Below are positions 1-64,000 of a stretch of 64,000 bases of DNA, piece by piece. How positions within the stretch are numbered: the first letter of the stretch is position 1; each line of letters opens with the position of its first letter. Both the position numbers and the translations under genes were made by a program. The stretch is taken from the NCBI GenBank assembly GCA_009782565.1, contig WRIU01000012.1, positions 5,070 through 69,069 of the forward strand, read 5' to 3'. A model generated the notes under the pieces. The model did not search any database and was not told the origin of the DNA. It was given only the letters and a program-made list of their open reading frames with translations. The stretch is from Betaproteobacteria bacterium (GTDB lineage Bacteria; Pseudomonadota; Gammaproteobacteria; Burkholderiales; Rhodocyclaceae).

Positions 1-37
1 TCGTTGGAAAAAAAACTAGTGACCAAAATCTATCCCC

Positions 38-532
38 TCACTGTTCTTCTCGGAGTTCCACGCCGCCGGTTTCCATGTCCCAATGGGCGCGCACAACCAT
101 GTCGATCGGATAAGGCTCGAACCAGTAACTGGCCTCGATCCGGAAACGGGCATGATTGTACCTGTACACGTCGACATTCTTGCCATCCCGGATGACGGAA
201 ACCTTCAGGGATTCCGGGATGATGCGCGGCTCGAAACAGGCAAGCGAACGCTGTATGCCCGCCGCAACCGCATCAAGGTCGGACTCCGTGAAACGCGCGC
301 CCGCCAGAGGCGGGATGCCGAAATTGAGCACGGAATCCCTGACCAGCGGAAAATTCTGCATTGGCAGTTGCTTCTCGATGTTCGTGCAGTTCAACAGCCA
401 GTTCAGATCCCTGAGCACCGTCTTGCGGTAAGCATTGCGGTTCACGGCTCCACTGCCATGCTGCGAGAGCCTGTCCAGCAAAGTCGGCAGGAACAGATCG
501 CCCGTAGGACTCACATTTTTGGAATCACTCAT
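38..532 (-). CDS. tssE: T6SS baseplate protein TssE (gp25-like). An alternative ATG lies at 547.
   Basis: The ORF 38..547 translation contains PTLLDRL and SVLNFGIPPLAG, motifs typical of TssE/ImpF. It is the last gene of the minus-strand T6SS operon, and the ATG at 532 overlaps the tagF stop. Confidence 0.8.
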   Translation of the reverse strand: MSDSKNVSPTGDLFLPTLLDRLSQHGSGAVNRNAYRKTVLRDLNWLLNCTNIEKQLPMQNFPLVRDSVLNFGIPPLAGARFTESDLDAVAAGIQRSLACFEPRIIPESLKVSVIRDGKNVDVYRYNHARFRIEASYWFEPYPIDMVVRAHWDMETGGVELREEQ

Positions 533-1229
533 TCGGCACACCGCCATCCATCAGTGAACAAAAGAGGCTCTCATCGGGAGTGCCGCAATGTACGATCTGT
601 TTCAGAGGATGCACAGAAGAAGGTTCCGACCACCAGAAACTATAGTCGTTGCGCTCCCCGAACAGCCCAGGAAGTTCCGGCCACGCAAACCAGTCCTTTT
701 GCGTACCGGAATCGGCTCCGGCATTGCCGATGCCCAGGTCGCTGAGGATATTGGCCGTGGAGTTCTGCCCGCTCTTCTCGGCCTCCACCAGTTGCAAGAG
801 AAGGCTATCCAGCCCATCGACCGGGATACGTTCACCGATGGTTCGCCGCAACAGCGTGTCGACCCGGTACAGCCAGCGGCTTTCCGGTGGCAATACGCCG
901 AAAATCTTGTACTTGTCGAACGAACGCAAGACGATCAGGGGCGAATAGCGCCCTACCTTATCGACGCTCGGCGCAAGGCAACCTACCAGGGGGGGCTTGT
1001 CCCAGATGCCCGGCCCGATGATGAAATGCCAGACCGGCGAAACCAGGTAAGCGGCCTGCCAGTCATCCGGACGCGAGTGCGCGAGCGCCGCCATGCCGGA
1101 AGACATCCACTCGTGGACGGTCTCTTTCAGGAGAAACGGCATCCCTTTTCCGGCAAAATCGCCTACCGAAGGCAGTTTTCCGAACCAGCCCATATAGCCG
1201 GGCCGCTTGAAAAAACGGAGCATTCTCAT
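525..1229 (-). CDS. tagF: T6SS-associated protein TagF (DUF2094).
   Basis: The N-terminus carries the WFGKLPSVGDF motif characteristic of TagF. The gene sits between pppA and tssE. I chose the internal Met (MRMLRFF..), 7 nt after the pppA stop. Confidence 0.75.
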   Translation of the reverse strand: MRMLRFFKRPGYMGWFGKLPSVGDFAGKGMPFLLKETVHEWMSSGMAALAHSRPDDWQAAYLVSPVWHFIIGPGIWDKPPLVGCLAPSVDKVGRYSPLIVLRSFDKYKIFGVLPPESRWLYRVDTLLRRTIGERIPVDGLDSLLLQLVEAEKSGQNSTANILSDLGIGNAGADSGTQKDWFAWPELPGLFGERNDYSFWWSEPSSVHPLKQIVHCGTPDESLFCSLMDGGVPNE

Positions 1230-1236
1230 TGCTGCC

Positions 1237-2022
1237 TCATTCCTGCTGGGGATTTTCAAGCAGGATACGGGTCGTTGTCGCTTCACGTTCCCCAATCCAT
1301 ACGGCCATGGCGCTGAAGTTGTCCTGATCGGGCGAGAGGGGATCCGGAATTTCTTCCATCATGTCATCAATCCACTGCTCCGGGGTTTTTGCCTCCCTGA
1401 GCGCCTCCTCCATGATTCCTTCGTCAACGTTTTCCCAGAAACCATCGGTACACAGCAAAAAAGCGTCGCCCGGCTGCAAGGCGAGCGGTTCATCGCGAAC
1501 CGCGTGTTCCGGCATCTCGTCACACCCGACTGCTGCATACAGCATGTTTCTCTTGCTATTGCCGCGCAGGGCCCCGGTGACAAAACCGGCGTCGATCATG
1601 GATTGCAGGATGCTATGGTCGGTCGTCAGGCTGCGCGCGCGCCCGTTGCGGAACAGGTAGATGCGGCTGTCGCCCAGGTAGTTCCAGTAGGCACTCCCTT
1701 GTTCCACATCCAGTACCAGAGTCGCTATCGTCGTATTCATTTCAGGAAACTGAGGATACCGTCTGCGTACATCGGACAGGGCCCCACGCGCCACCGTTAT
1801 CAGCATACCAGCCGACTCCTCGCCGACATTGGGCATTGCAGAGAAATGAATAAGCACCTGCTTGACGACGGTATTCGACGCGAGCGCCCCTCCCTCATGC
1901 CCGCCTGTGCCATCCGCCAGCACGAAACAGCCCTGCGTTTCGTTGGCACAAAAGGCAACCGCGTCTTCGTTTGCCACCCGGCCTCCGCGTTCACTCCGCT
2001 GCGCTACGGACAACCGCATCAT
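1237..2022 (-). CDS. pppA: PP2C-family Ser/Thr phosphatase (PppA-like).
   Basis: PP2C motifs are present: RGGRVANEDA, VLADGTGGHEGG and LLCTDGFW. It is adjacent to the FHA and kinase genes of the T6SS. Confidence 0.85.
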   Translation of the reverse strand: MMRLSVAQRSERGGRVANEDAVAFCANETQGCFVLADGTGGHEGGALASNTVVKQVLIHFSAMPNVGEESAGMLITVARGALSDVRRRYPQFPEMNTTIATLVLDVEQGSAYWNYLGDSRIYLFRNGRARSLTTDHSILQSMIDAGFVTGALRGNSKRNMLYAAVGCDEMPEHAVRDEPLALQPGDAFLLCTDGFWENVDEGIMEEALREAKTPEQWIDDMMEEIPDPLSPDQDNFSAMAVWIGEREATTTRILLENPQQE

Positions 2023-2026
2023 GGCC

Positions 2027-3799
2027 CTACCTTGCCCTTTCACCGGATTGAACCGTCAAAATCGCTTTTTCATAGGCCTCCACAAAAGCTTCCCCGAAGA
2101 ACTCCTGAAAATGGTCGCTGGCCTTTTCCCGGAGGGCATGGAAGTAGTACCCATATTCGCCCCATAAGCGAGACCTGTGCGCCACCGGCAAGATGTTCTC
2201 GATCAAACCCTGGGCAGGAATCCTGTCGCCAAGCATTGCCGGATCGAAGCGATCCAGCACATGATTCAGCGCCGCTTGCATGCCCGAGATGACGCCGATC
2301 TGGTGGGCACGCAAATCAACAAAGGCGTTGCGTATGGCTTCGACGGGCCCCATGAATCCCGGCAAAGGCCGCCCAAACATGCCCAGTACGGCAGCATTGC
2401 CATCCGGCGAAAATTTGAGCGGATTATTCCGCTCCGGCGCAATCACGGTGACATTGGCCCTGACCGCCTGCTTGACGACCGTCCGACCCGCCATCAAGTC
2501 TACCGTGCCTTGGGTATAGTTCCGCAGTACCTGGCCGAGCATGTGCATGAAAGCTTTGTCCAGCCCCTCCCGACCAGGTAGCTGCATGCCGAGCCCTTCG
2601 ATGAATGCCTGGAAGAGTTCCTCCGTGCCCGGCGCGACGGAAGGCGCGGTGGCAGGCGTACTGGACGCGCTGGATGCGTTGGACGATGCAGGTATATCGG
2701 ATGCCGAAGGCGGCAAAACGGAATCTGCAGGCTGGGAATCCGATAACAATATGGAAAGCGGATCGTCGGCAGGTTGCGCGGTTTTCGGCGTTGGCGTGGG
2801 GCCGAGACCAGATAAAAACATGGAAATCGAATTGTCGGCAGATTGCACCGCTTTCGGCGTTGGTGCGGAGCCGCCGCCAAGTTCTTCAATGAGATCGCCG
2901 ATGCCGCCAGAATCAGGCGCTTCCACAACGGGCGGGGGCTTCGACGATTCGGGCGGCGGTTTCTCGCCCGTTTCGGGCAAATGAAGCAAAGCGTCAAGTT
3001 CCGAACCATGAGTCAGGTTCAGGCCGGGTGGGATATTCGATGCCGTGCCCTTGCCTGCCCGCAAAATATCCCCGAACACATCGCTGCCTCCGGTTTCATC
3101 AAACACCGACAGGGGATCCAAACTGTTGTCATGCTGCAATGGCTGATTCGCCGGGGTATTCAGGGGGTCTCGCAGCAATTCTTCCATCGTCGCGCTGACA
3201 TCTTCGCCATTGATCAGGTCATCGCCCTTACCATCGAGGCTGCCGGGTTCAATTCCGTGTTCGTTGAGCGCCTGCACGATGTCGCCTGGCTTGGAAGCCG
3301 TTCCCTGCAGAAACGAATCGAGCATCCCGGACTCATCTTCCGCTTCCGGCTCAGGCGCTACGGGTTTGACCTCCACTACAGCGGAACCAAGCAGTTCGGC
3401 AAGAAAATCATCACCCCCTGTACTCCCTCTCTCCACAGGCAAGGATACGAGCGGCGGCTGGGGCGCACACTCACGTCCCTGTGCCACGTAAGCCACCTGC
3501 AGCACGTAACCGCCGACGAGAATCTTGTCATGATCCCGCAACGGACACTCCTCACCCGGTGCAAGTTCTTCACCGTTGACGAAAACAGGATTCCCGCTAC
3601 CGATATTGCGTACCCGGTATACATTCTCATTACCGAGAATGAACTTCAAATGCTGGCGTGATATCAACCGCATCGGATCGGGCAGGATAATGACATTATC
3701 ATTTCCCCGGCCTATCGTCTCGCCATCGCCGGAAATCGTCCCCGCGACAGGAACCACGGGAGGAAGGTCGTTGTAGGTCAGCCCCAGTATTTCAAGCAT
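2027..3799 (-). CDS. tagH: T6SS FHA-domain protein (TagH/Fha1-like).
   Basis: The start is MLEILGL at 3799. The N-terminal FHA domain includes GRGNDNVIILPD..ISRQH..NGSGNPVFVNG. A Pro/Ala/Ser-rich linker follows, then a conserved TagH C-terminal region. Confidence 0.85.
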   Translation of the reverse strand: MLEILGLTYNDLPPVVPVAGTISGDGETIGRGNDNVIILPDPMRLISRQHLKFILGNENVYRVRNIGSGNPVFVNGEELAPGEECPLRDHDKILVGGYVLQVAYVAQGRECAPQPPLVSLPVERGSTGGDDFLAELLGSAVVEVKPVAPEPEAEDESGMLDSFLQGTASKPGDIVQALNEHGIEPGSLDGKGDDLINGEDVSATMEELLRDPLNTPANQPLQHDNSLDPLSVFDETGGSDVFGDILRAGKGTASNIPPGLNLTHGSELDALLHLPETGEKPPPESSKPPPVVEAPDSGGIGDLIEELGGGSAPTPKAVQSADNSISMFLSGLGPTPTPKTAQPADDPLSILLSDSQPADSVLPPSASDIPASSNASSASSTPATAPSVAPGTEELFQAFIEGLGMQLPGREGLDKAFMHMLGQVLRNYTQGTVDLMAGRTVVKQAVRANVTVIAPERNNPLKFSPDGNAAVLGMFGRPLPGFMGPVEAIRNAFVDLRAHQIGVISGMQAALNHVLDRFDPAMLGDRIPAQGLIENILPVAHRSRLWGEYGYYFHALREKASDHFQEFFGEAFVEAYEKAILTVQSGERAR

Positions 3800-3816
3800 C
3801 TCAATTCCTTTTTCCG

Positions 3817-4371
3817 TCACCGCTTCATCGTTCGCTTGCCGGACGAACAACGCCCGCGCAAAACGACCCTGTCGTTTTTCGCAAGATAGAAATCTGCCGA
3901 AAACGGAGGATCGAACGGGCATCTGACCTGCAACATGTGACGTCCCGTTCCAATCAGCGCAATTCGCCCCGCCCGCGTCATCTTGCCCGGCTCGATCTGT
4001 TCGCCATCGAGCAGCAACGTAGCTTCGTCCAACCCCCACATTGCCAAATGCGGCATATCCGCGTTGAACCGTTCAAACGACAGACGAGGCATTTCCCATT
4101 CGCCAGATTCTTCCTCTTCCGTCCCGTCGCCGGAACGCTTTTTAATACCGTCGGCCTTGCTTCTACCAGCGTTCATGACATCCTCCGAGGTGGCGGAAAG
4201 CACCCTGCTCATGGTCTGGAGCTTTTCTGCCGGATCCACCTCTTCCCTGCCCGGCGGAGAATCGAAAAGCGACAAGCAACCGGACAACAGCAAAGTGGAG
4301 GCGCCCATCAGCATCACACCAATGACATGTCTGGTGCAAAACCGGATAACGATATTACATTTTATTGCCAC
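3817..4371 (-). CDS. Putative lipoprotein of unknown function, with a PEGA-like C-terminus by eye.
   Basis: A GTG start lies 4 nt after the ppkA stop. The signal peptide ends in the lipobox LLLSGC. No family was confidently recognised. Confidence 0.55.
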   Translation of the reverse strand: MAIKCNIVIRFCTRHVIGVMLMGASTLLLSGCLSLFDSPPGREEVDPAEKLQTMSRVLSATSEDVMNAGRSKADGIKKRSGDGTEEEESGEWEMPRLSFERFNADMPHLAMWGLDEATLLLDGEQIEPGKMTRAGRIALIGTGRHMLQVRCPFDPPFSADFYLAKNDRVVLRGRCSSGKRTMKR

Positions 4372-4374
4372 TTT

Positions 4375-5535
4375 TCACTCACCCGGTAAAGTTGGAAAGT
4401 TTCTTTGTCGATTCCCATCATTGCCTGACTCAATACCCGGCAGGACGGAAAAAAAGATTGCCGCGAAAACCAACAGAGCCACGAACAAGGCGCTCCAGCG
4501 TACAACGGCGCTGCTCCATCTCGGTTTGCCAACGCTCTTTGTTTCGGGATACCGCATGTTTCCCATAGGAGGCAAGGACGGTGCTGAAACGGATGTATCA
4601 CCCTCCGTCGCGGGCAGAACGAAATCTTCCGCCGCGTTCAGCAATGCCTGGATGTAGGCAGAAACCGTTCGCGGACGCCCAAGCGGCCTTACCGTCAGGC
4701 CTGCGTCGATGACTTTCAATACCCCGGCAGGCAAGTCTGGCGAGGCATAACTCACCGCCGGTTTGAGCGTGTCTTTCATGATTCGCGTCACCGACACAGG
4801 CGGCATGGTGCCACTGACGATCAGATAAGCCACGGCGGAAATCGCGTAAACGTCCGTCCAGGACCCCAATACCAACTCGCTATCGTCAGAACCGTATTGT
4901 TCGATCGGTGCGAATCCGGGTTTGAGGATGATCGTGGTCGATTCCTCGCCGGAAAGTTCCGTATGCCGGGCCGCACCAAAATCCAGCAGGACGGGTGCGC
5001 CGTTCTCCAGAATCATGATGTTGTCGGAAGAGATGTCGAGGTGATAGCACTCCACCGAATGAATCTGGGTCAAGCCTTCCAGTACCGGCAACAGGATGGA
5101 AAACAGATCTTCGGTCGTTTTCGCCCGGAATCCGTTACGCACCATCTCGCGCAGGGTCTTGCCCCGGTAGAAAGGCATGATCATGTACGCGGTTCCATTG
5201 GCTTCAAGGTAACGCAGCACCGAAACCAAGGCGGGATGCCTGAATTTTGCGAGGATGTGCGCCTCGTTGATGAAACGGCGCATCCCTTTCATGAACAGTT
5301 CGCGTTTATCGTCCAGGCGCACCTCTACCTGCAATTCGCTCCCCCTGGCAGCCAGGCTGCCCGGCAGGTATTCCTTGATCGCCACTTCCCGGTCGAGAAA
5401 TGTATCGCGGGCCAGGTAGACGATGCCGAAGCCGCCTTCGCCGATCACGGAGTGAATGACGAACTCTGCCAGCCTCGTCCCGACGGGCAGCGCGTTCATG
5501 GGCGCAACCGCTCCGGTTCCCTGTTCATTGCTCAT
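4375..5535 (-). CDS. ppkA: Ser/Thr protein kinase (PpkA-like) with one C-terminal TM helix.
   Basis: Hanks kinase motifs are present: GEGGFGIVYLA, AIKEY, HLDISSDNIM, DFGAA and APIEQ. The hydrophobic segment ALFVALLVFAAIFFSVL lies near the C-terminus. Confidence 0.9.
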   Translation of the reverse strand: MSNEQGTGAVAPMNALPVGTRLAEFVIHSVIGEGGFGIVYLARDTFLDREVAIKEYLPGSLAARGSELQVEVRLDDKRELFMKGMRRFINEAHILAKFRHPALVSVLRYLEANGTAYMIMPFYRGKTLREMVRNGFRAKTTEDLFSILLPVLEGLTQIHSVECYHLDISSDNIMILENGAPVLLDFGAARHTELSGEESTTIILKPGFAPIEQYGSDDSELVLGSWTDVYAISAVAYLIVSGTMPPVSVTRIMKDTLKPAVSYASPDLPAGVLKVIDAGLTVRPLGRPRTVSAYIQALLNAAEDFVLPATEGDTSVSAPSLPPMGNMRYPETKSVGKPRWSSAVVRWSALFVALLVFAAIFFSVLPGIESGNDGNRQRNFPTLPGE

Positions 5536-5570
5536 TTTTGTTCTCCCTCCAGGGAATGCCCACTGGTCGC

Positions 5571-8381
5571 TCAGTCGCCCTCCTGGGGTTCCGCCCTGCC
5601 CGCTTCCAGGTCACGCATCTCGAACTCGTAGGCAAAATCATCGTTCTCGGCCTTCAATACGATCCGCAGCAAACCCTGCCCGGCGACCAGCCCTTCGAGA
5701 TGGCGGCGGCTGATCGTCGGCAGCACAGAATTGGTCAATATCGCGTCGATCATACGCCCACCGGCGTCGACCGAATTGCAGCGCTTGATGACCAGGTCGA
5801 CAACGGAATCGTCGTAATCGAAAGACGCGCCATGCGAGTTGGCAATCCGCTTCTGAATGCGCCGCAATTGCAGCCGCACGATACTGGCGAGCGTCTCCAG
5901 GCTGAGAGGATAGTACGGAACCACGATGAGGCGTCCGAGCAACGCGGGCGGAAACACTTCGAGCAACGGCTTGCGTAGGGCACTGGCCACCGTTTCGGCA
6001 TCGACCGGCAAATCCGGATCGGAACACAGGCTCATGACGAGGTCCGTGCCGACGTTCGAGGTCAGGATGATGACGGTATTGCGGAAATCGATCTGCCGCC
6101 CTTCCCCGTCTTCCATGCGCCCCTTGTCGAAAACCTGGAAGAAAAGTTCGTGTACGTCAGAGTGCGCCTTTTCGATCTCATCGAGCAGCACGACGCTGTA
6201 CGGGCGACGGCGTACTGCTTCCGTCAGTACGCCACCCTCGCCGTAGCCGACGTATCCCGGCGGAGCGCCCTTGAGCGTGGAAACGGTATGCGCTTCCTGG
6301 AATTCGCTCATGTTGATGGTAATCAGGTTCTGTTCACCACCATAGAGAAATTCCGCCAGCGCCAGCGCGGTTTCGGTTTTCCCGACGCCGGACGGCCCGC
6401 ACAGCATGAACACGCCGATCGGTTTGTTCGGGTCATCGAGCCTGGCGCGCGAGGTCTGGATGCGGCGGCTGATCGTGGTCAACCCATGCCGCTGCCCGAT
6501 GACCCTGCGTTCGAGGTTATCGACCAGATCAAGCACCGCCTGCGCTTCGTTACGCAGCATTTTTCCGACTGGAATGCCCGTCCAGTCGGCCACGACCGAA
6601 GCAACCGCCTGCTCGTCGACCGCTGCCAGCACGAGCGCCCGTTCGCCACGGATTCCAACCAATTCCCTATCGAGTTTTGCCAGCTCGGCAAGCAACGCTT
6701 CACGCGAAACAGGCGGCGCGGCAGCGCCCTCGCCTTCTGCGTCCGAAGGCTCTGCACCCGCTTCCGGCGGCGTTTCGCCCGACGGGAGCGTTTCCGCGTC
6801 GGCAGGTGGCACGGCGGTTTCTTCGCCGCTCTCAGGCGCAGCCAATTGCTCGCGCAGTTCGACGATACGCGCAATCAGCAACTTTTCCTTTTCCCACCGC
6901 TGGCTCAGTTCGCCTTCTCGCGTTTCCTGTTCCGCGAGTTGATCGCGGATTTCATTGCTCCGCCCGATAGTGTCCCCGATCCCGGCAGACTGCTCCTGGC
7001 GCAGCATCTCAAGTTCGCCCCGCAGGACCTCAATATGGCGCTGGCAATCTTCCAGTTCGCCCGGCGTCGTATGCTGGCTGACCGCCACGCGCGCAGAGGC
7101 GGTATCCATCAGGCTGACCGCCTTATCAGGCAACTGCCTCGCGGGGATATAACGGTGCGACAGCGAGACTGCGGCGCGGATGGCGCTATCGAGCACCCGC
7201 ACGCCATGATGCTTTTGCAGCGCCCCGGTGATGCCGCGCAACATCGCCACGGCCTTTTCCTCATCGGGCTCCTGGATTTGTACAACCTGAAAACGCCGGG
7301 TCAGAGCCGGGTCTTTCTCGATGTATTTCTTGTACTCGGCCCAGGTCGTCGCGCCGATGGTGCGTAGGGTTCCGCGCGCCAGCGCCGGTTTGAGCAGGTT
7401 GGCCGCATCTCCCGTGCCCGCCGCGCCGCCTGCGCCGACCAAGGTATGCACTTCGTCGATGAACAAGATGATCGGCTTGGGAGAATGCTGGACTTCTTCA
7501 ATCAACTGGCGCAGGCGCTGCTCGAATTCCCCTTTCATGCTCGCGCCCGCCTGGAGCAGACCAACATCGAGCGAGCGTAGTTGCACGCCCCGCAAACCCG
7601 GCGGCACATCGCCGCTGGCCAGGCGCTGCGCGAAGCCTTCAACCACTGCGGTTTTGCCGACCCCCGCCTCGCCGGTGAGCAGCGGATTGTTCTGGCGGCG
7701 ACGCATCAGGATGTCTACCATCTGACGGATCTCGTCATCTCGCCCGGTCACTATATCCAGTTCGCCCTTGGCGGCGCGTTCAGTCATATCCACGGTGAAC
7801 CTGTGCAGGGCTTCCTGCTTGCCCATGGCCGCCGGAGCCATCGCGGCCGAAGCCTCTCCAGGAGCCGCGTCGCCATAGGTCTGCCCAGCACTCACCGTTC
7901 CGTCCTCAGGGCTGTCCGCGATAAGCGAGGCCAACTGCGCCAGACAATCATCCACGTCGATCTTCGTGAATTGCGGTGAAAGCGCCAGCGTCACGGCACG
8001 CAAAATCTTGTCGGTCAAAAGCGCGCACAACAGATGGGAACTACGCACCGCTCCCGCGCCAAAAGAGAGCGAAGCCATGACCCACGCACGTTCTGCCGCC
8101 AGGTCAATATCGCCGGACAAATCCTCGATGGCCAGCGCCCCGGTGGGCATGCGTTCAAGCGCGGTAAGCAGATTGGCGGCAAGTTTGCCGCCATCCACAT
8201 CGTAATGCCTGAAAATGCGATGCAGATCGCTATCGTCGAGTTGAATCAGTTGGTAGAGCCAATGGCTGAGTTCGACATATGGATTACCGCGCAATTTAGC
8301 GAACACGGTGGCCGATTCGATGGCCTTGTGCAAAACCGGATTCAACTTTCCGAAAAGCGCCACACGGCTAATCTTGGACAT
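5571..8381 (-). CDS. clpV: T6SS AAA+ ATPase ClpV (TssH).
   Basis: The protein is 936 aa with a Clp N-domain and two Walker A boxes (GEAGVGKTA, GPSGVGKTE). An acidic, Pro-rich middle-domain insert is also present. Confidence 0.95.
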   Translation of the reverse strand: MSKISRVALFGKLNPVLHKAIESATVFAKLRGNPYVELSHWLYQLIQLDDSDLHRIFRHYDVDGGKLAANLLTALERMPTGALAIEDLSGDIDLAAERAWVMASLSFGAGAVRSSHLLCALLTDKILRAVTLALSPQFTKIDVDDCLAQLASLIADSPEDGTVSAGQTYGDAAPGEASAAMAPAAMGKQEALHRFTVDMTERAAKGELDIVTGRDDEIRQMVDILMRRRQNNPLLTGEAGVGKTAVVEGFAQRLASGDVPPGLRGVQLRSLDVGLLQAGASMKGEFEQRLRQLIEEVQHSPKPIILFIDEVHTLVGAGGAAGTGDAANLLKPALARGTLRTIGATTWAEYKKYIEKDPALTRRFQVVQIQEPDEEKAVAMLRGITGALQKHHGVRVLDSAIRAAVSLSHRYIPARQLPDKAVSLMDTASARVAVSQHTTPGELEDCQRHIEVLRGELEMLRQEQSAGIGDTIGRSNEIRDQLAEQETREGELSQRWEKEKLLIARIVELREQLAAPESGEETAVPPADAETLPSGETPPEAGAEPSDAEGEGAAAPPVSREALLAELAKLDRELVGIRGERALVLAAVDEQAVASVVADWTGIPVGKMLRNEAQAVLDLVDNLERRVIGQRHGLTTISRRIQTSRARLDDPNKPIGVFMLCGPSGVGKTETALALAEFLYGGEQNLITINMSEFQEAHTVSTLKGAPPGYVGYGEGGVLTEAVRRRPYSVVLLDEIEKAHSDVHELFFQVFDKGRMEDGEGRQIDFRNTVIILTSNVGTDLVMSLCSDPDLPVDAETVASALRKPLLEVFPPALLGRLIVVPYYPLSLETLASIVRLQLRRIQKRIANSHGASFDYDDSVVDLVIKRCNSVDAGGRMIDAILTNSVLPTISRRHLEGLVAGQGLLRIVLKAENDDFAYEFEMRDLEAGRAEPQEGD

Positions 8382-8454
8382 ATGTACCTCAACGTTTTAT
8401 TGACTGGAAATCGAAGAAGCCGTGTGTCATACGCGGCCAACCATAGAAATCATC

Positions 8455-9519
8455 TTACCCCGGTGTATCGGCAACACCCGCAACGAGCCGCTCCGGCCTC
8501 TCCCCATTCAGGACGAGATCGCCGCGATCCTCCCCCGGCGCAAGCCGGCCAAGCCAAGTCGTCCATCCAAGCATGCCTGTGGCCGCACCAAGGCGCAGGG
8601 ACGGAATTTCGTCATGCCGCAAGATGAGCCGGGTATCCCATGAAAACTCGATACTCACGTAATTTCGCACCCAGTCGCGTAATTGGCGGAAACGCGCCTG
8701 CCCCGGCAAGAATGCCCGATACCCGTCGAACGGCAACGGGCCAACGTGAATGCGAAACCCGTGCTGGCGGTCGAGAACCGACATGCCGCAAATCGCGCCA
8801 TGTCCCAACCGGCTGGCAACGGCCTCGTCCCCAAGGCGGGTGCAATCCCTCTCCCTGAGCCTGAGCCAGCGGGGCATCCATTCCTGGATGCGAAAGGAAC
8901 AGGCAAAAAAACTCCGCAAAATCGCGGCCAGCCCTTCCGGGTTGCGAGTCTGCCTGAGCAGATGCCCTGCCATGTAATGTCGGGCGTGATCTGGGATCGA
9001 GTCGCATTTGTCGAAGAAAGGCTCGCCGTAACCAATCAGGCTGCCGACATAGCGTGAAAAACGATCCTCCTTCCGCCTATCGAGGCTCGGCGCGGGCTGC
9101 ACGCCCGCCCAGGCGCGATAGAACAACAAGGCGAAACGGTGATGAAAAATATCGAGGAAGCCTTGCAGGACAGGGTCATTGTCGTATTCGCAACGTTCCC
9201 GCGCAAATTCGGTGAAATGCAGAGGCATCGGGCCATTGGGCCCATACAGGCCGAACGACATCTGCTCGATGCGGGTATAGCCCTGGGCGGTGCGGGAAAA
9301 ACCGCTCAGGGTTGCCGGGGCAAAACTGAGTGATGGTTTTTGGCTGATACGCACAACTTCATGGGCGGGGCGCACCGCCGTGCCGAAACGGGGAAACGAA
9401 GGGTTGCGCGCTTCCAGCCAACGCATGATTCCGAACCAATCGAAACGCCACGGCTGGTTACGCGCTTCTTCCGCAAAAGGGATATCGGGCGCTCCGGTGG
9501 CGCTTTTGGCTTTAGGCAT
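8455..9519 (-). CDS. tssG: T6SS baseplate protein TssG.
   Basis: PWRFDWFGIMRWLE and downstream conservation are typical of TssG/ImpH. The start at 9519 overlaps the tssF stop by 8 nt. Confidence 0.85.
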   Translation of the reverse strand: MPKAKSATGAPDIPFAEEARNQPWRFDWFGIMRWLEARNPSFPRFGTAVRPAHEVVRISQKPSLSFAPATLSGFSRTAQGYTRIEQMSFGLYGPNGPMPLHFTEFARERCEYDNDPVLQGFLDIFHHRFALLFYRAWAGVQPAPSLDRRKEDRFSRYVGSLIGYGEPFFDKCDSIPDHARHYMAGHLLRQTRNPEGLAAILRSFFACSFRIQEWMPRWLRLRERDCTRLGDEAVASRLGHGAICGMSVLDRQHGFRIHVGPLPFDGYRAFLPGQARFRQLRDWVRNYVSIEFSWDTRLILRHDEIPSLRLGAATGMLGWTTWLGRLAPGEDRGDLVLNGERPERLVAGVADTPG

Positions 9520-11377
9520 CGGGACGCCCCCCAAAGCGTGGCGGCCAAGTGGCAATCTCACCCCGTATCGCGCTGTGAAGCGACAATTCACAGAATGAAT
9601 TCATGGAAACATGCCGTGCCAGAAACTGCTCCAGCACACAGCCGAACAGATACGAACTGCTTCCGTCGAAAACCAGTTCATCGATAGTCGCCTTGATGCC
9701 GACTCCCCGTCCGAACACCAGCGGCCCGGAAACCGGCAAACGGCGGATCACGGGAAAAGATTCCATCCTGACGATGGATTGACCGTATCTTGCCATGGCG
9801 GGGTCGCCAAGCGCCCCGTACAGCCCGAGCAGACCCCGCATCGCCATTGCGCCCCCCTTGACATCCATGTTCCGCATGGCAAGGTAGTTCAGCGACAGAT
9901 GGCTGATGAGCCGCCAGGTCATCTCCCGCTCGGCCACTGGAAAACGTGGCCGTGAAGGGCCGCGCAGGATGCGCCCCCAACTCATCGGCATATTCGCTTT
10001 CACCGCCAGGTCATGCGGGCTGTTGACGGAAATCAACAGCGGCAAATCGCGGTTCGTCAACAGCATCGACAGCGACAACTGAGCCAGATCTTCCTGCCAG
10101 GGCGCTTCATTCATGTCGACGAGCGACAGGAACACCTCAGTACCCGCATAGCTCGATCGCGCGCCCCTGCGCTGCGAAGACTCGGACGCCCGCCGCATCT
10201 CGCGCCGCGTCGTGAAATAGGCTTCGCGGCCACCGGCATCGTTGCCGATGAAATGGTAAAAAGGCGCAAACCGGGTGATGGGATTGTTACCGCGATCAAA
10301 CCCCTCGACGCTATCGATCCGGTACACCTCGTAATCCCGGGGCTTGCTGCGATCCGGGACGACATGCTGCTCGGAGGCGGAATGCGTCAACACCAGGCGG
10401 ACGCCCTGCTGGCTGAACACGTTGATGACCGGTACGCAATCGAGTTCGAAACAGTCCTTGTGCACCGCGCTGGCGAGTGTGCCGACATCCCGGTCGATCA
10501 GCACCGTCAGATCGAAAACGCCCTTGCCCAACCGGCTCAGAGCCGGCCGTAGCCCGTTGATGGAAAAGAAAAGGTAACGCTGCGGGAACGCAAAATATTC
10601 GTGCAGCAACCTGTAGCCCTGAAAAACCCTGGGGTCCGTCGGCAACAGCGCCTGATCGGCTCCGAAACCCTCTGCCTGCAAGGCACCGGCAGGCAGATAC
10701 ATAGACCCGCTGCCGCCGGGGGCACTCACCGTTACTCCCAGGCAATGACCAAACAATTCTTCATATATCTGGGTCGCGACCACATCCTGAGCCGAGATGA
10801 AAAATACCAATCGGTCAGGATGCGGCTGCCCCTCTTCGACCGGCACCCGATAGTTCAGGCGCAACCGGATCTCCCCCTGCACTTCCTTGCTGCCGTGTAC
10901 ATGGGGCAAACCATTCGGCTTCTCGGTGGGAACCCCCGCCTTCGCTTCCCGGATTTCGAGCGGCCAGGCTTCCATATCCTGCGCCGTCACGAACGTGCAA
11001 GGCGTCGACGTCCCCGTAACCATGGCGCTTTCGAGCACCGTGCCGCGAGGTAGCCGCGCGCCGGACTGCACCTCTGCATCCTGGTTCAACGGTATCTGCA
11101 CGATGGCCATCGACGGCGTTGGCGCAAGGTAATGCGGATAGACGACTTCGAGCAGGTATTGTGAGAAACGTGGGAACTCGGCATCCATTTTCAGGTGGAT
11201 GCGGGAAGACAGGAACGCAAACCCTTCCAGCAAGCGTTCGACGTAGGGATCGGCTATCTCGGTTGCCTGCATGCCGAGATGACCAGCCGCCTTGGGGAAC
11301 GATTCGGCAAATTCCGCCCCAAGTTCCCGCAGGTAGACCAGTTCCCGGTTGTAGTAGTCGAGAAACTTTGCATCCAT
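9512..11377 (-). CDS. tssF: T6SS baseplate protein TssF.
   Basis: The N-terminus MDAKFLDYYNRELVYLRELGAEFAESFPK is typical of TssF/ImpG. The protein is 621 aa. Confidence 0.9.
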   Translation of the reverse strand: MDAKFLDYYNRELVYLRELGAEFAESFPKAAGHLGMQATEIADPYVERLLEGFAFLSSRIHLKMDAEFPRFSQYLLEVVYPHYLAPTPSMAIVQIPLNQDAEVQSGARLPRGTVLESAMVTGTSTPCTFVTAQDMEAWPLEIREAKAGVPTEKPNGLPHVHGSKEVQGEIRLRLNYRVPVEEGQPHPDRLVFFISAQDVVATQIYEELFGHCLGVTVSAPGGSGSMYLPAGALQAEGFGADQALLPTDPRVFQGYRLLHEYFAFPQRYLFFSINGLRPALSRLGKGVFDLTVLIDRDVGTLASAVHKDCFELDCVPVINVFSQQGVRLVLTHSASEQHVVPDRSKPRDYEVYRIDSVEGFDRGNNPITRFAPFYHFIGNDAGGREAYFTTRREMRRASESSQRRGARSSYAGTEVFLSLVDMNEAPWQEDLAQLSLSMLLTNRDLPLLISVNSPHDLAVKANMPMSWGRILRGPSRPRFPVAEREMTWRLISHLSLNYLAMRNMDVKGGAMAMRGLLGLYGALGDPAMARYGQSIVRMESFPVIRRLPVSGPLVFGRGVGIKATIDELVFDGSSSYLFGCVLEQFLARHVSMNSFCELSLHSAIRGEIATWPPRFGGRPDA

Positions 11378-11383
11378 CTGCGT

Positions 11384-14300
11384 TTAACCTCTCGGCGTAC
11401 CCTGCGACGGCATGACCTGCGGACATCTGAATTTTCTCAGTTCCGGCAGATTGAACGGGTTATTGGTGCTCGATGGGCGAATTTCAAAGGTCGACCTGCG
11501 CCCGCCGACATTAAGCACGACCTCGAAAACATCGGGAGATGTGCCCGGACGTATCTGCCCATACTTGTCAAACAGCCGATGCAAAGCCCATAGCCCGGTC
11601 TCAGTGACGTTATTGACGCCGTTATCGACGGGCGGCAACAGAGCCATACGCACCTCGCCACCGCCTGAACCTGGCCATGCGACCGTTACCGGCACACTCG
11701 GCCCGTGGGCATACCGTATCTGTTGCCCGCCAATGTTCAGATTCAGGTTCGTGATCGAGCCATCCATGAGCAACGGTTTGATCGAGAAAGAAATTTCGGG
11801 CTGGTTCCCACTGCGGAAAAAGGTATCCATGATGGTACGCGCATACTCAAACTCAACGGGCAACCTCGCGCCCGGCCCCTGTTGCTGGCGGAACCGATCC
11901 ATCCTGCCGCCAGGCGCGAACATGTCCGCAAAATCATTTTTCTGAACACTGGCTGCTGCGCCAGAACTGAACGGGTAACGACCAGCAATCGTCTTCTTGC
12001 AGAATTCCGTCACCTCGTCCTTCAGGTTGTTGGTGTCGTGGCTGCGTTTGGCAGTATCAATCTCAGTTTTGCTTCCATCGGAGACATCCCTGAGCACGCC
12101 CCTGAAAGGCTCCGGCATTACTCCCGGCGGAATGTTCGACAATGACGTCAGGGAACCCGTATCGGGCATCGGTTGGCGTGTTTCCTTCGCATAAACCGCC
12201 CGATCCAGGAGATCCTTGACCCCATTGAGTGTTTTCATTTGCTGGAGTATCGGGGCGCTGCTGCCCTCCCCGCCGTTGCCATTGACGAACTTACGCAAAG
12301 GGGCGAAATGCCTGTTGACGGCCATCGCGGCTTCATCCTCTCGCGGCAGCAGGCTGGATGCGGCATCCGCAGCTCCCGAAACTCCCGCGCGGCTGTCGAC
12401 TGCTTGCCTGACACGGTTCTCAAGCGAGGAGACCAACGAACCGCTCTCTTTACTTTCCGGCTCCTTCACCAGTTCCGTTTCCCGCACCACGCCCTTCAGG
12501 AAGCGCAGCAACGGAGAATCGTCCAAGGACAAGCGCGTGACGATTTGCGAGGCTTCAGTCAGCGACTTCGGTTTGGCGACCCCTACGTTGTCGATGTAGT
12601 TCTGCCAATGCGAAATGTATTCACTCGCATACAGGACGGTGACGGCACGGCTCAATTCGGCCTTGTCCGACCCGATAGCGCGCGCGTTTTCATTAATACC
12701 GAGCACCCACGATTCATCCTTTTCGATACGGCTCAAAACGCGCTTACGTTCCTCCTTGAACAATTCGTAGCCTTTTTTCGTGAACAAGGATGGAACGAAC
12801 TGCGTCTCGTCTCCCGTCCTGAAAATGAGCGGCCACATATGCCCGTCGAGTTCGCTCAACATTGAAAAATTTTGTAACACGTCAAATTTCGAACTGCCTT
12901 TCACCTGCCTGAAAGCGCGCTGTGCGGGCGTTTTCCTGTTGAGTTGATCGCGAACGTCCCTGACCAGTTTATCGTTCTTCGTTTTGGAAGCAGCCAGCGC
13001 GTTCATGGAAACCAACGCTCTGGCATGGCGCACGAACGACGCCCTTTCCCCATCGTTGGAAAAAACGGTTCCCAGAGAAGCGTCCACGGACTCGATGAAG
13101 GCACCCTCGTTGAGACGATCCTGCTCGTGCATCATCAGGTAAGCTTTCAACGCATCATACGCCGGGTCAATGTCACCAGCATCCACGGCCCGGCGCAGCC
13201 TTTGTTCCAGGCTGGCGTCGATTGCCGGAGCGAGGCGCTCCGACAACAACCGCCTGTACAACCCCCTTTCCCCCCTGACTTTCGCCTTGAGAGCCGAGCC
13301 CTGAAAAAGCCCGAACCGCCACCACAGCGGCGGATTGTCGACCTTGACCGAATCGGTATCCAGCAAGAATTCCGCCATGTCCAGCGTCGGTAGCAACTGG
13401 TCGATGCCGCCTCCAGGCACCGAGGGGAGCCTGGACAACTCCTTGCCCATCTCGGTGACTCTCCTATCGACTTCTCCGAGATAGCTCTGATTGTTGTGTC
13501 TGCTCGTCGCCCAGGCCAGCGTCGCGCCCGCCAGCGCAAGCACGCTGAAGACATATCCGCTTGTATGCCAGGCATATGAACGCCGTTCCGCGCGCCGATC
13601 TTGACCGGCAATATGCGCTTCCCCGAAAACGACCTTGCTGAGAAGCTCATGCAAAAAGTAAGCCTTGCCTTCCCCGGCAACGGCCTGTTTCTGCGGGCGT
13701 TGCACCACAAAACCCTGCCCAAGCGCGTGAACGACCCGGTCGAAGGGCGTGCCTTCCTGCGTGGCGCTGGTGAAATAAATGCCGCGCAGGAGCGGGGATT
13801 CCGAAAAACGCGAGGTTTCCAGCAAATCCGACAACATCCCCTTGAGGACTTGCGTGAGCGCCTCGAACTGCTGCGGGAAAGCGTAAATCAGTTCACGGCG
13901 GGCCAGGTCGGATTCGGCCTGTAAGACATCGACCAGCCCGGCGTTGATCCGCGTTTGCAAAAGATCGCATTCGGAGGCGAGGTTCCCCAGGTCGAACAGG
14001 TATTTCCCGGACGGATCGAGCGGCAAGGTCGTGCCCCACACCTGCGCGCGTCCGGAGCGGTCGAGCGTCGAAAAATACTCATCGAACCCCAACAGCAAGT
14101 CGCACTTGTTGATCAGCAGATACACCGGGAACGACATCCCGAGGTCGCTTCGCAACTCATCGAGCCGCTGGCGCAGTGTGGACGCGTGTTTCTGGCATTC
14201 TTCCCGTCCCTGCCCGAGCAGTTCGGCCACCGAGAGCATCACCAGCACACCATTGATCGGTTGCCGGGCGCGGTTTTTCTTCAACAGCGAGAGAAAACCG

Positions 14301-14947
14301 CGCCATTCCGCCTTGTCCGTCTGCACATCGGTTTCGTGCGTCGTGTAGCGGCCGGCGGTATCAATGAACACGGCTTCATTCGTAAACCACCAGTCGCAAT
14401 TCCGCGTACCACCGGCGCCGCGTATCGCCCCCGCGCCAATCTGGCCGGAAAGCGGAAACGAGAGGCCGGAATTAAGCAGCGCCGTGGTTTTTCCAACACC
14501 CGGCGCGCCGATGATCACGTACCAAGGCAACTCATACACATACCGGCCATGTCGCACGAGACGCCCCCAGAACGAGGAGGACTGTCCGGGAGCCTCGAAC
14601 CGCGCCTTACGCAATATATTGAGCGCCTCGGTAAAACGGTCTTTCAGAATGGCCGTCTGGCCCTTGTCCGCAGTAGCACCCGTGTCCGCACTCAGGCTTG
14701 TACGCAGCATATTGGCAATGCGCTCGTTCATCCGTCCGGCATGCCAACGCGCAATCAGCAGACGCACCAAAACCCAGATGAGGATCAACCCGATCAGGAA
14801 CCCCCTGGCCCATGGCGATTCGAGCGGGCGTACTTCGCCGAACGCGAGCAGATCCCCGAACATCCAGATCAGCGCGCAAAGGATGATGACGCCGATCAAG
14901 ACCCAGAAGGAGCGGGAACGCAAGAGCTTGAAAATACCCCCTATCAC
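11384..14947 (-). CDS. tssM: T6SS membrane-complex protein TssM (IcmF).
   Basis: The protein is 1187 aa with N-terminal TM helices, a Walker A box (GAPGVGKTT) and a long periplasmic IcmF-like C-terminal part. Confidence 0.92.
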   Translation of the reverse strand: MIGGIFKLLRSRSFWVLIGVIILCALIWMFGDLLAFGEVRPLESPWARGFLIGLILIWVLVRLLIARWHAGRMNERIANMLRTSLSADTGATADKGQTAILKDRFTEALNILRKARFEAPGQSSSFWGRLVRHGRYVYELPWYVIIGAPGVGKTTALLNSGLSFPLSGQIGAGAIRGAGGTRNCDWWFTNEAVFIDTAGRYTTHETDVQTDKAEWRGFLSLLKKNRARQPINGVLVMLSVAELLGQGREECQKHASTLRQRLDELRSDLGMSFPVYLLINKCDLLLGFDEYFSTLDRSGRAQVWGTTLPLDPSGKYLFDLGNLASECDLLQTRINAGLVDVLQAESDLARRELIYAFPQQFEALTQVLKGMLSDLLETSRFSESPLLRGIYFTSATQEGTPFDRVVHALGQGFVVQRPQKQAVAGEGKAYFLHELLSKVVFGEAHIAGQDRRAERRSYAWHTSGYVFSVLALAGATLAWATSRHNNQSYLGEVDRRVTEMGKELSRLPSVPGGGIDQLLPTLDMAEFLLDTDSVKVDNPPLWWRFGLFQGSALKAKVRGERGLYRRLLSERLAPAIDASLEQRLRRAVDAGDIDPAYDALKAYLMMHEQDRLNEGAFIESVDASLGTVFSNDGERASFVRHARALVSMNALAASKTKNDKLVRDVRDQLNRKTPAQRAFRQVKGSSKFDVLQNFSMLSELDGHMWPLIFRTGDETQFVPSLFTKKGYELFKEERKRVLSRIEKDESWVLGINENARAIGSDKAELSRAVTVLYASEYISHWQNYIDNVGVAKPKSLTEASQIVTRLSLDDSPLLRFLKGVVRETELVKEPESKESGSLVSSLENRVRQAVDSRAGVSGAADAASSLLPREDEAAMAVNRHFAPLRKFVNGNGGEGSSAPILQQMKTLNGVKDLLDRAVYAKETRQPMPDTGSLTSLSNIPPGVMPEPFRGVLRDVSDGSKTEIDTAKRSHDTNNLKDEVTEFCKKTIAGRYPFSSGAAASVQKNDFADMFAPGGRMDRFRQQQGPGARLPVEFEYARTIMDTFFRSGNQPEISFSIKPLLMDGSITNLNLNIGGQQIRYAHGPSVPVTVAWPGSGGGEVRMALLPPVDNGVNNVTETGLWALHRLFDKYGQIRPGTSPDVFEVVLNVGGRRSTFEIRPSSTNNPFNLPELRKFRCPQVMPSQGTPRG

Positions 14948-16200
14948 TGCTCGCCTCCTGATCGGTTAAGTGGCTCTTGCGCGGCTTGCCTGATGGAAAT
15001 TTCAACGCGACGGTTCCTTGCGCGGCCTTCCGACGTCTCGTTATTCGCAATCGGGTAATCCGCGCCGTACCCCTCGGCTCTGGTGCGGCCCGTCGTCCCC
15101 AAACGGCTGTCGAGCAGTTTCTTGACCGATTCGGCGCGCGCCTGCGACAGCTCTTCGTTGGAAGTGAAACGCAAGCTACAGGAAGCAAGCCCCCTGCTGC
15201 AAATGGGAATATTGTCGGTATGCCCCATTACGATCGCCTCGACCTTGACATCCCGAACCGCGTCGGCAACGCCATTGATCACATCCAGGTAAGCAGTACG
15301 GATGGTGGCGCTCCCGGACCCGAACAGTTCGTCGCCCTTCAAGGTGACGACGCAGTGGCCTTCATATGGCGTCACCGTGACGAGGCTCCCGTCCATTCTC
15401 CGAGTGAGTTGGACGCACAGGCTTTCCACGACGGGAGGCGTTGGAAGCGGCGCGGGTTTCTCCACAGCCAACGCCGGAATTTTCAACGAATTCAGGTTCG
15501 CGGAGGTGACATTCATGCGATCACCCAGCGAAAATAAAAATACGATGTAAATCCCCATCCCGATCAGGGCGCACAACATCGCCACGACCCAGGGGGGAAT
15601 CAGCCGCCAGGCGGGCGGCGTGGAACTGACGCCCTGCCAGTGCGGAGAGAGGCGATTTTCATAGCCTCCCCTGCAATTGGCGAGAATCGTGGCAATCCGC
15701 CTCTTAAGTTGCTCAAGCTGGCTGTAGCCGTTGTTTTCGACCCTGAAACGCCCTTCAAAACCCAAGGCATTACAGTAATACAGCAACTCGATCAGATCCT
15801 TGTGGCGCTCAGGGTTTTGCGCGAGGCGGGCGAGAAGTTGGTAATACTTTTCCCCGCCCCAAGTTTCATTGTGAAAAGAGACAAGCAGACCTTGTTTAGC
15901 CCACACACCATTGCTTCCCCACGGCGTCATTGCCGCGACTTCATCGAGGACGGTGCACAGGCAATAGCGCGCCCCGATCAAATCCTCGCGCGGTACACCG
16001 ACCGATTGCGCGCGCTGCTCGAAATGGTTGATTTCCAGAACCAGGCGTTCCCGCAATTTCGCGGGATCGCCAAGCTGATGTGTGCCGCGGATCTGTGCAA
16101 TCATGTCGAGAAGGCGATTGGCCGCCCACACGAGCGGATTCACACCGCCAGCGCGGTTGTATTCCGGCTCAGGCAAAGACGCCCGCATCGCGCCGCTCAT
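14944..16200 (-). CDS. tssL: T6SS TssL (DotU) fused to an OmpA/MotB-like peptidoglycan-binding domain.
   Basis: A DotU-like N-terminal half (NPLVWAANRLL..YCLCTVLDE) is followed by a TM helix. The C-terminus carries GHTDN...NRRVEI. The start overlaps the tssK stop as ATGA at 16197-16200. Confidence 0.88.
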   Translation of the reverse strand: MSGAMRASLPEPEYNRAGGVNPLVWAANRLLDMIAQIRGTHQLGDPAKLRERLVLEINHFEQRAQSVGVPREDLIGARYCLCTVLDEVAAMTPWGSNGVWAKQGLLVSFHNETWGGEKYYQLLARLAQNPERHKDLIELLYYCNALGFEGRFRVENNGYSQLEQLKRRIATILANCRGGYENRLSPHWQGVSSTPPAWRLIPPWVVAMLCALIGMGIYIVFLFSLGDRMNVTSANLNSLKIPALAVEKPAPLPTPPVVESLCVQLTRRMDGSLVTVTPYEGHCVVTLKGDELFGSGSATIRTAYLDVINGVADAVRDVKVEAIVMGHTDNIPICSRGLASCSLRFTSNEELSQARAESVKKLLDSRLGTTGRTRAEGYGADYPIANNETSEGRARNRRVEISIRQAAQEPLNRSGGEQ

Positions 16201-17531
16201 TTGCGTATCGCCCAGCATTCAAGGGCAAGACCCGGAAAATCTCCTGCAATATGCAGCGCCATGGCCGCGCTTTTCTCCATGTCCTGCCATAACTCGTGCC
16301 GGGTATCGATTTCGAAATAACTGAACCCCGCGTGGTACGGAAGCTCCCTCGGCGCAACAGGCAGTGGCCGCAGGGGGACGCCGCCCAGTTGCAGGTTGAT
16401 GAGGTCGCGTATCTTCTCCACCGGCCCGATCTTGGTTTGAGCCGGAAACTGCGCCTGTATCTTTTCCGGGGGCATATTTGCGTTCATGGCCAGCACGAAA
16501 GAAGCCTGTTTGAGCAAGGAGCGGTCGGGGATCACCGCAATCCTGACCCCGAATTTCTTGAGTTCCAGTTCGATGCTGATGACCGTCTGGTCGAGCACGA
16601 TCGCCAGCGCCTTTCGCAAATCGTCCATGAGCGGCGAAAATGTCGCCTGCAAATTGTCGTGGACATATTCCAGATATTTGGGCGCGCGCTTGTTTGCTGC
16701 CGAAAAGGAACCCATCTCCCCACCCAGGCAAATCAGATTCGCATAGAGGCGTTCCGGGTGCAGCGGTTCGACTTTCGTGAGATGCTCGATAAGCGGATGC
16801 CAGCGGTTGATGAACGAGAGCAACAGAAAATCACCGACTTCGGAAACCCCACCGCGCCCGCCTCCCGACAGCCGCGCAGCGAGAGCCCCCCCCCGCTGGT
16901 CAAGCAATCCCAATATCTCCCTGACAAATCCGGCCAGTTTTTCCTGCGCGCTGCAATGCAACGTCGGTGGGATATACTCGCTATCGATGCGTAGTTCGTT
17001 GTTCGTCCGCCGCTCGACGACCTTGAGCATCCCCATCGCCATCCAGCCATTCGGCACGTCGGTTTCAAGCTTCAACTGAAAACGGGGGCGCCCCACCTGT
17101 ATCTCCGCCTCCTCCGCGCCGGATTCATTGCCATCCTCGATCTTGAACGCCACCGCCCTGAACCGCGCCGCGCTGGTGTCGCTCTCATCGTAAATGACGC
17201 TTTCCGCGCCGTCCCGCAATGAGGGCAGCACCAGGCAGACCTTGACGCTTTTCGCGCCCGGCGGAACAACAAACTCCAGCGGCTGAATCTTGTCCTTGTT
17301 CAGATCGAAAGGTGTCCCATCCGGCATCACCCCCTTGGCCCGGTTGACTACGATCTTTCCCTGCATCAACGCATTGGGATCGATCTCAAGCGCGGAAAAC
17401 CCCCAGAAAAACCCTGTGAAAGAAGTGACACAGCGTTGCACATAAGACTCGACATAACGCTCCTGCTGTTGGAAATGCTGCGGGCGCAGGAACATCCCTT
17501 CCGACCAGACAACCTTGTTGATATAGCTCAT
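16197..17531 (-). CDS. tssK: T6SS baseplate protein TssK.
   Basis: The N-terminus VVWSEGMFLRPQHFQQQERY is diagnostic of TssK/ImpJ. The protein is 444 aa. Confidence 0.9.
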   Translation of the reverse strand: MSYINKVVWSEGMFLRPQHFQQQERYVESYVQRCVTSFTGFFWGFSALEIDPNALMQGKIVVNRAKGVMPDGTPFDLNKDKIQPLEFVVPPGAKSVKVCLVLPSLRDGAESVIYDESDTSAARFRAVAFKIEDGNESGAEEAEIQVGRPRFQLKLETDVPNGWMAMGMLKVVERRTNNELRIDSEYIPPTLHCSAQEKLAGFVREILGLLDQRGGALAARLSGGGRGGVSEVGDFLLLSFINRWHPLIEHLTKVEPLHPERLYANLICLGGEMGSFSAANKRAPKYLEYVHDNLQATFSPLMDDLRKALAIVLDQTVISIELELKKFGVRIAVIPDRSLLKQASFVLAMNANMPPEKIQAQFPAQTKIGPVEKIRDLINLQLGGVPLRPLPVAPRELPYHAGFSYFEIDTRHELWQDMEKSAAMALHIAGDFPGLALECWAIRK

Positions 17532-17632
17532 CCGTTACCCGACAAAAATAAAAAATGAATCATGACATAGGAAAACACACTGGAACTCCCGCCCCAAAGC
17601 AGCCTTGCACCAGGCTCCGACAGCGCCGCCTT

Positions 17633-18187
17633 TCATTTTTCGGACGGTTCTTCCTCGCGGATCACCACGCCGTTCTTGTCCAGCACCACGAACAGCCGCA
17701 CGGTTGGCGACACGGATTTCGTCCAGAGGCGGCCAGCAAGGTAAGGCTCCGGCAGCGGCACGGCAACGCGCCATGTACTGCTGCCCAAGTCGCGGTAGCC
17801 CGCGACGACCCCCAGGAATTTGCTCTGAAGCGAGGCCCGCTTTCGCATGACCCGGACTTCACCGGGGAGCAGGGTATGTTCCTCGCTGGAAAGCACATCC
17901 CCTTCCAGCGACACATTGCCCTGCCCCATCAACTCAAAATAATCGGCAGCCTGGAACCGCGACTCGTTTGTAAGCTCAAATACCCTCACGACGATCGGTG
18001 AAGGCCGACCCGTTGCAGTTGGATTGACGTTTTCCAGCGCTCCAAGGGTGATTTCCAACGGAATCGGAAGCTTTTCTCTCTCCCCCGTATTTACTTTTGG
18101 CCCTAAAAGGCCGCACCCTGAAAGCACCAATCCGGCAAACGCGCCAACAAAACAATATATGATCGAACGAAGAACCCTCAAATACAC
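17633..18187 (-). CDS. tssJ: T6SS outer-membrane lipoprotein TssJ.
   Basis: The lipobox LVLSGC is followed by a TssJ/SciN-like core (NVNPTATGRPSPIVVRVFEL). I chose the GTG start at 18187, preceded by GAGGGGG. The ORF track starts further upstream at a TTG (18232). Confidence 0.8.
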   Translation of the reverse strand: MYLRVLRSIIYCFVGAFAGLVLSGCGLLGPKVNTGEREKLPIPLEITLGALENVNPTATGRPSPIVVRVFELTNESRFQAADYFELMGQGNVSLEGDVLSSEEHTLLPGEVRVMRKRASLQSKFLGVVAGYRDLGSSTWRVAVPLPEPYLAGRLWTKSVSPTVRLFVVLDKNGVVIREEEPSEK

Positions 18188-18324
18188 TTCGCACCCCCTC
18201 AAAATTGCCCAAAGCCGCTGACACCCGCACAAATGGCATCTGATTATGTTGACCGGGAAAGCATAGCAAGATATATTCGTAATGTCTAGTTTCCTATATT
18301 ACCTGTTTTAGCTATTCTCCCATA

Positions 18325-19332
18325 ATGGATTCTATCTTCAGTCCCACACTCCTTGAAGCAGCAAGTTCTGCTGGAGAAGACCTGGAGTATGCTCCTGCGT
18401 TCTCCGAGTTCATGATGCTTTCAACCGCCCGTGAAGAACGCCAGATGGGCGAACATATCATTCCGGCGCAACCTCCCAATTGGAATGAAGTCTTCAGAAT
18501 GGGAACCGGCCTGCTCGAAAAGAGCCGGGATTTACGCATTCTCATTAAAGTTTGCCAGGCTGCCCTGCATAAATACGGCCTACCAGGGCTGGCTCAGGGG
18601 CTGACCCTGATGGCGCAGTGGATTGAGAACGACTGGGACTATTTATATCCTCTACTCGAAACGGATGGCGATCACGATCCTCTTTTCCGCAGTAATGTCA
18701 TCTCGGAAATATCTGATCGTGAAGGGCTTGTTTACGCTTTGCAGCAAGCTACATTCCTGGAAACATCTGTCGGCGCGATAACCGTATTCGTTGCGGAGCA
18801 GGTACTCGAAGGCAAACAGGAAGAAAACTCACTCGTTTCTTCTTCCGATCAACTTTCCAGGATGCTAATTGCGGAAAAAGACAAAAACAGGGATCGCCTG
18901 GTCGCGATTTCTTCCATTTCTTCTTCGCTGGCCTCACTCAATTCCACGCTCAAGCTACGGTTCGAATCGGAATATTGGCCCAATATCGACCTGGTAACGA
19001 GAATCGTTGCCCGCCTCGACCGTTTCGTCGCTGCACAATTACAGGAAGAAGCTTCCACCAACTCGGCCCCAGCCCAGGCAGATGAAAACATGGGCATCGT
19101 CAGCGCACCGAGGGCATCGGCACCGCTTCCCTCGTCGCTGAATACCCGCGCCGACGCGTACAAGGCACTGGCGCTGGCGCGCGAATATTTTGAACACTAT
19201 GAACCTTCCCATCCAGCCCCGCTGCTGATCCGGCGCATCGAACGGATTGGCGGTTCGGATTTTTTTGCCATCATCCAGGAACTGATGCCGGATGCCACGG
19301 GTCAGGTTCGCCTGTTCGCAGGCGAAAGTTGA
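18325..19332 (+). CDS. tssA: T6SS TssA (ImpA_N domain, short TssA1-like form).
   Basis: The N-terminal ImpA signature GEDLEYAPAFSEF is present. The gene lies divergent from tssJ and upstream of tssBC. Confidence 0.8.
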   Translation: MDSIFSPTLLEAASSAGEDLEYAPAFSEFMMLSTAREERQMGEHIIPAQPPNWNEVFRMGTGLLEKSRDLRILIKVCQAALHKYGLPGLAQGLTLMAQWIENDWDYLYPLLETDGDHDPLFRSNVISEISDREGLVYALQQATFLETSVGAITVFVAEQVLEGKQEENSLVSSSDQLSRMLIAEKDKNRDRLVAISSISSSLASLNSTLKLRFESEYWPNIDLVTRIVARLDRFVAAQLQEEASTNSAPAQADENMGIVSAPRASAPLPSSLNTRADAYKALALAREYFEHYEPSHPAPLLIRRIERIGGSDFFAIIQELMPDATGQVRLFAGES

Positions 19333-19453
19333 GGCCGATGGTAAATCAGCGAAATGTACCAACAGGGCTTCATCCCACAGAACTGCAGGATCGGTTGTTT
19401 TTTCTTTACATGTTCGGCGCTGCCGCGCCAATGACCTCAAGAAAGGAGTTCTC

Positions 19454-19996
19454 ATGACTAACGGAAAAAGCGGACAGAAATTCATTGCCCGTAATCGCGC
19501 TCCCCGCGTACAGATCGAATACGATGTCGAACTGTACGGTTCAGAAAAAAAGGTTCAGCTACCGTTCGTGATGGGCGTCATGAGCGATTTGTCCGGAAAA
19601 CCGAAAGAAGAATTGCCGCCGGTTCTGGATCGGAAATTTCTCGAAATCGACATCGACAATTTCGATGAGCGCATGAAGGCCATCAAACCGAGGATCGCTT
19701 TCACCGTCGACAACACGCTGACCGGCGAAGGGCAGATTGCGGTCGATATCACCTTCAACAGCATGGACGATTTCAAACCGGGCGCAATTGCCCAGAATGT
19801 CGAGCCATTGCGCCAAATGCTGCAAGCGCGCACCGAACTGAACAACCTGTTGTCCTACATGGACGGCAAGACTGGCGCGGAAGACCTGCTCGGCAACGTG
19901 CTGCAAGACCCGACGCTGCTCAAGTCCCTTGCCAGCGCCCCTGCCAACACTCCCTCCTCCGCCGCCAAGGGTGGCAATGACAAACAGGAAGACTGA
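19454..19996 (+). CDS. tssB: T6SS contractile sheath small subunit TssB (VipA).
   Basis: The ATG at 19454 is preceded by AAAGGAG. The sequence RAPRVQIEYDVELYGSEKKVQLPFVMGVMSDLSG is typical of TssB. Confidence 0.92.
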   Translation: MTNGKSGQKFIARNRAPRVQIEYDVELYGSEKKVQLPFVMGVMSDLSGKPKEELPPVLDRKFLEIDIDNFDERMKAIKPRIAFTVDNTLTGEGQIAVDITFNSMDDFKPGAIAQNVEPLRQMLQARTELNNLLSYMDGKTGAEDLLGNVLQDPTLLKSLASAPANTPSSAAKGGNDKQED

Positions 19997-20001
19997 CCGC
20001 C

Positions 20002-21504
20002 ATGCCCGCCACCAAAACCACTGCTTCAACGGCTGCTGCCGCCGCCTTCGCCGAACAGACCGATTTCGCGGCCCTGCTCGAAAAAGAGTTCAAGCCCAAA
20101 TCGGACGAACAACGTTCCGCCGTGGAGTCGGCTGTACGCACACTCGCGCAGCAAGCCATTGGCTCTGCTGTCACTTTATCGGGTGACGCCTACCGCACCA
20201 TCGAGGCGATCATCGCGGAAATCGACCGCAAGATGAGTGAGCAGATCGACCAGATCATTCATCACGAAGACTTCCAGCAACTCGAAGCAGCATGGCGGGG
20301 TTTGCACTACCTCGTCAACAATACCGAGACGGATGAGATGCTCAAAATCCGTTTCATGAACATTTCCAAGAAAGACCTGCACCGCACCCTGAGGCGCCAC
20401 AAGGGCGTCGGTTGGGACCAAAGCCCGATTTTCCGCCGCATTTACGAAGAGGAATACGGTCAGCTTGGCGGCGCGCCTTATGGCTGCCTGGTTGGCGATT
20501 ACTATTTCGACCACTCCGCACCGGATGTCGAAATGCTTGGAGAAATAGCGAGAATATCCAGTGCCGCGCATTGCCCATTCATCGCCGGAGCCGATCCAGC
20601 CTTGATGCAAATGAAATCCTGGCAACAACTCGCGAATCCGCGCGACCTGACCAAGATCTTCGAGAACACGGAATATGCAGCCTGGCGCAGCCTGCGCGAA
20701 TCGGATGACTCGCGTTATCTCGGATTGGCCATGCCACGCTTTCTTGGCCGCATGCCCTACGGCATCAAGACCAACCCGGTCGACGAATTCGATTTCGAGG
20801 AAGACACCGGGGGTTCGGATCATCAGCGCTATCTATGGGTCAACGCCGCCTACGCAATGGCGACGAACATCAACCGCAGTTTCAAGATGTACGGTTGGTG
20901 CACAGCGATTCGCGGCGTCGAATCCGGCGGCGTGGTTGAGGGCCTACCCTGCCACACCTTCCCGACCGACGATGGCGGCGTAGACATGAAATGCCCGACC
21001 GAAATCGCCATTTCAGACCGTCGCGAAGCCGAACTGGCCAAGAACGGCTTCATGCCGCTGATCCACCGCAAGCATACCGATTCTGCCGCATTCATCGGGG
21101 CGCAGAGCCTGCAAAAGCCCATTGAATACCACGATCCAGATGCCACAGCCAACGCCAACCTGTCCGCGCGCCTCCCCTATCTGTTCGCCTGCTGCCGCTT
21201 TGCCCATTACCTCAAGTGCATCGTGCGTGACAAGATCGGTTCCTTCAAGGAACGCGAGGATGTCGAGCGCTGGCTCAACGAATGGATCGTCAATTACGTC
21301 GATGGCGACCCCCGCAATTCGAGCCAGGAAACCAAGGCCCGCAAACCGTTGGCGGCTGCCGAGGTCACTGTCGAGGACATCGAAGGAGATCCGGGCAGAT
21401 ACAAGGCCAATTTCTACCTGCGCCCGCATTATCAGCTTGAAGGGCTGACGATGAGCCTACGCCTGGTTTCCAAACTGCCGTCGGCCAAGGGCGGCACCGC
21501 GTAA
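20002..21504 (+). CDS. tssC: T6SS contractile sheath large subunit TssC (VipB).
   Basis: The protein is 500 aa with conserved TssC blocks (AWRGLHYLV, PFIAGA, MPRFLGRMPYG, ANFYLRPHYQLEGL). Confidence 0.95.
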   Translation: MPATKTTASTAAAAAFAEQTDFAALLEKEFKPKSDEQRSAVESAVRTLAQQAIGSAVTLSGDAYRTIEAIIAEIDRKMSEQIDQIIHHEDFQQLEAAWRGLHYLVNNTETDEMLKIRFMNISKKDLHRTLRRHKGVGWDQSPIFRRIYEEEYGQLGGAPYGCLVGDYYFDHSAPDVEMLGEIARISSAAHCPFIAGADPALMQMKSWQQLANPRDLTKIFENTEYAAWRSLRESDDSRYLGLAMPRFLGRMPYGIKTNPVDEFDFEEDTGGSDHQRYLWVNAAYAMATNINRSFKMYGWCTAIRGVESGGVVEGLPCHTFPTDDGGVDMKCPTEIAISDRREAELAKNGFMPLIHRKHTDSAAFIGAQSLQKPIEYHDPDATANANLSARLPYLFACCRFAHYLKCIVRDKIGSFKEREDVERWLNEWIVNYVDGDPRNSSQETKARKPLAAAEVTVEDIEGDPGRYKANFYLRPHYQLEGLTMSLRLVSKLPSAKGGTA

Positions 21505-21525
21505 CGCGCCTCTTCTTCGGCAAAA

Positions 21526-21561
21526 CCACGCCATACCTGCTGGTATGGCGCGGTTTTTTTT
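21526..21561 (+). terminator. Intrinsic terminator after tssC, possibly bidirectional.
   Basis: The hairpin CCACGCCATACC/GGTATGGCGCGG is followed by T8. On the minus strand TTTTG follows the stem. Confidence 0.6.
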
Positions 21562-21641
21562 ATACCCTTGCGGTCACCCCGCTCGCGGGAGCAAGTGAGG
21601 AGAGCAAACCACAAGGCGCGGATATCGATAAAAACCCTGCC

Positions 21642-22580
21642 TCAGCCGTCGGCGTTGATCCGCGAAATCAGTACCTTGAGAACGTCATCCGCTTTTTCGT
21701 TGTCGATCTGGCAGGTTCCCGCCGCCTCATGCCCCCCGCCGCCGTAACCGAGCATCAATTCACCGATATTGGTTCTGCTGGAGCGGTCCAGGATGGATTT
21801 TCCGGTAGCGAAGACGGTGTTCTGTTTTTTCAGGCCCCACATGACATGGATGGAAATGTTGCATTCCGGGAATAGCGCATAAATCACGAAGCGGTTGGTC
21901 GCATAGATGACTTCTTCGTTGCGAAGGTCGAGCACCACCAAGTTTCTATACACGGTGGAACATCGCTTGATCTGCTCGCTGGCCTTTTCGACGTGCTGGA
22001 AGTAAAGATCCTTGCGCTCCTTGACATCGGGAAGTTCTAAAATTTCATCGACGGTATGCTGTTTGCAAAAACCGATCAACTGCATCATCAAGATGTAGTT
22101 GCTGATGCGGAACTCGCGGAAGCGTCCGAGGCCGGTTCGGGAATCCATCAGGTAATTGAGCAATACCCACCCTTTCGGGTCGAGTATCTCTTCGCGGGTA
22201 AATTGGGCGCTGTCTGCTTTGTCGACCGCTCCCATCATCTCGTCGGAGATGTTGGAGAAAGTGGCCTTGCCGCCGAAGTAGTTGTAGACCACACGGGCGG
22301 CGGAAGGGGCTTCCGGGTCGATGATGTAGTTGTCGCGCGCCTCACCGGGATTGCGGAGAGTCTCAGAGAAGTGATGGTCGAACGCGAGATGCGCGCCAGG
22401 AACGTAAGGCAGGTTGGTAGTGATGTCACGCTCGTTGATATGGATCAAGCCGTCCTGCATGTCCTTGGGATGAACAAATTTGATTTCATCCAGGAGATCA
22501 AGTTCTTTCAGGAGCACGGCGCAAACTAAACCGTCAAAATCGCTGCGCGTGACCAGCCGGAATCGCTGCGTTTTGTCCAT
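21642..22580 (-). CDS. DHH/DHHA1-family phosphoesterase (NrnA/exopolyphosphatase-like).
   Basis: The start is MDKTQRF at 22580. Motifs present are DFDG, AFDHHFS (DHH) and GGGGHEAAG (DHHA1). Confidence 0.75.
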   Translation of the reverse strand: MDKTQRFRLVTRSDFDGLVCAVLLKELDLLDEIKFVHPKDMQDGLIHINERDITTNLPYVPGAHLAFDHHFSETLRNPGEARDNYIIDPEAPSAARVVYNYFGGKATFSNISDEMMGAVDKADSAQFTREEILDPKGWVLLNYLMDSRTGLGRFREFRISNYILMMQLIGFCKQHTVDEILELPDVKERKDLYFQHVEKASEQIKRCSTVYRNLVVLDLRNEEVIYATNRFVIYALFPECNISIHVMWGLKKQNTVFATGKSILDRSSRTNIGELMLGYGGGGHEAAGTCQIDNEKADDVLKVLISRINADG

Positions 22581-22713
22581 GGAAACCCCCGATGAAAAAA
22601 CACACAAGGGTTGATTAGAACATGGCATGCGCTTGGGACAGTGTATGGGCTCGCGCCATACTGAGTAACCGTTCACGGCAACCGCATCATGGGTGCGCCT
22701 GAACGCTTGGGCG

Positions 22714-23553
22714 TTACGCCCGGCCTGTATCTACCCGCCCCGATAGTTCCGCGCAAACAATCTCGATCATCCGTCTGGCAAGCGAGCCGGGATGCGGTTG
22801 GAGGGGCAAGCCATCCGGTCTGAACCAGCCCAAGTCTTCGATCTCGTCTTTCTGCGCGGCCAGTTCGCCGGAATGATAATCGGCGATGAAACCAATCATC
22901 AGCGAATGCGGATACGGCCAGGATTGGCTGCCGAAATAGCGGAGATTGTGAATTTCGATCCCCGCTTCTTCCCGTATCTCGCGGCACAGGCACTCCTCGG
23001 CAGATTCCCCCGCCTCGACGAAACCGGCCAGCGCACTGTACATCCCCGGCGCAAAACGCGACGAACGCGCAAGCAGTATCTCGCCCCCTTTGACGACCAG
23101 GCCGATCGCCACAGGCGAAATGCGCGGATAAGCCTTGTACTCGCAGGCCGGACATACACAGGCAATTTCCATCTGGCCGAGGATCATCGGCTGCCCGCAG
23201 GCTCCGCAAAAAAGGTTGTGCAGCGCCCACACAGCAAGTTGTTTGGCCCGAACGAGCGCTGCAAGAGGCCCTTCCGGCCATCGCCCCCAGAGCGCGCGGT
23301 AGTCGCCGACCGACAGCCCCTCGGGAATAGCGCGTTCGGAAGGCCAGACTTTCAGTACGCACTCCTGGCCTGCCAAGATTCCGAAACGAAACGTCCGCAA
23401 AGGCTCCCCCAATGCCTGCACGTCTTCCAGGCGCGGCAGCTCTGCGCCCGAATCAAGCAGCAAACTTTGCCCGATGAAAGGGAAAAGCAGCGCGCAAACG
23501 TCTTGCGGCTCCCCAGGGGCGTAAGCCGGTTCAAAATCCGCCCGCGCGGTCAT
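22714..23553 (-). CDS. nudC: NAD-capped RNA hydrolase / NADH pyrophosphatase NudC.
   Basis: A zinc ribbon (CGACG..CVCPAC), a Nudix box (GFVEAGESAEECLCREIREEAGIE) and the NudC signature SQSWPYPHSLM are all present. Confidence 0.85.
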   Translation of the reverse strand: MTARADFEPAYAPGEPQDVCALLFPFIGQSLLLDSGAELPRLEDVQALGEPLRTFRFGILAGQECVLKVWPSERAIPEGLSVGDYRALWGRWPEGPLAALVRAKQLAVWALHNLFCGACGQPMILGQMEIACVCPACEYKAYPRISPVAIGLVVKGGEILLARSSRFAPGMYSALAGFVEAGESAEECLCREIREEAGIEIHNLRYFGSQSWPYPHSLMIGFIADYHSGELAAQKDEIEDLGWFRPDGLPLQPHPGSLARRMIEIVCAELSGRVDTGRA

Positions 23554-24500
23554 GATGCCTGACGGTGAGGTTCGCTTCCGGCTCCTTCACTGGAACCTAG
23601 CAGGAAATCCCGGATGACTGCGATCTGATCTGCCGACATCAGCATCGGAGCATGGCCGATGCCAGGGAACTCGATGAGTTTGGCCCTGGAGCCGCGTTCG
23701 GCCATTTCCAGCCAGGTATCGCGCCTGAGCAAATCCGATTCCGCACCACGTATCGCCAGTACCGGGTGACGAATACGGTCAAATGCGTCCCATACCTCGA
23801 CATCGAGCAGGATAGGCATCATTTGGAAGGAATCGCCCAGAGCGAAGTCATAGATGAAGGTATAGCCCTCCTCGACAGCGCGCACGCTGTGACGGGTGAG
23901 ATGCTGCCATTGCTCGTCGGTGAGGGGGCCGTAAGAGGCCCCTATCTGGCGCATGTAGCCCTCGGCGGCGTCCAGGGTCGGAAAAACCGGAGCCCGCCCG
24001 ATATATTGCCCGATGCGCCGCAGCGATTCGGCAGTAATCCTTGGCCCGACATCGTTGAGCACCAACCGCCGCACGGGGGTATGCGGTTGCCCCGCAAGCA
24101 GCATGCCTATCACGCCGCCCATCGAGGTACCGACCCAATCGACATGCTCCACGCCCAGCCGCGCAATCAGCGTAATCATGTCCGAAACATAGAGCGGGAA
24201 GGTGTAATCGGATTTCACCTTCAGCCAGTCGCTACGGCCCCGCCCAACCACATCGGGGCAAATCACCCGGTAATCGCCGGAAAGCGCCTGAGCCAGCGCA
24301 TCGAAATCCCGCGCATTTCGTGTGAGCCCGTGGACGCAGAGCAGGACGTTTTGGTTGTCCGGGTCCCCCCACTCGGTATAGGCCATGTGATGCAGCCCAT
24401 GCGGCCCCATGCACTGAACGCGATGTTCGCGCATACCGAAACCCGCACGCGAAGGCATGGCGGGCTTGAACAAACGGCACAAGAATTTCGGAATGAACAT
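23550..24500 (-). CDS. Alpha/beta-fold hydrolase.
   Basis: HGLTRNARDF and the nucleophile elbow GTSMGG are present. The stop overlaps the nudC start (ATGA). The start codon is uncertain. Confidence 0.8.
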   Translation of the reverse strand: MFIPKFLCRLFKPAMPSRAGFGMREHRVQCMGPHGLHHMAYTEWGDPDNQNVLLCVHGLTRNARDFDALAQALSGDYRVICPDVVGRGRSDWLKVKSDYTFPLYVSDMITLIARLGVEHVDWVGTSMGGVIGMLLAGQPHTPVRRLVLNDVGPRITAESLRRIGQYIGRAPVFPTLDAAEGYMRQIGASYGPLTDEQWQHLTRHSVRAVEEGYTFIYDFALGDSFQMMPILLDVEVWDAFDRIRHPVLAIRGAESDLLRRDTWLEMAERGSRAKLIEFPGIGHAPMLMSADQIAVIRDFLLGSSEGAGSEPHRQAS

Positions 24501-24689
24501 GAAACGGCTATCTCTCTGTCATAGTATGGGCAGTCATTATACTCCGGGGATCAGCACGGGATTTTTACAAGGTTTCACACTTTTATTCTTTCTTCAAAAA
24601 TATATGCTGCTCCGTATACCCAACCGATATGGGGACGATATCGGCAAGGGCGGTGCTATAATTCGCATCCCTGATTATAAAAGAATGCC

Positions 24690-25139
24690 ATGCGTATCAC
24701 CCGCCGTCTCGAATTCGATGCTGGCCACCGCATCCCGGACCATGCCAGCCAGTGTCGGCATTTACACGGCCATCGCTACGTGATCGAGATCAGCCTCGAA
24801 GGCAGGGTCATCGACGCCCCCGGCAGCGCAACCAACGGCATGGTGATGGACTTCGGCGAAATAAAACGCATTGCCTGGGAAAAAGTAGTCAGCCAATGGG
24901 ATCACGCGTTTCTCGTCTGGCGTGAAGATACGCGCGTATTGGAATTCCTTGCGTCGCTACCCGGCCACAAGACAGTGGTCCTCGACATGGTTCCAACAGC
25001 CGAGAACCTCGCTGCCACCGCCTTCCGCATCCTGGATGCGGCCTATCGCGATACCTGTGGCAACGCACTACGCCTCGAACAGGTCAGACTGTTCGAGACT
25101 CCGAATTGCTGGGCCGACGCGACGCGCGGCAAAAACTGA
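24690..25139 (+). CDS. queD: 6-carboxy-5,6,7,8-tetrahydropterin synthase QueD.
   Basis: The sequence RLEFDAGHRIPDHASQCRHLHGHRY is the characteristic QueD/PTPS His/Cys motif. Confidence 0.9.
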   Translation: MRITRRLEFDAGHRIPDHASQCRHLHGHRYVIEISLEGRVIDAPGSATNGMVMDFGEIKRIAWEKVVSQWDHAFLVWREDTRVLEFLASLPGHKTVVLDMVPTAENLAATAFRILDAAYRDTCGNALRLEQVRLFETPNCWADATRGKN

Positions 25140-25159
25140 TGGAACAGAAGGTCCCTGAA

Positions 25160-25408
25160 TCAGTTGGGACGGCTGCCGACGCCACCGGAAGCCCCATTGG
25201 GAACAAACAAGACTGACGGCGACAGCCCAAGCGCCCCGGCAAGCTTGCAGATATTGCGTAGCGCAATATTGCGTTGCCCGCGTTCCACTCCACCTACGTA
25301 ACTACGAGCCAACCCGCTCTCTGAAGCCAAGCGCTCCTGAGACCATCCCCTGCTCTTTCTGATTTCGCTCAACCGCAACCCAAACACACTGCATGGATCA
25401 TTTAACAT
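25160..25408 (-). CDS. XRE-family helix-turn-helix transcriptional regulator (small, orphan).
   Basis: The HTH_3 pattern LRLSEIRKSRGWSQERLASESGLARSYVGGVERGQRN is present. I chose the internal Met at 25408. Confidence 0.7.
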   Translation of the reverse strand: MLNDPCSVFGLRLSEIRKSRGWSQERLASESGLARSYVGGVERGQRNIALRNICKLAGALGLSPSVLFVPNGASGGVGSRPN

Positions 25409-25581
25409 GGCCTTTTCCTCGTAAAAGGCAAAAACGCGGCCACGCAAACCTGCTGATCGGATGGGAACTAGCATGGCACACGCTATTAAAGAACTGCCAA
25501 GCCATTATATATCTTAATTAGTACGGATTTCCACAATAGACAAACGTAAATTTTTCACTGTTCACAACTTCACTACAGGGG

Positions 25582-26895
25582 CTAGTTTTCGCGCATCAGC
25601 GCGGCGGCAAAGAAACCATCCGTGCCATGAGCGAGCGGAGACAGGCGCAAGCGCTCGCCCGTACCGGGCGCGATGCCCTGCCGCACGAGGATGTCTTCGG
25701 CTGAAACGGACACGAATTCAGGATGTTCGGCGAGAAAGGCATCGACCACGTCGTCATTTTCCTCGCCCAGCAAGCTGCAAGTTGCGTATACCAGACGGCC
25801 ACCGGGACGTACCAGCTTCGCGGCGGCTTCGAGAATCGCCCGCTGGCGCGAAACCATCTCATCAATCGCGACAGGCGTTTGCCTCCACTTGAGGTCAGGG
25901 TTGCGCCTCAGAGTCCCCAAGCCGCTGCATGGCGCATCGACCAGTACCCGGTCAGCCTTGCCCGCAAGACGCTTAAGGCGGGCATCGCGCTCATGCGCGA
26001 TCAAAATCGGATGCACATTGCTCAGACCGGCGCGCGCCATGCGCGGACGCAGGCGCGCCAACCGCTTTTCGGCCACATCGAGAGCGTAAAGGCGACCACT
26101 GGAACGCATCATCGCTCCCAGTTGCAGGGTCTTGCCACCCGCCCCGGCGCAAAAATCGACGATGAACTCCCCCTGTTTTGGCTGTACGAGAAAACCCAGT
26201 ATCTGGCTGCCTTCATCCTGCACCTCGACACTGCCATCGAGGAAAAGCGGATGCTTCTGCAACGCAGGTTTTCCCATGAGGCGAATCCCGTGCGGCGACC
26301 AGGAGCATGGAACGGCGTCAAGCCCGTCATCCCGCAAACGGGCAAGCGCGGCATCACGGTTGAGCTTGAGAACATTGACCCGGAGATCGAGCGGCGCGGG
26401 CTGATTGAGGCTCTGCGCCAAGCGCAGCAGCCCTTCCTCATCATGCGTGGCAAGCAGACGTTCACATAGCCAGTCAGGCAAATCGGCACGCTCGGCCAAG
26501 CTTCCACCGGAGAGGTCAATCGCTTTCAGGGCTTCGATCCAGCCTCGCTCTGAGTCCGTCACCATCCCCTCGAACCGGTGCAGCGGCCACCCCTCGCCCC
26601 GCGCGAGCCAAGCCAGCAGTAATTGACGTGGCACTGCGCCGCCCCCGGTCAAACGGTGCAACCAGCGTAAACGGCGAAGGACGCCATATACGCTCTCGGC
26701 AATCAAGGCACGGTCACGGCGGCCAAGAGCATGATGCTCCCGGAAAAATCTTGAGAGCACCGCGTCAGCCGGATACCCGAAACCAAGCACCTCGCCCAGA
26801 GCCTGGGCGGCCTGCGTCAATATCGTTGCTTGCGTATCCCTGCCCCGCGCGGGCCGTCCGGTTTTTTTCACACCCTTCATAGAATTTCGTCCCAT
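25582..26895 (-). CDS. rsmB: 16S rRNA (cytosine967-C5)-methyltransferase RsmB.
   Basis: A NusB-like N-terminal domain is followed by the SAM motif DFCAGAGGKT and the catalytic blocks DAPCSGLG and YATCS. Confidence 0.88.
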   Translation of the reverse strand: MGRNSMKGVKKTGRPARGRDTQATILTQAAQALGEVLGFGYPADAVLSRFFREHHALGRRDRALIAESVYGVLRRLRWLHRLTGGGAVPRQLLLAWLARGEGWPLHRFEGMVTDSERGWIEALKAIDLSGGSLAERADLPDWLCERLLATHDEEGLLRLAQSLNQPAPLDLRVNVLKLNRDAALARLRDDGLDAVPCSWSPHGIRLMGKPALQKHPLFLDGSVEVQDEGSQILGFLVQPKQGEFIVDFCAGAGGKTLQLGAMMRSSGRLYALDVAEKRLARLRPRMARAGLSNVHPILIAHERDARLKRLAGKADRVLVDAPCSGLGTLRRNPDLKWRQTPVAIDEMVSRQRAILEAAAKLVRPGGRLVYATCSLLGEENDDVVDAFLAEHPEFVSVSAEDILVRQGIAPGTGERLRLSPLAHGTDGFFAAALMREN

Positions 26896-26913
26896 GTTGC
26901 CCAGGCATAGCGT

Positions 26914-27684
26914 TCAGTTGGATGAAGGGACATCGATGGCAATCGCTTCCAGGACGAGCGTATCCGATTTGTCATCGCCAAGAATGGCTCGCACCGGCAC
27001 CATGTGATGACCATACGCCAGCCAGAGGTCGATCTTCAGCTTTCCATCCTCGGAAAGGGCGCTGAAATGCCGGGTCGCAAAACGGCCCGCCGGCACTTTG
27101 AGGTCGACGTCTTGAAGGCGCACAACCTTGGCGCGGCGGGCATTCTTGTTGCCAACCACAAGCAGGTTATCTGGAAACTTATCCACATGGCCAAGCTGCC
27201 GCCAGATGCTGAGAATGTCCTGATCCCCCGGCGTCAGTTCAAAATTGTGCCGTTCCTTCGAGCCACGGCGGATACTCACCCGCCCAGGCTCACCAACCCA
27301 GTCGAACAACGCCATTTCCGGCGTCTTGCCCAGATGGATGACATCGAAGCGCAACGGACGCAAACCATTCTTTCCAATCTCCCCCTGGCTCAACTGCACA
27401 TAGTCGAGCTTGTGCAACATCGCCGCCATACCTGTCGTTTCCAACGCCAACCGCATCTGGTACTTCTCGCCGCCATGTTCCCACGAATAATGCGCCTGAC
27501 CAATGACCAAACCACCCAGGCCATAGGAGACGCGGTAATCAACCGCCCCTTTTTCCGGCCAAGCTGAAGAAGAAGCCCCTTTTTCATTGTCTGCCCGAGC
27601 CATGTCCGAAACCATCCCGGACAGAACGACCAACAGCGCGATACAAACAGCCGACATAGTACGAAGCGTCATCGTCAATCCCAT
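26914..27684 (-). CDS. DUF3108-family exported protein.
   Basis: It has a signal peptide and the purN/DUF3108/rsmB neighbourhood. The family call is from memory of that conserved synteny and sequence style, and the start is uncertain. Confidence 0.65.
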   Translation of the reverse strand: MGLTMTLRTMSAVCIALLVVLSGMVSDMARADNEKGASSSAWPEKGAVDYRVSYGLGGLVIGQAHYSWEHGGEKYQMRLALETTGMAAMLHKLDYVQLSQGEIGKNGLRPLRFDVIHLGKTPEMALFDWVGEPGRVSIRRGSKERHNFELTPGDQDILSIWRQLGHVDKFPDNLLVVGNKNARRAKVVRLQDVDLKVPAGRFATRHFSALSEDGKLKIDLWLAYGHHMVPVRAILGDDKSDTLVLEAIAIDVPSSN

Positions 27685-27688
27685 GAGT

Positions 27689-28342
27689 TCATGATTCAAC
27701 AACATCGAGTGGTGGAGAATGCAAGGCAAACGCGGCGGGACGGACACCGGCCACTTTGACCCGGCCACCTTCCGCAACGCAGAGTCGCCCTTCGACGAAC
27801 CAGCGCACGGCTTGCGGGTAAATACGGTGCTCCTCGGCCAGCACACGGCTGGCGAGGCGATCCTCATCATCATCGGGCAACACCGGCACAGCCGCCTGGA
27901 TCACGATGGGTCCATCGTCGAGTTCAGGCGCCACAAAATGTACGCTCGCCCCGTGCAGCCTCACCCCGGCCGCGAGCGCGCGCCGGTGCGTATGCAGCCC
28001 AGGGAAAGCGGGCAGCAGCGAAGGATGGATATTGAGCAAACGCCCTGCGTAATGCCGGACGAAATCTTCGCCAAGTACCCGCATGAACCCGGCCAGCACG
28101 ACCAAGTCCGGCGCATAAACATCAATGGCAGCCCGCAGGGCAACATCGAACTGGTCTCGGTCGGCATAATCGGCATGCGCGACAACCGCCGTTTCGATAC
28201 CCTGGCGCGCGGCAAACGTGAGGCCAGCGGCATCGGCGCGATTACTGACAACCGCCGCAATGCGCGCACCGGGAATATCCGCCCGGACAATAGCCTCCAT
28301 GTTGCTGCCCCGGCCGGAAACAAGGATGACAATGGATTTCAT
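27689..28342 (-). CDS. purN: Phosphoribosylglycinamide formyltransferase PurN.
   Basis: The N-terminus MKSIVILVSGRGSNMEAI is present, with LAGFMR and NIHPSLLP motifs. Confidence 0.92.
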   Translation of the reverse strand: MKSIVILVSGRGSNMEAIVRADIPGARIAAVVSNRADAAGLTFAARQGIETAVVAHADYADRDQFDVALRAAIDVYAPDLVVLAGFMRVLGEDFVRHYAGRLLNIHPSLLPAFPGLHTHRRALAAGVRLHGASVHFVAPELDDGPIVIQAAVPVLPDDDEDRLASRVLAEEHRIYPQAVRWFVEGRLCVAEGGRVKVAGVRPAAFALHSPPLDVVES

Positions 28343-28398
28343 GACGCCCAAAACAAAAATAGCCGGGCAACAGCACGGCACTAAAAAGATTCATCTGT

Positions 28399-28453
28399 TG
28401 GGGCGACATACCGGATTTGAACCGGTGGCCACTGGAGCCACAATTTGTCACCC
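28399..28453 (-). other. tRNA-like mini-element or tRNA 3' fragment: T-arm, acceptor 3' strand and CCA, with a partial complementary 5' strand.
   Basis: The minus strand reads GGGTGACAAATTGTGGCTCCAGTGGCCACCGGTTCAAATCCGGTATGTCGCCCCA. It contains a canonical T-arm (ACCGG-TTCAAAT-CCGGT), then ATGTCGC-C-CCA. No D-arm or canonical anticodon arm is present. Confidence 0.3.
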
Positions 28454-28642
28454 ATTACAGATAAATCAACAACTTACGCTAGTTTCCTATCTTTAATCGT
28501 TAAGATTGTACCACCCTGCAACCCGCGCTGCTGCTGGAGGAAGAAAAAATTACAGCGCGAAAAATGCCTATTATGCTCACTGGGCATAGGCCGCATCCTG
28601 AATAGCGAAGTCCGTCTGGTTATTTAATGCAATTACATTACA

Positions 28643-28684
28643 CAAAACAAAAAGGCTTGCAGGATTAAACGCCTGTAAGCCTTT
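28643..28684 (-). terminator. Intrinsic terminator downstream of tRNA-Lys.
   Basis: On the minus strand the hairpin AGGCTTACAGG..CCTGCAAGCCT is followed by TTTTGTTTTG. Confidence 0.55.
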
Positions 28685-28692
28685 GATTGTTC

Positions 28693-28768
28693 TGGTAGGG
28701 GCACAAGGGCTCGAACCTTGGACCTACGGATTAAGAGTCCGCTGCTCTACCAACTGAGCTATACCCCC
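28693..28768 (-). tRNA. tRNA-Lys (anticodon CUU), CCA encoded.
   Basis: The reverse complement GGGGGTATAGCTCAGTTGGTAGAGCAGCGGACTCTTAATCCGTAGGTCCAAGGTTCGAGCCCTTGTGCCCCTACCA folds as a 76-nt cloverleaf. The anticodon loop is CTCTTAA. Confidence 0.93.
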
Positions 28769-28870
28769 AAGAAGAGGCGCGCACTATAAACGATGTGGTC
28801 TTGTTCTACAAGCACGGGAATCGGCTTTTTCCGATACGAGCCCCAATCAACCCACAAGCCGGAAGCGCGT

Positions 28871-29263
28871 TTAACGCTTCGAGAACTGCTTGGCGCGACG
28901 CGCCTTGTGCAGACCGACCTTCTTGCGTTCGACTTCGCGGGCATCGCGGGTCACAAACCCGGCGGCGCGCAGATCCGTTTTCAAGGCAGAGTCGTAATCA
29001 ATCAGGGCGCGGGTAATCCCGTGGCGCACCGCACCGGCCTGCCCGGATTCGCCGCCGCCGATCACGTTGACCATGATGTCGAAGCGGCCTTCGTTGCCGG
29101 TGAGCACCAGCGGCTGACGGACGATCATCCGCCCGGTTTCGCGGGAAAAGAACTCATCGACCGGCTTGCCGTTGACGACGATATTGCCGGAACCCGGCTT
29201 GATGAATACACGGGCAACGGCAGTCTTGCGGCGGCCAGTGCCGTAGTTGTAAGTGACGGCCAT
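28871..29263 (-). CDS. rpsI: 30S ribosomal protein S9.
   Basis: The sequence runs [19 protein letters not shown]...[11 protein letters not shown] (130 aa). Confidence 0.97.
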
Positions 29264-29273
29264 CTGCGGCTCC

Positions 29274-29702
29274 TCAGAATTCAAGAACTTTCGGCTGCTG
29301 GGCGGTGTGCGGATGTTCCGCGCCCGCATAGCACTTCAATTTTTTGAGCATCGCGTAACCGAGCGGCCCTTTCGGCAACATGCCCTTGACGGCCTTCTCC
29401 AGCACACGCGCCGGAAAGCGCTGTTGCAGCTTGGCGAAATTGGTTTCATAGATACCGCCCGGATAACCGGAATGGCGGTAATACTTCTTGTCGGTGGCTT
29501 TATTGCCGGTGACGCGCAGCTTGTCGACGTTGACCACGATGATGTAGTCGCCCGTATCGACGTGAGGCGTATAGATAGCCTTATGCTTGCCACGCAGACG
29601 GCGAGCCACTTCAGCGGCCAACCGCCCAAGCACTTTGTCCGCGCCATCGACGACAAACCAATCGCGCTGAACTTCGTGCGGCTTGGCGGAAAACGTTTTC
29701 AT
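29274..29702 (-). CDS. rplM: 50S ribosomal protein L13.
   Basis: The sequence is [29 protein letters not shown]... (142 aa), upstream of rpsI. Confidence 0.97.
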
Positions 29703-29866
29703 GTAAGAACCTCGAAGCGTACACCGGGCCAAAATCAAAAAAACCCAGCCATCAAACGGAAAGCTTTGGATGTTAACACACACCACCGCAGACGTCAATC
29801 ATGAACACGCATCGAATAATCGCCCCTTCGATCCCCCTCTCCCCTTGCGGGGAGAGGGAACCAAAT

Positions 29867-31525
29867 TCAGACCGTAAACATCTCCACCGCGCCGCGCACG
29901 GCTCGCGACAACTGCTCGATATTTTTTGCCACGTCCGAAGAATTGCGTGCGGCAGCACTGTTCTCTTCCGCCAACTGGGCAACCCGCTCGACCTGCTGCG
30001 CGATCGTCTGGCTGGCGATGCCCTGTTCGGACAGCACTACGGTGATGTCGCTGACGTGCGTCTGCACCTGTTTGGCGCCCTCCTGGATATTCATGATCGC
30101 CTCCCCGGCCCGGTCAGCCAGCTTAACGCCGGATTCCACCCGTGTGGCAACATTGCCCATCGCGCTCACCGCCGAATGCGAACTGCCCTGGATGGCTGCG
30201 ATCATCGCCCCAATCTCACCCGTGGCACTCGTGGTGCGCTCGGCCAGCTTCCTCACCTCATCGGCCACGACGGCAAAGCCGCGACCCTGCTCGCCCGCGC
30301 GCGCCGCCTCGATGGCCGCGTTCAGCGCCAGCAGGTTGGTCTGGTCGGCAACGTCCTTGATGACCTGCACGATGCTGGATATCTGTTCGGACTGGCGGCC
30401 CAGCTCGGTGATGCTCTCGGAGGACTCGCGCACCGCTTCGGCCATCGCGTACATTTCGCTGACGGTTTGGCGGATGACCTCCCCGCCCTGCTGCGAGAGT
30501 TCGTCGGTATGTTGCGTGATCTCGGAGGTCTCCTGTGCGTTCTGGCTGATGTGGGTGACGCTGACGGTCATTTCCTCAACCGAGGCGGCCATCGACGAAG
30601 AGGTTTCGCTGGTCGTCTCTGAACCATGGGCCACCCGCTGCGAGGTCACGGTGAGCTCGGACACCGCAGCGTCGAGTTGAGCCGTATCTTTAAGAATTTC
30701 GCCCAGGGTTTTTTGCAGCGTAACCAGCAATTGGTTGAACGAGGCCGCAGTTCGCCCCACCTCGTCGGAACCGGAAACCTCCACGCGCCGGGTTAAATCG
30801 CCGCTCTGCTCGACTTCGCCTATCACCGTCTGCAAGCCCGACAACGGGGCAACAATGGAGCGAATGATCTTCCAGGCAATGAAAACACTAAGCAACAGGC
30901 CGACGGCAAAAGCTATCAGCATGTTTGTGCGCGACGATTCATACGCTTTCGTGGCTTGCTCAAAGTTCTCTTTTGCGAGCCTGCCATTTATTTCTATCAG
31001 GTCATGGATAGCACGTTCCACAGGCAGCCCCAGCGCTCGGAATCCCTTGACGACCCGCTCGTGGACCTCATAAGAATAATCGTTCTCACGTAGCGAATTG
31101 ATGGTGGGGCGGAGAGCCTCCTTGATAAACCGGGCATAGTTTTCGTCGAACTGGCGTTCCAGTTTCTCTTCTTCACTCGTCTGAGGGATAGATTTATAGA
31201 CAACCCACATTTCGTCTATATCCTTAAGCCGCTTTTCGACCGCGTTCAGGTGCTCCACAACCGAATGGTCGCTGTGGATTTTGTTAATCTCCGAGTCGGG
31301 GTTGTGCTGCAAAGAGCGGAAAATATTGGCAAATATATCGCCAAGGTCGCTTTCGATCCTGCCGAGATAAGTCAGCGCAGAAGTCCTTTCGTTGTACATG
31401 ACCGCCAAGTTATTCGATATCGTTACCATGCCGAACATCCCGAACAGCGCGACGATAACGGTAATCGTGGAGGCGAACGCGGTCAGGAGGGAAAGCCTGC
31501 TGCCAACGTTGAGTCTGTTAAACAT
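29867..31525 (-). CDS. Methyl-accepting chemotaxis protein.
   Basis: An N-terminal TM helix is followed by a ligand-binding region, a second TM helix, a HAMP domain and the conserved signalling hairpin ([40 protein letters not shown]). The ATG at 31525 is preceded by GGAG. Confidence 0.9.
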
Positions 31526-31864
31526 GGTGTACTCCAAAGGAGGCGCCCGGCAACCTGAGGCAAATCAAGGCAAACCGGACAAACTGAAAGGAACGCCCGT
31601 TTTCATGAAACGGGATTTTTTATGGAACCGAAAACTCCCCTGAACCGTCTCGGTGAATCCCCCACCTTCGAGCTAGGGTGACTCAAAACGGCCCCGCCCT
31701 CCAAAAGAGAGACGGGGCCGTTCAAAGAAAGGGCTGCCGTGTGTAACGCCTTGCAGCAAGCGCGACAACAAACTACTGTGTGCAGCAAAAATCGAACCAG
31801 GGCCACAGGCTTGAGGTTTGAGTTCTTTTTTAGCCGGGTAGATGCCGTTTTTTCCGCCGCCTGG

Positions 31865-31942
31865 GCGACGATGGCGGTAATTCGTGGAGGCGAGCGCAGT
31901 AAGGAAGAAAAGCCTGCTGTTAACGTTGAGTTTGTTGGGCAT
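31865..31942 (-). pseudogene. Remnant of a paralogous MCP 5' end (first ~25 codons only).
   Basis: MPNKLNVNSRLFFLTALAS resembles [19 protein letters not shown] of the intact MCP. The nucleotide similarity to 31449-31525 includes a 1-nt indel, after which similarity stops. Confidence 0.6.
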
Positions 31943-32170
31943 AATGCGTTCTAAAGGGATCGTCCTACAGATTAGACAAATTGAGCGATGTACCCATGCT
32001 TTCAACAAGTTTCTACGAATCGAATTTTTTCATGGCGTAAAAAATTCACACCATTCATAAGTTTCGTAAGGCTTATACAAATATCCTTGATATGTCGTCT
32101 TGACATACTGAAAATCATGTAACTGCTGAAAGTGACAATCATTGCGCCAATCTCGCCCATGGTGCGCGCG

Positions 32171-32201
32171 CAAAAAAAAACGCAGTCCGGTCAGGACTGC
32201 G
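32171..32201 (-). terminator. Intrinsic terminator ~200 nt downstream of rppH.
   Basis: On the minus strand the hairpin ACGCAGTCC-TGACC-GGACTGCGT is followed by T9. Confidence 0.6.
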
Positions 32202-32397
32202 TTAAATCCACACCAAAGATGAGGGTGGAGGAGACACCATGAGACCGCGCACTGCGCGCGATCAAACCGGCGCGGATTATGGGTCTAAACCCACATAAAA
32301 CGCAAGGTCTTTATGCGCCTCACCCAAAACTTCACCTCAATAATGACAAGTAGGACGAAGAACCCCGCACCGCAAAAGGGAAAGCCGCCTGTTGCGT

Positions 32398-32937
32398 TTA
32401 CACCGCCCGTTCTTCCATCGATTCAGGCCGCGAACGGTAACTCGCTGGTGGTTCGATATGCCGGGAACGAAACAGCAGACGCGACAACTCGATCAAGGCG
32501 AGTTGATACACCCCGCGCTTGAACTCGATGACTGCGTCCAGCGGAACCCAGTAATCGTTCCAGCGCCAAGCATCAAACTCTGGATGCGGGCTGGATCGCA
32601 GGCAAACATCCGTGTCGCGCCCCGTCAGCCGCAGCAGAAACCAAATCTGCTTCTGGCCGCGATAGGTGTTGCGCCACTCCCGTTTGACCCAATGTTTGGG
32701 TACATCGTAGCGCAGCCAATCGCGGGTACGGCCAAGAATCCTGACGTGCTCGGGGCGCAAACCGATTTCTTCCTGTAACTCCCGGTACATCGCCTGCTCC
32801 GGTGTTTCACCGTGCTTGATGCCACCTTGCGGGAACTGCCATGAATGCTCGCGGACGCGCTTTCCCCAGAACACCTCATTACGAGTATTGACAAGGATGA
32901 TGCCGACGTTCGGGCGATACCCTTCACGGTCGAGCAT
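32398..32937 (-). CDS. rppH: RNA pyrophosphohydrolase RppH (NudH).
   Basis: The N-terminus [11 protein letters not shown] is present, with [28 protein letters not shown] and the [10 protein letters not shown] block. Confidence 0.92.
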
Positions 32938-33078
32938 GATCGAACCTTCAGATTCGTAAAGTTAAGGTCGATTCTTTCATACTTGCCCGCACATTTGAAG
33001 CCATCATGTTGCCGCGCGCTGAAATGAACTTGCGGGCGCGTTAGAATTATTGAACTAAAACAACCTCGAACCATTGTC

Positions 33079-34848
33079 ATGCGCGCCAGCCAATTTCACT
33101 TCAACACCCTCAAGGAAGCCCCCGCCGATGCCGAAGTCGTGAGCCAGAAGCTCATGCTGCGTGCGGGCATGATCCGCAAAGTTGCCGCCGGTATCTACGA
33201 TTACATGCCGTTGGCACTACGCTCCATCCGCAAGATCGAGGCCATCATCCGCAACGAACTTGACCGCGCGGGCGCGCTGGAGATTTCCATGCCGCTGGCG
33301 CAGCCCGCCGAGTTGTGGCAGGAAACCGGGCGATGGGACAAAATGGGCCAGGAAATGCTGAGGATGCGCGACCGCCACGGGCGCGACTTTGCCTTCCAGC
33401 CCACGTCGGAAGAAGCCGTCACCGACATCGCCCGTCAGGAACTCAAAAGCTACCGGCAACTTCCACGCAATTTCTATCAGATTCAAACCAAATTCCGCGA
33501 TGAGCGCCGCCCCCGCTTCGGCCTGATGCGCGGGCGCGAATTCATCATGAAGGATGGCTACTCGTTCGACCGTAACGCCGAAGGTGCCGGTAAAAGTTAC
33601 GAGGCGATGTACGCAGCTTATCGCAACATCTTTGACCGTATTGGTCTCGTCTATCGCGCGGTTGCTGCCGACACCGGCGCGATTGGCGGCGACCGCTCGC
33701 ACGAATTCCAAGTCATCGCCGAAACCGGCGAGGACGCCCTCGTTTATTGCCCGGATTCAGATTACGCCGCCAACATCGAACTGGCCGAAGCCTTGCCGCT
33801 CATCCCGGCGCGCGGTGCTGCATCCGCTTCGCTCGTCAAAACCGCCACCCCCGGCATGGAGGCCTGCGGCGCGGTAGCCGAATTCCTTGGCGCGCCGCTC
33901 GCCTCCACCGTCAAATCGCTCGTGCTCGCCAGCGATGAACTCGATGAGGCCGGGAACAGCGCCGCCACGACGCTCTGGCTGCTGCTCGTCCGGGGCGACC
34001 ATGAACTCAACGAAACCAAAGCAAGCAAAATCGACGGCCTCAAAGCTGGTTTCCGCTTTGCTTCCGAGTCCGAAATCATTGAGCACTTCGGTTGCAAACC
34101 CGGCTATCTCGGCCCCATTGCCCCCTTGAAACCCGTGCACGTCGTTGCCGACCGCACCGTGGCCAACATGACTGATTTCATCTGCGGCGCGAACGCCGAG
34201 GGCTACCACTACACCGGCGCGAACTGGGGGCGCGACTTGCCCGAACCCGAAACCGTCGCCGACATCCGCAATGCCGTCGCCGGCGACCCTTCGCCGGACG
34301 GCAAAGGCACGCTTGCCATCGACCGGGGCATCGAAGTCGGGCACGTCTTCTATCTTGGCGACAAATACTCCCGTGCCATGAATGCCACCTTTCTCGATAT
34401 CGACGGCAAACCCCGTTTCTTCGAGATGGGCTGCTACGGCATCGGCGTCACCCGCATCCTCGGCGCGGCCATCGAACAGAACAACGACGCGCGCGGCATT
34501 CTCTGGCCCGCCGCCATCGCGCCGTTTGAAGTCGTCATCTGCGCCGTCGGATGGGGCAAATCCGAGGCTGTGCGCCTTGAGGCCACGCGGATTTACGAGG
34601 CGCTCACTACAGCCGGTGTCGACGCCATTCTCGATGACCGCGACGAGCGTCCCGGCGTGATGTTCGCCGATTGGGAACTCATCGGCGTCCCATTCCGCGT
34701 AACCGTCGGCGAACGCGGCCTGAAGGAAGGCATCGTCGAAATCCAGCCCCGCCGGGGGGGCGAACAAGTAAAGATTGCCCCCGTTGATGCCGCCGGATAC
34801 CTCGCCGACCTCATGCGCCGCGCTTGCGCCGTGAGTTGCGAGACGTGA
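33079..34848 (+). CDS. proS: Proline--tRNA ligase.
   Basis: The protein is 589 aa, beginning [34 protein letters not shown]. It has class II motifs and an editing insertion domain. Confidence 0.97.
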
Positions 34849-35756
34849 AGCCCCGCTTCCCGCTCCTGCTCGCCGTTTGCGCCTGTGCGATAACCAGTCC
34901 GCTGGCGCAAGCGGGAAACCAGAAAGAAGAACGTCTGGCCGCCAGCGTGCGTACTGCTTTGCATCATGCCGTGAGCGACGCCCCGCCCACCATTGCGATT
35001 GAAGATGCCGCCGAGCGTGACCGCTGGCTCAGCGAAATGTCCCAGCGCCTCGAGAAGCGCGTTCCCGACCCAAACACCCGCAAGGAACTGTTGACCACGG
35101 TTCATTACGAAGCCACTCGCGCGGGGCTCGACCCGCAACTCGTCCTTGGCCTCATCCACATCGAAAGCCGGTTTCGCAAATACGCGATATCGAAAGCTGG
35201 CGCGCGGGGCTACATGCAGGTCATGCCGTTCTGGGTCGAAGCCATCGGCAACCGGGAAGACAACCTTCTCCACATGCGTACCAACCTGCGCTACGGCTGC
35301 ACCATCCTGCGCCACTATATCGACCTCGAAAAAGGCAATCTCTATCTCGCCCTGGGCCGTTACAACGGCAGCCGGGGCAAGCCAGAGTACCCGACCCGCG
35401 TATTCGCCGCCTTGAAAAAGCAGTGGTCATGGGAGCCATCGCAAACGACCGCGCAAGCGGCGGCCGATTCTCCAGCGCCAACCCCGGCGGCTCCTGCCCC
35501 CGCGAGTGTGCCATCCCCTCCTCCTGCCGCCTTGCCACCAACCGCCGCCGTGCCGGACAAACCGGCTCCGGAACCGTTACCGCCTGCTCCGCAGCCTTCC
35601 GCCCCGGCAAGCAAACCACCCATCACAGCGCCGCAACAAACCGCTGCCGTAACACCCGCTCCGGTTCCCGCCCTCCCGCGTGCAAAAAATGCTCCCAGTC
35701 CAGCGCAAACCGCTTCGCGCATGCCTGTCCGTCGGGATATCGTCATCGTGCATTGA
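34845..35756 (+). CDS. Lytic transglycosylase (SLT domain) with a Pro/Ala-rich C-terminal tail.
   Basis: A GTG start overlaps the proS stop (GTGA). A signal peptide is present, the SLT catalytic block is [27 protein letters not shown], and the tail is low-complexity PAP-rich. Confidence 0.8.
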
Positions 35757-35843
35757 CCGAAAATCCCCTTCCTTTTCGCCGAACTTATTTTTTTACAGGC
35801 AGTGGATGCCAAATAGAAGTATTGCCATGATTCGCCACAAGAA

Positions 35844-36635
35844 TTATTTCTTTTTGGCCTTTTTCTTCTTCGATACGAGGTTTTCGTACAGGGCGACGAA
35901 TTCCTGAGTGAGCTTGTGGCGAGGGTCGAGGTGAATCATCGGGGTCGCGTGTTCGTGCGATTCCCTGATCTTCACCGAAGCCGACAGATACGGTTGCAGT
36001 ACCGGCAAGCCTTCGTCGATCAACTCCTGCACGACTTTTTGCGGCAGGTTGGCGCGTGGCTGGTATTGGTTGACCACGATGCCTTCCACTTTCAGGTCGT
36101 GATTGTGGTCGGCGCGGATTTCTTCGGTGTTGGCAAGCAATGCGTAGAGCGCGTTGCGCGAAAACTCGTCGCAATCAAAAGGGATCAGGCAGGCATCGGC
36201 GGCAATCAGGGCCGAGCGTGTGAAGAAATTGAGAGCGGGCGGCGTGTCGATGAATATCTGGTCGAAGTCTCCAGCGATTTCATCGAGCGCTTCGCGCAGT
36301 TTGTAAATTTTGTAACGGGATTCCAGCTTGCCCTGCAATTCTTCCAGCCTAGGGTGAGAGGGCAATACAGAGAGCCGCTCGAAAGGCGAGGCGGCGGCAA
36401 AGTCTATCGTCTTTTTGGGGTCGAGCCGGAACATCAGGCTTTGCTCGAAGAACTCCGCGAGCGTGGCTTCGGGCGGTGTGGCGTTGCCGCCAAGCAGGTA
36501 CTGGGTGGAATTGCCCTGCGGGTCGAGGTCGACCACCAGTGTGCGTTTGCCTTTTTTGGCACTGATTGCCGCCAGGTTGCAGGTGATGGTGGATTTGCCG
36601 ACCCCGCCTTTTTGATTGAAAACTACGCGCCGCAT
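35844..36635 (-). CDS. ParA/MinD-family P-loop ATPase (orphan ParA-like).
   Basis: The deviant Walker A NQKGGVGKST is present, with DLDPQGN and IDTPP. Only the last 263 codons of the 690-aa ORF are credible, and GGAGAG precedes the ATG at 36635. Confidence 0.88.
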   Translation of the reverse strand: MRRVVFNQKGGVGKSTITCNLAAISAKKGKRTLVVDLDPQGNSTQYLLGGNATPPEATLAEFFEQSLMFRLDPKKTIDFAAASPFERLSVLPSHPRLEELQGKLESRYKIYKLREALDEIAGDFDQIFIDTPPALNFFTRSALIAADACLIPFDCDEFSRNALYALLANTEEIRADHNHDLKVEGIVVNQYQPRANLPQKVVQELIDEGLPVLQPYLSASVKIRESHEHATPMIHLDPRHKLTQEFVALYENLVSKKKKAKKK

Positions 36636-36842
36636 GACGTTTTCTCTCCGGTTCATTTCATTGCCATGCGGCATTGTGCCCGCTCCCGACAGAAAATCAA
36701 ACATGCTCCGAAGTGAAGCGAGGGTAAACCCCAAACTGATTACCCTGTACGCATCCTCTCCCGGAAAGCTAGAATGCGCCTTTCCGGTTTTGCCCGCAGA
36801 TGAGACTGCCAGGGCGCGTTTATTGGTTTTTTGAGGATAAAT

Positions 36843-39137
36843 ATGGATCAGGATTTCATCGCCGCCGCGCTCGAATATCATCGTGCGCCGACGCGCGGGA
36901 AAATTTCGGTTGTGCCGACCAAGAGCTTGACCAATCAGCACGATCTCGCGCTGGCGTATTCGCCGGGGGTTGCAGCGGCGTGCGACGCGATTGTTGCCGA
37001 TCCGGAACAGGCGCGCGAATTGACCAGCCGGGGCAATCTCGTGGCGGTCGTCACGAACGGCACGGCGGTGCTTGGCCTGGGGAACATCGGCCCGCTCGCT
37101 TCCAAGCCGGTGATGGAAGGCAAGGGATGCCTTTTCAAGAAATTCGCGGGCATCGACGTGTTCGACATCGAACTGGACGAACAAGACCCTGACAAGCTGA
37201 TCGACATTATCGCTTCGCTCGAACCGACCCTGGGCGGCATCAACCTGGAAGATATCAAGGCTCCCGAATGTTTCTACATCGAGCAGAAGCTGCGCGAGCG
37301 CATGAAAATCCCGGTCTTCCACGACGACCAGCATGGAACCGCCATCATCTCGGCGGCGGGCCTCATCAACGGCCTGAAGATCGTCGGCAAGGAAATAGAC
37401 AAGGTCAAACTCGTGTGTTCGGGCGCGGGTGCGGCGGCGATTGCCTGCCTTGACCTCATGGTGGGCTTGGGGCTGAAGCGCGAAAACGTTTTTGTCTGCG
37501 ATTCGCGCGGCCTGATCTACCAGGGACGCGAACCGGACATGGAGCCGACCAAGGCGCGTTATGCACAAGCGTCCGACGCGCGTACCCTGGGGGATGCAAT
37601 CGTTGGCGCGGATGTCTTCCTTGGGCTTTCCAAGGCGGATTTGCTCAAACCTGAGATGGTGGCGAAGATGGCCGACAGGCCGTTGATTTTCGCGCTGGCT
37701 AATCCGATCCCCGAAATTCTGCCCGCCGAGGCTAAGGCTGTCCGCCCGGATTGCGTCATCGCCACGGGTCGTTCGGACTATCCTAACCAGGTCAATAACG
37801 TCCTCTGCTTCCCCTTCATTTTCCGGGGTGCGCTCGACGTGGGCGCGACCACCATCAACGATGAGATGAAGCTCGCCTGCGTCAAGGCCATTGCCGAACT
37901 GGCTCAGGCCGAGCAAAACGACATCGTAGCCTCGGCCTACGGAGGCGAGGAACTGAGCTTCGGGCCGGATTACATCATTCCCAAACCGTTCGATCCGCGC
38001 CTGATCGTCAAGATTGCGCCAGCGGTTGCGAAGGCGGCGATGGACTCAGGCGTCGCCCGGCATCCGATCAGCGACTTGCACGCTTATGCTGCCACCCTGA
38101 ACGATTTTGTGTACCGCTCCGGTATCGTCATGCGGCCCGTGTTCGCGGCAGCCAAGAGCGTACGAAATGAGCTCAAGCGCGTGCTTTACGCTGAAGGGGA
38201 AGATGAGCGCGTCATTCACACTGCGCGCGTCGTGATTGAAGAAGGGCTTGCCCGGCCCGTGCTGATTGGCCGTCCTTCCGTGATCGAAGCGCGCATCAAA
38301 AAAATCGGCCTCAACCTTGTTTCCGAACGTGACTTCGACGTGATCGACCCGGAACAAGATCCGCATTACCACGAACTATGGAATGAGTATTACAGACTGA
38401 TGTCGCGTAATGGCGTCACGCCTGTTTTGGCCAAGGTGCGAGTGCGCCGCGACTCCACGCTGTACGGCGCGTTGCTGTTGCGCCAGGGTTATGCCAACGC
38501 GCTCGTATGCGGCACGTTCGGTTCTCACGCCTACCACCTCCAGCATGTACGCGACGTGATCGGCCTTAAACCGGGGGCGAGCCAATTCGCGGCGATGGAT
38601 TTGCTCATGATGCCTGGCCGTGTGCTGGCGATTACCGACACGCAGGTCAACGAGAACCCGACCGCCGAGGAAATCGCCGAAATTGCGCTGGCAGCGGCAT
38701 CCGAATTACGCAGCTTCGGAATCGAGCCGCGTGTGGCATTGGTGTCGCATTCCAACTTCGGCAGTTCCCAATCGGCTTCGGCCCGCAAGATGCGCGCCGC
38801 CAGCGAGATACTGCGCCGTACCGCACCGACGCTTGAATGCGATGGCGAAATACGCGCCGACGTGGCGCTGTCTCCCGGAATTCGCGCTGTACAGCACCCC
38901 GATTCAACCCTCAAGGACGAAGCCAACCTGCTGGTGATGCCCAATCTGGACGCGGCCAATATTTCGTTCAACTTGTTGAAGGTTGCGTATTGCGACGGCG
39001 TCACAGTTGGCCCGATCCTGCTTGGCCCGGCTAAACCTGTGCATGTCGTTACCCCTTCGGCCACCGTGCGGCGGCTGGTCAACATCACCGCGCTGGCGGT
39101 GGTAGACGCGGCGGGGTCGAATACGGGAAGCAAGTAG
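36843..39137 (+). CDS. maeB: NADP-dependent malic enzyme (malic enzyme plus PTA-like domain).
   Basis: The N-terminal block [30 protein letters not shown] is present. NAD(P)-binding GAGAAA and a C-terminal phosphate acetyltransferase-like half are also seen. Confidence 0.95.
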
Positions 39138-39139
39138 CT
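38952..39139. repeat. Left copy of a 188-bp inverted repeat (the functional maeB 3' end).
   Basis: Its reverse complement matches 50442-50629 with 3 mismatches by manual alignment. Confidence 0.85.
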
Positions 39140-39204
39140 CCGATGAAAGTCGAGCCTGTGTTGTCGTGCAGGATCGTTTCGTAATCTTATTTACGGATAA
39201 GCAC

Positions 39205-39831
39205 TCACTCAGTAAGCAACCGATAGAGCGTCATCAACATGCCCGCCGTCGCGCCCCAGATGAAGTAGTCGCCATAGGGCATGGCGTGGAAGCGGCGCAT
39301 CTCGCCGCCGTTTATCCGGATGCTGTGCTGCCGGTGGTTGGCAGGGTCGAGAAAATGCGCCAGCGGCACTTCAAACGCTTCGGCAACTTCAAAACCGTCC
39401 AGTTTTAGCTTAATCGGCGGGTGCAGGAGCCCTACCACGGGGGTGACGCGAAAACCGGTTCCGGTCAGGTAGTCCGGCAACCGGCCAATGAGTTCGACCC
39501 GTTCCGGGGCAAGGCCGATTTCTTCTTCCGCCTCGCGTACCGCAGTTTCTTCGGCAGAGGAATCGCCCTCTTCCATACCGCCGCCGGGAAAGCTGATCTG
39601 CCCCGGATGATGGTGTAGATGATCGGTACGCCGGGTGAAGAGCACAGTAGGGCTATTTTTTCGGTGCTCGTGAAGCACCAGCGGCACGAGCACCGCCGCC
39701 GGGCAGGGCTGCGCGCCACCCGCGCCGGGCCAGTCCCCGGCAGCGGCGTCAGGTTCCTCCAACCCCGGCTCAGATCCGACCCGCGCCAACTTCTGCCGCA
39801 GTTTTTCCACGATTTCATGCGCTTTACTCAC
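39205..39831 (-). CDS. NUDIX CoA pyrophosphatase (NudL-like).
   Basis: The motif VLFTRRTDHLHHHPGQISFPGG is followed by the Nudix box GGMEEGDSSAEETAVREAEEEIGL. Confidence 0.8.
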   Translation of the reverse strand: MSKAHEIVEKLRQKLARVGSEPGLEEPDAAAGDWPGAGGAQPCPAAVLVPLVLHEHRKNSPTVLFTRRTDHLHHHPGQISFPGGGMEEGDSSAEETAVREAEEEIGLAPERVELIGRLPDYLTGTGFRVTPVVGLLHPPIKLKLDGFEVAEAFEVPLAHFLDPANHRQHSIRINGGEMRRFHAMPYGDYFIWGATAGMLMTLYRLLTE

Positions 39832-39843
39832 ATTCGCCCTTCG

Positions 39844-40557
39844 CTATAGTTTCTTCCTCAAACGCATCAGCTTGCCGTCGCGCCGCATTTCCATCTGTTC
39901 GAGGATATTCATCCCAAGCAACACCTGAGGCATATCGGCCTGCATCACAACCGCATCGATATTATCGAAACGCAACCCGCCTATCTTCAACGATTTCAGC
40001 GTCACCCGCCACGTATCGACCAATCCGCCCGCAGTATGCGCCCGGCTCTTGTGCCCGTCATCCAGGTCTAGCCCCAGACTCTGCGCGGTCGAATAACCGA
40101 TGGCGATGAGCGAAGCCCCCGTATCGACAAGGAAGCGAACACCACGCCCATTGATTTCCCCATCGATCAGGAAATGCCCCAAAGCATCTGATTCGATGGT
40201 GATTTCCACACCACGCGCCAGCACCCTCCGGGCTTGATCGCGATCAAGCGTACCCACGCCAGCCTTGCCCGCATCGCCGCCCGTCTGCCGTACGACCCGT
40301 TCCCCCAGACGCAGGGTTTGGCGTCGCCCCTCGAATTCGACCACCGCCGCATTGTCTTTGATCGAGAGCAGGCGTACCCCGTCCGGCGTGCTCTTCCCCA
40401 CTGCCAGCAGTTGCGGCGGCCCATTATCGACGTTGATCACGGCACGGTTCCCCACAATCCCCGACAAGGCCAACTCGGTCGCCTGCGCTCCCCCCGCCAT
40501 CGCAATGGCGAGCAGCGCCAGCCCAGGCAAGGCTTTCACCTGCTTCAGCATCCACAC
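39844..40557 (-). CDS. Retropepsin-like (clan AA, TIGR02281-type) aspartic protease, exported.
   Basis: A signal peptide is present. FLVDTGASLIAI carries the DTG active site, and the C-terminal GMNILEQM block is also seen. Confidence 0.75.
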   Translation of the reverse strand: MWMLKQVKALPGLALLAIAMAGGAQATELALSGIVGNRAVINVDNGPPQLLAVGKSTPDGVRLLSIKDNAAVVEFEGRRQTLRLGERVVRQTGGDAGKAGVGTLDRDQARRVLARGVEITIESDALGHFLIDGEINGRGVRFLVDTGASLIAIGYSTAQSLGLDLDDGHKSRAHTAGGLVDTWRVTLKSLKIGGLRFDNIDAVVMQADMPQVLLGMNILEQMEMRRDGKLMRLRKKL

Positions 40558-40668
40558 ACCCTTCGTCCGGATTTACTTATACGGATGAACGCTATCGTTC
40601 CAAACGCACTTGACGTCAGCCCGAAACGTCACAACACTCCAAACGTACATTCAGGCGTGAGAACTGAT

Positions 40669-41205
40669 ATGACTTTTTCCACAAAACGGGTATTGTCCGC
40701 GCGCTTTTCTCGCTCAAGCGGCCATGACGGACGGACGAACGGGTTCACTCTGATCGAAATGCTCATCGTGATCGCCATCGCCGCCATCCTCGCGGCCGTC
40801 GCGGTTCCCTCGTTCAGAACCATGAACCGCAATATGGCTGTTCGCGGCGCGGCCGACGAACTTGTCGCGGGCATCCAGTTTGCCCGTTCCGAAGCCATTC
40901 GTACCAATCAACCGGTCTTGCTGTTGCTCGATGGCCGTAGCTGGCAAGTTTTCAACGATACCGATGGAAGCCGGACTCTCACCGGCGATGAAGTGCTGCT
41001 GCGCGTAGGCAGCTATTCCGAGTTGATAAACGCCCAGGCCGCAACGTCATGGTTTGAATTTTCCCCAACCGGTACGACCACGTTGTCCACGGGGACGTTC
41101 CCAGCGGGCGTCTGCCTGACGACCACTGACACTCCGCCGATCCAACGCCGGGTATTGTTCCCGGCGCGCGCTGCTTCCCCCGTGATTCAAGCCAGTTGCA
41201 GCTAA
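40669..41205 (+). CDS. fimT: Type IV pilus minor pilin / GspH-FimT family pseudopilin.
   Basis: The prepilin motif G/FTLIEMLIVIAIAAILAAVAVPSF follows a long leader. The GspH-like body includes AADELVAGIQFARSEAIR. Confidence 0.8.
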   Translation: MTFSTKRVLSARFSRSSGHDGRTNGFTLIEMLIVIAIAAILAAVAVPSFRTMNRNMAVRGAADELVAGIQFARSEAIRTNQPVLLLLDGRSWQVFNDTDGSRTLTGDEVLLRVGSYSELINAQAATSWFEFSPTGTTTLSTGTFPAGVCLTTTDTPPIQRRVLFPARAASPVIQASCS

Positions 41206-41364
41206 AGGCATCACGGATTCAAGGCCGCTAATTTGCCCGGACTCAGGCAAAAGTAACGGCTTTAAAAAAACGCCTCGCTGTATCCTCCGAGTATCACTGG
41301 CGGCGCATGCCGCCAGAAATCCGAATAAGAGCATCTCATCCGATCTGCTCAAGGAGGTCACATC

Positions 41365-41577
41365 ATGAGAACCTCGCTTCCCCATAAATACTGGATCCGC
41401 CTGTTCGTGGGCGTCATGGCAATGGCGTTTTCACTTGGGTACGGTTTCTCGATGTCGGCATCCGCTGCCTCGGCGCTTCCACAGGCCGGGGAGGATTCAG
41501 GCACGGAAGCTCCAGCGCCTGAAACCCCACAGCCCCCGAAACCGAAACCCCCTCATCAGACAAGCGAGCATTGTTGA
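41365..41577 (+). CDS. Small exported Pro-rich hypothetical protein (70 aa).
   Basis: A strong RBS (AAGGAGG) lies 7 nt upstream of the ATG. An N-terminal signal-like hydrophobic segment is followed by a PETPQPPKPKPP tail. No family was recognised. Confidence 0.45.
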   Translation: MRTSLPHKYWIRLFVGVMAMAFSLGYGFSMSASAASALPQAGEDSGTEAPAPETPQPPKPKPPHQTSEHC

Positions 41578-41761
41578 CCGCCCCTGTGGTCAATAGCGTC
41601 GTCGCGGTGATCTGCCGCGAGACACGCTGATGAAGTTTGAGGCTCCCCTGAACTGCTTCCCTCTTGAGGGAGGCGTCATCCGCCAAAGGTGGGTGACGGA
41701 AGAAGTCTGCCGAGGATTCCCTGACCGGGAGGCCGGAGTAAATCAAAAAAAAGGAAAGATC

Positions 41762-44700
41762 ATGAAGACTTCAATTCATTTTCGCCATTCTCCCCAAGCA
41801 TTGACAATCCGCACAAGCCCCCTGGTTCAGGCCGTCGCAATGGCCATTGCGATAGTCAGCTATAGCGGAAGCGCGCTGGCGCAAACGGTTAATTTTCCTT
41901 CCGTACCGTTGACGGTTGCCACAGCCGTTCCGGCTAATTTGTTATATATCCATGACGATTCCAATTCAATGTACTGGTCGTATATGCCGGACGACATACA
42001 TCGATCAACCATGGGGGCGCCGGGCACATCGAAAGTTCCAGTCATATTTTATATGTCGCCGGATCTTAACAAGGCGTACTACAACCCGGAATTCAGATAT
42101 ATACCTCCTCCCGCACCACCCGGAATCAGCATTGTCGATGCGGACAACAAACCCGTTACGGACGGCACTCTTGGCAACGCGAAATTCACAGATGCCTGGT
42201 ATAACGGTTACGACCTTGCGTACCGGAATCAGGCTGGTGCTTATGTCACCAGTGGATCGGATTCCATTAACCGCAAGGTCAACTTGAGCACGAGTTACAT
42301 TCCCACAGACTATTGGAGCCTTATTTTTAATAACACTGCATATAACGCTCCAATTAAAGGTACTCTGGCCAACTCTGGCGAATTCCTGAACATCACAACG
42401 CCTATTTCCCTTTCCGGGGCTGGGACAAATAAAAATTACTATTACAGATGCCCGATGACTGCGTGGAAAAATTACCCTACGCCCACAGCAACCGCTGGCA
42501 ACTATAACGAATCATTGTGTACGGGATACACGCTCGTCACCGATGAAGAAAAGCAGAATTTTGCCAATTGGTATTCCTATTACCGCACACGAAACAATGC
42601 CTCCAAGGCAGGAATCGCCAGGGCTTTCGAGAAGCTCGACCCCAGCGTCCGCGTAGGCTGGGGACTCATCAACAAGAAAAACTCCGTCAGCATTGACGGA
42701 AAAAGCGTCAACACGGTCATCCAGGGTGTGCGGAGTTTCGATATCAACAGGAAAAAAACGTTCCTGGACTGGCTATATAAAATCTACCCTGCCGCCATGA
42801 ACAGGTCGCCTGTTTTCATCAGCTCGATGAGCAGCACAGAAAAGGATGCGGGCGGCACACCGCTCAGGAGGGCGCTGGACAATGCCGGACGGTACTATGA
42901 CAGATCGGATGGTGCCAACTTCGGCCCTTGGGCGGACGATCCCGCCAAACCGGGGAACGCTGCCACGGAGAAAGCCGCCGCATGCCGCAAGAGTTTCACC
43001 ATACTGATGACCGACGGCTATTGGAACAGTGACGCCGCCAGCACCACAGGCATTGTGAACGTCAACGTCGACGGCAGCGCGCCCTCCCCGTTCAAGGATA
43101 GCTATTCCAACACTCTGGCGGACATCGCCTGGTATTACTGGAATAAAAAACTCCTGCCTTCCTCGGTTGCCAACAAAGTTCCCAAGACCCCGGCTCCCGG
43201 AACGCTGGGCGCTGTTCCCCCGAAATACCGGGATGGCGCCGAATATCAGCATGTGACGACCTTCACCATCGGCTTGGCGGTAGTCGGCTCTGTCGATAAG
43301 GACAAAGCCTTCAAGGCAATCTATGATCCTTCAGTCGGAACGATCACCTGGCCCAACCCCGTTCCTGATGGGAACAATACTGAAAAAATCGACGATTTGC
43401 TGCACACCGCCGTGAATGGGCACGGGGACTTTTTCTCGGCCACGAACCCCGACGAATTCGTTGCCGGCATGTCATCCATCATCAACTCCGTCAACAGCGC
43501 GCAAAAAGCTTCTTCAGGGAACATCGACGCCAGTTCTTCCCAGGTCGAACCAGTCTCAGTCGATGTTTACATCTACAAGACGAATTTCAAACCTGATGAC
43601 TGGAGGGGAGAACTCATCGCCCAGAGAGTAGATCGGGGAACCGGGCTTGAAGAAGAAGTCTGGCTTGCCTCGGAACAGATGCCTTCACCCACGGCGCGCA
43701 GGATATACACCCGAAAAAGCAACAACAACGGGGTCTCCTTCACATGGGCCAGCTTGGACAGCCCGCTTCAGAACGCCCTGAGGGGGCCGGGGCAACTGCT
43801 CGACGGACAGAAGGTTCTCGACTACATCCGAGGAAGCAACGAAAACGAGGGTCCGAATCCCGGCCAATTCCGTCCCCGTTACCGTGGCGGCGCAAACCGT
43901 GCCCCGCTTGGCGACAACCCACACAATTCGCCACTTTTCGTCAAATACAGCGAATCAGCCAAGACGCTTTTTCTGGGAGCCAATGACGGCATGCTGCATG
44001 CTTTTGACGCCAGCAATGGCAAGGAACAGTTCGCCTACATTCCGTCAGCGCTGGTCTCAAAACTGGCTGAACTCACCAACGGACACAATTTCTATGTAGA
44101 TGGTGAAATCCTGGTGACGACGCCGACCCAGACGCCGGATCAGTATCTTCTGGTCGGCGCCCTCGGACGCGGCGGCAAGGGACTGTACGGGTTGGATGTA
44201 AGCAATCCGGCGACTTTCCAGGAGAGCAATGTCAAATGGGAGTTCAACGGCTCCCAGGCCTGCCCCGACCCCAATCCCAGTTCGGCCTTTCTGGGCAATG
44301 TCATCGGTTCGCTGGCATACGCTGAGATCAGCGGGCAACCGAGCGCCGTCTTCGGTAATGGCTACAATAGTTGCAATGACAAGGCTGCCCTGGGCATAGT
44401 GAGTGTCGCCAATGGCAGCGCGACTTTCATCAAGGCATCGGACGAACTCGGCAATGGCCTTGCGGCTCCCAGCATCCACGAAGATGCCGTAACCCACGCA
44501 GTGTCGGCCTATGCGGGCGATCTGCGCGGCAAGATGTGGAAATTCGGATTGATCCCGCAACTCTCTGGTACGCCTCAAAAACTTTTCGACACGGGCACGG
44601 CGGATCGGCCGATTACCGCGCGCGCTGCGGCAGTGACGCTCAATACTGCCCCCGATGCCAAAAAGACTTTCGTCTTCTTCGGAACAGGGCGTTACCTCAC

Positions 44701-45319
44701 TATCTCCGACAGAAGCATCCCTCCAGTACAGCAAAACATATACGGGCTGACCGACAACGATGGTTCCACCCTCTTGCACAGCGACTTGCAAGAGCGCGTT
44801 TTCGGCACGACGGGTTCCGTAAGCGGCGTTCCGGTGAAGTCCATCTTGCCGCTGGCGGGTAATGCCGTCACGAACAACAAAAAAGGCTGGTATATTTCCC
44901 TGGTCGAAAAAGGCGAGAGGGTCGTGAGCACACCGATTATCGTTCAAGACATCGCCATATTTACCACGATCATCCCGCCCGTCGATGGCGATCCCTGCGA
45001 CCCGAAAGGTTCCGGCTGGCTCTACTTTGTAAACGCCCAAACCGGCAGCGCACTGGACTTCGTCTTTCTCGATATCAATGGCGACGGGAAACTCGATGAG
45101 AACGACAAGGTCGACGGAAAATCCCCCTCAGCCGTCAAGGTTGGCGACCTGCTCGGCGGCATGCCTGGGCAAGCCAAAATGGTCAACGGGCGGGTGGTTG
45201 TCTGCGGGCTGGATTCGGCTAACTGCATTTCGTTTGGCACCCCATTCTCACAACCCGACGACGACACGCACGACGGTGCGGCTCGTGGCCGTATCTCCTG
45301 GCGCGAGATCATCAACTAA
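41762..45319 (+). CDS. pilY1: Type IV pilus tip-associated adhesin/biogenesis factor PilY1 (PilC family).
   Basis: The start MKTSIHF at 41762 is followed by a signal peptide. An N-terminal vWA-like region carries a DxSxS MIDAS motif (DDSNSM). The C-terminal PilY1 propeller shows FLGANDGMLHAFDASNGKEQFAYIP and an EF-hand-like DINGDGKLDENDKVDG. Confidence 0.9.
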   Translation: MKTSIHFRHSPQALTIRTSPLVQAVAMAIAIVSYSGSALAQTVNFPSVPLTVATAVPANLLYIHDDSNSMYWSYMPDDIHRSTMGAPGTSKVPVIFYMSPDLNKAYYNPEFRYIPPPAPPGISIVDADNKPVTDGTLGNAKFTDAWYNGYDLAYRNQAGAYVTSGSDSINRKVNLSTSYIPTDYWSLIFNNTAYNAPIKGTLANSGEFLNITTPISLSGAGTNKNYYYRCPMTAWKNYPTPTATAGNYNESLCTGYTLVTDEEKQNFANWYSYYRTRNNASKAGIARAFEKLDPSVRVGWGLINKKNSVSIDGKSVNTVIQGVRSFDINRKKTFLDWLYKIYPAAMNRSPVFISSMSSTEKDAGGTPLRRALDNAGRYYDRSDGANFGPWADDPAKPGNAATEKAAACRKSFTILMTDGYWNSDAASTTGIVNVNVDGSAPSPFKDSYSNTLADIAWYYWNKKLLPSSVANKVPKTPAPGTLGAVPPKYRDGAEYQHVTTFTIGLAVVGSVDKDKAFKAIYDPSVGTITWPNPVPDGNNTEKIDDLLHTAVNGHGDFFSATNPDEFVAGMSSIINSVNSAQKASSGNIDASSSQVEPVSVDVYIYKTNFKPDDWRGELIAQRVDRGTGLEEEVWLASEQMPSPTARRIYTRKSNNNGVSFTWASLDSPLQNALRGPGQLLDGQKVLDYIRGSNENEGPNPGQFRPRYRGGANRAPLGDNPHNSPLFVKYSESAKTLFLGANDGMLHAFDASNGKEQFAYIPSALVSKLAELTNGHNFYVDGEILVTTPTQTPDQYLLVGALGRGGKGLYGLDVSNPATFQESNVKWEFNGSQACPDPNPSSAFLGNVIGSLAYAEISGQPSAVFGNGYNSCNDKAALGIVSVANGSATFIKASDELGNGLAAPSIHEDAVTHAVSAYAGDLRGKMWKFGLIPQLSGTPQKLFDTGTADRPITARAAAVTLNTAPDAKKTFVFFGTGRYLTISDRSIPPVQQNIYGLTDNDGSTLLHSDLQERVFGTTGSVSGVPVKSILPLAGNAVTNNKKGWYISLVEKGERVVSTPIIVQDIAIFTTIIPPVDGDPCDPKGSGWLYFVNAQTGSALDFVFLDINGDGKLDENDKVDGKSPSAVKVGDLLGGMPGQAKMVNGRVVVCGLDSANCISFGTPFSQPDDDTHDGAARGRISWREIIN

Positions 45320-45328
45320 GGATCGTTC

Positions 45329-45730
45329 ATGAACACGCAGAAGGGGTTCACACTGCTGGAGCTGGTGATCGTTGTTGCGATCGTCGCCATCCTTGCCACT
45401 ATCGCGATACCAAGCTACCAGTCGTACATGATAAAAACCCGCCGGGCGGCGGCAGCGACCTGCTTGCTGGAAATATCGCAGTCGATGGAACGCTTCCACA
45501 CCGTGAACATGACCTACATGGGCTATACCCTGCCAGCTCTACAGTGCAGCAACGATCTGGCAGGGCACTATATTTTCACCCTGTCGGATCAGGCCGCGCG
45601 CGCCTACCTTCTCAGTGCCACCCCCCAAGGCGCGCAAGCCAGCAAGGATCCCGCGTCATGCGGAACCCTCACCATCGATCAGGCCGGGCAAAAGGGAGCC
45701 GCAGCAGACGTCAGCGCGTGCTGGAGGTAA
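45329..45730 (+). CDS. pilE: Type IV pilin PilE-like.
   Basis: The class III signal [31 protein letters not shown] is present, with a C-terminal Cys pair. Confidence 0.88.
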
Positions 45731-46490
45731 ACCCCTGCGCCGCCATCTTCCGCCGCAGGAATGCAATTTGCGTTTGCAGCGGAAGCGACTTGGGGCAAAC
45801 GTCCTGGCAGGCGAGTAACGACATGCAACCGAACACGCCGGTATCGTCGCCGATCAGTTCATAAAAATCGTCATCCGTGCGGACATCGCGCGGGTCGAGC
45901 CGGAAACGCGCAATCTTTCCAAAACCGACCGCGCCGACGAAATCCTTACGCATCTGCGCGGTTCCGCAGGCAGCGACACAACAACCGCATTCGATGCAGC
46001 GGTCGAGCTCATAGATCTGCTCGGCGACATCGGGGTCCATGCGTTCTTCAACGCGGCAAATGTCGACCTCGCGCTCCTTCGTGTGCAGCCAGGCTTGCAA
46101 CCGCTCGCTCATACCGCGCATCCATTTTCCGGTGTTGACCGAAAGGTCGCCAATCAGCTCGAAAAACGGCAGCGGCGCAAGCGTGATTTCATTGGGCAGA
46201 TCGCGGGTCAATGTACGGCAAGCCAGTTGCGGGCGCCCATTGACCATTATCGCGGAACTGCCGCAAATACCGGCGCGGCAGACGAAATCGAATTGCAGGG
46301 TCGGGTCTTGGTGCTCGCGAATTTCGTTGAGGGCGATAAACAGCGTCATGCTGTCGGCCTCTTCAATCCGGTACTCCTGCATGCGCGGCGTCGAAGCGGG
46401 GTCTCTCGGGTCGTAGCGCAAGATGCTGATGCGTAACTGCCGGTGTTGTTGCCGGGCATTTTGAGCGATGTCGTTATCAATGGCGCTCAT
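45711..46490 (-). CDS. frdB: Fumarate reductase / succinate dehydrogenase iron-sulfur subunit.
   Basis: Cys clusters for 2Fe-2S ([10 protein letters not shown]), 4Fe-4S ([11 protein letters not shown]) and 3Fe-4S ([12 protein letters not shown]) are present. The 3' end overlaps pilE convergently by 20 nt. Confidence 0.9.
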
Positions 46491-48478
46491 TGCGCGGCCT
46501 CCAGCGGTTCATCGAGTCGTTCGTTGCGACCCGCGAGCGAAGCGGGTAATTCTCCAACATAAGGCATGAGGGTTTCCTGGACGGCAAAGCGATCCTGGCC
46601 TTCCATCTGGCTGCGGATAGCTTCTATTTCCTGCTGGCGGCGCGGCGTATCCGGATGTTCGATGTAGTCCTTCGCGCCGTAACCGCGCCAGCCCGGCGGC
46701 AGTTCCATCTTCATGACATCGAGCGGCTCATACTCGAAACGCGGCAAGGTGGCCGCCTCATCTGGCCAGAAAGTCAGTGTGCGTTTGAGCCATTCCTTGT
46801 CGTTGCGCCGGGGGAAATCCTCGCGGAAATGCGCGCCCCGGCTCTCGGTACGCAAGTAAGCACCCTGCGCGACGGCAAGCGCCAGTTTGAGCATGCGCCG
46901 GACACGATAGGCCGCCACCAGTTCAGGATTGGCCGCGCGCGACTTGCCGGAAACGCCGATTTCGGCGCTCCGCTCCCGCAAGCGTTGCAGATGCGCGACC
47001 CCGGCGAGCAGCGCGTCGCCCTGCCGGAAAATACCGACGTGATCGGTCATGACGTGCTGCATCTCGGTGTAAATCTTGAACGCGTTTTCGCGCCCGCCCC
47101 CATCGAGGAGCTTTGCCAGCTTCGCCTCCTCGCGCTGTACGAATTCGCGCGCGAGCGTGAGCGGGAACGGCGCGCCGTTTTCCGGTTTGTCGCAGAAATC
47201 GGCAATGAATTCCCCGACGATCATGCCCGCGACCACGGTTTCGGCCACGGAATTGCCGCCAAGCCGGTTGAAACCGTGCAAATCCCAGCAAGCCGCCTCG
47301 CCAGCCGCGAACAGTCCCTTGAGCCAAGGCGACTGGCCGCTATGGTCGGTACGCACACCGCCCATCGTATAGTGCTGCGTCGGGCGCACGGGAATCCACT
47401 TCTCGGCGGGGTCGATACCGAGGAAGTACTGGCAGATTTCTTTCACTTCGCGCAGGTTGTGTTCGATGTGCTGGCGGCCCAACAAGGTGATGTCCAGCCA
47501 CAGGTGCGACCCGAAACGCGAAGACACGCCCTTGCCGCTGCGGATGTGCTCTTCCATACGGCGGGAAACGACATCGCGTGAGGCGAGTTCCTTCTTTTCC
47601 GGCTCGTAATGCGGCATGAAACGTTCGCCGTTCACGTCCCGCAACAGGCCGCCGTCTCCCCGGCAACCCTCGGTGACAAGGATGCCAGACGGAACGATGC
47701 CGGTCGGATGGAACTGCACGGCCTCCATATTGCCCAGGGGCGCGACGCCGGTCTCCAGCGCCAACCCGTGGCCCATGCCCTCGCAGATCACCGCGCTGGT
47801 CGTAGCGCTGTAGAGCCGCCCCGCACCACCGGCGGCAATCGCCGTGGCCTTGGCAAGATAAGCGACGAGTTCCCCGGTGATGAGGTTACGCACCACCGCG
47901 CCATAACAGCGCCCCCCATCATGAATCAGCGCCAGCGCCTCGGTACGCTCATGCACCTCGACGCCGTGGCAAATCGCCTGATTGCTGGTGGTAAACAGCA
48001 TGGCATGCCCGGTTCCATCCGCCGCATAGCAAGTGCGCCATTTCTTGGTTCCGCCGAAGTCGCGCTGCGCGATCAGGCCGTGCGCCTCCGTGCGTTCGGT
48101 GAGGGTCACTTTCTGTTCGTTGATGATGACCTTGTGCTCACCACCACGCACCCGGCTCCAGGGCGTCCCCCAGGCCGCGAGTTCGCGCACCGCTTTGGGG
48201 GCAGTGTTGACGAACATGCGCGCGACGACCTGATCCGCGCCCCAGTCGCTGCCGCGCACCGTATCTTCAAAGTGCACGTCCTCATTGTCGCCCGTGCCTT
48301 TGGCAACATTGGCGAGCGACGCCTGCATGCCGCCCTGGGCGGCAGAGGAGTGCGACCGTTTGGGCGGAACCAGAGAAAGCACCACTGCCTCATGCCCGCG
48401 CTTTCTGGCTGCAATGGCAATCCGCAACCCGGCGAGGCCGCCGCCAATCACTAGCACATCGGTCATGACTGTCTTCAT
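46487..48478 (-). CDS. frdA: Fumarate reductase / succinate dehydrogenase flavoprotein subunit.
   Basis: The FAD-binding fold [16 protein letters not shown] is present, with [11 protein letters not shown] (His for covalent FAD). The protein is 663 aa with no Tat or Sec signal. Confidence 0.95.
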
Positions 48479-49250
48479 TGCCCGTCTCCCCGATCTGCGT
48501 TCGCTTCCTTCTCCATCACCCAGTCCGGCGTATAAGGTTCGCCCATATAGGCGCGGTGTTCATAGCCAATTTTCATGTACGCGGCCAGGCTTGCCAGTCC
48601 CAACACCAGGAAAAACCCTGTCAGAGCCCATTTCACTTTCTTCAGCGCCTCACGGGGCGCGTTCGGCCAACCCCACTTGACCACCAGCCGGTACAAACCG
48701 ATACCGCCGTGCAATTCCACAGCCAACAGCATGACGATATAAAACGGCCACAAGTTCTCAGACCACACGCGGTCGGACGAAAGGTAAGGGCCGATCTTTT
48801 CCGGCCAGAAAAACATCTGGTAGAGATGTGCCGAAGCGAGGAAAAACAGCAGGAACCCGGTATAAACCTGCCATATCCACAAAGTGGAATCCTCATGCCG
48901 CATCTGTTTGGTATGCGCGCGGACGATGCGCCATTGCTGGTAATTGATCGGAAACTTACGCACCGCCAGGAGCGCGTGCGCGACGAACGCCAACGCCACA
49001 AAACCGACGACACAGGACACCAGTCCCGAATAGGCTTTACCGAAGAAGAAATAGCCCTCGAAAAACCTGGCGATTGTCCACATGGCCGACTCGCTCACGA
49101 GGATGGAGGCGACGAAAAACATGTGCAGCCACATGAAGAGCGCGAGGAAAAGGCCGGTGGTGCTTTGCAGCAAGTCAAGCCGGGCCGGCCATCGGCTTTT
49201 TCGGGGCTTGTCGGCCAAGCCCGTCTGAATGAAGATAGTTTCGTGAGACA
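48475..49250 (-). CDS. frdC: Dihaem cytochrome b membrane subunit of a type B (Wolinella/Campylobacter-type) quinol:fumarate reductase.
   Basis: There is close colinear similarity, from memory, to W. succinogenes FrdC (KSRMPAKLDWWQSATGLFLGLFM.., MRKFPINY.., AVELHGSVGLYRLAVKWGW). The GTG start at 49250 is tentative. Confidence 0.8.
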
Positions 49251-49642
49251 CGGTCTGCCCTGGGTACAACGACACAGCCGGGCATGATGCCTTTTTTCCG
49301 GATAAAGTCCAGCCGTGATGACAAAATCGGCAAGATACACCGTGAAAGAACCCACGCCCGCAATCATTCCCGACTGAACATAAACACAATTCAGCAGCGG
49401 CTTAACCGCCCTCTTGACGTATGACGATAAAATACAAAATCGGGTAAACAGTAATGTTGCAACTCCGCTACAGAAAACACCTGTCGGCCTTTTTTACACC
49501 GACAGGCGAGCGGCGACATAGCATATATACAAAAATACAAATGATTCATGATGTTACGGTATTGACAGTTTTACGGCATTAAACTTGCTTGACACTTTTA
49601 CGTACCAATGCGTACGGTTTATTTATAAGGAGAAATAAAATC

Positions 49643-50371
49643 ATGAACAGCGCAACAAAACTCATCGCCGCGTTCGCTTTCGTATGCACGGCATTCAGCA
49701 GCGGCGTGAATGCTGCAACGATTGATTTCAAAGTGACCGATCTCAACGAGGTCAGTCTTGGCCCCGATGGCTACATAACAGGCATTCCTATGGATGGCGC
49801 ACATATAGGAGTCGCTCAACACTGGGGAGTGGGTGTGCCAGACTCGTCGGATGGCTCGACAAGAGATGTCGCTCTGCCTGCGGAAAATCCACTTCCTTTG
49901 TATTGGGAAACCTATACGTTTCTGATCAATACATCGGGAGCCTCCTGGCCATACGATGCTGGTTTCAACATCGGCGTGTACACGGACTCCGATGGGAACA
50001 CCAAGATGACCATGTATAGAATTCCCGGTTACGGCCTGTCGAGTTTTGATTCCGAAGGGGGTACGATGACTATTGACCCCAGTGGAATCACTACAGGGCA
50101 AAGCGGTATTTATTACGACATCTTCTTTGACCTGGAACAGTCATGGGTAGATTTCGGCAATGGGCGTATCTATTTGTCGCAATTTGGGCAGCAGCCTGGC
50201 CCAGGCATTTTGGGAGGGTCTATTTCTATGGACATCGAGAGCGGCTATTTCAAAGAGGCTCATATTGTTTATAAGGTCATGGCCGTCCCCGAACCCGAAA
50301 CCTGGGCCATGCTGTTGGCCGGTTTGGGGCTGATGGCGGGTGTGACCCGGCGGCGGAGAGCAAATCGCTGA
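49643..50371 (+). CDS. PEP-CTERM sorting-domain exported protein.
   Basis: An AAGGAG RBS and a signal peptide are present. The C-terminal VPEPETWAMLLAGLGLMAGVTRRRR is a canonical PEP-CTERM anchor. Confidence 0.8.
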   Translation: MNSATKLIAAFAFVCTAFSSGVNAATIDFKVTDLNEVSLGPDGYITGIPMDGAHIGVAQHWGVGVPDSSDGSTRDVALPAENPLPLYWETYTFLINTSGASWPYDAGFNIGVYTDSDGNTKMTMYRIPGYGLSSFDSEGGTMTIDPSGITTGQSGIYYDIFFDLEQSWVDFGNGRIYLSQFGQQPGPGILGGSISMDIESGYFKEAHIVYKVMAVPEPETWAMLLAGLGLMAGVTRRRRANR

Positions 50372-50390
50372 ACAAGGCTTCATGAAACAA

Positions 50391-50426
50391 AAACGCCGTT
50401 CGGGTTTGGCCGGACGGCGTTTTTTA
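50391..50426 (+). terminator. Intrinsic terminator after the PEP-CTERM gene.
   Basis: The hairpin AACGCCGTTCGG/CCGGACGGCGTT is followed by TTTTTAT. Confidence 0.65.
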
Positions 50427-50441
50427 TCTGGACATTCACCG

Positions 50442-50629
50442 AAGCTACTTGCTTCCCGTATTCGACCCCGCCGCGTCTACCACCGCCAGCGCGGTGATGT
50501 TGACCAGCCGCCGCACGGTGGCCGAAGGGGTAACGACATGCACAGGTTTAGCCGGGCCAAGCAGGATCGGGCCGACTGTGACGCCGTCGCAATACGCAAC
50601 CTTCATCAGGTTGAACGAAATATTGGCCG
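50442..50629 (-). pseudogene. Inverted duplicate of the last 61 codons, stop codon and 2 nt of maeB (right copy of the inverted repeat).
   Basis: It is identical to the reverse complement of 38952-39139 except for 3 substitutions: two synonymous and one Leu to Met in the maeB frame. There is no upstream maeB body. Confidence 0.85.
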
Positions 50630-50769
50630 CAAGCCAGCCTGAGCGCGCAAACGCTGCAACTCACCGATATGCTCCCTGAGGCTTGTAACGGTCTCTCCCT
50701 TCAGGTTGCGATAGGTGATGTAGATGCCGCCGATCAGGCCACGTTCGGCCAATGGTTTCAACTCATTGA

Positions 50770-51444
50770 AATCCCGGAAACCTACCACGAAGTGCTGCCC
50801 AACCCGGGACAATGCCGCCCCGCCCCAAAGAACGCTGTATCGCTGCCAGCGGAACCACCCTTCCTGTCCAATCCGAAATGGAACGCCAACGCTTCACGAC
50901 ACTCATCCAGGAACAGGCAGACCGCCTCTACCTGGTGATCGAGCGCATGTTACAACTGGCAAAAGTCGAGCAATTACAACGATTGGAAGACAATCAGGCA
51001 CTCGACCTGTCCGATCTCGTCGAGCAGGTCGTCGAAGCGCACCGGGCCGCACTGCAAAAGCGCAACCTCTCTGTGAAAATCGAGGCCGAATGTGAAGCTT
51101 CCTGTCACGGCGACGCTTTTTTACTACAGCAGGCCATTGCCAACCTGCTCTCCAACGCCATCGACTTCTCCCCAGAGGGTGGCCTCATCTACATCACACT
51201 GAAAAAGGATGCCAACAAACTCATCCTGAAAGTCCGTGACCATGGAGAAGGCGCTCCAGAGTACGCCTTACAGCAAATTTTCGAGCGTTTCTATTCACTG
51301 CCTCACCCCACGACCGCGCGAAAAAGCACCGGGCTTGGGTTGCCCTTCGTGCGTGAAGTTGCGCGCCTGCATGGCGGCGAAGCGCATTTCGGAAATCATC
51401 CTGAAGGCGGTGCACAAGTGTTCATGGACATCGCGATCGGGTAA
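50770..51444 (+). pseudogene. C-terminal fragment of a CreC-like sensor histidine kinase (partial DHp plus HATPase_c only).
   Basis: The N, G1 and G2 boxes are intact (LLSNAIDFSPEGG, DHGEGAP, GLGLPFV; FERFYSLP is CreC-like). The frame opens only at 50770, so the sensor, TM and HAMP regions and a clean H-box are all missing. Confidence 0.7.
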
Positions 51445-51544
51445 GCAGCGATCTCAAACAAAAACACTGCACTGCCGCCGTTCATGGATGAGCAAGCTTG
51501 GTACAAGCTTACGTCTGATATTTAGTGCCCCCCCGGTCAGACGA

Positions 51545-53779
51545 TCAACTCTCCAACCCCGCCAACACCGCATTGAAGGTCTTGCTTGGCCGCATGACCG
51601 CGCCGCATTTTTCAGAGTCCACGCGGTAGTAACCGCCGAGGTCGGCGGGTTTGCCCTGAACGGACCTGAACTCTGTAACGATGTCTTGCTCGTTGGCTGC
51701 CAGTGCCTTGGCAAACGGGAGGAAGCGGGCAGCAAGTTCCTTGTCCTCATCTTGGGCGGCAAGCGCCTCGGCCCAGTAGAGCGACAGGTAGAACTGGCTG
51801 CCACGGTTGTCAAGCTCGCCTGTGCGGCGTGAGGGGGATTTGTCGTTGTCGAGGAGCCTGCCCGTGGCCTCGTCGAGCGTTTTGGCAAGAATCTGGGCGC
51901 GGGCGTTGCCGGTCTTGATGCCGAGGTCTTCAAACGAGACCGCGAGCGCGAGGAATTCGCCAAGCGAATCCCAACGCAGATGGTTCTCTTCGACAAGCTG
52001 CTGGACGTGCTTGGGAGCGGAACCGCCCGCGCCGGTTTCATACATGCCGCCACCCGCCATCAGGGGAACGATGGAAAGCATCTTGGCGCTGGTTCCCAAT
52101 TCCATGATGGGAAAGAGATCGGTAAGGTAATCGCGCAGGATGTTGCCGGTAACGGCGATGGTATCGACGCCGCGTATGACGCGCTCCAGGGTGTAACGCA
52201 TGGCCCGCACCTGGCTCATGATGCGGATGTTCAGCCCCGTGGTGTCGTAATCCTTGAGATAGATTTTAACTTTCTTGATGAGTTCGGCTTCGTGCGGGCG
52301 ATAACGGTCAAGCCAGAAAACTGCCGCCATGCCGGAATTGCGGGCACGGGTAACAGCGAGTTTCACCCAGTCGCGGATGGCGGCATCCTTGACCTGACAC
52401 ATGCGCCAGATGTCGCCCTCTTCCACGTTTCGCGAGAGCAGCACCTCGCCGGTTGCCAGGTCGACGATGTTGGCAATGCCATCTTCTGGAATTTCAAAGG
52501 TTTTGTCGTGCGAGCCGTATTCTTCAGCCTGCTGCGCCATAAGGCCGACGTTAGGCACGGTTCCCAAGGTCCGAGGATTGAACGCGCCATTGGTTTTGCA
52601 GAAGTTGATCATCTCCTGATAGATGCGGGCAAAAGTGGACTCCGGCATCACAGCCTTGACATCTTTCTGTTTGCCGTCCGCGCCGTACATCTTGCCGCCC
52701 GCGCGGATCATGGCAGGCATGGAGGCATCGACGATCACGTCGTTGGGCGAATGGAAGTTGGTGACACCCTTGGCGGAATCGACCATCGCCAATTCGGGAC
52801 GATGTTCGTGACAGGCATGCAGGTCGCGGATGATTTCATCGCGCCAAGTCTCTGGCAGGCTGGCGATTTTCTCGTAGAGATCGGCCATGCCGTTGTTGAC
52901 GTTGACGCCCAGTTCCTTGAAAAGCCGCTCGTGCCTGGCAAAAGCCTCTTTGTAGTAGATGCGTACGCAATGGCCAAACACGATAGGGTGCGAGACTTTC
53001 ATCATCGTGGCCTTGACATGCAGCGAGAAGAGCACGCCGGACTCGAGGGCATCCTGCATTTGTTCTTCATAGAACGCGCACAACGCCTTCTTGCTCATGA
53101 ACATCGAGTCGATGATTTCGCCCGCGAGCAGCGGGACCTTGGGCTTGAGCAGAAGGGTTTTGCCGCTCTTCGTGAGCAGTTCCATCTTCACGTCACGGTC
53201 GCGGTCGACCGTCATCGACTTTTCGCCGTGGTAGAAGTCGCCCGCCTTCATGAATGAAGCATGGGTGCGGGATGCCTGTTTCCACACGCCCATCGAGTGC
53301 GGATGCTTGCGGGCGTAGTTCTTCACCGACATCGGCGCGCGGCGGTCTGAATTACCCTCGCGCAACACGGGGTTCACGGCGGAACCGAGGCAGCGGGCAT
53401 AACGCGCTTTGATGGCTTTTTCTTCTTCGTTTTGTGGGTCTGCCGGATAGTCGGGAATCCTGTAACCCTTGCCCTGCAATTCACGGATAGCCGTAACCAG
53501 TTGAGGAACCGAAGCGCTGATATTGGGCAACTTGATAATGTTGGCCTCGGGGCGCAGGGTGAGTTGCCCTAGTTCGGTGAGGGTATCGGGCACTTTCTGC
53601 CCGTCTTCGAGGCAATCGGGAAACTCGGCAAGGATGCGCGACCCCAGGGAAATATCGGCCTCGGCCACATGGATGCCCGCTTGCACGGCAAAAGCGCGCA
53701 CTACCGGCAAAAAGGCTGCTGTCGCCAGCATTGGGGCTTCGTCGGTGATGGTGTAGACGATGGTCGGCTGTTCGGACAT
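51545..53779 (-). CDS. icd: Monomeric NADP-dependent isocitrate dehydrogenase.
   Basis: The protein is 744 aa, beginning [20 protein letters not shown]. Its length and colinearity match the Azotobacter/Corynebacterium monomeric IDH type. The ATG at 53779 has an AGAGGA RBS. Confidence 0.95.
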
Positions 53780-53931
53780 AGCTGAAATCCTCTCGATCTC
53801 TGATGGTAGTGATGTGGGACGTGCCATGACACGGCATTTACCCGCCAGACGGCTACGATGCGAGGGGTGGGATTATATACCGATACAGCGTCGGCATTGG
53901 GCGAAGGAAAGGCACGGCGATATTCCAGAGG

Positions 53932-54375
53932 CTACCATCCCAATTCCTGCATCCATCCGCCCTCCCCCGCGCATTCCTTGGCTTGAAGCGCCACTTTCAC
54001 ATACGGCACGATTTCTTCCGGCAAACCATCGCGCGCGAACCACCCCATGCCGCCACATTTTCCCGGCTCGCGCAGGACGGGTTCGCCCTGCCAGCGTAGC
54101 GCGCGCACGAAAAAGTCGATGCGGTTGGTGTCCGAGCGGCGATGGATGATACCGAGCCAGCCAAAATCGCCGGGTGCAATCCGCAAGCCGGTCTCTTCTT
54201 CCAGTTCCCGCGCCGCTGCCTGGAAGATGGATTCGCCTGGTTCGACATGCCCGCCCGGAAGGCTGTAGAGGCCGTCAAAAAACCCTGTCCCCGCGCGGCG
54301 CAGCAGCAGGACGCGCCCTTCGCGTTCGCACAGGATATGTACACCGGTGGGAATGCCCAAGCGCTCCGTCATCAT
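53932..54375 (-). CDS. NUDIX hydrolase of unknown substrate.
   Basis: The Nudix box GGHVEPGESIFQAAARELEEETGL is present. Confidence 0.85.
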   Translation of the reverse strand: MMTERLGIPTGVHILCEREGRVLLLRRAGTGFFDGLYSLPGGHVEPGESIFQAAARELEEETGLRIAPGDFGWLGIIHRRSDTNRIDFFVRALRWQGEPVLREPGKCGGMGWFARDGLPEEIVPYVKVALQAKECAGEGGWMQELGW

Positions 54376-54395
54376 TCATTCCACTCCACGCGCTC

Positions 54396-54845
54396 TCAAT
54401 GCTTGCCGGTACTGCCGAAACCACCCTCGCCGCGATCAGAAGCAGCGAATTCATCGACGACGTTAAACCCGGCCTGTACGACGGGCACGATCACAAGCTG
54501 CGCGATGCGCTCCATCGGCTCGATAGTAAACGCCTCGCTGCCACGGTTCCACACAGAGACCATGACCTGCCCCTGATAATCGGAATCGATCAGCCCGACC
54601 AGATTGCCGAGTACGATGCCATGCTTGTGCCCAAGCCCGGAGCGCGGCAGCACGATTGCCGCCAAGCCGGAATCAGCAAGATGGATGGCAATGCCGCTTG
54701 GAACCAGCGTGGTTTCACCCGGACGCAACATGACCGGCGCATCCAGACAGGCTCGCAGGTCGAGACCGGCAGAACCGGCAGTGGCGTAGGCCGGAGTTTG
54801 CTCGCGCAAGCGCGGGTCGAGCAGTTTCATGTCGATGCGGTGCAT
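54396..54845 (-). CDS. dut: dUTP diphosphatase.
   Basis: The motifs [31 protein letters not shown] and [10 protein letters not shown] are present. Confidence 0.97.
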
Positions 54846-54874
54846 ATTTTTTTATCTCCAAAATCTGATTCGAC

Positions 54875-56086
54875 TCACTTCGTCGGCAGTAAACGGGCAA
54901 TGCGTTCAACGATCTGGCGCGCGATGAAAGTTTTGGGCGCGCGCGGCAGCGGGTGGCGCCCTTCCTCGTCGTAAATGACAACGGTGTTCTCGTCGCCGCC
55001 CAATCCATCGCCGATCAGGTTGCCTACCAGCATGGGCAGACGTTTGGCACGCCGCTTCTCCTCGGCGAAAGTATCGAGATCGCGGCTCTCGGCAGCGAAA
55101 CCAACACAGAACGGCGCCTCCGGCAAAGCCGCGACTTCGGCGAGGATATCCGGGTTGGGAACGAGTTCGAGATGAATCGCCGCACCCGACTTCTTGATTT
55201 TGTGCACGGCAGGCTCCGCAGGGCGATAGTCGGCCACCGCGGCCACCGCGATGAACACGTCCACACCCATCACCGCCGCAAACACCCCATCACGCATTTG
55301 CAGGGCGCTCGTCACCTCGATGCGCCGTACCCCCACGGGAACGGGCAATGCCACCGGCCCGCTCACCAGCACGACCTCAGATCCGGCGCGCGCGCACGCC
55401 GCCGCCAGCGCGTACCCCATCTTGCCCGAACTGGCGTTGGTGATGCCGCGTACCGGGTCGACAGCCTCGAACGTCGGGCCCGCCGTCAGGACTACCTTAC
55501 GCCCGGCCAGCAGTTTGGGCGTGAAAAAAGCATTCAATTCCTCGCACAGCACCTCAGGTTCCAGCATCCGCCCTGGCCCGGTTTCGCCGCATGCCTGCTC
55601 GCCCACGGCGGGGCCGAGGATGGTGACGCCATCGGATTGCAGCGTCGCCACGTTACGTTGGGTCGCCGGGTTCTCCCACATCTGGCGGTTCATCGCGGGA
55701 GCAACGAATAACGGGCAGTCGCGCGCCAGGCAGAGCGTGGAAAGCAGATCACTGGCCAAGCCAGCGGCCAGGCGGGCAATGAAATCGGCGCTTGCCGGAG
55801 CCACGAGAATGGCATCCATTCCGCGCCCAAGGCGGATGTGTGGCATACCGTCTTCCATTTTCTCGTCCAGGAACCCCGACCACGCCCGGTTGCCCGACAG
55901 AGCCTGGAAAGTCAGCGGCGTTACGAAACGCGCCCCGGCTTCGGTCAAGACCACATGGACGTCCACCCCCATATGCCCGAGGGCGCGCGTAAGTTCGGCG
56001 GACTTGTACGCCGCGATACCGCCGCTCACGCCGAGCACAATCCTGCGCCCGCGCAACCCGTCAATGACGTGTGTATAATCCGGCAT
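54875..56086 (-). CDS. coaBC: Bifunctional phosphopantothenoylcysteine decarboxylase / phosphopantothenate-cysteine ligase.
   Basis: The ATG at 56086 is preceded by GGAGGAAGAA. Conserved blocks include [23 protein letters not shown] and [10 protein letters not shown]. The longer ORF-track N-terminus is rejected. Confidence 0.95.
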
Positions 56087-56108
56087 TTCTTCCTCCAATC
56101 CTTCTGTC

Positions 56109-56786
56109 ATGGCAATTACCGACTGGCCTGCGGACGAACGCCCGCGCGAAAAACTGCTTGCGCTAGGCGCGCAGGTTCTCACCGACGCCGAACTGCTTGC
56201 AATCTTCCTGCGTGTCGGCATAAAAGGCCAAAGCGCCGTCGACCTCGCCCGCACCCTGCTCGGCCACTTTGGCACACTAAACCACCTGTGCAATGCTTGC
56301 GCGGACGAATTCGCCTCGATACCCGGTATGGGGCTGGCGAAGTATGCCCAACTCCAGGCGGTGATGGAACTGGCTCGCCGCGCGCTCGCCGAACGCCTGA
56401 CTGAAGGTGCCCTGTTCGATTCGCCCACGGAAGTCAGGGACTGGCTGCAACTGCGGATGGCACACCTTCCCCATGAGACCTTCTGCATCCTGCTGCTGGA
56501 TGCCTGCCACCGGCTGATCGAAGCCGTCGACCTCTTTCGCGGCACACTGAACCAGACCAGCGTCTATCCACGGGAAGTCGTCAAACTCGCCCTGCGCTAC
56601 AATGCCGCCGCCGTCGTCCTTGCACACAACCACCCCTCCGGTGTGCGCGAACCCAGCCACTCGGATGAACTCATCACCCGCGACCTGCGCGACGCGCTCG
56701 CGCTGATCGACGTCAAGGTGCTCGACCACTTCGTCGTCCCCGCGCACGGCAAACCGCTATCATTCGCTGAACGGGGCTTGCTATGA
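56109..56786 (+). CDS. radC: RadC-family JAMM-motif protein.
   Basis: The N-terminal block [28 protein letters not shown] is present, with the HNHPSG motif. Confidence 0.9.
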
Positions 56787-56847
56787 GTCCCTCTTTTGCG
56801 ATAGCATTGAATGTTTCAAGGAAATCACAAACTTTCAGGAGCACATC

Positions 56848-57084
56848 ATGGCTCGCGTCTGCCAAGTCACCGGCAAAAAACCGATGGTGGGATACAATAT
56901 TTCTCACGCCCACAACAAAACCAAGCGCCGTTTTCTTCCCAACCTGCAAAACCGCCGCTTCTGGTCTGAGGCCGAGAACCGCTGGATCAGCCTGCGCGTC
57001 ACCAACGCTGCGCTACGCACCATCGACAAAAAAGGGATTGACGCCGTCGTCGCCGAGTTGCGCGCGCGTGGCGAAAAAATCTAA
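56848..57084 (+). CDS. rpmB: 50S ribosomal protein L28.
   Basis: The sequence is [34 protein letters not shown]. Confidence 0.97.
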
Positions 57085-57112
57085 GCTCACCCATTGAAGA
57101 ACGGAGACGGTC

Positions 57113-57289
57113 ATGGCTGCTAAAAGCAAAGGCGCCCGCGAAAAGATCAAGCTGGAATCGACCGCCGGCACAGGTCACTTCTACACCACTTCCAAGAACA
57201 AGCGCACCACACCCGAAAAGCTCGAATTCAAGAAATTCGATCCGGTTGCGCGCAAGCATGTGGTCTACAAGGAAATCAAGCTGAGATAA
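57113..57289 (+). CDS. rpmG: 50S ribosomal protein L33. It is below the ORF-track length cut-off.
   Basis: Manual translation gives [58 protein letters not shown]. Confidence 0.93.
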
Positions 57290-57371
57290 GTTTCTCGCCA
57301 AAAAAATCCAGCGAGTACGTTCACACGGCAGGCTTACAAATTCAAGTTTTGTACCTCCCACAAAAATCACA

Positions 57372-57409
57372 AAGGGTTACGGCATATCAAGCCGTAGCCC
57401 TTTTTCTTT
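57372..57409 (+). terminator. Intrinsic terminator of rpmB-rpmG.
   Basis: The hairpin AAGGGTTACGGC/GCCGTAGCCCTT is followed by TTTCTTT. Confidence 0.7.
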
Positions 57410-57434
57410 ACAAAAGGAAACCCTGAACAACCTT

Positions 57435-57503
57435 GGATTCGCTTCGCTCGCAATGACACCCATTTTTACCCGTCATTGCGAGGAGCGAAGTGACGAAGCA
57501 ATC
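57435..57503. repeat. REP-like imperfect palindrome.
   Basis: The arm CTTCGCTCGCAATGAC is separated by a 14-nt loop from GTCATTGCGAGGAGCGAAG, with extended outer GGATT..AATCC arms. Confidence 0.5.
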
Positions 57504-57557
57504 CATCAAAAGGGGTTATGCAGAGGTTCCCAAAGGGAAAACAATGTTTCTGCCCGT

Positions 57558-58280
57558 TCAAAACTGACCCGCCCTCGCCTGTAAGGCCGCCAGCGCCGCC
57601 AACCCGGCAGTTTCAGTACGCAAGACGCGTGGCCCCAAACCAATCGTCCGGCTGTTGGCGCGCGAGCAGAGCGCCAGTTCCTCATCGCTCCACCCGCCTT
57701 CGGAGCCGATGAGAAGATGAATGGACGAAGGGACGGGCTGAATCGCAGAAAGAGGCTCGCCGCCGGGCACAAGAACCCACCGCGCGGCTTCCGTAGCTTG
57801 TGCGAGATAAGCGGCAAGGCTTTGCACCGGGGCAACGAAAGGCAGCCTATTGCGCCCGCACTGCTCGCAGGCGGCAACCACAACCTGCCTCCAGTGTTCG
57901 AGTTTTTTTTCGGCGCGCTCTCCGGTCAGGCGCAATACCGAGCGCGCGGCCTGCACGGGAACGATGCCACTGGCCCCAAGTTCCACCGCCTTCTGGATGA
58001 CCCAATCCATCTTGTCGCCACTTGCCAATGCCTGTACCAGAACGACATCGAGCGGCGACTCCCGGCTAACCTCCTGCCATTGGGCATCGACCGCCACAGC
58101 CAGGCGGCCACGGACATCGAGCCGCGCATGCAACTCGCCGCCGCTCCCATCGAACAGCACCACAACATCACCACTACCGAGGCGTAAAACCTTCAAGGCG
58201 TGATGTGTGGCAGCAGGTGGAAGCTCGACTTCTCCCGCATGCGGTAAAACTCCAGGAAAATAAAAACGTGAAAACGTCAT
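57558..58280 (-). CDS. rsmE: 16S rRNA (uracil1498-N3)-methyltransferase RsmE.
   Basis: The N-terminal RFYFP and HHALKVLRL motifs are present, with the C-terminal SPOUT block LLIGSEGGWSDEE. Confidence 0.9.
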   Translation of the reverse strand: MTFSRFYFPGVLPHAGEVELPPAATHHALKVLRLGSGDVVVLFDGSGGELHARLDVRGRLAVAVDAQWQEVSRESPLDVVLVQALASGDKMDWVIQKAVELGASGIVPVQAARSVLRLTGERAEKKLEHWRQVVVAACEQCGRNRLPFVAPVQSLAAYLAQATEAARWVLVPGGEPLSAIQPVPSSIHLLIGSEGGWSDEELALCSRANSRTIGLGPRVLRTETAGLAALAALQARAGQF

Positions 58281-58499
58281 AGTATGTCAGTTAGATTTCG
58301 TTAATCTCATGAATTATAAAGATTTTTTCATCTTCATGTCTAAGCGGGCGCAGCGGTAGCGACCCCGGCGACACGGACGCTGAAAGCAGTGGCGTCTACG
58401 CGAAGTCCGGGTCGCGCATAAGTTCGGAGATGTCGATCATTTCACCACCTGCCATTAAACACGTTTGACGTTAATAACGCACTGCATTACTATTGCGCC

Positions 58500-58781
58500 A
58501 TGTCGATTCAATCCTTCTACTGCCCTGACACAAAAGCCTTGTTCGAGCGTCAGCGCGTCGCCCAGTTTGCCAATATTCAGGCCGTAGCGCGGCGCAAGCT
58601 GGAGCAGTTGCACATGGCTGGGCGGTTGGACGACCTGCGTGTACCGCCCGGCAACCGGCTGGAAAAACTCTCCGGCGACCGGGAAGGCCAGTGGAGCATC
58701 CGCATCAACGACCAGTGGCGTGTTTGCTTCGTCTGGACAGGGGAAGATGCAGAATGCGTCGAAATCATTGACTACCACTGA
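58500..58781 (+). CDS. higB: HigB-type (RelE superfamily) toxin, a plasmid-maintenance killer protein.
   Basis: The protein is 93 aa with PPGNRLEKLSGDREGQWSIRINDQWRVCF, which is typical of this family. Confidence 0.88.
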   Translation: MSIQSFYCPDTKALFERQRVAQFANIQAVARRKLEQLHMAGRLDDLRVPPGNRLEKLSGDREGQWSIRINDQWRVCFVWTGEDAECVEIIDYH

Positions 58782-58793
58782 CGGAGAGCACTC

Positions 58794-59102
58794 ATGAACA
58801 AGAAGCTCAGCCCCATCCATCCCGGCGAAATCCTGCGGGAAGAATTCCTGATACCGCTCGGCATCAGCCAATACCGGCTCGCCAAGGAAATTGGCGTTCC
58901 TGCACAGCGCATTGGTGAAATCGTAGCAGGGCGGCGAGCCATCACCGCCGATACCGACCTGCGCCTGTGCCGCTTCTTCGGCCTTTCCGAAGGCTATTGG
59001 CTGCGCGGGCAGGCGCGTTTTGACACGGAAACGGCCAAGGACGCCCTCGCGTCGCAACTGGCGAAAATCACGCCGTGGCACATGGAAACCGCTCACGCCT
59101 GA
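58794..59102 (+). CDS. higA: HigA-type HTH antitoxin.
   Basis: The sequence HPGEILREEFLIPLGISQYRLAKEIGVPAQRIGEIVAGRRAITADTDLRL is present. The gene starts 12 nt after higB. Confidence 0.9.
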   Translation: MNKKLSPIHPGEILREEFLIPLGISQYRLAKEIGVPAQRIGEIVAGRRAITADTDLRLCRFFGLSEGYWLRGQARFDTETAKDALASQLAKITPWHMETAHA

Positions 59103-59311
59103 GCAGACAGCCATCATTTGTCACCACACCAGCGGATTTCACGGGTTAGAGGGCAGCACCCATCTTAGATACTTACGTTCAAGGGGAATGCCCGTCGCTG
59201 AACCAGTCTGTCTGAAGCGATCTTAGTCACTTTGCCGAATTTTTAGACAAAACAGCCTGTAAACCGCGTAGTTATCACTGTCACAGAAACCATCGTATTA
59301 TTATTGCGAGT

Positions 59312-60172
59312 ATGCCTTTGCCTCTCCATCTTTCCCGTCCCGTGCAATCGCCCAACATGCTGTCGGTCTCCCCCGACACGTTGTTGAGCAAGGCGCGTTT
59401 GCTCGAAGCCCTGGTGCGCGAAATCGCGGCCTCAGAGATTCTTCCACGCTATCTCAAGGTGTCACGCGGACGCAAGGCCGACGGAACGCTTTTTACAGAA
59501 GCCGATCTTGCCTCTCAGCGGCGGCTGGTCGAGGTTTTGCCGACTATCCTGCCTGGGCCGGTGCTTGGCGAAGAGATGAGCAGAGAAATGCAGGCCCGTT
59601 TGTGGGGCGCGGGACGTAGCGGCTTATGGTGCATCGACCCCATCGACGGCACAACCAATTTCATCAACGGCATCCCGTTTTTCGCCATCTCGATCGCCTG
59701 GCTCTTCGATCACGAACCGCGTCTCGGCGTGATCTACAACCCGATCAGCGAAGAATGTTTCCTGGCCACCCAAGGCGCGGGCGCTTTTCTCAATGATGAA
59801 GCGTTGCCGTTACGCCGCACGACCCGCCGCCTGCGCGAAGCCGTAGCAGGTTTCGACTTGAAGCAGGTCAGCCCACACCTAGGCGACGAACTGGTGACGC
59901 GCCCGCCGTATTTCTCACAGCGCAATTTCGGCTCCAGCACGCTTGAATGGTGTTTTCTCGCCGCCGGACGCTTCGATGTATACATGCACGGCGGGCAAAT
60001 GCTGTGGGATTACGCCGCCGGACAACTGATCCTGGCCGAAGCGGGCGGTCAAGCCTGTTCGCTGGACGGCGGAACCTTATCGGCAGGGCCTGCGGTCAAG
60101 CGTGGCGTCATCGCCGCCGCCAACCCCCTGCTGTTCGCCGAGTGGCGCACTTGGCTGCAATCGCATTCCTGA
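59312..60172 (+). CDS. Inositol monophosphatase-family protein (SuhB/CysQ-like).
   Basis: The motifs LGEE, WCIDPIDGTTNF and WDYAAG are present. The start is uncertain, with an alternative Met at 59357. Confidence 0.85.
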   Translation: MPLPLHLSRPVQSPNMLSVSPDTLLSKARLLEALVREIAASEILPRYLKVSRGRKADGTLFTEADLASQRRLVEVLPTILPGPVLGEEMSREMQARLWGAGRSGLWCIDPIDGTTNFINGIPFFAISIAWLFDHEPRLGVIYNPISEECFLATQGAGAFLNDEALPLRRTTRRLREAVAGFDLKQVSPHLGDELVTRPPYFSQRNFGSSTLEWCFLAAGRFDVYMHGGQMLWDYAAGQLILAEAGGQACSLDGGTLSAGPAVKRGVIAAANPLLFAEWRTWLQSHS

Positions 60173-60264
60173 TCTGAACGCGAAAATACGGAATTTCACG
60201 CCGACGCGCCTTTCCGGGATAATTCGCGCTTTCACCGCACACCATACCGATTATCGAGTCCACC

Positions 60265-62277
60265 ATGCCGCAACCACCCGCCCCCGTGTTCAACCCGATC
60301 ACCGGCGCGCTCCGCGCGCTTGCCATCGACGCCATTCAAAAAGCCAACTCCGGGCATCCCGGCGCACCGCTCGGCATGGCGGAAATCGCCGAAGTCCTCT
60401 GGCGGCGCACGTTGAAACACAACCCCGCCAACCCCGATTGGCCAGACCGCGACCGCTTCGTCCTCTCCAACGGGCACGGTTCCATGCTCATCTACGCCCT
60501 GCTCCACCTCACGGGCTACGATCTTTCCATCGACGACCTTAAAAACTTCCGCCAGTTCGGCTCCAAAACCGCCGGGCATCCGGAAACCGGCCACACGCCC
60601 GGCGTGGAAACCACCACCGGCCCGCTTGGGCAAGGCATCGCCAACGCCGTCGGTTTCGCGCTTGCGGAAAAACTGCTTGCCGCCGAATTCAACCGCCCCG
60701 GCCACACCATCGTCGACCACCACACCTACGCCTTCATGGGCGACGGCTGCCTGATGGAAGGCGTCTCCCACGAAGCCTGTTCCCTCGCGGGCACGCTCGG
60801 CCTCGGCAAACTGATCGCCTTTTACGACGACAACGGAATTTCCATCGACGGCCACGTTGAAGGCTGGTTTACAGACGACACGCCAAAACGCTTTGAAGCC
60901 TACGGTTGGCAAGTCATCTCCGACGTTCCCGGCCACGACCCCCAGGCCATCGAGGCGGCGCTGGCCGCTGCGCGAAAGGAAACCCGGAAACCCTCGCTCA
61001 TCTGCTGCAAGACCGTCATCGGCATGGGTTCCCCCAACAAGGCGGGCAGCCACGACTGCCACGGCGCGCCATTGGGCGCGGATGAGATTGCCGCCACGCG
61101 GGAAGCCATCGCTTGGCCGCATTCCCCGTTTGAAATTCCCGCCGACGTCTACGCCGCCTGGGATGCACGGCAAAAAGGAAAATCGCTCGAAGCCGACTGG
61201 CAACAGCGGTTCGATGCCTGGCGCGCCGCCTTCCCCGAACTTGCCCTTGAGTTCGAGCGCCGCGTCATCCGGCGGGAGCTTCCCGCCGACTGGCTTCAGG
61301 TTGCAGCGCAGACCATCGCCACTTGCAAGGAAAAAGCGGAAAACATCGCCACCCGCAAAGCCAGCCAAAACACGATAGCCGCCCTGCTCCCTCATCTGCC
61401 GGAACTCTTCGGCGGCTCCGCCGACCTTGCCGGTTCCAACCTGACCTTCGTCAAGGGCAGCCGGGGCATGACGGCTCTTGAGGGCGGCAACTACTGCTAC
61501 TACGGCGTGCGCGAATTCGGCATGACCGCCATTGCCAACGGGCTGGCGCTCCACGGCGGCCTGATTCCCTACACCGCCACCTTCCTCGTCTTCTCCGACT
61601 ATGCCCGCAACGCCATCCGCATGGCCGCGCTCATGCGCCAGCGGCAAATCATGGTCTACACCCACGATTCCATCGGCCTGGGTGAAGACGGCCCCACGCA
61701 CCAACCCGTCGAACATATCCCAAGCCTGCGCCTGATTCCCAACCTCGATGTCTGGCGGCCATGCGACGCCGTGGAAACGGCAGCAGCCTGGATTGCGGGC
61801 ATCGAGCGCACGGACGGCCCCACCCTGCTTGCCCTCTCCCGGCAGAACCTGCCCACCGTCACAGGCAACATCGACGCGGACGACATCAAAAAAGGCGGCT
61901 ACATCCTCGCCGAAGCCGAAGCCGGAGCGCCTCAAGCCATACTCATCGCCACCGGTTCCGAAGTCAAGCTGGCGCTCGACGCCAAGGCCGCCCTGGAAAA
62001 AGAAGGCATCCCCACCCGCGTCGTCTCCATGCCCTCCACCAACGTCTTCGACCGCCAAAGCCCGGAATACCGCCTCAAAATCCTCGGCCAGCACGTCCGC
62101 CGCATCGCCATCGAAGCCGCGCACGGCGATTTCTGGCGCAAATACGTCGGTCTGGATGGCTCAATCATCAGCATCGACACCTTCGGCGCTTCAGCCCCGG
62201 CGGGGAGGCTGTTTGAGCATTTCGGGTTTACTGTCGGGCATGTGGTGAAGGCAGTGAAAGGCGCAACAAGCGCATAG
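60265..62277 (+). CDS. tkt: Transketolase.
   Basis: The protein is 670 aa with [30 protein letters not shown] and [13 protein letters not shown]. Confidence 0.97.
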
Positions 62278-62307
62278 CCAAAACACAAAGAGAAATAAAC
62301 CGGTGGC

Positions 62308-62413
62308 AAAATAAAACAGTCCGGCAGGTTTCCCTGCCGGACTGCTGGATACGAATTGCGTTAAAAACGCATTTCTTATTGTAGCAACGGCTCTCACCCC
62401 GGATAGCCACAAT
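62308..62413 (-). ncRNA. tracrRNA: Candidate type II-C tracrRNA: a 36-nt anti-repeat, a nexus-like hairpin and a terminator.
   Basis: The minus strand reads ATTGTGGCTATCCGGGGTGAGAGCCGTTGCTACAATAAGAAATGCGTTTTTAACGC...CAGTCCGGCAGGGAAACCTGCCGGACTGTTTTATTTT. The core CCGTTGCTACAATAAG matches my memory of the N. meningitidis tracrRNA. It lies directly upstream of, and divergent from, cas9. Confidence 0.75.
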
Positions 62414-62420
62414 ACTGAAA

Positions 62421-62449
62421 ATTATGAGGGAGGAAGACATGCTTGGCAA
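62421..62449 (-). promoter_or_regulatory. Putative sigma70 promoter of the tracrRNA.
   Basis: On the minus strand TTGCCA, a 17-nt spacer and CATAAT lie 7 nt before the first A of the anti-repeat. The -35 box lies inside cas9 codons 2-4 on the other strand. Confidence 0.4.
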
Positions 62450-64000
62450 GCCCACCGATCCGCTCACTTTTGGTTTCGACATTGGCATTGCCTCGGTCGG
62501 CTGGTGCGTACTCGGCGAAAAACATATCGTTGATCTTGGTGTGCGTTGCTTCGACAAGGCAGAAACTGCCAAGGAAGGCGAATCGCTCAATCTCGCCCGC
62601 CGTACCGCCCGCCTCATGCGGCGGCGTCTGCGTCGCCGCGCGTGGCGATTGACCAAACTGGCTCGCCTATTGAAACGCGAGGGGCTGATCGACAGCGTCC
62701 AAACCATACACCAACCTGCCGCAAAATCGCCGTGGCAGCTTCGTGTAGAGGGGCTGGATCGAAAGCTCGCGCCACAGGAATGGGCACAAGTTCTTTACCA
62801 CCTCTGCAAGCATCGCGGTTTTTACTGGATCAGCCGTGCGGAAGAAAAAAAAGCCGAAGCAGACGGGGAAGGCGGCAAGGTCAAGAAGGGTTTGCAGGAT
62901 ACCAAGCGCCGCATGAATGAAAAAAATTACCGAAGCGCGGCTGAAATGGTGCTGAAGGAATTTCCCGATGCACAGCGCAACAAGCAGGGTGAATACAGCA
63001 AGGCACTTTCCCGCCTTCTGCTTGCCGAAGAACTCGTCTTGCTGTTCAAGCGCCAGCGCGAATACGGTAACCCCCACGCAACGCCCGATCTCGAAACGCA
63101 CATTGTTGGATGCGGCGACCGCAAAAGCGGTTTGTTCTGGGAACAAAAACCGGCTCTATCCGGGGAAAAACTGCTGAAGATGCTTGGACGCTGCACTTTT
63201 GAAAAAAGCGAATACCGTGCTCCCAAGGCCAGTTTCACTGCCGAACGCCACGTCTGGCTGACACGCCTCAACAATCTGCGTATCGTCGTCGGTGGAAACG
63301 CACGTCCGCTCAATGAAGCCGAACGCAGCATTGCCTTGCCCCTACCCTATCAACAGGCCAGTGACTTTACTTATAAGCAGTTGAAAAGCGCCTTGTTCAA
63401 GGCGGGTTTATTGCCTGAAAACGTCAGATTCACCGGGCTGGCTTATCCAACACAGCAAACCGAAAACAAAGCCAAAGACCCGGAATCTGAACGGCTAGTC
63501 AAACTTCCCGCTTGGCAGGAACTACGCAAAACTCTTAAAGAAAAAGGGCTTGAAACCGAATGGCAAAGTATCGCCGGAGCCGCCGCCGGAGGACAACCCG
63601 AACTGCTCGACCAAATCGCCTGGACACTCAGTGTCTTCAAGGACGGCGATGAGGTTGAACGAGAATTACGCAAACTCTCCCTACCGGGTGGAGAAAAGAT
63701 GATCGAGGCACTCAGCGAAATCAGCTTCGACAAGTTTCACAATCTGTCTCTCAAGGCGCTCCGCAAGATCGTTCCTCACATGGAAGCCGGCTTGCGCTAT
63801 GACGAGGCATGCGAAAAAGCTGGTTATCATCACAGCCAGTTATTCAAAGCAGGAGAAGGCCAGTACAAATACCTGCCTCCTTTCTACTCTGGCCGTGATA
63901 AAGATGGCCGCATGGTATTTGATGACAAGGAGGACATTCCACGTAATCCGGTTGTTCTTCGTTCACTCAATCAAGCGCGCAAAGTGCTGAATGCGTTGGT
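62439..64000 (+). CDS. cas9: Type II-C CRISPR-associated endonuclease Cas9. Only the N-terminal ~520 aa are present, because the gene is truncated by the window end.
   Basis: Manual translation gives MLGKPTDPLTFGFDIGIASVGWCVLGE.. (RuvC-I). It also shows an Arg-rich bridge helix (RRTARLMRRRLRRRAWRL) and ends in ..IPRNPVVLRSLNQARKVLNAL just before RuvC-II. The frame is open from 62439 to the window end, and GAGGGAGGA precedes the ATG. Confidence 0.95.
   Translation, partial: MLGKPTDPLTFGFDIGIASVGWCVLGEKHIVDLGVRCFDKAETAKEGESLNLARRTARLMRRRLRRRAWRLTKLARLLKREGLIDSVQTIHQPAAKSPWQLRVEGLDRKLAPQEWAQVLYHLCKHRGFYWISRAEEKKAEADGEGGKVKKGLQDTKRRMNEKNYRSAAEMVLKEFPDAQRNKQGEYSKALSRLLLAEELVLLFKRQREYGNPHATPDLETHIVGCGDRKSGLFWEQKPALSGEKLLKMLGRCTFEKSEYRAPKASFTAERHVWLTRLNNLRIVVGGNARPLNEAERSIALPLPYQQASDFTYKQLKSALFKAGLLPENVRFTGLAYPTQQTENKAKDPESERLVKLPAWQELRKTLKEKGLETEWQSIAGAAAGGQPELLDQIAWTLSVFKDGDEVERELRKLSLPGGEKMIEALSEISFDKFHNLSLKALRKIVPHMEAGLRYDEACEKAGYHHSQLFKAGEGQYKYLPPFYSGRDKDGRMVFDDKEDIPRNPVVLRSLNQARKVLNAL

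Follow-up and report, generated by a model that had tools for sequence, protein, structure and literature searches.

The stretch of genomic DNA considered here (64,000 nt, referred to as the window) comes from an uncultured termite-gut betaproteobacterium and carries a transketolase gene (tkt) followed by the start of a cas9 gene. The question raised by this locus is whether the short segment between the two genes encodes the tracrRNA of the adjacent CRISPR-Cas9 system, as a first-pass annotation had proposed. As discussed below, repeat pairing, co-variation and similarities to the Neisseria meningitidis (Nme) guide RNA make it very probable that the minus-strand segment 62308-62413 encodes the tracrRNA of an N. 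meningitidis-like type II-C CRISPR-Cas9 system. The features referred to in the text are:

62444-62449, minus strand: predicted -35 box TTGCCA, inside cas9 codons 2-4 on the opposite strand
62439-64000, plus strand: cas9, first 520 codons; the open reading frame runs off the window edge
62427-62436, plus strand: putative cas9 Shine-Dalgarno sequence GAGGGAGGAA, as read from the sequence, inside the spacer of the predicted tracrRNA promoter
62421-62426, minus strand: predicted -10 box CATAAT, with a 17-nt spacer, 7 nt before the anti-repeat and abutting the cas9 Shine-Dalgarno sequence
62378-62413, minus strand: anti-repeat ATTGTGGCTATCCGGGGTGAGAGCCGTTGCTACAAT, nt 1-36 of the predicted tracrRNA; pairing with the repeat of locus L132, and co-variation
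62353-62375, minus strand: stem-loop 1, GAA.UGCGUU-UUU-AACGCA.UUC, 23 nt; predicted fold and compensatory changes
62347-62352, minus strand: linker GUAUCC, predicted to be single-stranded and near-invariant in alignment A1 (columns 82-87)
62315-62346, minus strand: stem-loop 2, predicted intrinsic terminator with 14 pairs and a GAAA loop; scan and fold
62308-62314, minus strand: U-rich tail, predicted 3′ end of the tracrRNA and end of the module; T-run scan
16408-16545 of contig L129 (~66672-66809 in window coordinates, past the window end): IS21-family element

The cas9 locus and its extension beyond the window

The tkt open reading frame (60265-62277) has transketolase Pfam domains. The open reading frame that begins at 62439 carries the RuvC-I motif DIGIASVGW and matches the Cas9 model TIGR01865 with 767 bits. 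Upstream of an inositol-phosphatase gene and tkt there is also a toxin-antitoxin pair (58500-59102), comprising a HigB-like toxin (58500-58781, plus strand) and an HTH_3 antitoxin (58794-59102, plus strand), as identified by Pfam on identical contigs.

The operon was followed beyond the window on other contigs. Exact look-up of the complete tkt protein gave two contigs, L129 and L130, which share 12 kb with the window at 100% identity. They supply cas1 and the full cas9, which occupies 12175-15516 of L129 and encodes 1113 aa, and each breaks off at an IS21 end shortly past cas1. Scans of genomes and metagenomes with the Cas9 fragment gave 128 related loci, the contig of the window itself not being among them; the relatives are up to 91% identical, and the scans also gave L055/L127, which ends 33 codons into cas9. 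A Cas2 homolog search and three contig look-ups led to L132, from a near-identical rather than an identical strain; over 3,754 nt of cas9-cas1, its identity to L129 is 98.2%. This locus is without the IS element, and its cas9, cas1 and cas2 genes are directly followed by an array of at least 68 repeats. A further locus, L133, is 98.4% identical in cas9-cas1, has the same repeat as L132 and is likewise without IS21. Cas1 is of the NMENI type and Cas2 was also identified. As seen in L132 and with the same order in relatives, the operon consists of cas9-cas1-cas2 plus an array, without csn2 or cas4.

In the 64-kb window there is no CRISPR array. It holds no tandem repeats at all, the plus-strand complement of the anti-repeat matches only itself there, and the repeat predicted from relatives has no match. 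The homology of L129 and L130 with relatives breaks off at the last cas1 codon, and the 138 nt after cas1 correspond to the left terminus of IS21-family elements that occur in 130 plasmid records. The cas2 gene of relatives begins exactly where the IS21 sequence begins in the window's strain; the insertion is located precisely at the cas1 stop/cas2 start junction, and Cas1 is lengthened by 17 codons. These contigs indicate that, in the organism of the window, IS21 splits the operon from its cas2 gene and array. Because the IS21 element at the cas1/cas2 junction ends every contig, the array of this strain is out of reach, and it might have been lost or displaced. The insertion strikes the adaptation module and constitutes a non-routine aspect of the locus.

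Parts of the predicted tracrRNA

Read on the minus strand from 62413 to 62308, the predicted RNA is ATTGTGGCTATCCGGGGTGAGAGCCGTTGCTACAAT-AA-GAAATGCGTTTTTAACGCAATTC-GTATCC-AGCAGTCCGGCAGGGAAACCTGCCGGACTGTT-TTATTTT, 106 nt in total. The parts follow in the order sigma70-like promoter, 36-nt anti-repeat, stem-loop 1, GUAUCC linker, and terminator hairpin with U-tail; the 5′ end of the anti-repeat is 26 nt from the cas9 start codon, and stem-loop 1 begins 2 nt past the anti-repeat. Much of this anatomy had been described in the first-pass annotation. The 36-nt block followed by AAG is present on the minus strand (62413 to 62378), as are the tail TTTTATTTT (62316-62308), the length of 106 nt, and the GC hairpin with a GAAA loop, whose 12 bp at 62344-62317 were lengthened by the scan to 14 pairs (62346-62315). 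The small hairpin placed between block and GC hairpin exists as well, but AAAT before it and AATTCGTATCCAG after it had been left out; the structure is in fact the 23-nt stem-loop 1 (62375-62353).

The whole RNA is predicted to fold with -49.5 kcal/mol (z = -6.65), and none of 200 shuffled sequences folded as well. The promoter-like sequence TTGCCA-17-CATAAT agrees with the consensus at 10 of 12 positions and is the sole site of its kind in 62000-62800, compared with 0.3 sites in shuffled sequences. As to the linker, the family consensus is G(U/A)A(U/C)CC. RNAalifold proposed a helix between the linker and GGGU of the anti-repeat, which was dropped as it shows no two-sided change; the linker is more likely a protein-contact motif that would contact Cas9. 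The terminator hairpin could also act on transcripts coming in from tkt, while its U-tract serves the minus strand only.

Pairing with the CRISPR repeat

The L132/L133 repeat, read opposite to cas9, is GTTGTAGCTCCCTCTCTCACCCCGGATTGCTACAAT. With this repeat, which is that of a 98.2%-identical strain and not of the window strain's own array, 31 of the 36 positions of the window anti-repeat (62378-62413, minus strand) are paired, in agreement with the complementarity expected earlier. The duplex is composed of helix 1 (positions 1-8, 8 bp), an internal loop of 5 nt (positions 9-13) with one C-G pair, and helix 2 (positions 14-36, 23 bp). In helix 2, there is one extra U-U mismatch with the L132 repeat at position 28/9, and the same mismatch is present in L004, an array of 105 repeats. 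The predicted gain upon cofolding is -28.8 kcal/mol relative to -3.7 +/- 2.9 kcal/mol for shuffled repeats. No other site in the 64-kb window, the remainder of cas9-cas1 or the cas2 region has more than 26 pairs, and a better anti-repeat is thus absent from these regions. The repeat that had been predicted from the plus-strand complement agrees with the L132 repeat at 29 of 36 positions: the start GTTGTAGC is correct, while the end is CTACAAT instead of CACAAT, a G-U wobble.

These pairing data bear on the identity of the RNA. Small CRISPR-associated RNAs of another kind, the scaRNAs, occur in connection with type II loci, that of N. meningitidis among them, and have a guide-RNA-like structure (PMC13431127); the segment could be such a regulator with the true tracrRNA encoded elsewhere. 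However, the segment is the only strong repeat complement in the 64 kb and the rest of the operon, and the same holds for relatives with 10-kb flanks. Moreover, the whole repeat is complementary, and in the duplex geometry of Nme. We regard a scaRNA-like function as highly improbable compared with that of a tracrRNA.

The plus strand also pairs with the plus-sense repeat, at 29 of 36 positions, because the repeat ends are partly palindromic. This raises the question of whether the plus strand is the functional one, with an array that would be read in the same sense as cas9 and a block that would act within the 5′ leader of cas9, by pairing with repeats or as a regulatory element. Such an arrangement could also account for the transcription start that cas9 needs upstream of its Shine-Dalgarno sequence, given that a separate cas9 promoter was not found (see below). 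In contrast, the minus-sense pairing is better in every locus, with 30-33 versus 28-30 pairs in the ungapped register, and with 28 versus 25-27 pairs in loci with 37-nt repeats. The promoter and the terminator T-run are on the minus strand only, and the Nme-identical UGAGAnCCGUUGCUACAAUAAG followed by the stem-loops is read on that same strand. In addition, the arrays of Nme and other II-C systems are transcribed opposite to the cas genes (PMC3737331, PMC7708072). A functional plus strand has, accordingly, as little probability as the scaRNA alternative. For the tracrRNA reading, the strand of the anti-repeat together with the canonical GTTGTAGC...ACAAT reading is the reason why the crRNA-sense repeat is placed on the strand opposite to cas9, where it would be transcribed.

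Conservation and co-variation in the family

The element is present upstream of cas9 in 112 of 131 loci, which gives 87 unique sequences. Of the first 56 loci, 35 carry an array, located ~4.6 kb downstream from where cas9 begins. In 33 of these 35, the best or tied-best non-array complement of the repeat is likewise on the minus strand, in the corresponding position immediately upstream of cas9. Both helices are paired at nearly every position in all 28 loci that are in register, and the internal loop is always kept. At position 27/10, 17 of these 28 loci have a U-A pair and the other 11 an A-U pair; further co-varying positions are 8/29, 24/13, 26/11 and 32-34/3-5. The cognate duplexes have a mean predicted energy of -51.8 kcal/mol versus -15.2 kcal/mol for shuffled partners in the same 28 loci.

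Nearly all of the 87 sequences share the same two-hairpin 3′ design. In alignment A1, 97.3% of the cells in the 3′ hairpins are paired, to be compared with 84% in shuffles and 27-51% with a slid partner, and compensatory change is seen in all 12 pairs of the stem-loop 1 base and the terminator stem. Two-sided changes occur at three of three aligned base pairs in stem-loop 1 and at nine of nine in stem-loop 2, where 96.6% of the cells are paired. Of 58 distinct versions of stem-loop 1, 56 are predicted to form a single hairpin (median z -4.1), mostly with GAAA or UUCG loops. A -35/-10 pair at a fixed distance is present in 75 of the 87 family sequences compared with 1.7% of 45-mers drawn at random from these loci, and the gap between the -10 box and the anti-repeat is 5-7 nt in 70 of these 75 promoters. 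In relatives with other genes upstream, the homology to the window begins at 62294-62305, i.e., at the 3′ end of the terminator. Because the homology starts there, the element is part of the cas9 module rather than an appendage of tkt.

These features argue against the view that the segment is a decayed orphan CRISPR repeat beside a transketolase terminator rather than a functional RNA gene. The plus strand does look like a degenerate repeat, being identical to the L132 repeat at 29 of 36 positions, and the hairpin lies 38 nt past the tkt stop codon. Yet the element travels with cas9 and not with tkt, its T-run exists on the minus strand only, and the promoter is kept on that strand at a fixed distance. 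Furthermore, the anti-repeat co-varies with the repeat of its own locus with preservation of the internal loop, and the hairpin shapes are maintained by compensatory changes. An orphan repeat is very improbable on this evidence, if marginally less so than the two alternatives discussed above.

One distant locus departs from the arrangement. L053, a Cellulosilyticum MAG with a Cas9 that is 41% identical, has a 13-repeat array of a related repeat but lacks an anti-repeat upstream of cas9; the tracrRNA must accordingly be encoded at another place in the locus.

Comparison with known type II-C systems

The full Cas9 has 6JDQ, 6KC8 and 6JDV as its top PDB matches (E 1e-241, full length), which we take to be structures of Nme1Cas9. 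The RNA components point in the same direction and support the Neisseria-like character that the first-pass annotation had noted in the anti-repeat. The string UGAGAGCCGUUGCUACAAUAAG, which is the 3′ half of the anti-repeat plus AAUAAG (UGAGAnCCGUUGCUACAAUAAG on the minus strand), is identical at 21 of 22 positions to the scaffold of the published Nme sgRNA, the sequence of which was taken from PMC9674691, and the first 19 nt of the repeat are identical to the Nme repeat at 18 positions. A chimera of the window RNA and the L132 repeat has a predicted fold like that of the Nme sgRNA. The duplex geometry is as in Nme, with an 8-bp helix followed by an internal loop that contains a lone C-G pair, and then by a long helix; the offset of stem-loop 1 equals that in the Nme guide, and a second stem-loop comes next, again as in Nme. 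The length is ~106 nt here versus ~110 nt for the primary Nme tracrRNA (PMC3737331). In contrast, the distal half of the duplex is unlike Nme (CACCCCGGAU... here, CAUUUCGCAG... in Nme), the sequences of stem-loop 1, linker and terminator are unrelated to their Nme counterparts, and the host, an uncultured betaproteobacterium of the termite gut, does not belong to Neisseria.

The anti-repeats of II-C systems are mostly located upstream of cas9 (Chylinski et al. 2013, PMC3737331). In Nme, transcription of the array runs counter to that of the cas operon (PMC3737331), and the array and tracrRNA of the window's system would likewise be read opposite to cas9. The II-C systems of Pasteurella multocida, P. 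pneumotropica and Defluviimonas have the same layout (PMC7708072); these and the systems in the catalogue of Chylinski et al. have an anti-repeat upstream of the cas genes, partial complementarity to the repeat and an array in the opposite orientation, as is the case here. Hence, the architecture, with a tracrRNA gene upstream of and divergent from cas9 and an array opposite to it, is that of a standard type II-C system; in this respect the locus is ordinary and biologically adds little. Relative to other II-C catalogues, the family described here comprises 112 loci with co-variation and is known from sequence alone. The repeat/tracrRNA family (GTTGTAGCTCCCTCTCTCACCCC...) appears in no searchable paper.

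The alignment to Rfam that the first-pass annotation had suggested turned out to be uninformative. Within 61500-64000 and at E <= 10, there was no tracrRNA match, the score of the family covariance model not being reached, and the four matches obtained are chance matches. The Rfam tracrRNA family, which represents the same functional class as the element here, is presumably RF02348 and built on Streptococcus-type II-A sequences. The absence of a match is in line with the published view that tracrRNAs of different subtypes have no sequence or structure in common (PMC3737331). With more than 100 loci, the members form a coherent tracrRNA family that is absent from Rfam, and their alignment could seed a covariance model.

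Model for guide RNA formation

The combined data suggest the following model. The sigma70-type promoter (-35 at 62449-62444, -10 at 62426-62421) would start the RNA at ~62413-62415, directed away from cas9, and the intrinsic terminator (62346-62308) would end transcription to give an RNA of ~106 nt. Nucleotides 1-36 would then pair with the 36-nt repeat in crRNAs made from the strand opposite to cas9, while stem-loop 1, the GUAUCC linker and stem-loop 2 would form the scaffold bound by Cas9. The resulting crRNA:tracrRNA:Cas9 complex would cleave matching DNA. Transcription, the RNA ends, processing, Cas9 binding and activity are inferences in this model.

If the model holds, the repeat, anti-repeat and scaffold provide a ready-made guide design for an Nme-like Cas9 of 1113 aa that originates from uncultured bacteria resembling Rhodocyclales. 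A candidate sgRNA would have the layout spacer + GUUGUAGCUCCCUCUCUCACCCCG-GAAA-CGGGGUGAGAGCCGUUGCUACAAUAAG..., continuing into the window scaffold.

A predicted tracrRNA promoter that overlaps the cas9 start

The first-pass annotation had placed the tracrRNA promoter over the start of cas9, and this is borne out: the TTGCCA-17-CATAAT sequence (62449 to 62421) is present and the arrangement is kept across the family. The cas9 ATG (62439) falls within the spacer of the promoter. In the class to which the window belongs, the ATG is 24-31 nt from the tracrRNA 5′ end, inside the promoter spacer, and in the Dechloromonas-type class this distance is 39-44 nt. In most relatives, the cas9 start is called with a Shine-Dalgarno sequence.

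A promoter in the cas9 sense was found neither in the scan of the window (62000-62800) nor, as a positionally conserved site, in the 87 relatives. One candidate was the complement of the anti-repeat, in which CACAAT might act as a repeat-like cas9 promoter; it was rejected since it has no -35 box or TG extension and the hexamer varies in relatives (GCTACATG, GCTACAAA). In the plus direction, the terminator hairpin is not followed by a U-run. With no recognizable cas9-sense promoter, the cas9 mRNA may start inside or beyond the tracrRNA gene. In this scenario, cas9 may be read through from upstream, with a leader that is antisense to the tracrRNA, and transcription of tracrRNA and cas9 would be head-to-head and overlapping, as had been proposed. 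The conserved overlap between the tracrRNA promoter and the cas9 start, with no visible cas9 promoter, is a non-routine feature of this family.

That the tracrRNA promoter interlocks throughout the family with the ribosome-binding site and ATG of cas9 raises the possibility of a regulatory device, which we consider rather doubtful. If such a device were to operate, the two polymerases would be in competition for one stretch of 40 bp, and the levels of Cas9 and tracrRNA would be coupled by promoter occlusion or through an RNase III-sensitive duplex between the tracrRNA and the leader. The ratio of Cas9 to tracrRNA is of consequence, given that spacer acquisition in meningococci is under the control of apo-Cas9 versus RNA-loaded Cas9 (PMC12477760).

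Repeat ends and possible crRNA promoters

The crRNAs of II-C systems initiate at promoters embedded in the repeats (PMC12477760). The L132 repeat ends with TGCTACAAT, which resembles an extended -10 element like that of the repeat-embedded crRNA promoters of Nme, and many relatives are without the TG. In a comparison that covered the arrays of L132 (4151-9504), L001, L004, L006 and L067, this end was seen in only part of the family, and in most relatives the repeat 3′ end is AGCTACAAT or GGCTACAAT. The strength of the predicted crRNA promoter may therefore differ between lineages.

Follow-up and report, generated by a model that had tools for sequence, protein, structure and literature searches.

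The right edge of the window (the whole 64-kb stretch of DNA analysed here) very probably represents the left end of a Neisseria-type type II-C CRISPR-Cas9 locus. The open frame at this edge was confirmed to encode the N-terminal half of a Neisseria-type type II-C Cas9 whose gene is intact, and the gap between it and the upstream transketolase gene (tkt) holds a predicted tracrRNA gene, which lies on the minus strand and would be transcribed away from cas9. The features of the locus are listed in Table 1. Type II-C systems are characterized by a minimal cas9-cas1-cas2 operon without csn2 or cas4.

Table 1. Features of the cas9 locus in the window, with the cas9 motifs that lie on the overlapping contigs L057 and L058
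Feature	Position	Strand	Remark
Transketolase gene (tkt)	60265..62277	+	Context gene outside the CRISPR system; TIGR00232, 954 bits (cutoff 682)
Predicted tracrRNA gene, ~110 nt	62305..62414	-	Ends inferred from the -10 box (5') and the terminator T-run (3')
tracrRNA intrinsic terminator	62307..62346	-	14-bp stem 62346-62315, T-run 62314-62307
tracrRNA stem-loop 1	62353..62375	-	3' of an AAG linker, which itself follows the anti-repeat; from the fold
Anti-repeat ATTGTGGCTATCCGGGGTGAGAGCCGTTGCTACAAT	62378..62413	-	Complement of the relatives' repeat with an internal bulge
Predicted tracrRNA promoter, TTGCCA-17 nt-CATAAT	62421..62449	-	Overlaps the cas9 ribosome-binding site, start codon and codons 2-4
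cas9 ribosome-binding site GAGGGAGGA	62426..62434	+	Read from the sequence; 4-5 nt 5' of the ATG
cas9, codons 1-520 of 1113	62439..64000	+	RuvC-I, bridge helix, REC lobe and the segment directly before RuvC-II
RuvC-II motif VHIEMARD	cas9 residues 530-537		On L057/L058, outside the window
HNH motif EVDHALPYSRS	cas9 residues 612-622		On L057/L058, outside the window
RuvC-III motif DRHHALDA	cas9 residues 755-762		On L057/L058, outside the window

An earlier note on this DNA, written from the letters and a list of open reading frames (ORFs), had described a hidden type II-C cas9 at the window edge, and its reading of the frame proved correct. Starting from the ATG at 62439, 520 codons run without a stop up to base 64000, the last base of the window, and the ribosome-binding site named in the note is present before the ATG. 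A second in-frame ATG is present at 62424, 15 nt upstream; because it has no ribosome-binding site, 62439 appears to be the better-supported start. The frame is absent from the ORF list of the window, whose lister omits frames running off the window end. The gene is hidden only in this sense, however, as an identical protein has already been annotated as Cas9 at NCBI (MCL1826208.1, from a Betaproteobacteria MAG), where it adjoins transketolase MCL1826207.1 on a 71,861-base contig. All three Cas9 landmarks named in the note are encoded by the frame: the RuvC-I motif FGFDIGIASVGW (residues 11-22), whose catalytic Asp, D14, aligns with the DIGIASVGW motif of NmeCas9; the Arg-rich bridge helix LARRTARLMRRRLRRRAWRL (residues 52-71), which aligns with MARRLARSVRRLTRRRAHRL of Nme; and the block NPVVLRSLNQARKV (residues 503-516).

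Profile searches placed this N-terminal part within the Cas9 family. It matched TIGR01865 with 342.5 bits (cutoff 100; E 6.7e-102) over model positions 2-503 of 1070, and the Cas9 alpha-helical lobe was found by Pfam. The best solved-structure matches of the 520 residues were NmeCas9 chains (6JDV, 6JDQ, 8JA0 and others; E 3.3e-94), followed by other II-C Cas9s and then by SaCas9 and St1Cas9. The alignment with NmeCas9, which the earlier note had suggested for placing the protein within the II-C clades, paired residues 10-519 with 13-491, and the identity of this N-terminal half was 45.5% over aligned pairs.

Exact-match scans of genome contigs and metagenome contigs with the window DNA gave no match to its own continuation. 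A look-up of contigs encoding exactly the window's transketolase returned three, including two metagenome contigs, L057 (ENA ERZ27257320, 36.4 kb) and L058 (JGI 3300002505). Over 13,736 and 13,528 bases, respectively, they match the window with 100.000% identity (0 mismatches and 0 gaps), and they reach 2.8 kb beyond base 64000. Judging from this perfect 13.7-kb overlap, the window's own contig probably continues in the same way. On both contigs, cas9 comprises 1113 uninterrupted codons, of which the first 520 give the window translation. The full-length protein matches TIGR01865 with 766.7 bits over model positions 2-1070 of 1070, the Pfam models HNH_4 (7.9e-19), RuvC_III (8e-19), Cas9_RuvC and Cas9_a, and the NmeCas9 structures with an E-value of 1e-241 (residues 10-1100 against 12-1068). 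The earlier note had named downstream stops or frameshifts, or the absence of HNH and RuvC-II/III, as grounds for rejecting a cas9; the two contigs have an open frame and all of these motifs. A type II cas1 (TIGR03639, 279 bits) follows directly after cas9. RuvC-II, HNH, RuvC-III, the PAM-interacting domain and cas1 are all described here from the overlap-identical contigs, and none of them lies inside the window.

Beyond cas1 the locus departs from that of its relatives, in which cas9-cas1-cas2 lead into an array with a repeat length of 36 nt and a spacer length of 30 nt. More than 25 related loci are homologous to L057 in DNA up to exactly L057 position 16407, the position of their cas1 stop, and cas2 begins 1-25 nt after that stop in the related loci. 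On L057 and L058 the cas1 frame runs for 18 additional codons into 138 nt of unrelated DNA. These 138 nt match the left ends of IS21-family elements in 124 plasmid records with approximately 75-78% identity. Furthermore, istA begins 112 nt after the match start in an annotated IS21 example, the same offset as that of the MELLGKIR ATG in L057. We conclude that an IS21-family element is located exactly at the cas1/cas2 junction of the window strain. Both short-read assemblies break inside the element, and L057, a k141 contig, ends 138 nt into it, as would be expected at a multi-copy repeat. The earlier note had expected all remaining parts of the system beyond the window; HNH and cas1 were indeed found there on the identical contigs, but cas2 and the array were not recovered. 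The cas2 of the window strain was not found among the best 120 of 1362 Cas2 homologues. Four contigs with a 90-91%-identical Cas2 belong to other samples, and their DNA identity to L057 is only 82-86%. Recovery of cas2 failed because the IS21-family element follows cas1 and the assemblies end there. The 64-kb window itself contains no CRISPR array.

The insertion, which is found in the window strain and not in its relatives, shows that the locus has been disturbed, and adaptation in this strain may be impaired because the element sits at the cas1/cas2 junction. It is possible, if somewhat unlikely, that the locus is a decaying or crippled remnant, in which cas9 and the tracrRNA gene are intact but cas2 is gone or silent because of the IS21 insertion, and the array perhaps cut off or deleted; such a system would no longer acquire spacers and might lack guides. 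The abrupt end of homology at the cas1 stop and cas2 start of the relatives, the IS21-like 138 nt with the matching istA offset and the failure to find cas2 among the 120 best homologues would all agree with such a remnant. In a close relative (L004), cas9 carries a nonsense codon, an in-frame stop at codon 88, and therefore decay of cas9 does occur in this lineage. Nevertheless, intergenic IS insertions often spare downstream genes, and both cas2 and the array may lie past this element of about 2.5 kb, while the Cas2 search covered the best 120 of 1362 matches. In addition, Neisseria-type crRNAs start from repeat-internal promoters, which would make interference independent of read-through from cas1, and cas9, cas1 and the tracrRNA gene show no damage. 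We favour a Neisseria-type II-C locus with an interruption after cas1. Because the IS element interrupts the locus of this strain, a complete CRISPR island past the window should not be assumed.

The gap between the tkt stop codon (62275-62277) and the cas9 ATG is 161 nt long, in agreement with the distance of about 160 bp given by the earlier note, which had missed the tracrRNA in it. Anti-repeats of type II-C systems, whose minimal gene set is cas9-cas1-cas2, are mostly located upstream of cas9 (PMC3737331). What was found in this gap is an anti-repeat followed by two stem-loops and a terminator, in a separate transcription unit with its own predicted promoter, as expected of a tracrRNA. The unit bracketed by the minus-strand promoter and terminator has a length of ~110 nt, which is the size of the primary Nme tracrRNA (PMC3737331). 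A consensus scan of 62100-62600 detected the promoter as the only sigma-70-like site (10 of 12 matches; 0.2 sites expected), and the anti-repeat is the single such sequence in the 64-kb window. The predicted RNA folds with a minimum free energy of -50.9 kcal/mol (z = -6.9). Its segment GGGGUGAGAGCCGUUGCUACAAUAAG shares 22 of 26 bases with GAAAUGAGAACCGUUGCUACAAUAAG, a published NmeCas9 tracr segment (PMC9674691, PMC6594998). An Rfam search of the intergenic RNA gave no match at gathering thresholds and only chance-level ones up to E 10; this absence does not weigh against a tracrRNA, because tracrRNAs are known to vary too much for family models based on sequence (PMC3737331). We also considered and rejected a scaRNA-like element of the kind found in Neisseria (PMC13431127), as the sequence here is the complement of the repeat and not a mimic of it, and matches the Nme tracrRNA.

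We also considered that the intergenic element might give no expressed tracrRNA and might instead combine the tkt terminator with a degenerate orphan repeat, or form a leader of the cas9 mRNA on the plus strand. A hairpin does lie directly after the tkt stop, the anti-repeat resembles a repeat when read on the plus strand, and Rfam has no matching family. However, this explanation is highly improbable in view of the strand and the conservation of the element. The terminator scan found a T-run after the hairpin on the minus strand only, the strand that also carries the sole promoter-like site, and the -35/-10 pair upstream of the anti-repeat is kept in all relatives examined. The minus sense folds more stably in 28 of 31 loci and has more G-U pairs (32 versus 12). 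Moreover, the element accompanies cas9 into genomes without a neighbouring tkt, and the anti-repeat and linker are nearly identical to those of the published Nme tracrRNA.

Comparison of related loci further supports the predicted tracrRNA. The element has the same position and strand in every relative examined (~30 related loci), and 30 of 33 relatives have the T-rich tract. In an alignment of 28 loci, the anti-repeat core is invariant (100% conserved), and compensatory changes occur in 11 of the 22 pairs of stem-loop 1 and the terminator stem. The sequence of stem-loop 1 varies among loci and its self-complementarity is retained; for the three pairs of columns 43-45/76-78, both sides have changed with pairing kept in 9, 4 and 14 sequences. 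Repeat and anti-repeat also co-vary locus by locus (157 versus 130.9 +/- 5.2; reached by 0 of 10000 shuffles), and the anti-repeat of each locus fits the repeat of its own array better than the repeats of other loci. The relatives' 36-nt repeat reads GTTGTAGCTCCCTCTCTCACCCCGGA..GCTACAAT on the strand opposite to cas9. With crRNA repeats of these relatives, the window anti-repeat is predicted to form duplexes of -47.5 to -55.2 kcal/mol, compared with -15.8 +/- 3.5 for shuffled controls, and the duplex has an Nme-like internal bulge. The crRNA repeat of the window strain is predicted to be GTTGTAGCTCCCTCTCTCACCCCGGATAGCTACAAT.

The conserved DNA extends upstream of cas9 to the tracrRNA gene. Only in the window strain, L055 (92-96% DNA identity to the window) and L004 does tkt adjoin cas9 upstream. 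In relatives without tkt beside cas9, DNA homology to the window begins at ~62294 or 62375, which shows that the tracrRNA gene belongs to the mobile module. The earlier note had let the island begin with cas9 at a core-gene boundary. This was right in substance, but the left edge of the island is ~25-30 nt after the tkt stop, at the tracrRNA gene rather than at cas9. For the Neisseria system, too, a minimal mobile element has been described as the carrier (PMC13431127).

By homology with NmeCas9, the parts of this system would be expected to work as follows. The tracrRNA anti-repeat would pair with the repeat part of each crRNA, and Cas9 would bind the crRNA:tracrRNA duplex and the stem-loops via its Arg-rich bridge helix and REC lobe. 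The complex would then search DNA for a PAM beside a match to the spacer, where the HNH and RuvC sites would cut both DNA strands. Expression of the tracrRNA and the Cas9 protein, nuclease activity and a PAM requirement may all be expected by homology. In this clade, crRNA transcription is probably antisense to cas9 and begins at repeat-internal promoters, as in Neisseria. In Nme the array is transcribed opposite to the cas operon (PMC3737331), and II-C crRNAs start from repeat-embedded promoters (PMC12477760). In the relatives, a TACAAT sequence is conserved at the 3' end of the repeat, where Nme has its repeat-embedded promoter.

Compared with Nme1Cas9 (PDB 6JDV, 6JDQ, 8JA0), the protein has the same domain order, nearly full-length alignment and the same catalytic motifs. 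The RNA parts are also alike: the ~110-nt tracrRNA contains the anti-repeat/linker GAGA(A/G)CCGUUGCUACAAUAAG followed by two stem-loops, the relatives' array has Nme-like repeat and spacer lengths, its repeat agrees with that of Nme at 20 of the first 24 bases, and its crRNA sense, judged by homology with the Nme repeat, runs opposite to cas9. On the other hand, the N-terminal half shares only ~45% identity with Nme1Cas9, the protein is 1113 aa long versus 1082 aa, and it has small insertions in the REC lobe (e.g. after residues 128 and 222) and before RuvC-II. The tracrRNA stem-loops show no sequence relationship to the Nme ones, cas1 is followed here by an IS21 element, and the organism is an uncultured betaproteobacterium; its closest relatives have termite-gut-like MAG names. 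Much closer are the Cas9 orthologues of Rhodocyclales-type Betaproteobacteria (Azonexus, Dechloromonas, Propionivibrio, Methyloversatilis, others and termite-gut-like MAGs), with 65-90% amino acid identity. Their loci have a divergent tracrRNA gene, cas9, cas1, cas2 and array, a plan identical to that of the window strain as far as it was recovered there, with near-identical repeats in the arrays of the relatives and the invariant anti-repeat core, whereas the genomic neighbourhood differs and the IS21 insertion is confined to the window strain. That the frame in the window might be part of a pseudogene or a truncated fragment, as the 520 visible codons, the in-frame stop of L004 and the many partial database relatives could suggest, is scarcely credible, since the contigs identical over 13.7 kb carry a 1113-codon cas9 with all catalytic motifs and the partial database entries owe their truncation to contig ends rather than to stop codons.

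The system is thus an ordinary member of the well-known Nme-type II-C family, and as one more uncharacterised Nme-type Cas9 orthologue it has little importance beyond correct annotation. What is new here is the tracrRNA gene inside the window, the proof of an intact cas9 and the interruption by IS21. A 1113-aa Cas9 with an easily predicted tracrRNA may be of modest use for the mining of compact Cas9s. In more general terms, ORF lists miss frames that run off a window edge, and in II-C loci the short gap upstream of cas9 is worth checking for a tracrRNA gene.

The predicted tracrRNA promoter and the start of cas9 are interleaved: the cas9 ribosome-binding site and ATG are located between the -35 and -10 boxes of the opposite-strand promoter. 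Because this promoter is built into the translation-initiation region of cas9, any cas9 promoter must fall inside the tracrRNA gene. No plus-strand promoter of the sigma-70 type was detected for cas9 by the consensus scan of 62100-62600, and the sequence CACAAT (62408-62413) is only a weak candidate. It may be that cas9 is transcribed from a start inside the tracrRNA gene or by read-through from tkt, the latter being conceivable since no T-run follows the hairpin on the plus strand. Mutual interference or antisense coupling between cas9 and tracrRNA transcription, as a circuit balancing Cas9 against its RNA partner, seems quite unlikely; if true, it would bear on the role in driving II-C spacer acquisition that was recently found for apo-Cas9. 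The type II-A system of Streptococcus pyogenes is autoregulated by a long-form tracrRNA, tracr-L (PMC12477760). Both systems have a tracrRNA gene beside the cas9 promoter region, where RNA and protein expression could be coupled; the likeness is one of gene placement. A cas9 ATG within the tracrRNA promoter spacer was also found in the closer relatives L003, L004, L005, L007, L008, L010 and L042-L044.

The ribosome-binding site and start codon of cas9 are overlapped by the tracrRNA promoter on the opposite strand, and this overlap is kept at the same position in the closer relatives among the contigs carrying related cas9 loci (L003, L004, L005, L007, L008, L010 and L042-L044). Judged from this layout, the overlap implies that cas9 and tracrRNA may be subject to promoter competition or antisense overlap. 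Further downstream, beyond the window, a metagenome contig of the same strain (L057) carries an IS21-family element exactly at the cas1/cas2 junction, through which the cas1 frame becomes 18 codons longer; this element is also the point where both short-read assemblies break.

In L004 (MAG WRKX01000001; 84% amino acid identity), which has the same tkt-cas9 junction as the window and an array of about 105 repeats, an in-frame stop was found at cas9 codon 88, where the window encodes Gln. Either this cas9 is a pseudogene or the stop arose through a sequencing error. Two other MAG contigs, L055 and L056, whose names resemble termite-gut samples, both end about 100 nt into cas9, which suggests that strains in their source communities differ in whether they carry the island or in its sequence. 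In addition, two contigs of MAG Cu122P4bin11 (L001 and L002) match the window tracrRNA and the 5' half of cas9 with identical blast statistics, and one of the pair stops inside cas9. Either the locus is duplicated in this MAG or strains are mixed in the bin.

Among 581 spacers from related type II-C arrays, one, from an uncultured Rhodocyclaceae bacterium (L022), matches the window at 27 of 30 bases. The matched site lies in a segment of approximately 1 kb that encodes a HigB-like toxin and an HTH antitoxin, and no counterpart of this segment is present in the closely related L055. The segment has the appearance of a mobile toxin-antitoxin cassette, specific to the strain, that is targeted by the CRISPR of a relative.

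With regard to other features of the window, two distant stretches of about 203 nt with 96.5% identity form an inverted repeat, which was detected as a second blast match of L057 164-366. The Rfam matches, a Betaproteobacteria toxic small RNA and a tRNA, are consistent with a betaproteobacterial host.

Coordinates of features in the window and related contigs
Feature	Location	Strand	Source
tRNA	window 28696-28768	-	Rfam
Betaproteobacteria toxic small RNA, RF02278	window 32172-32236	-	Rfam, 62.6 bits
Inverted repeat	window 38952-39154 and 50428-50630		blast
Toxin-antitoxin segment	window about 58286-59285		
Spacer-matched site	window 58398-58427		
tracrRNA promoter/cas9 start overlap	window 62421-62449		
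IS21-family element	L057 16408-16545 (window coordinates 66672-66809)		
cas9 codon-88 stop	L004 10262-10264		
Contig end within cas9	L055 10101 (window position 62539)		
Contig end within cas9	L056 6148		
Match to tracrRNA and cas9 5' half	L001 8894-10537		blast
Match to tracrRNA and cas9 5' half	L002 9925-11568		blast
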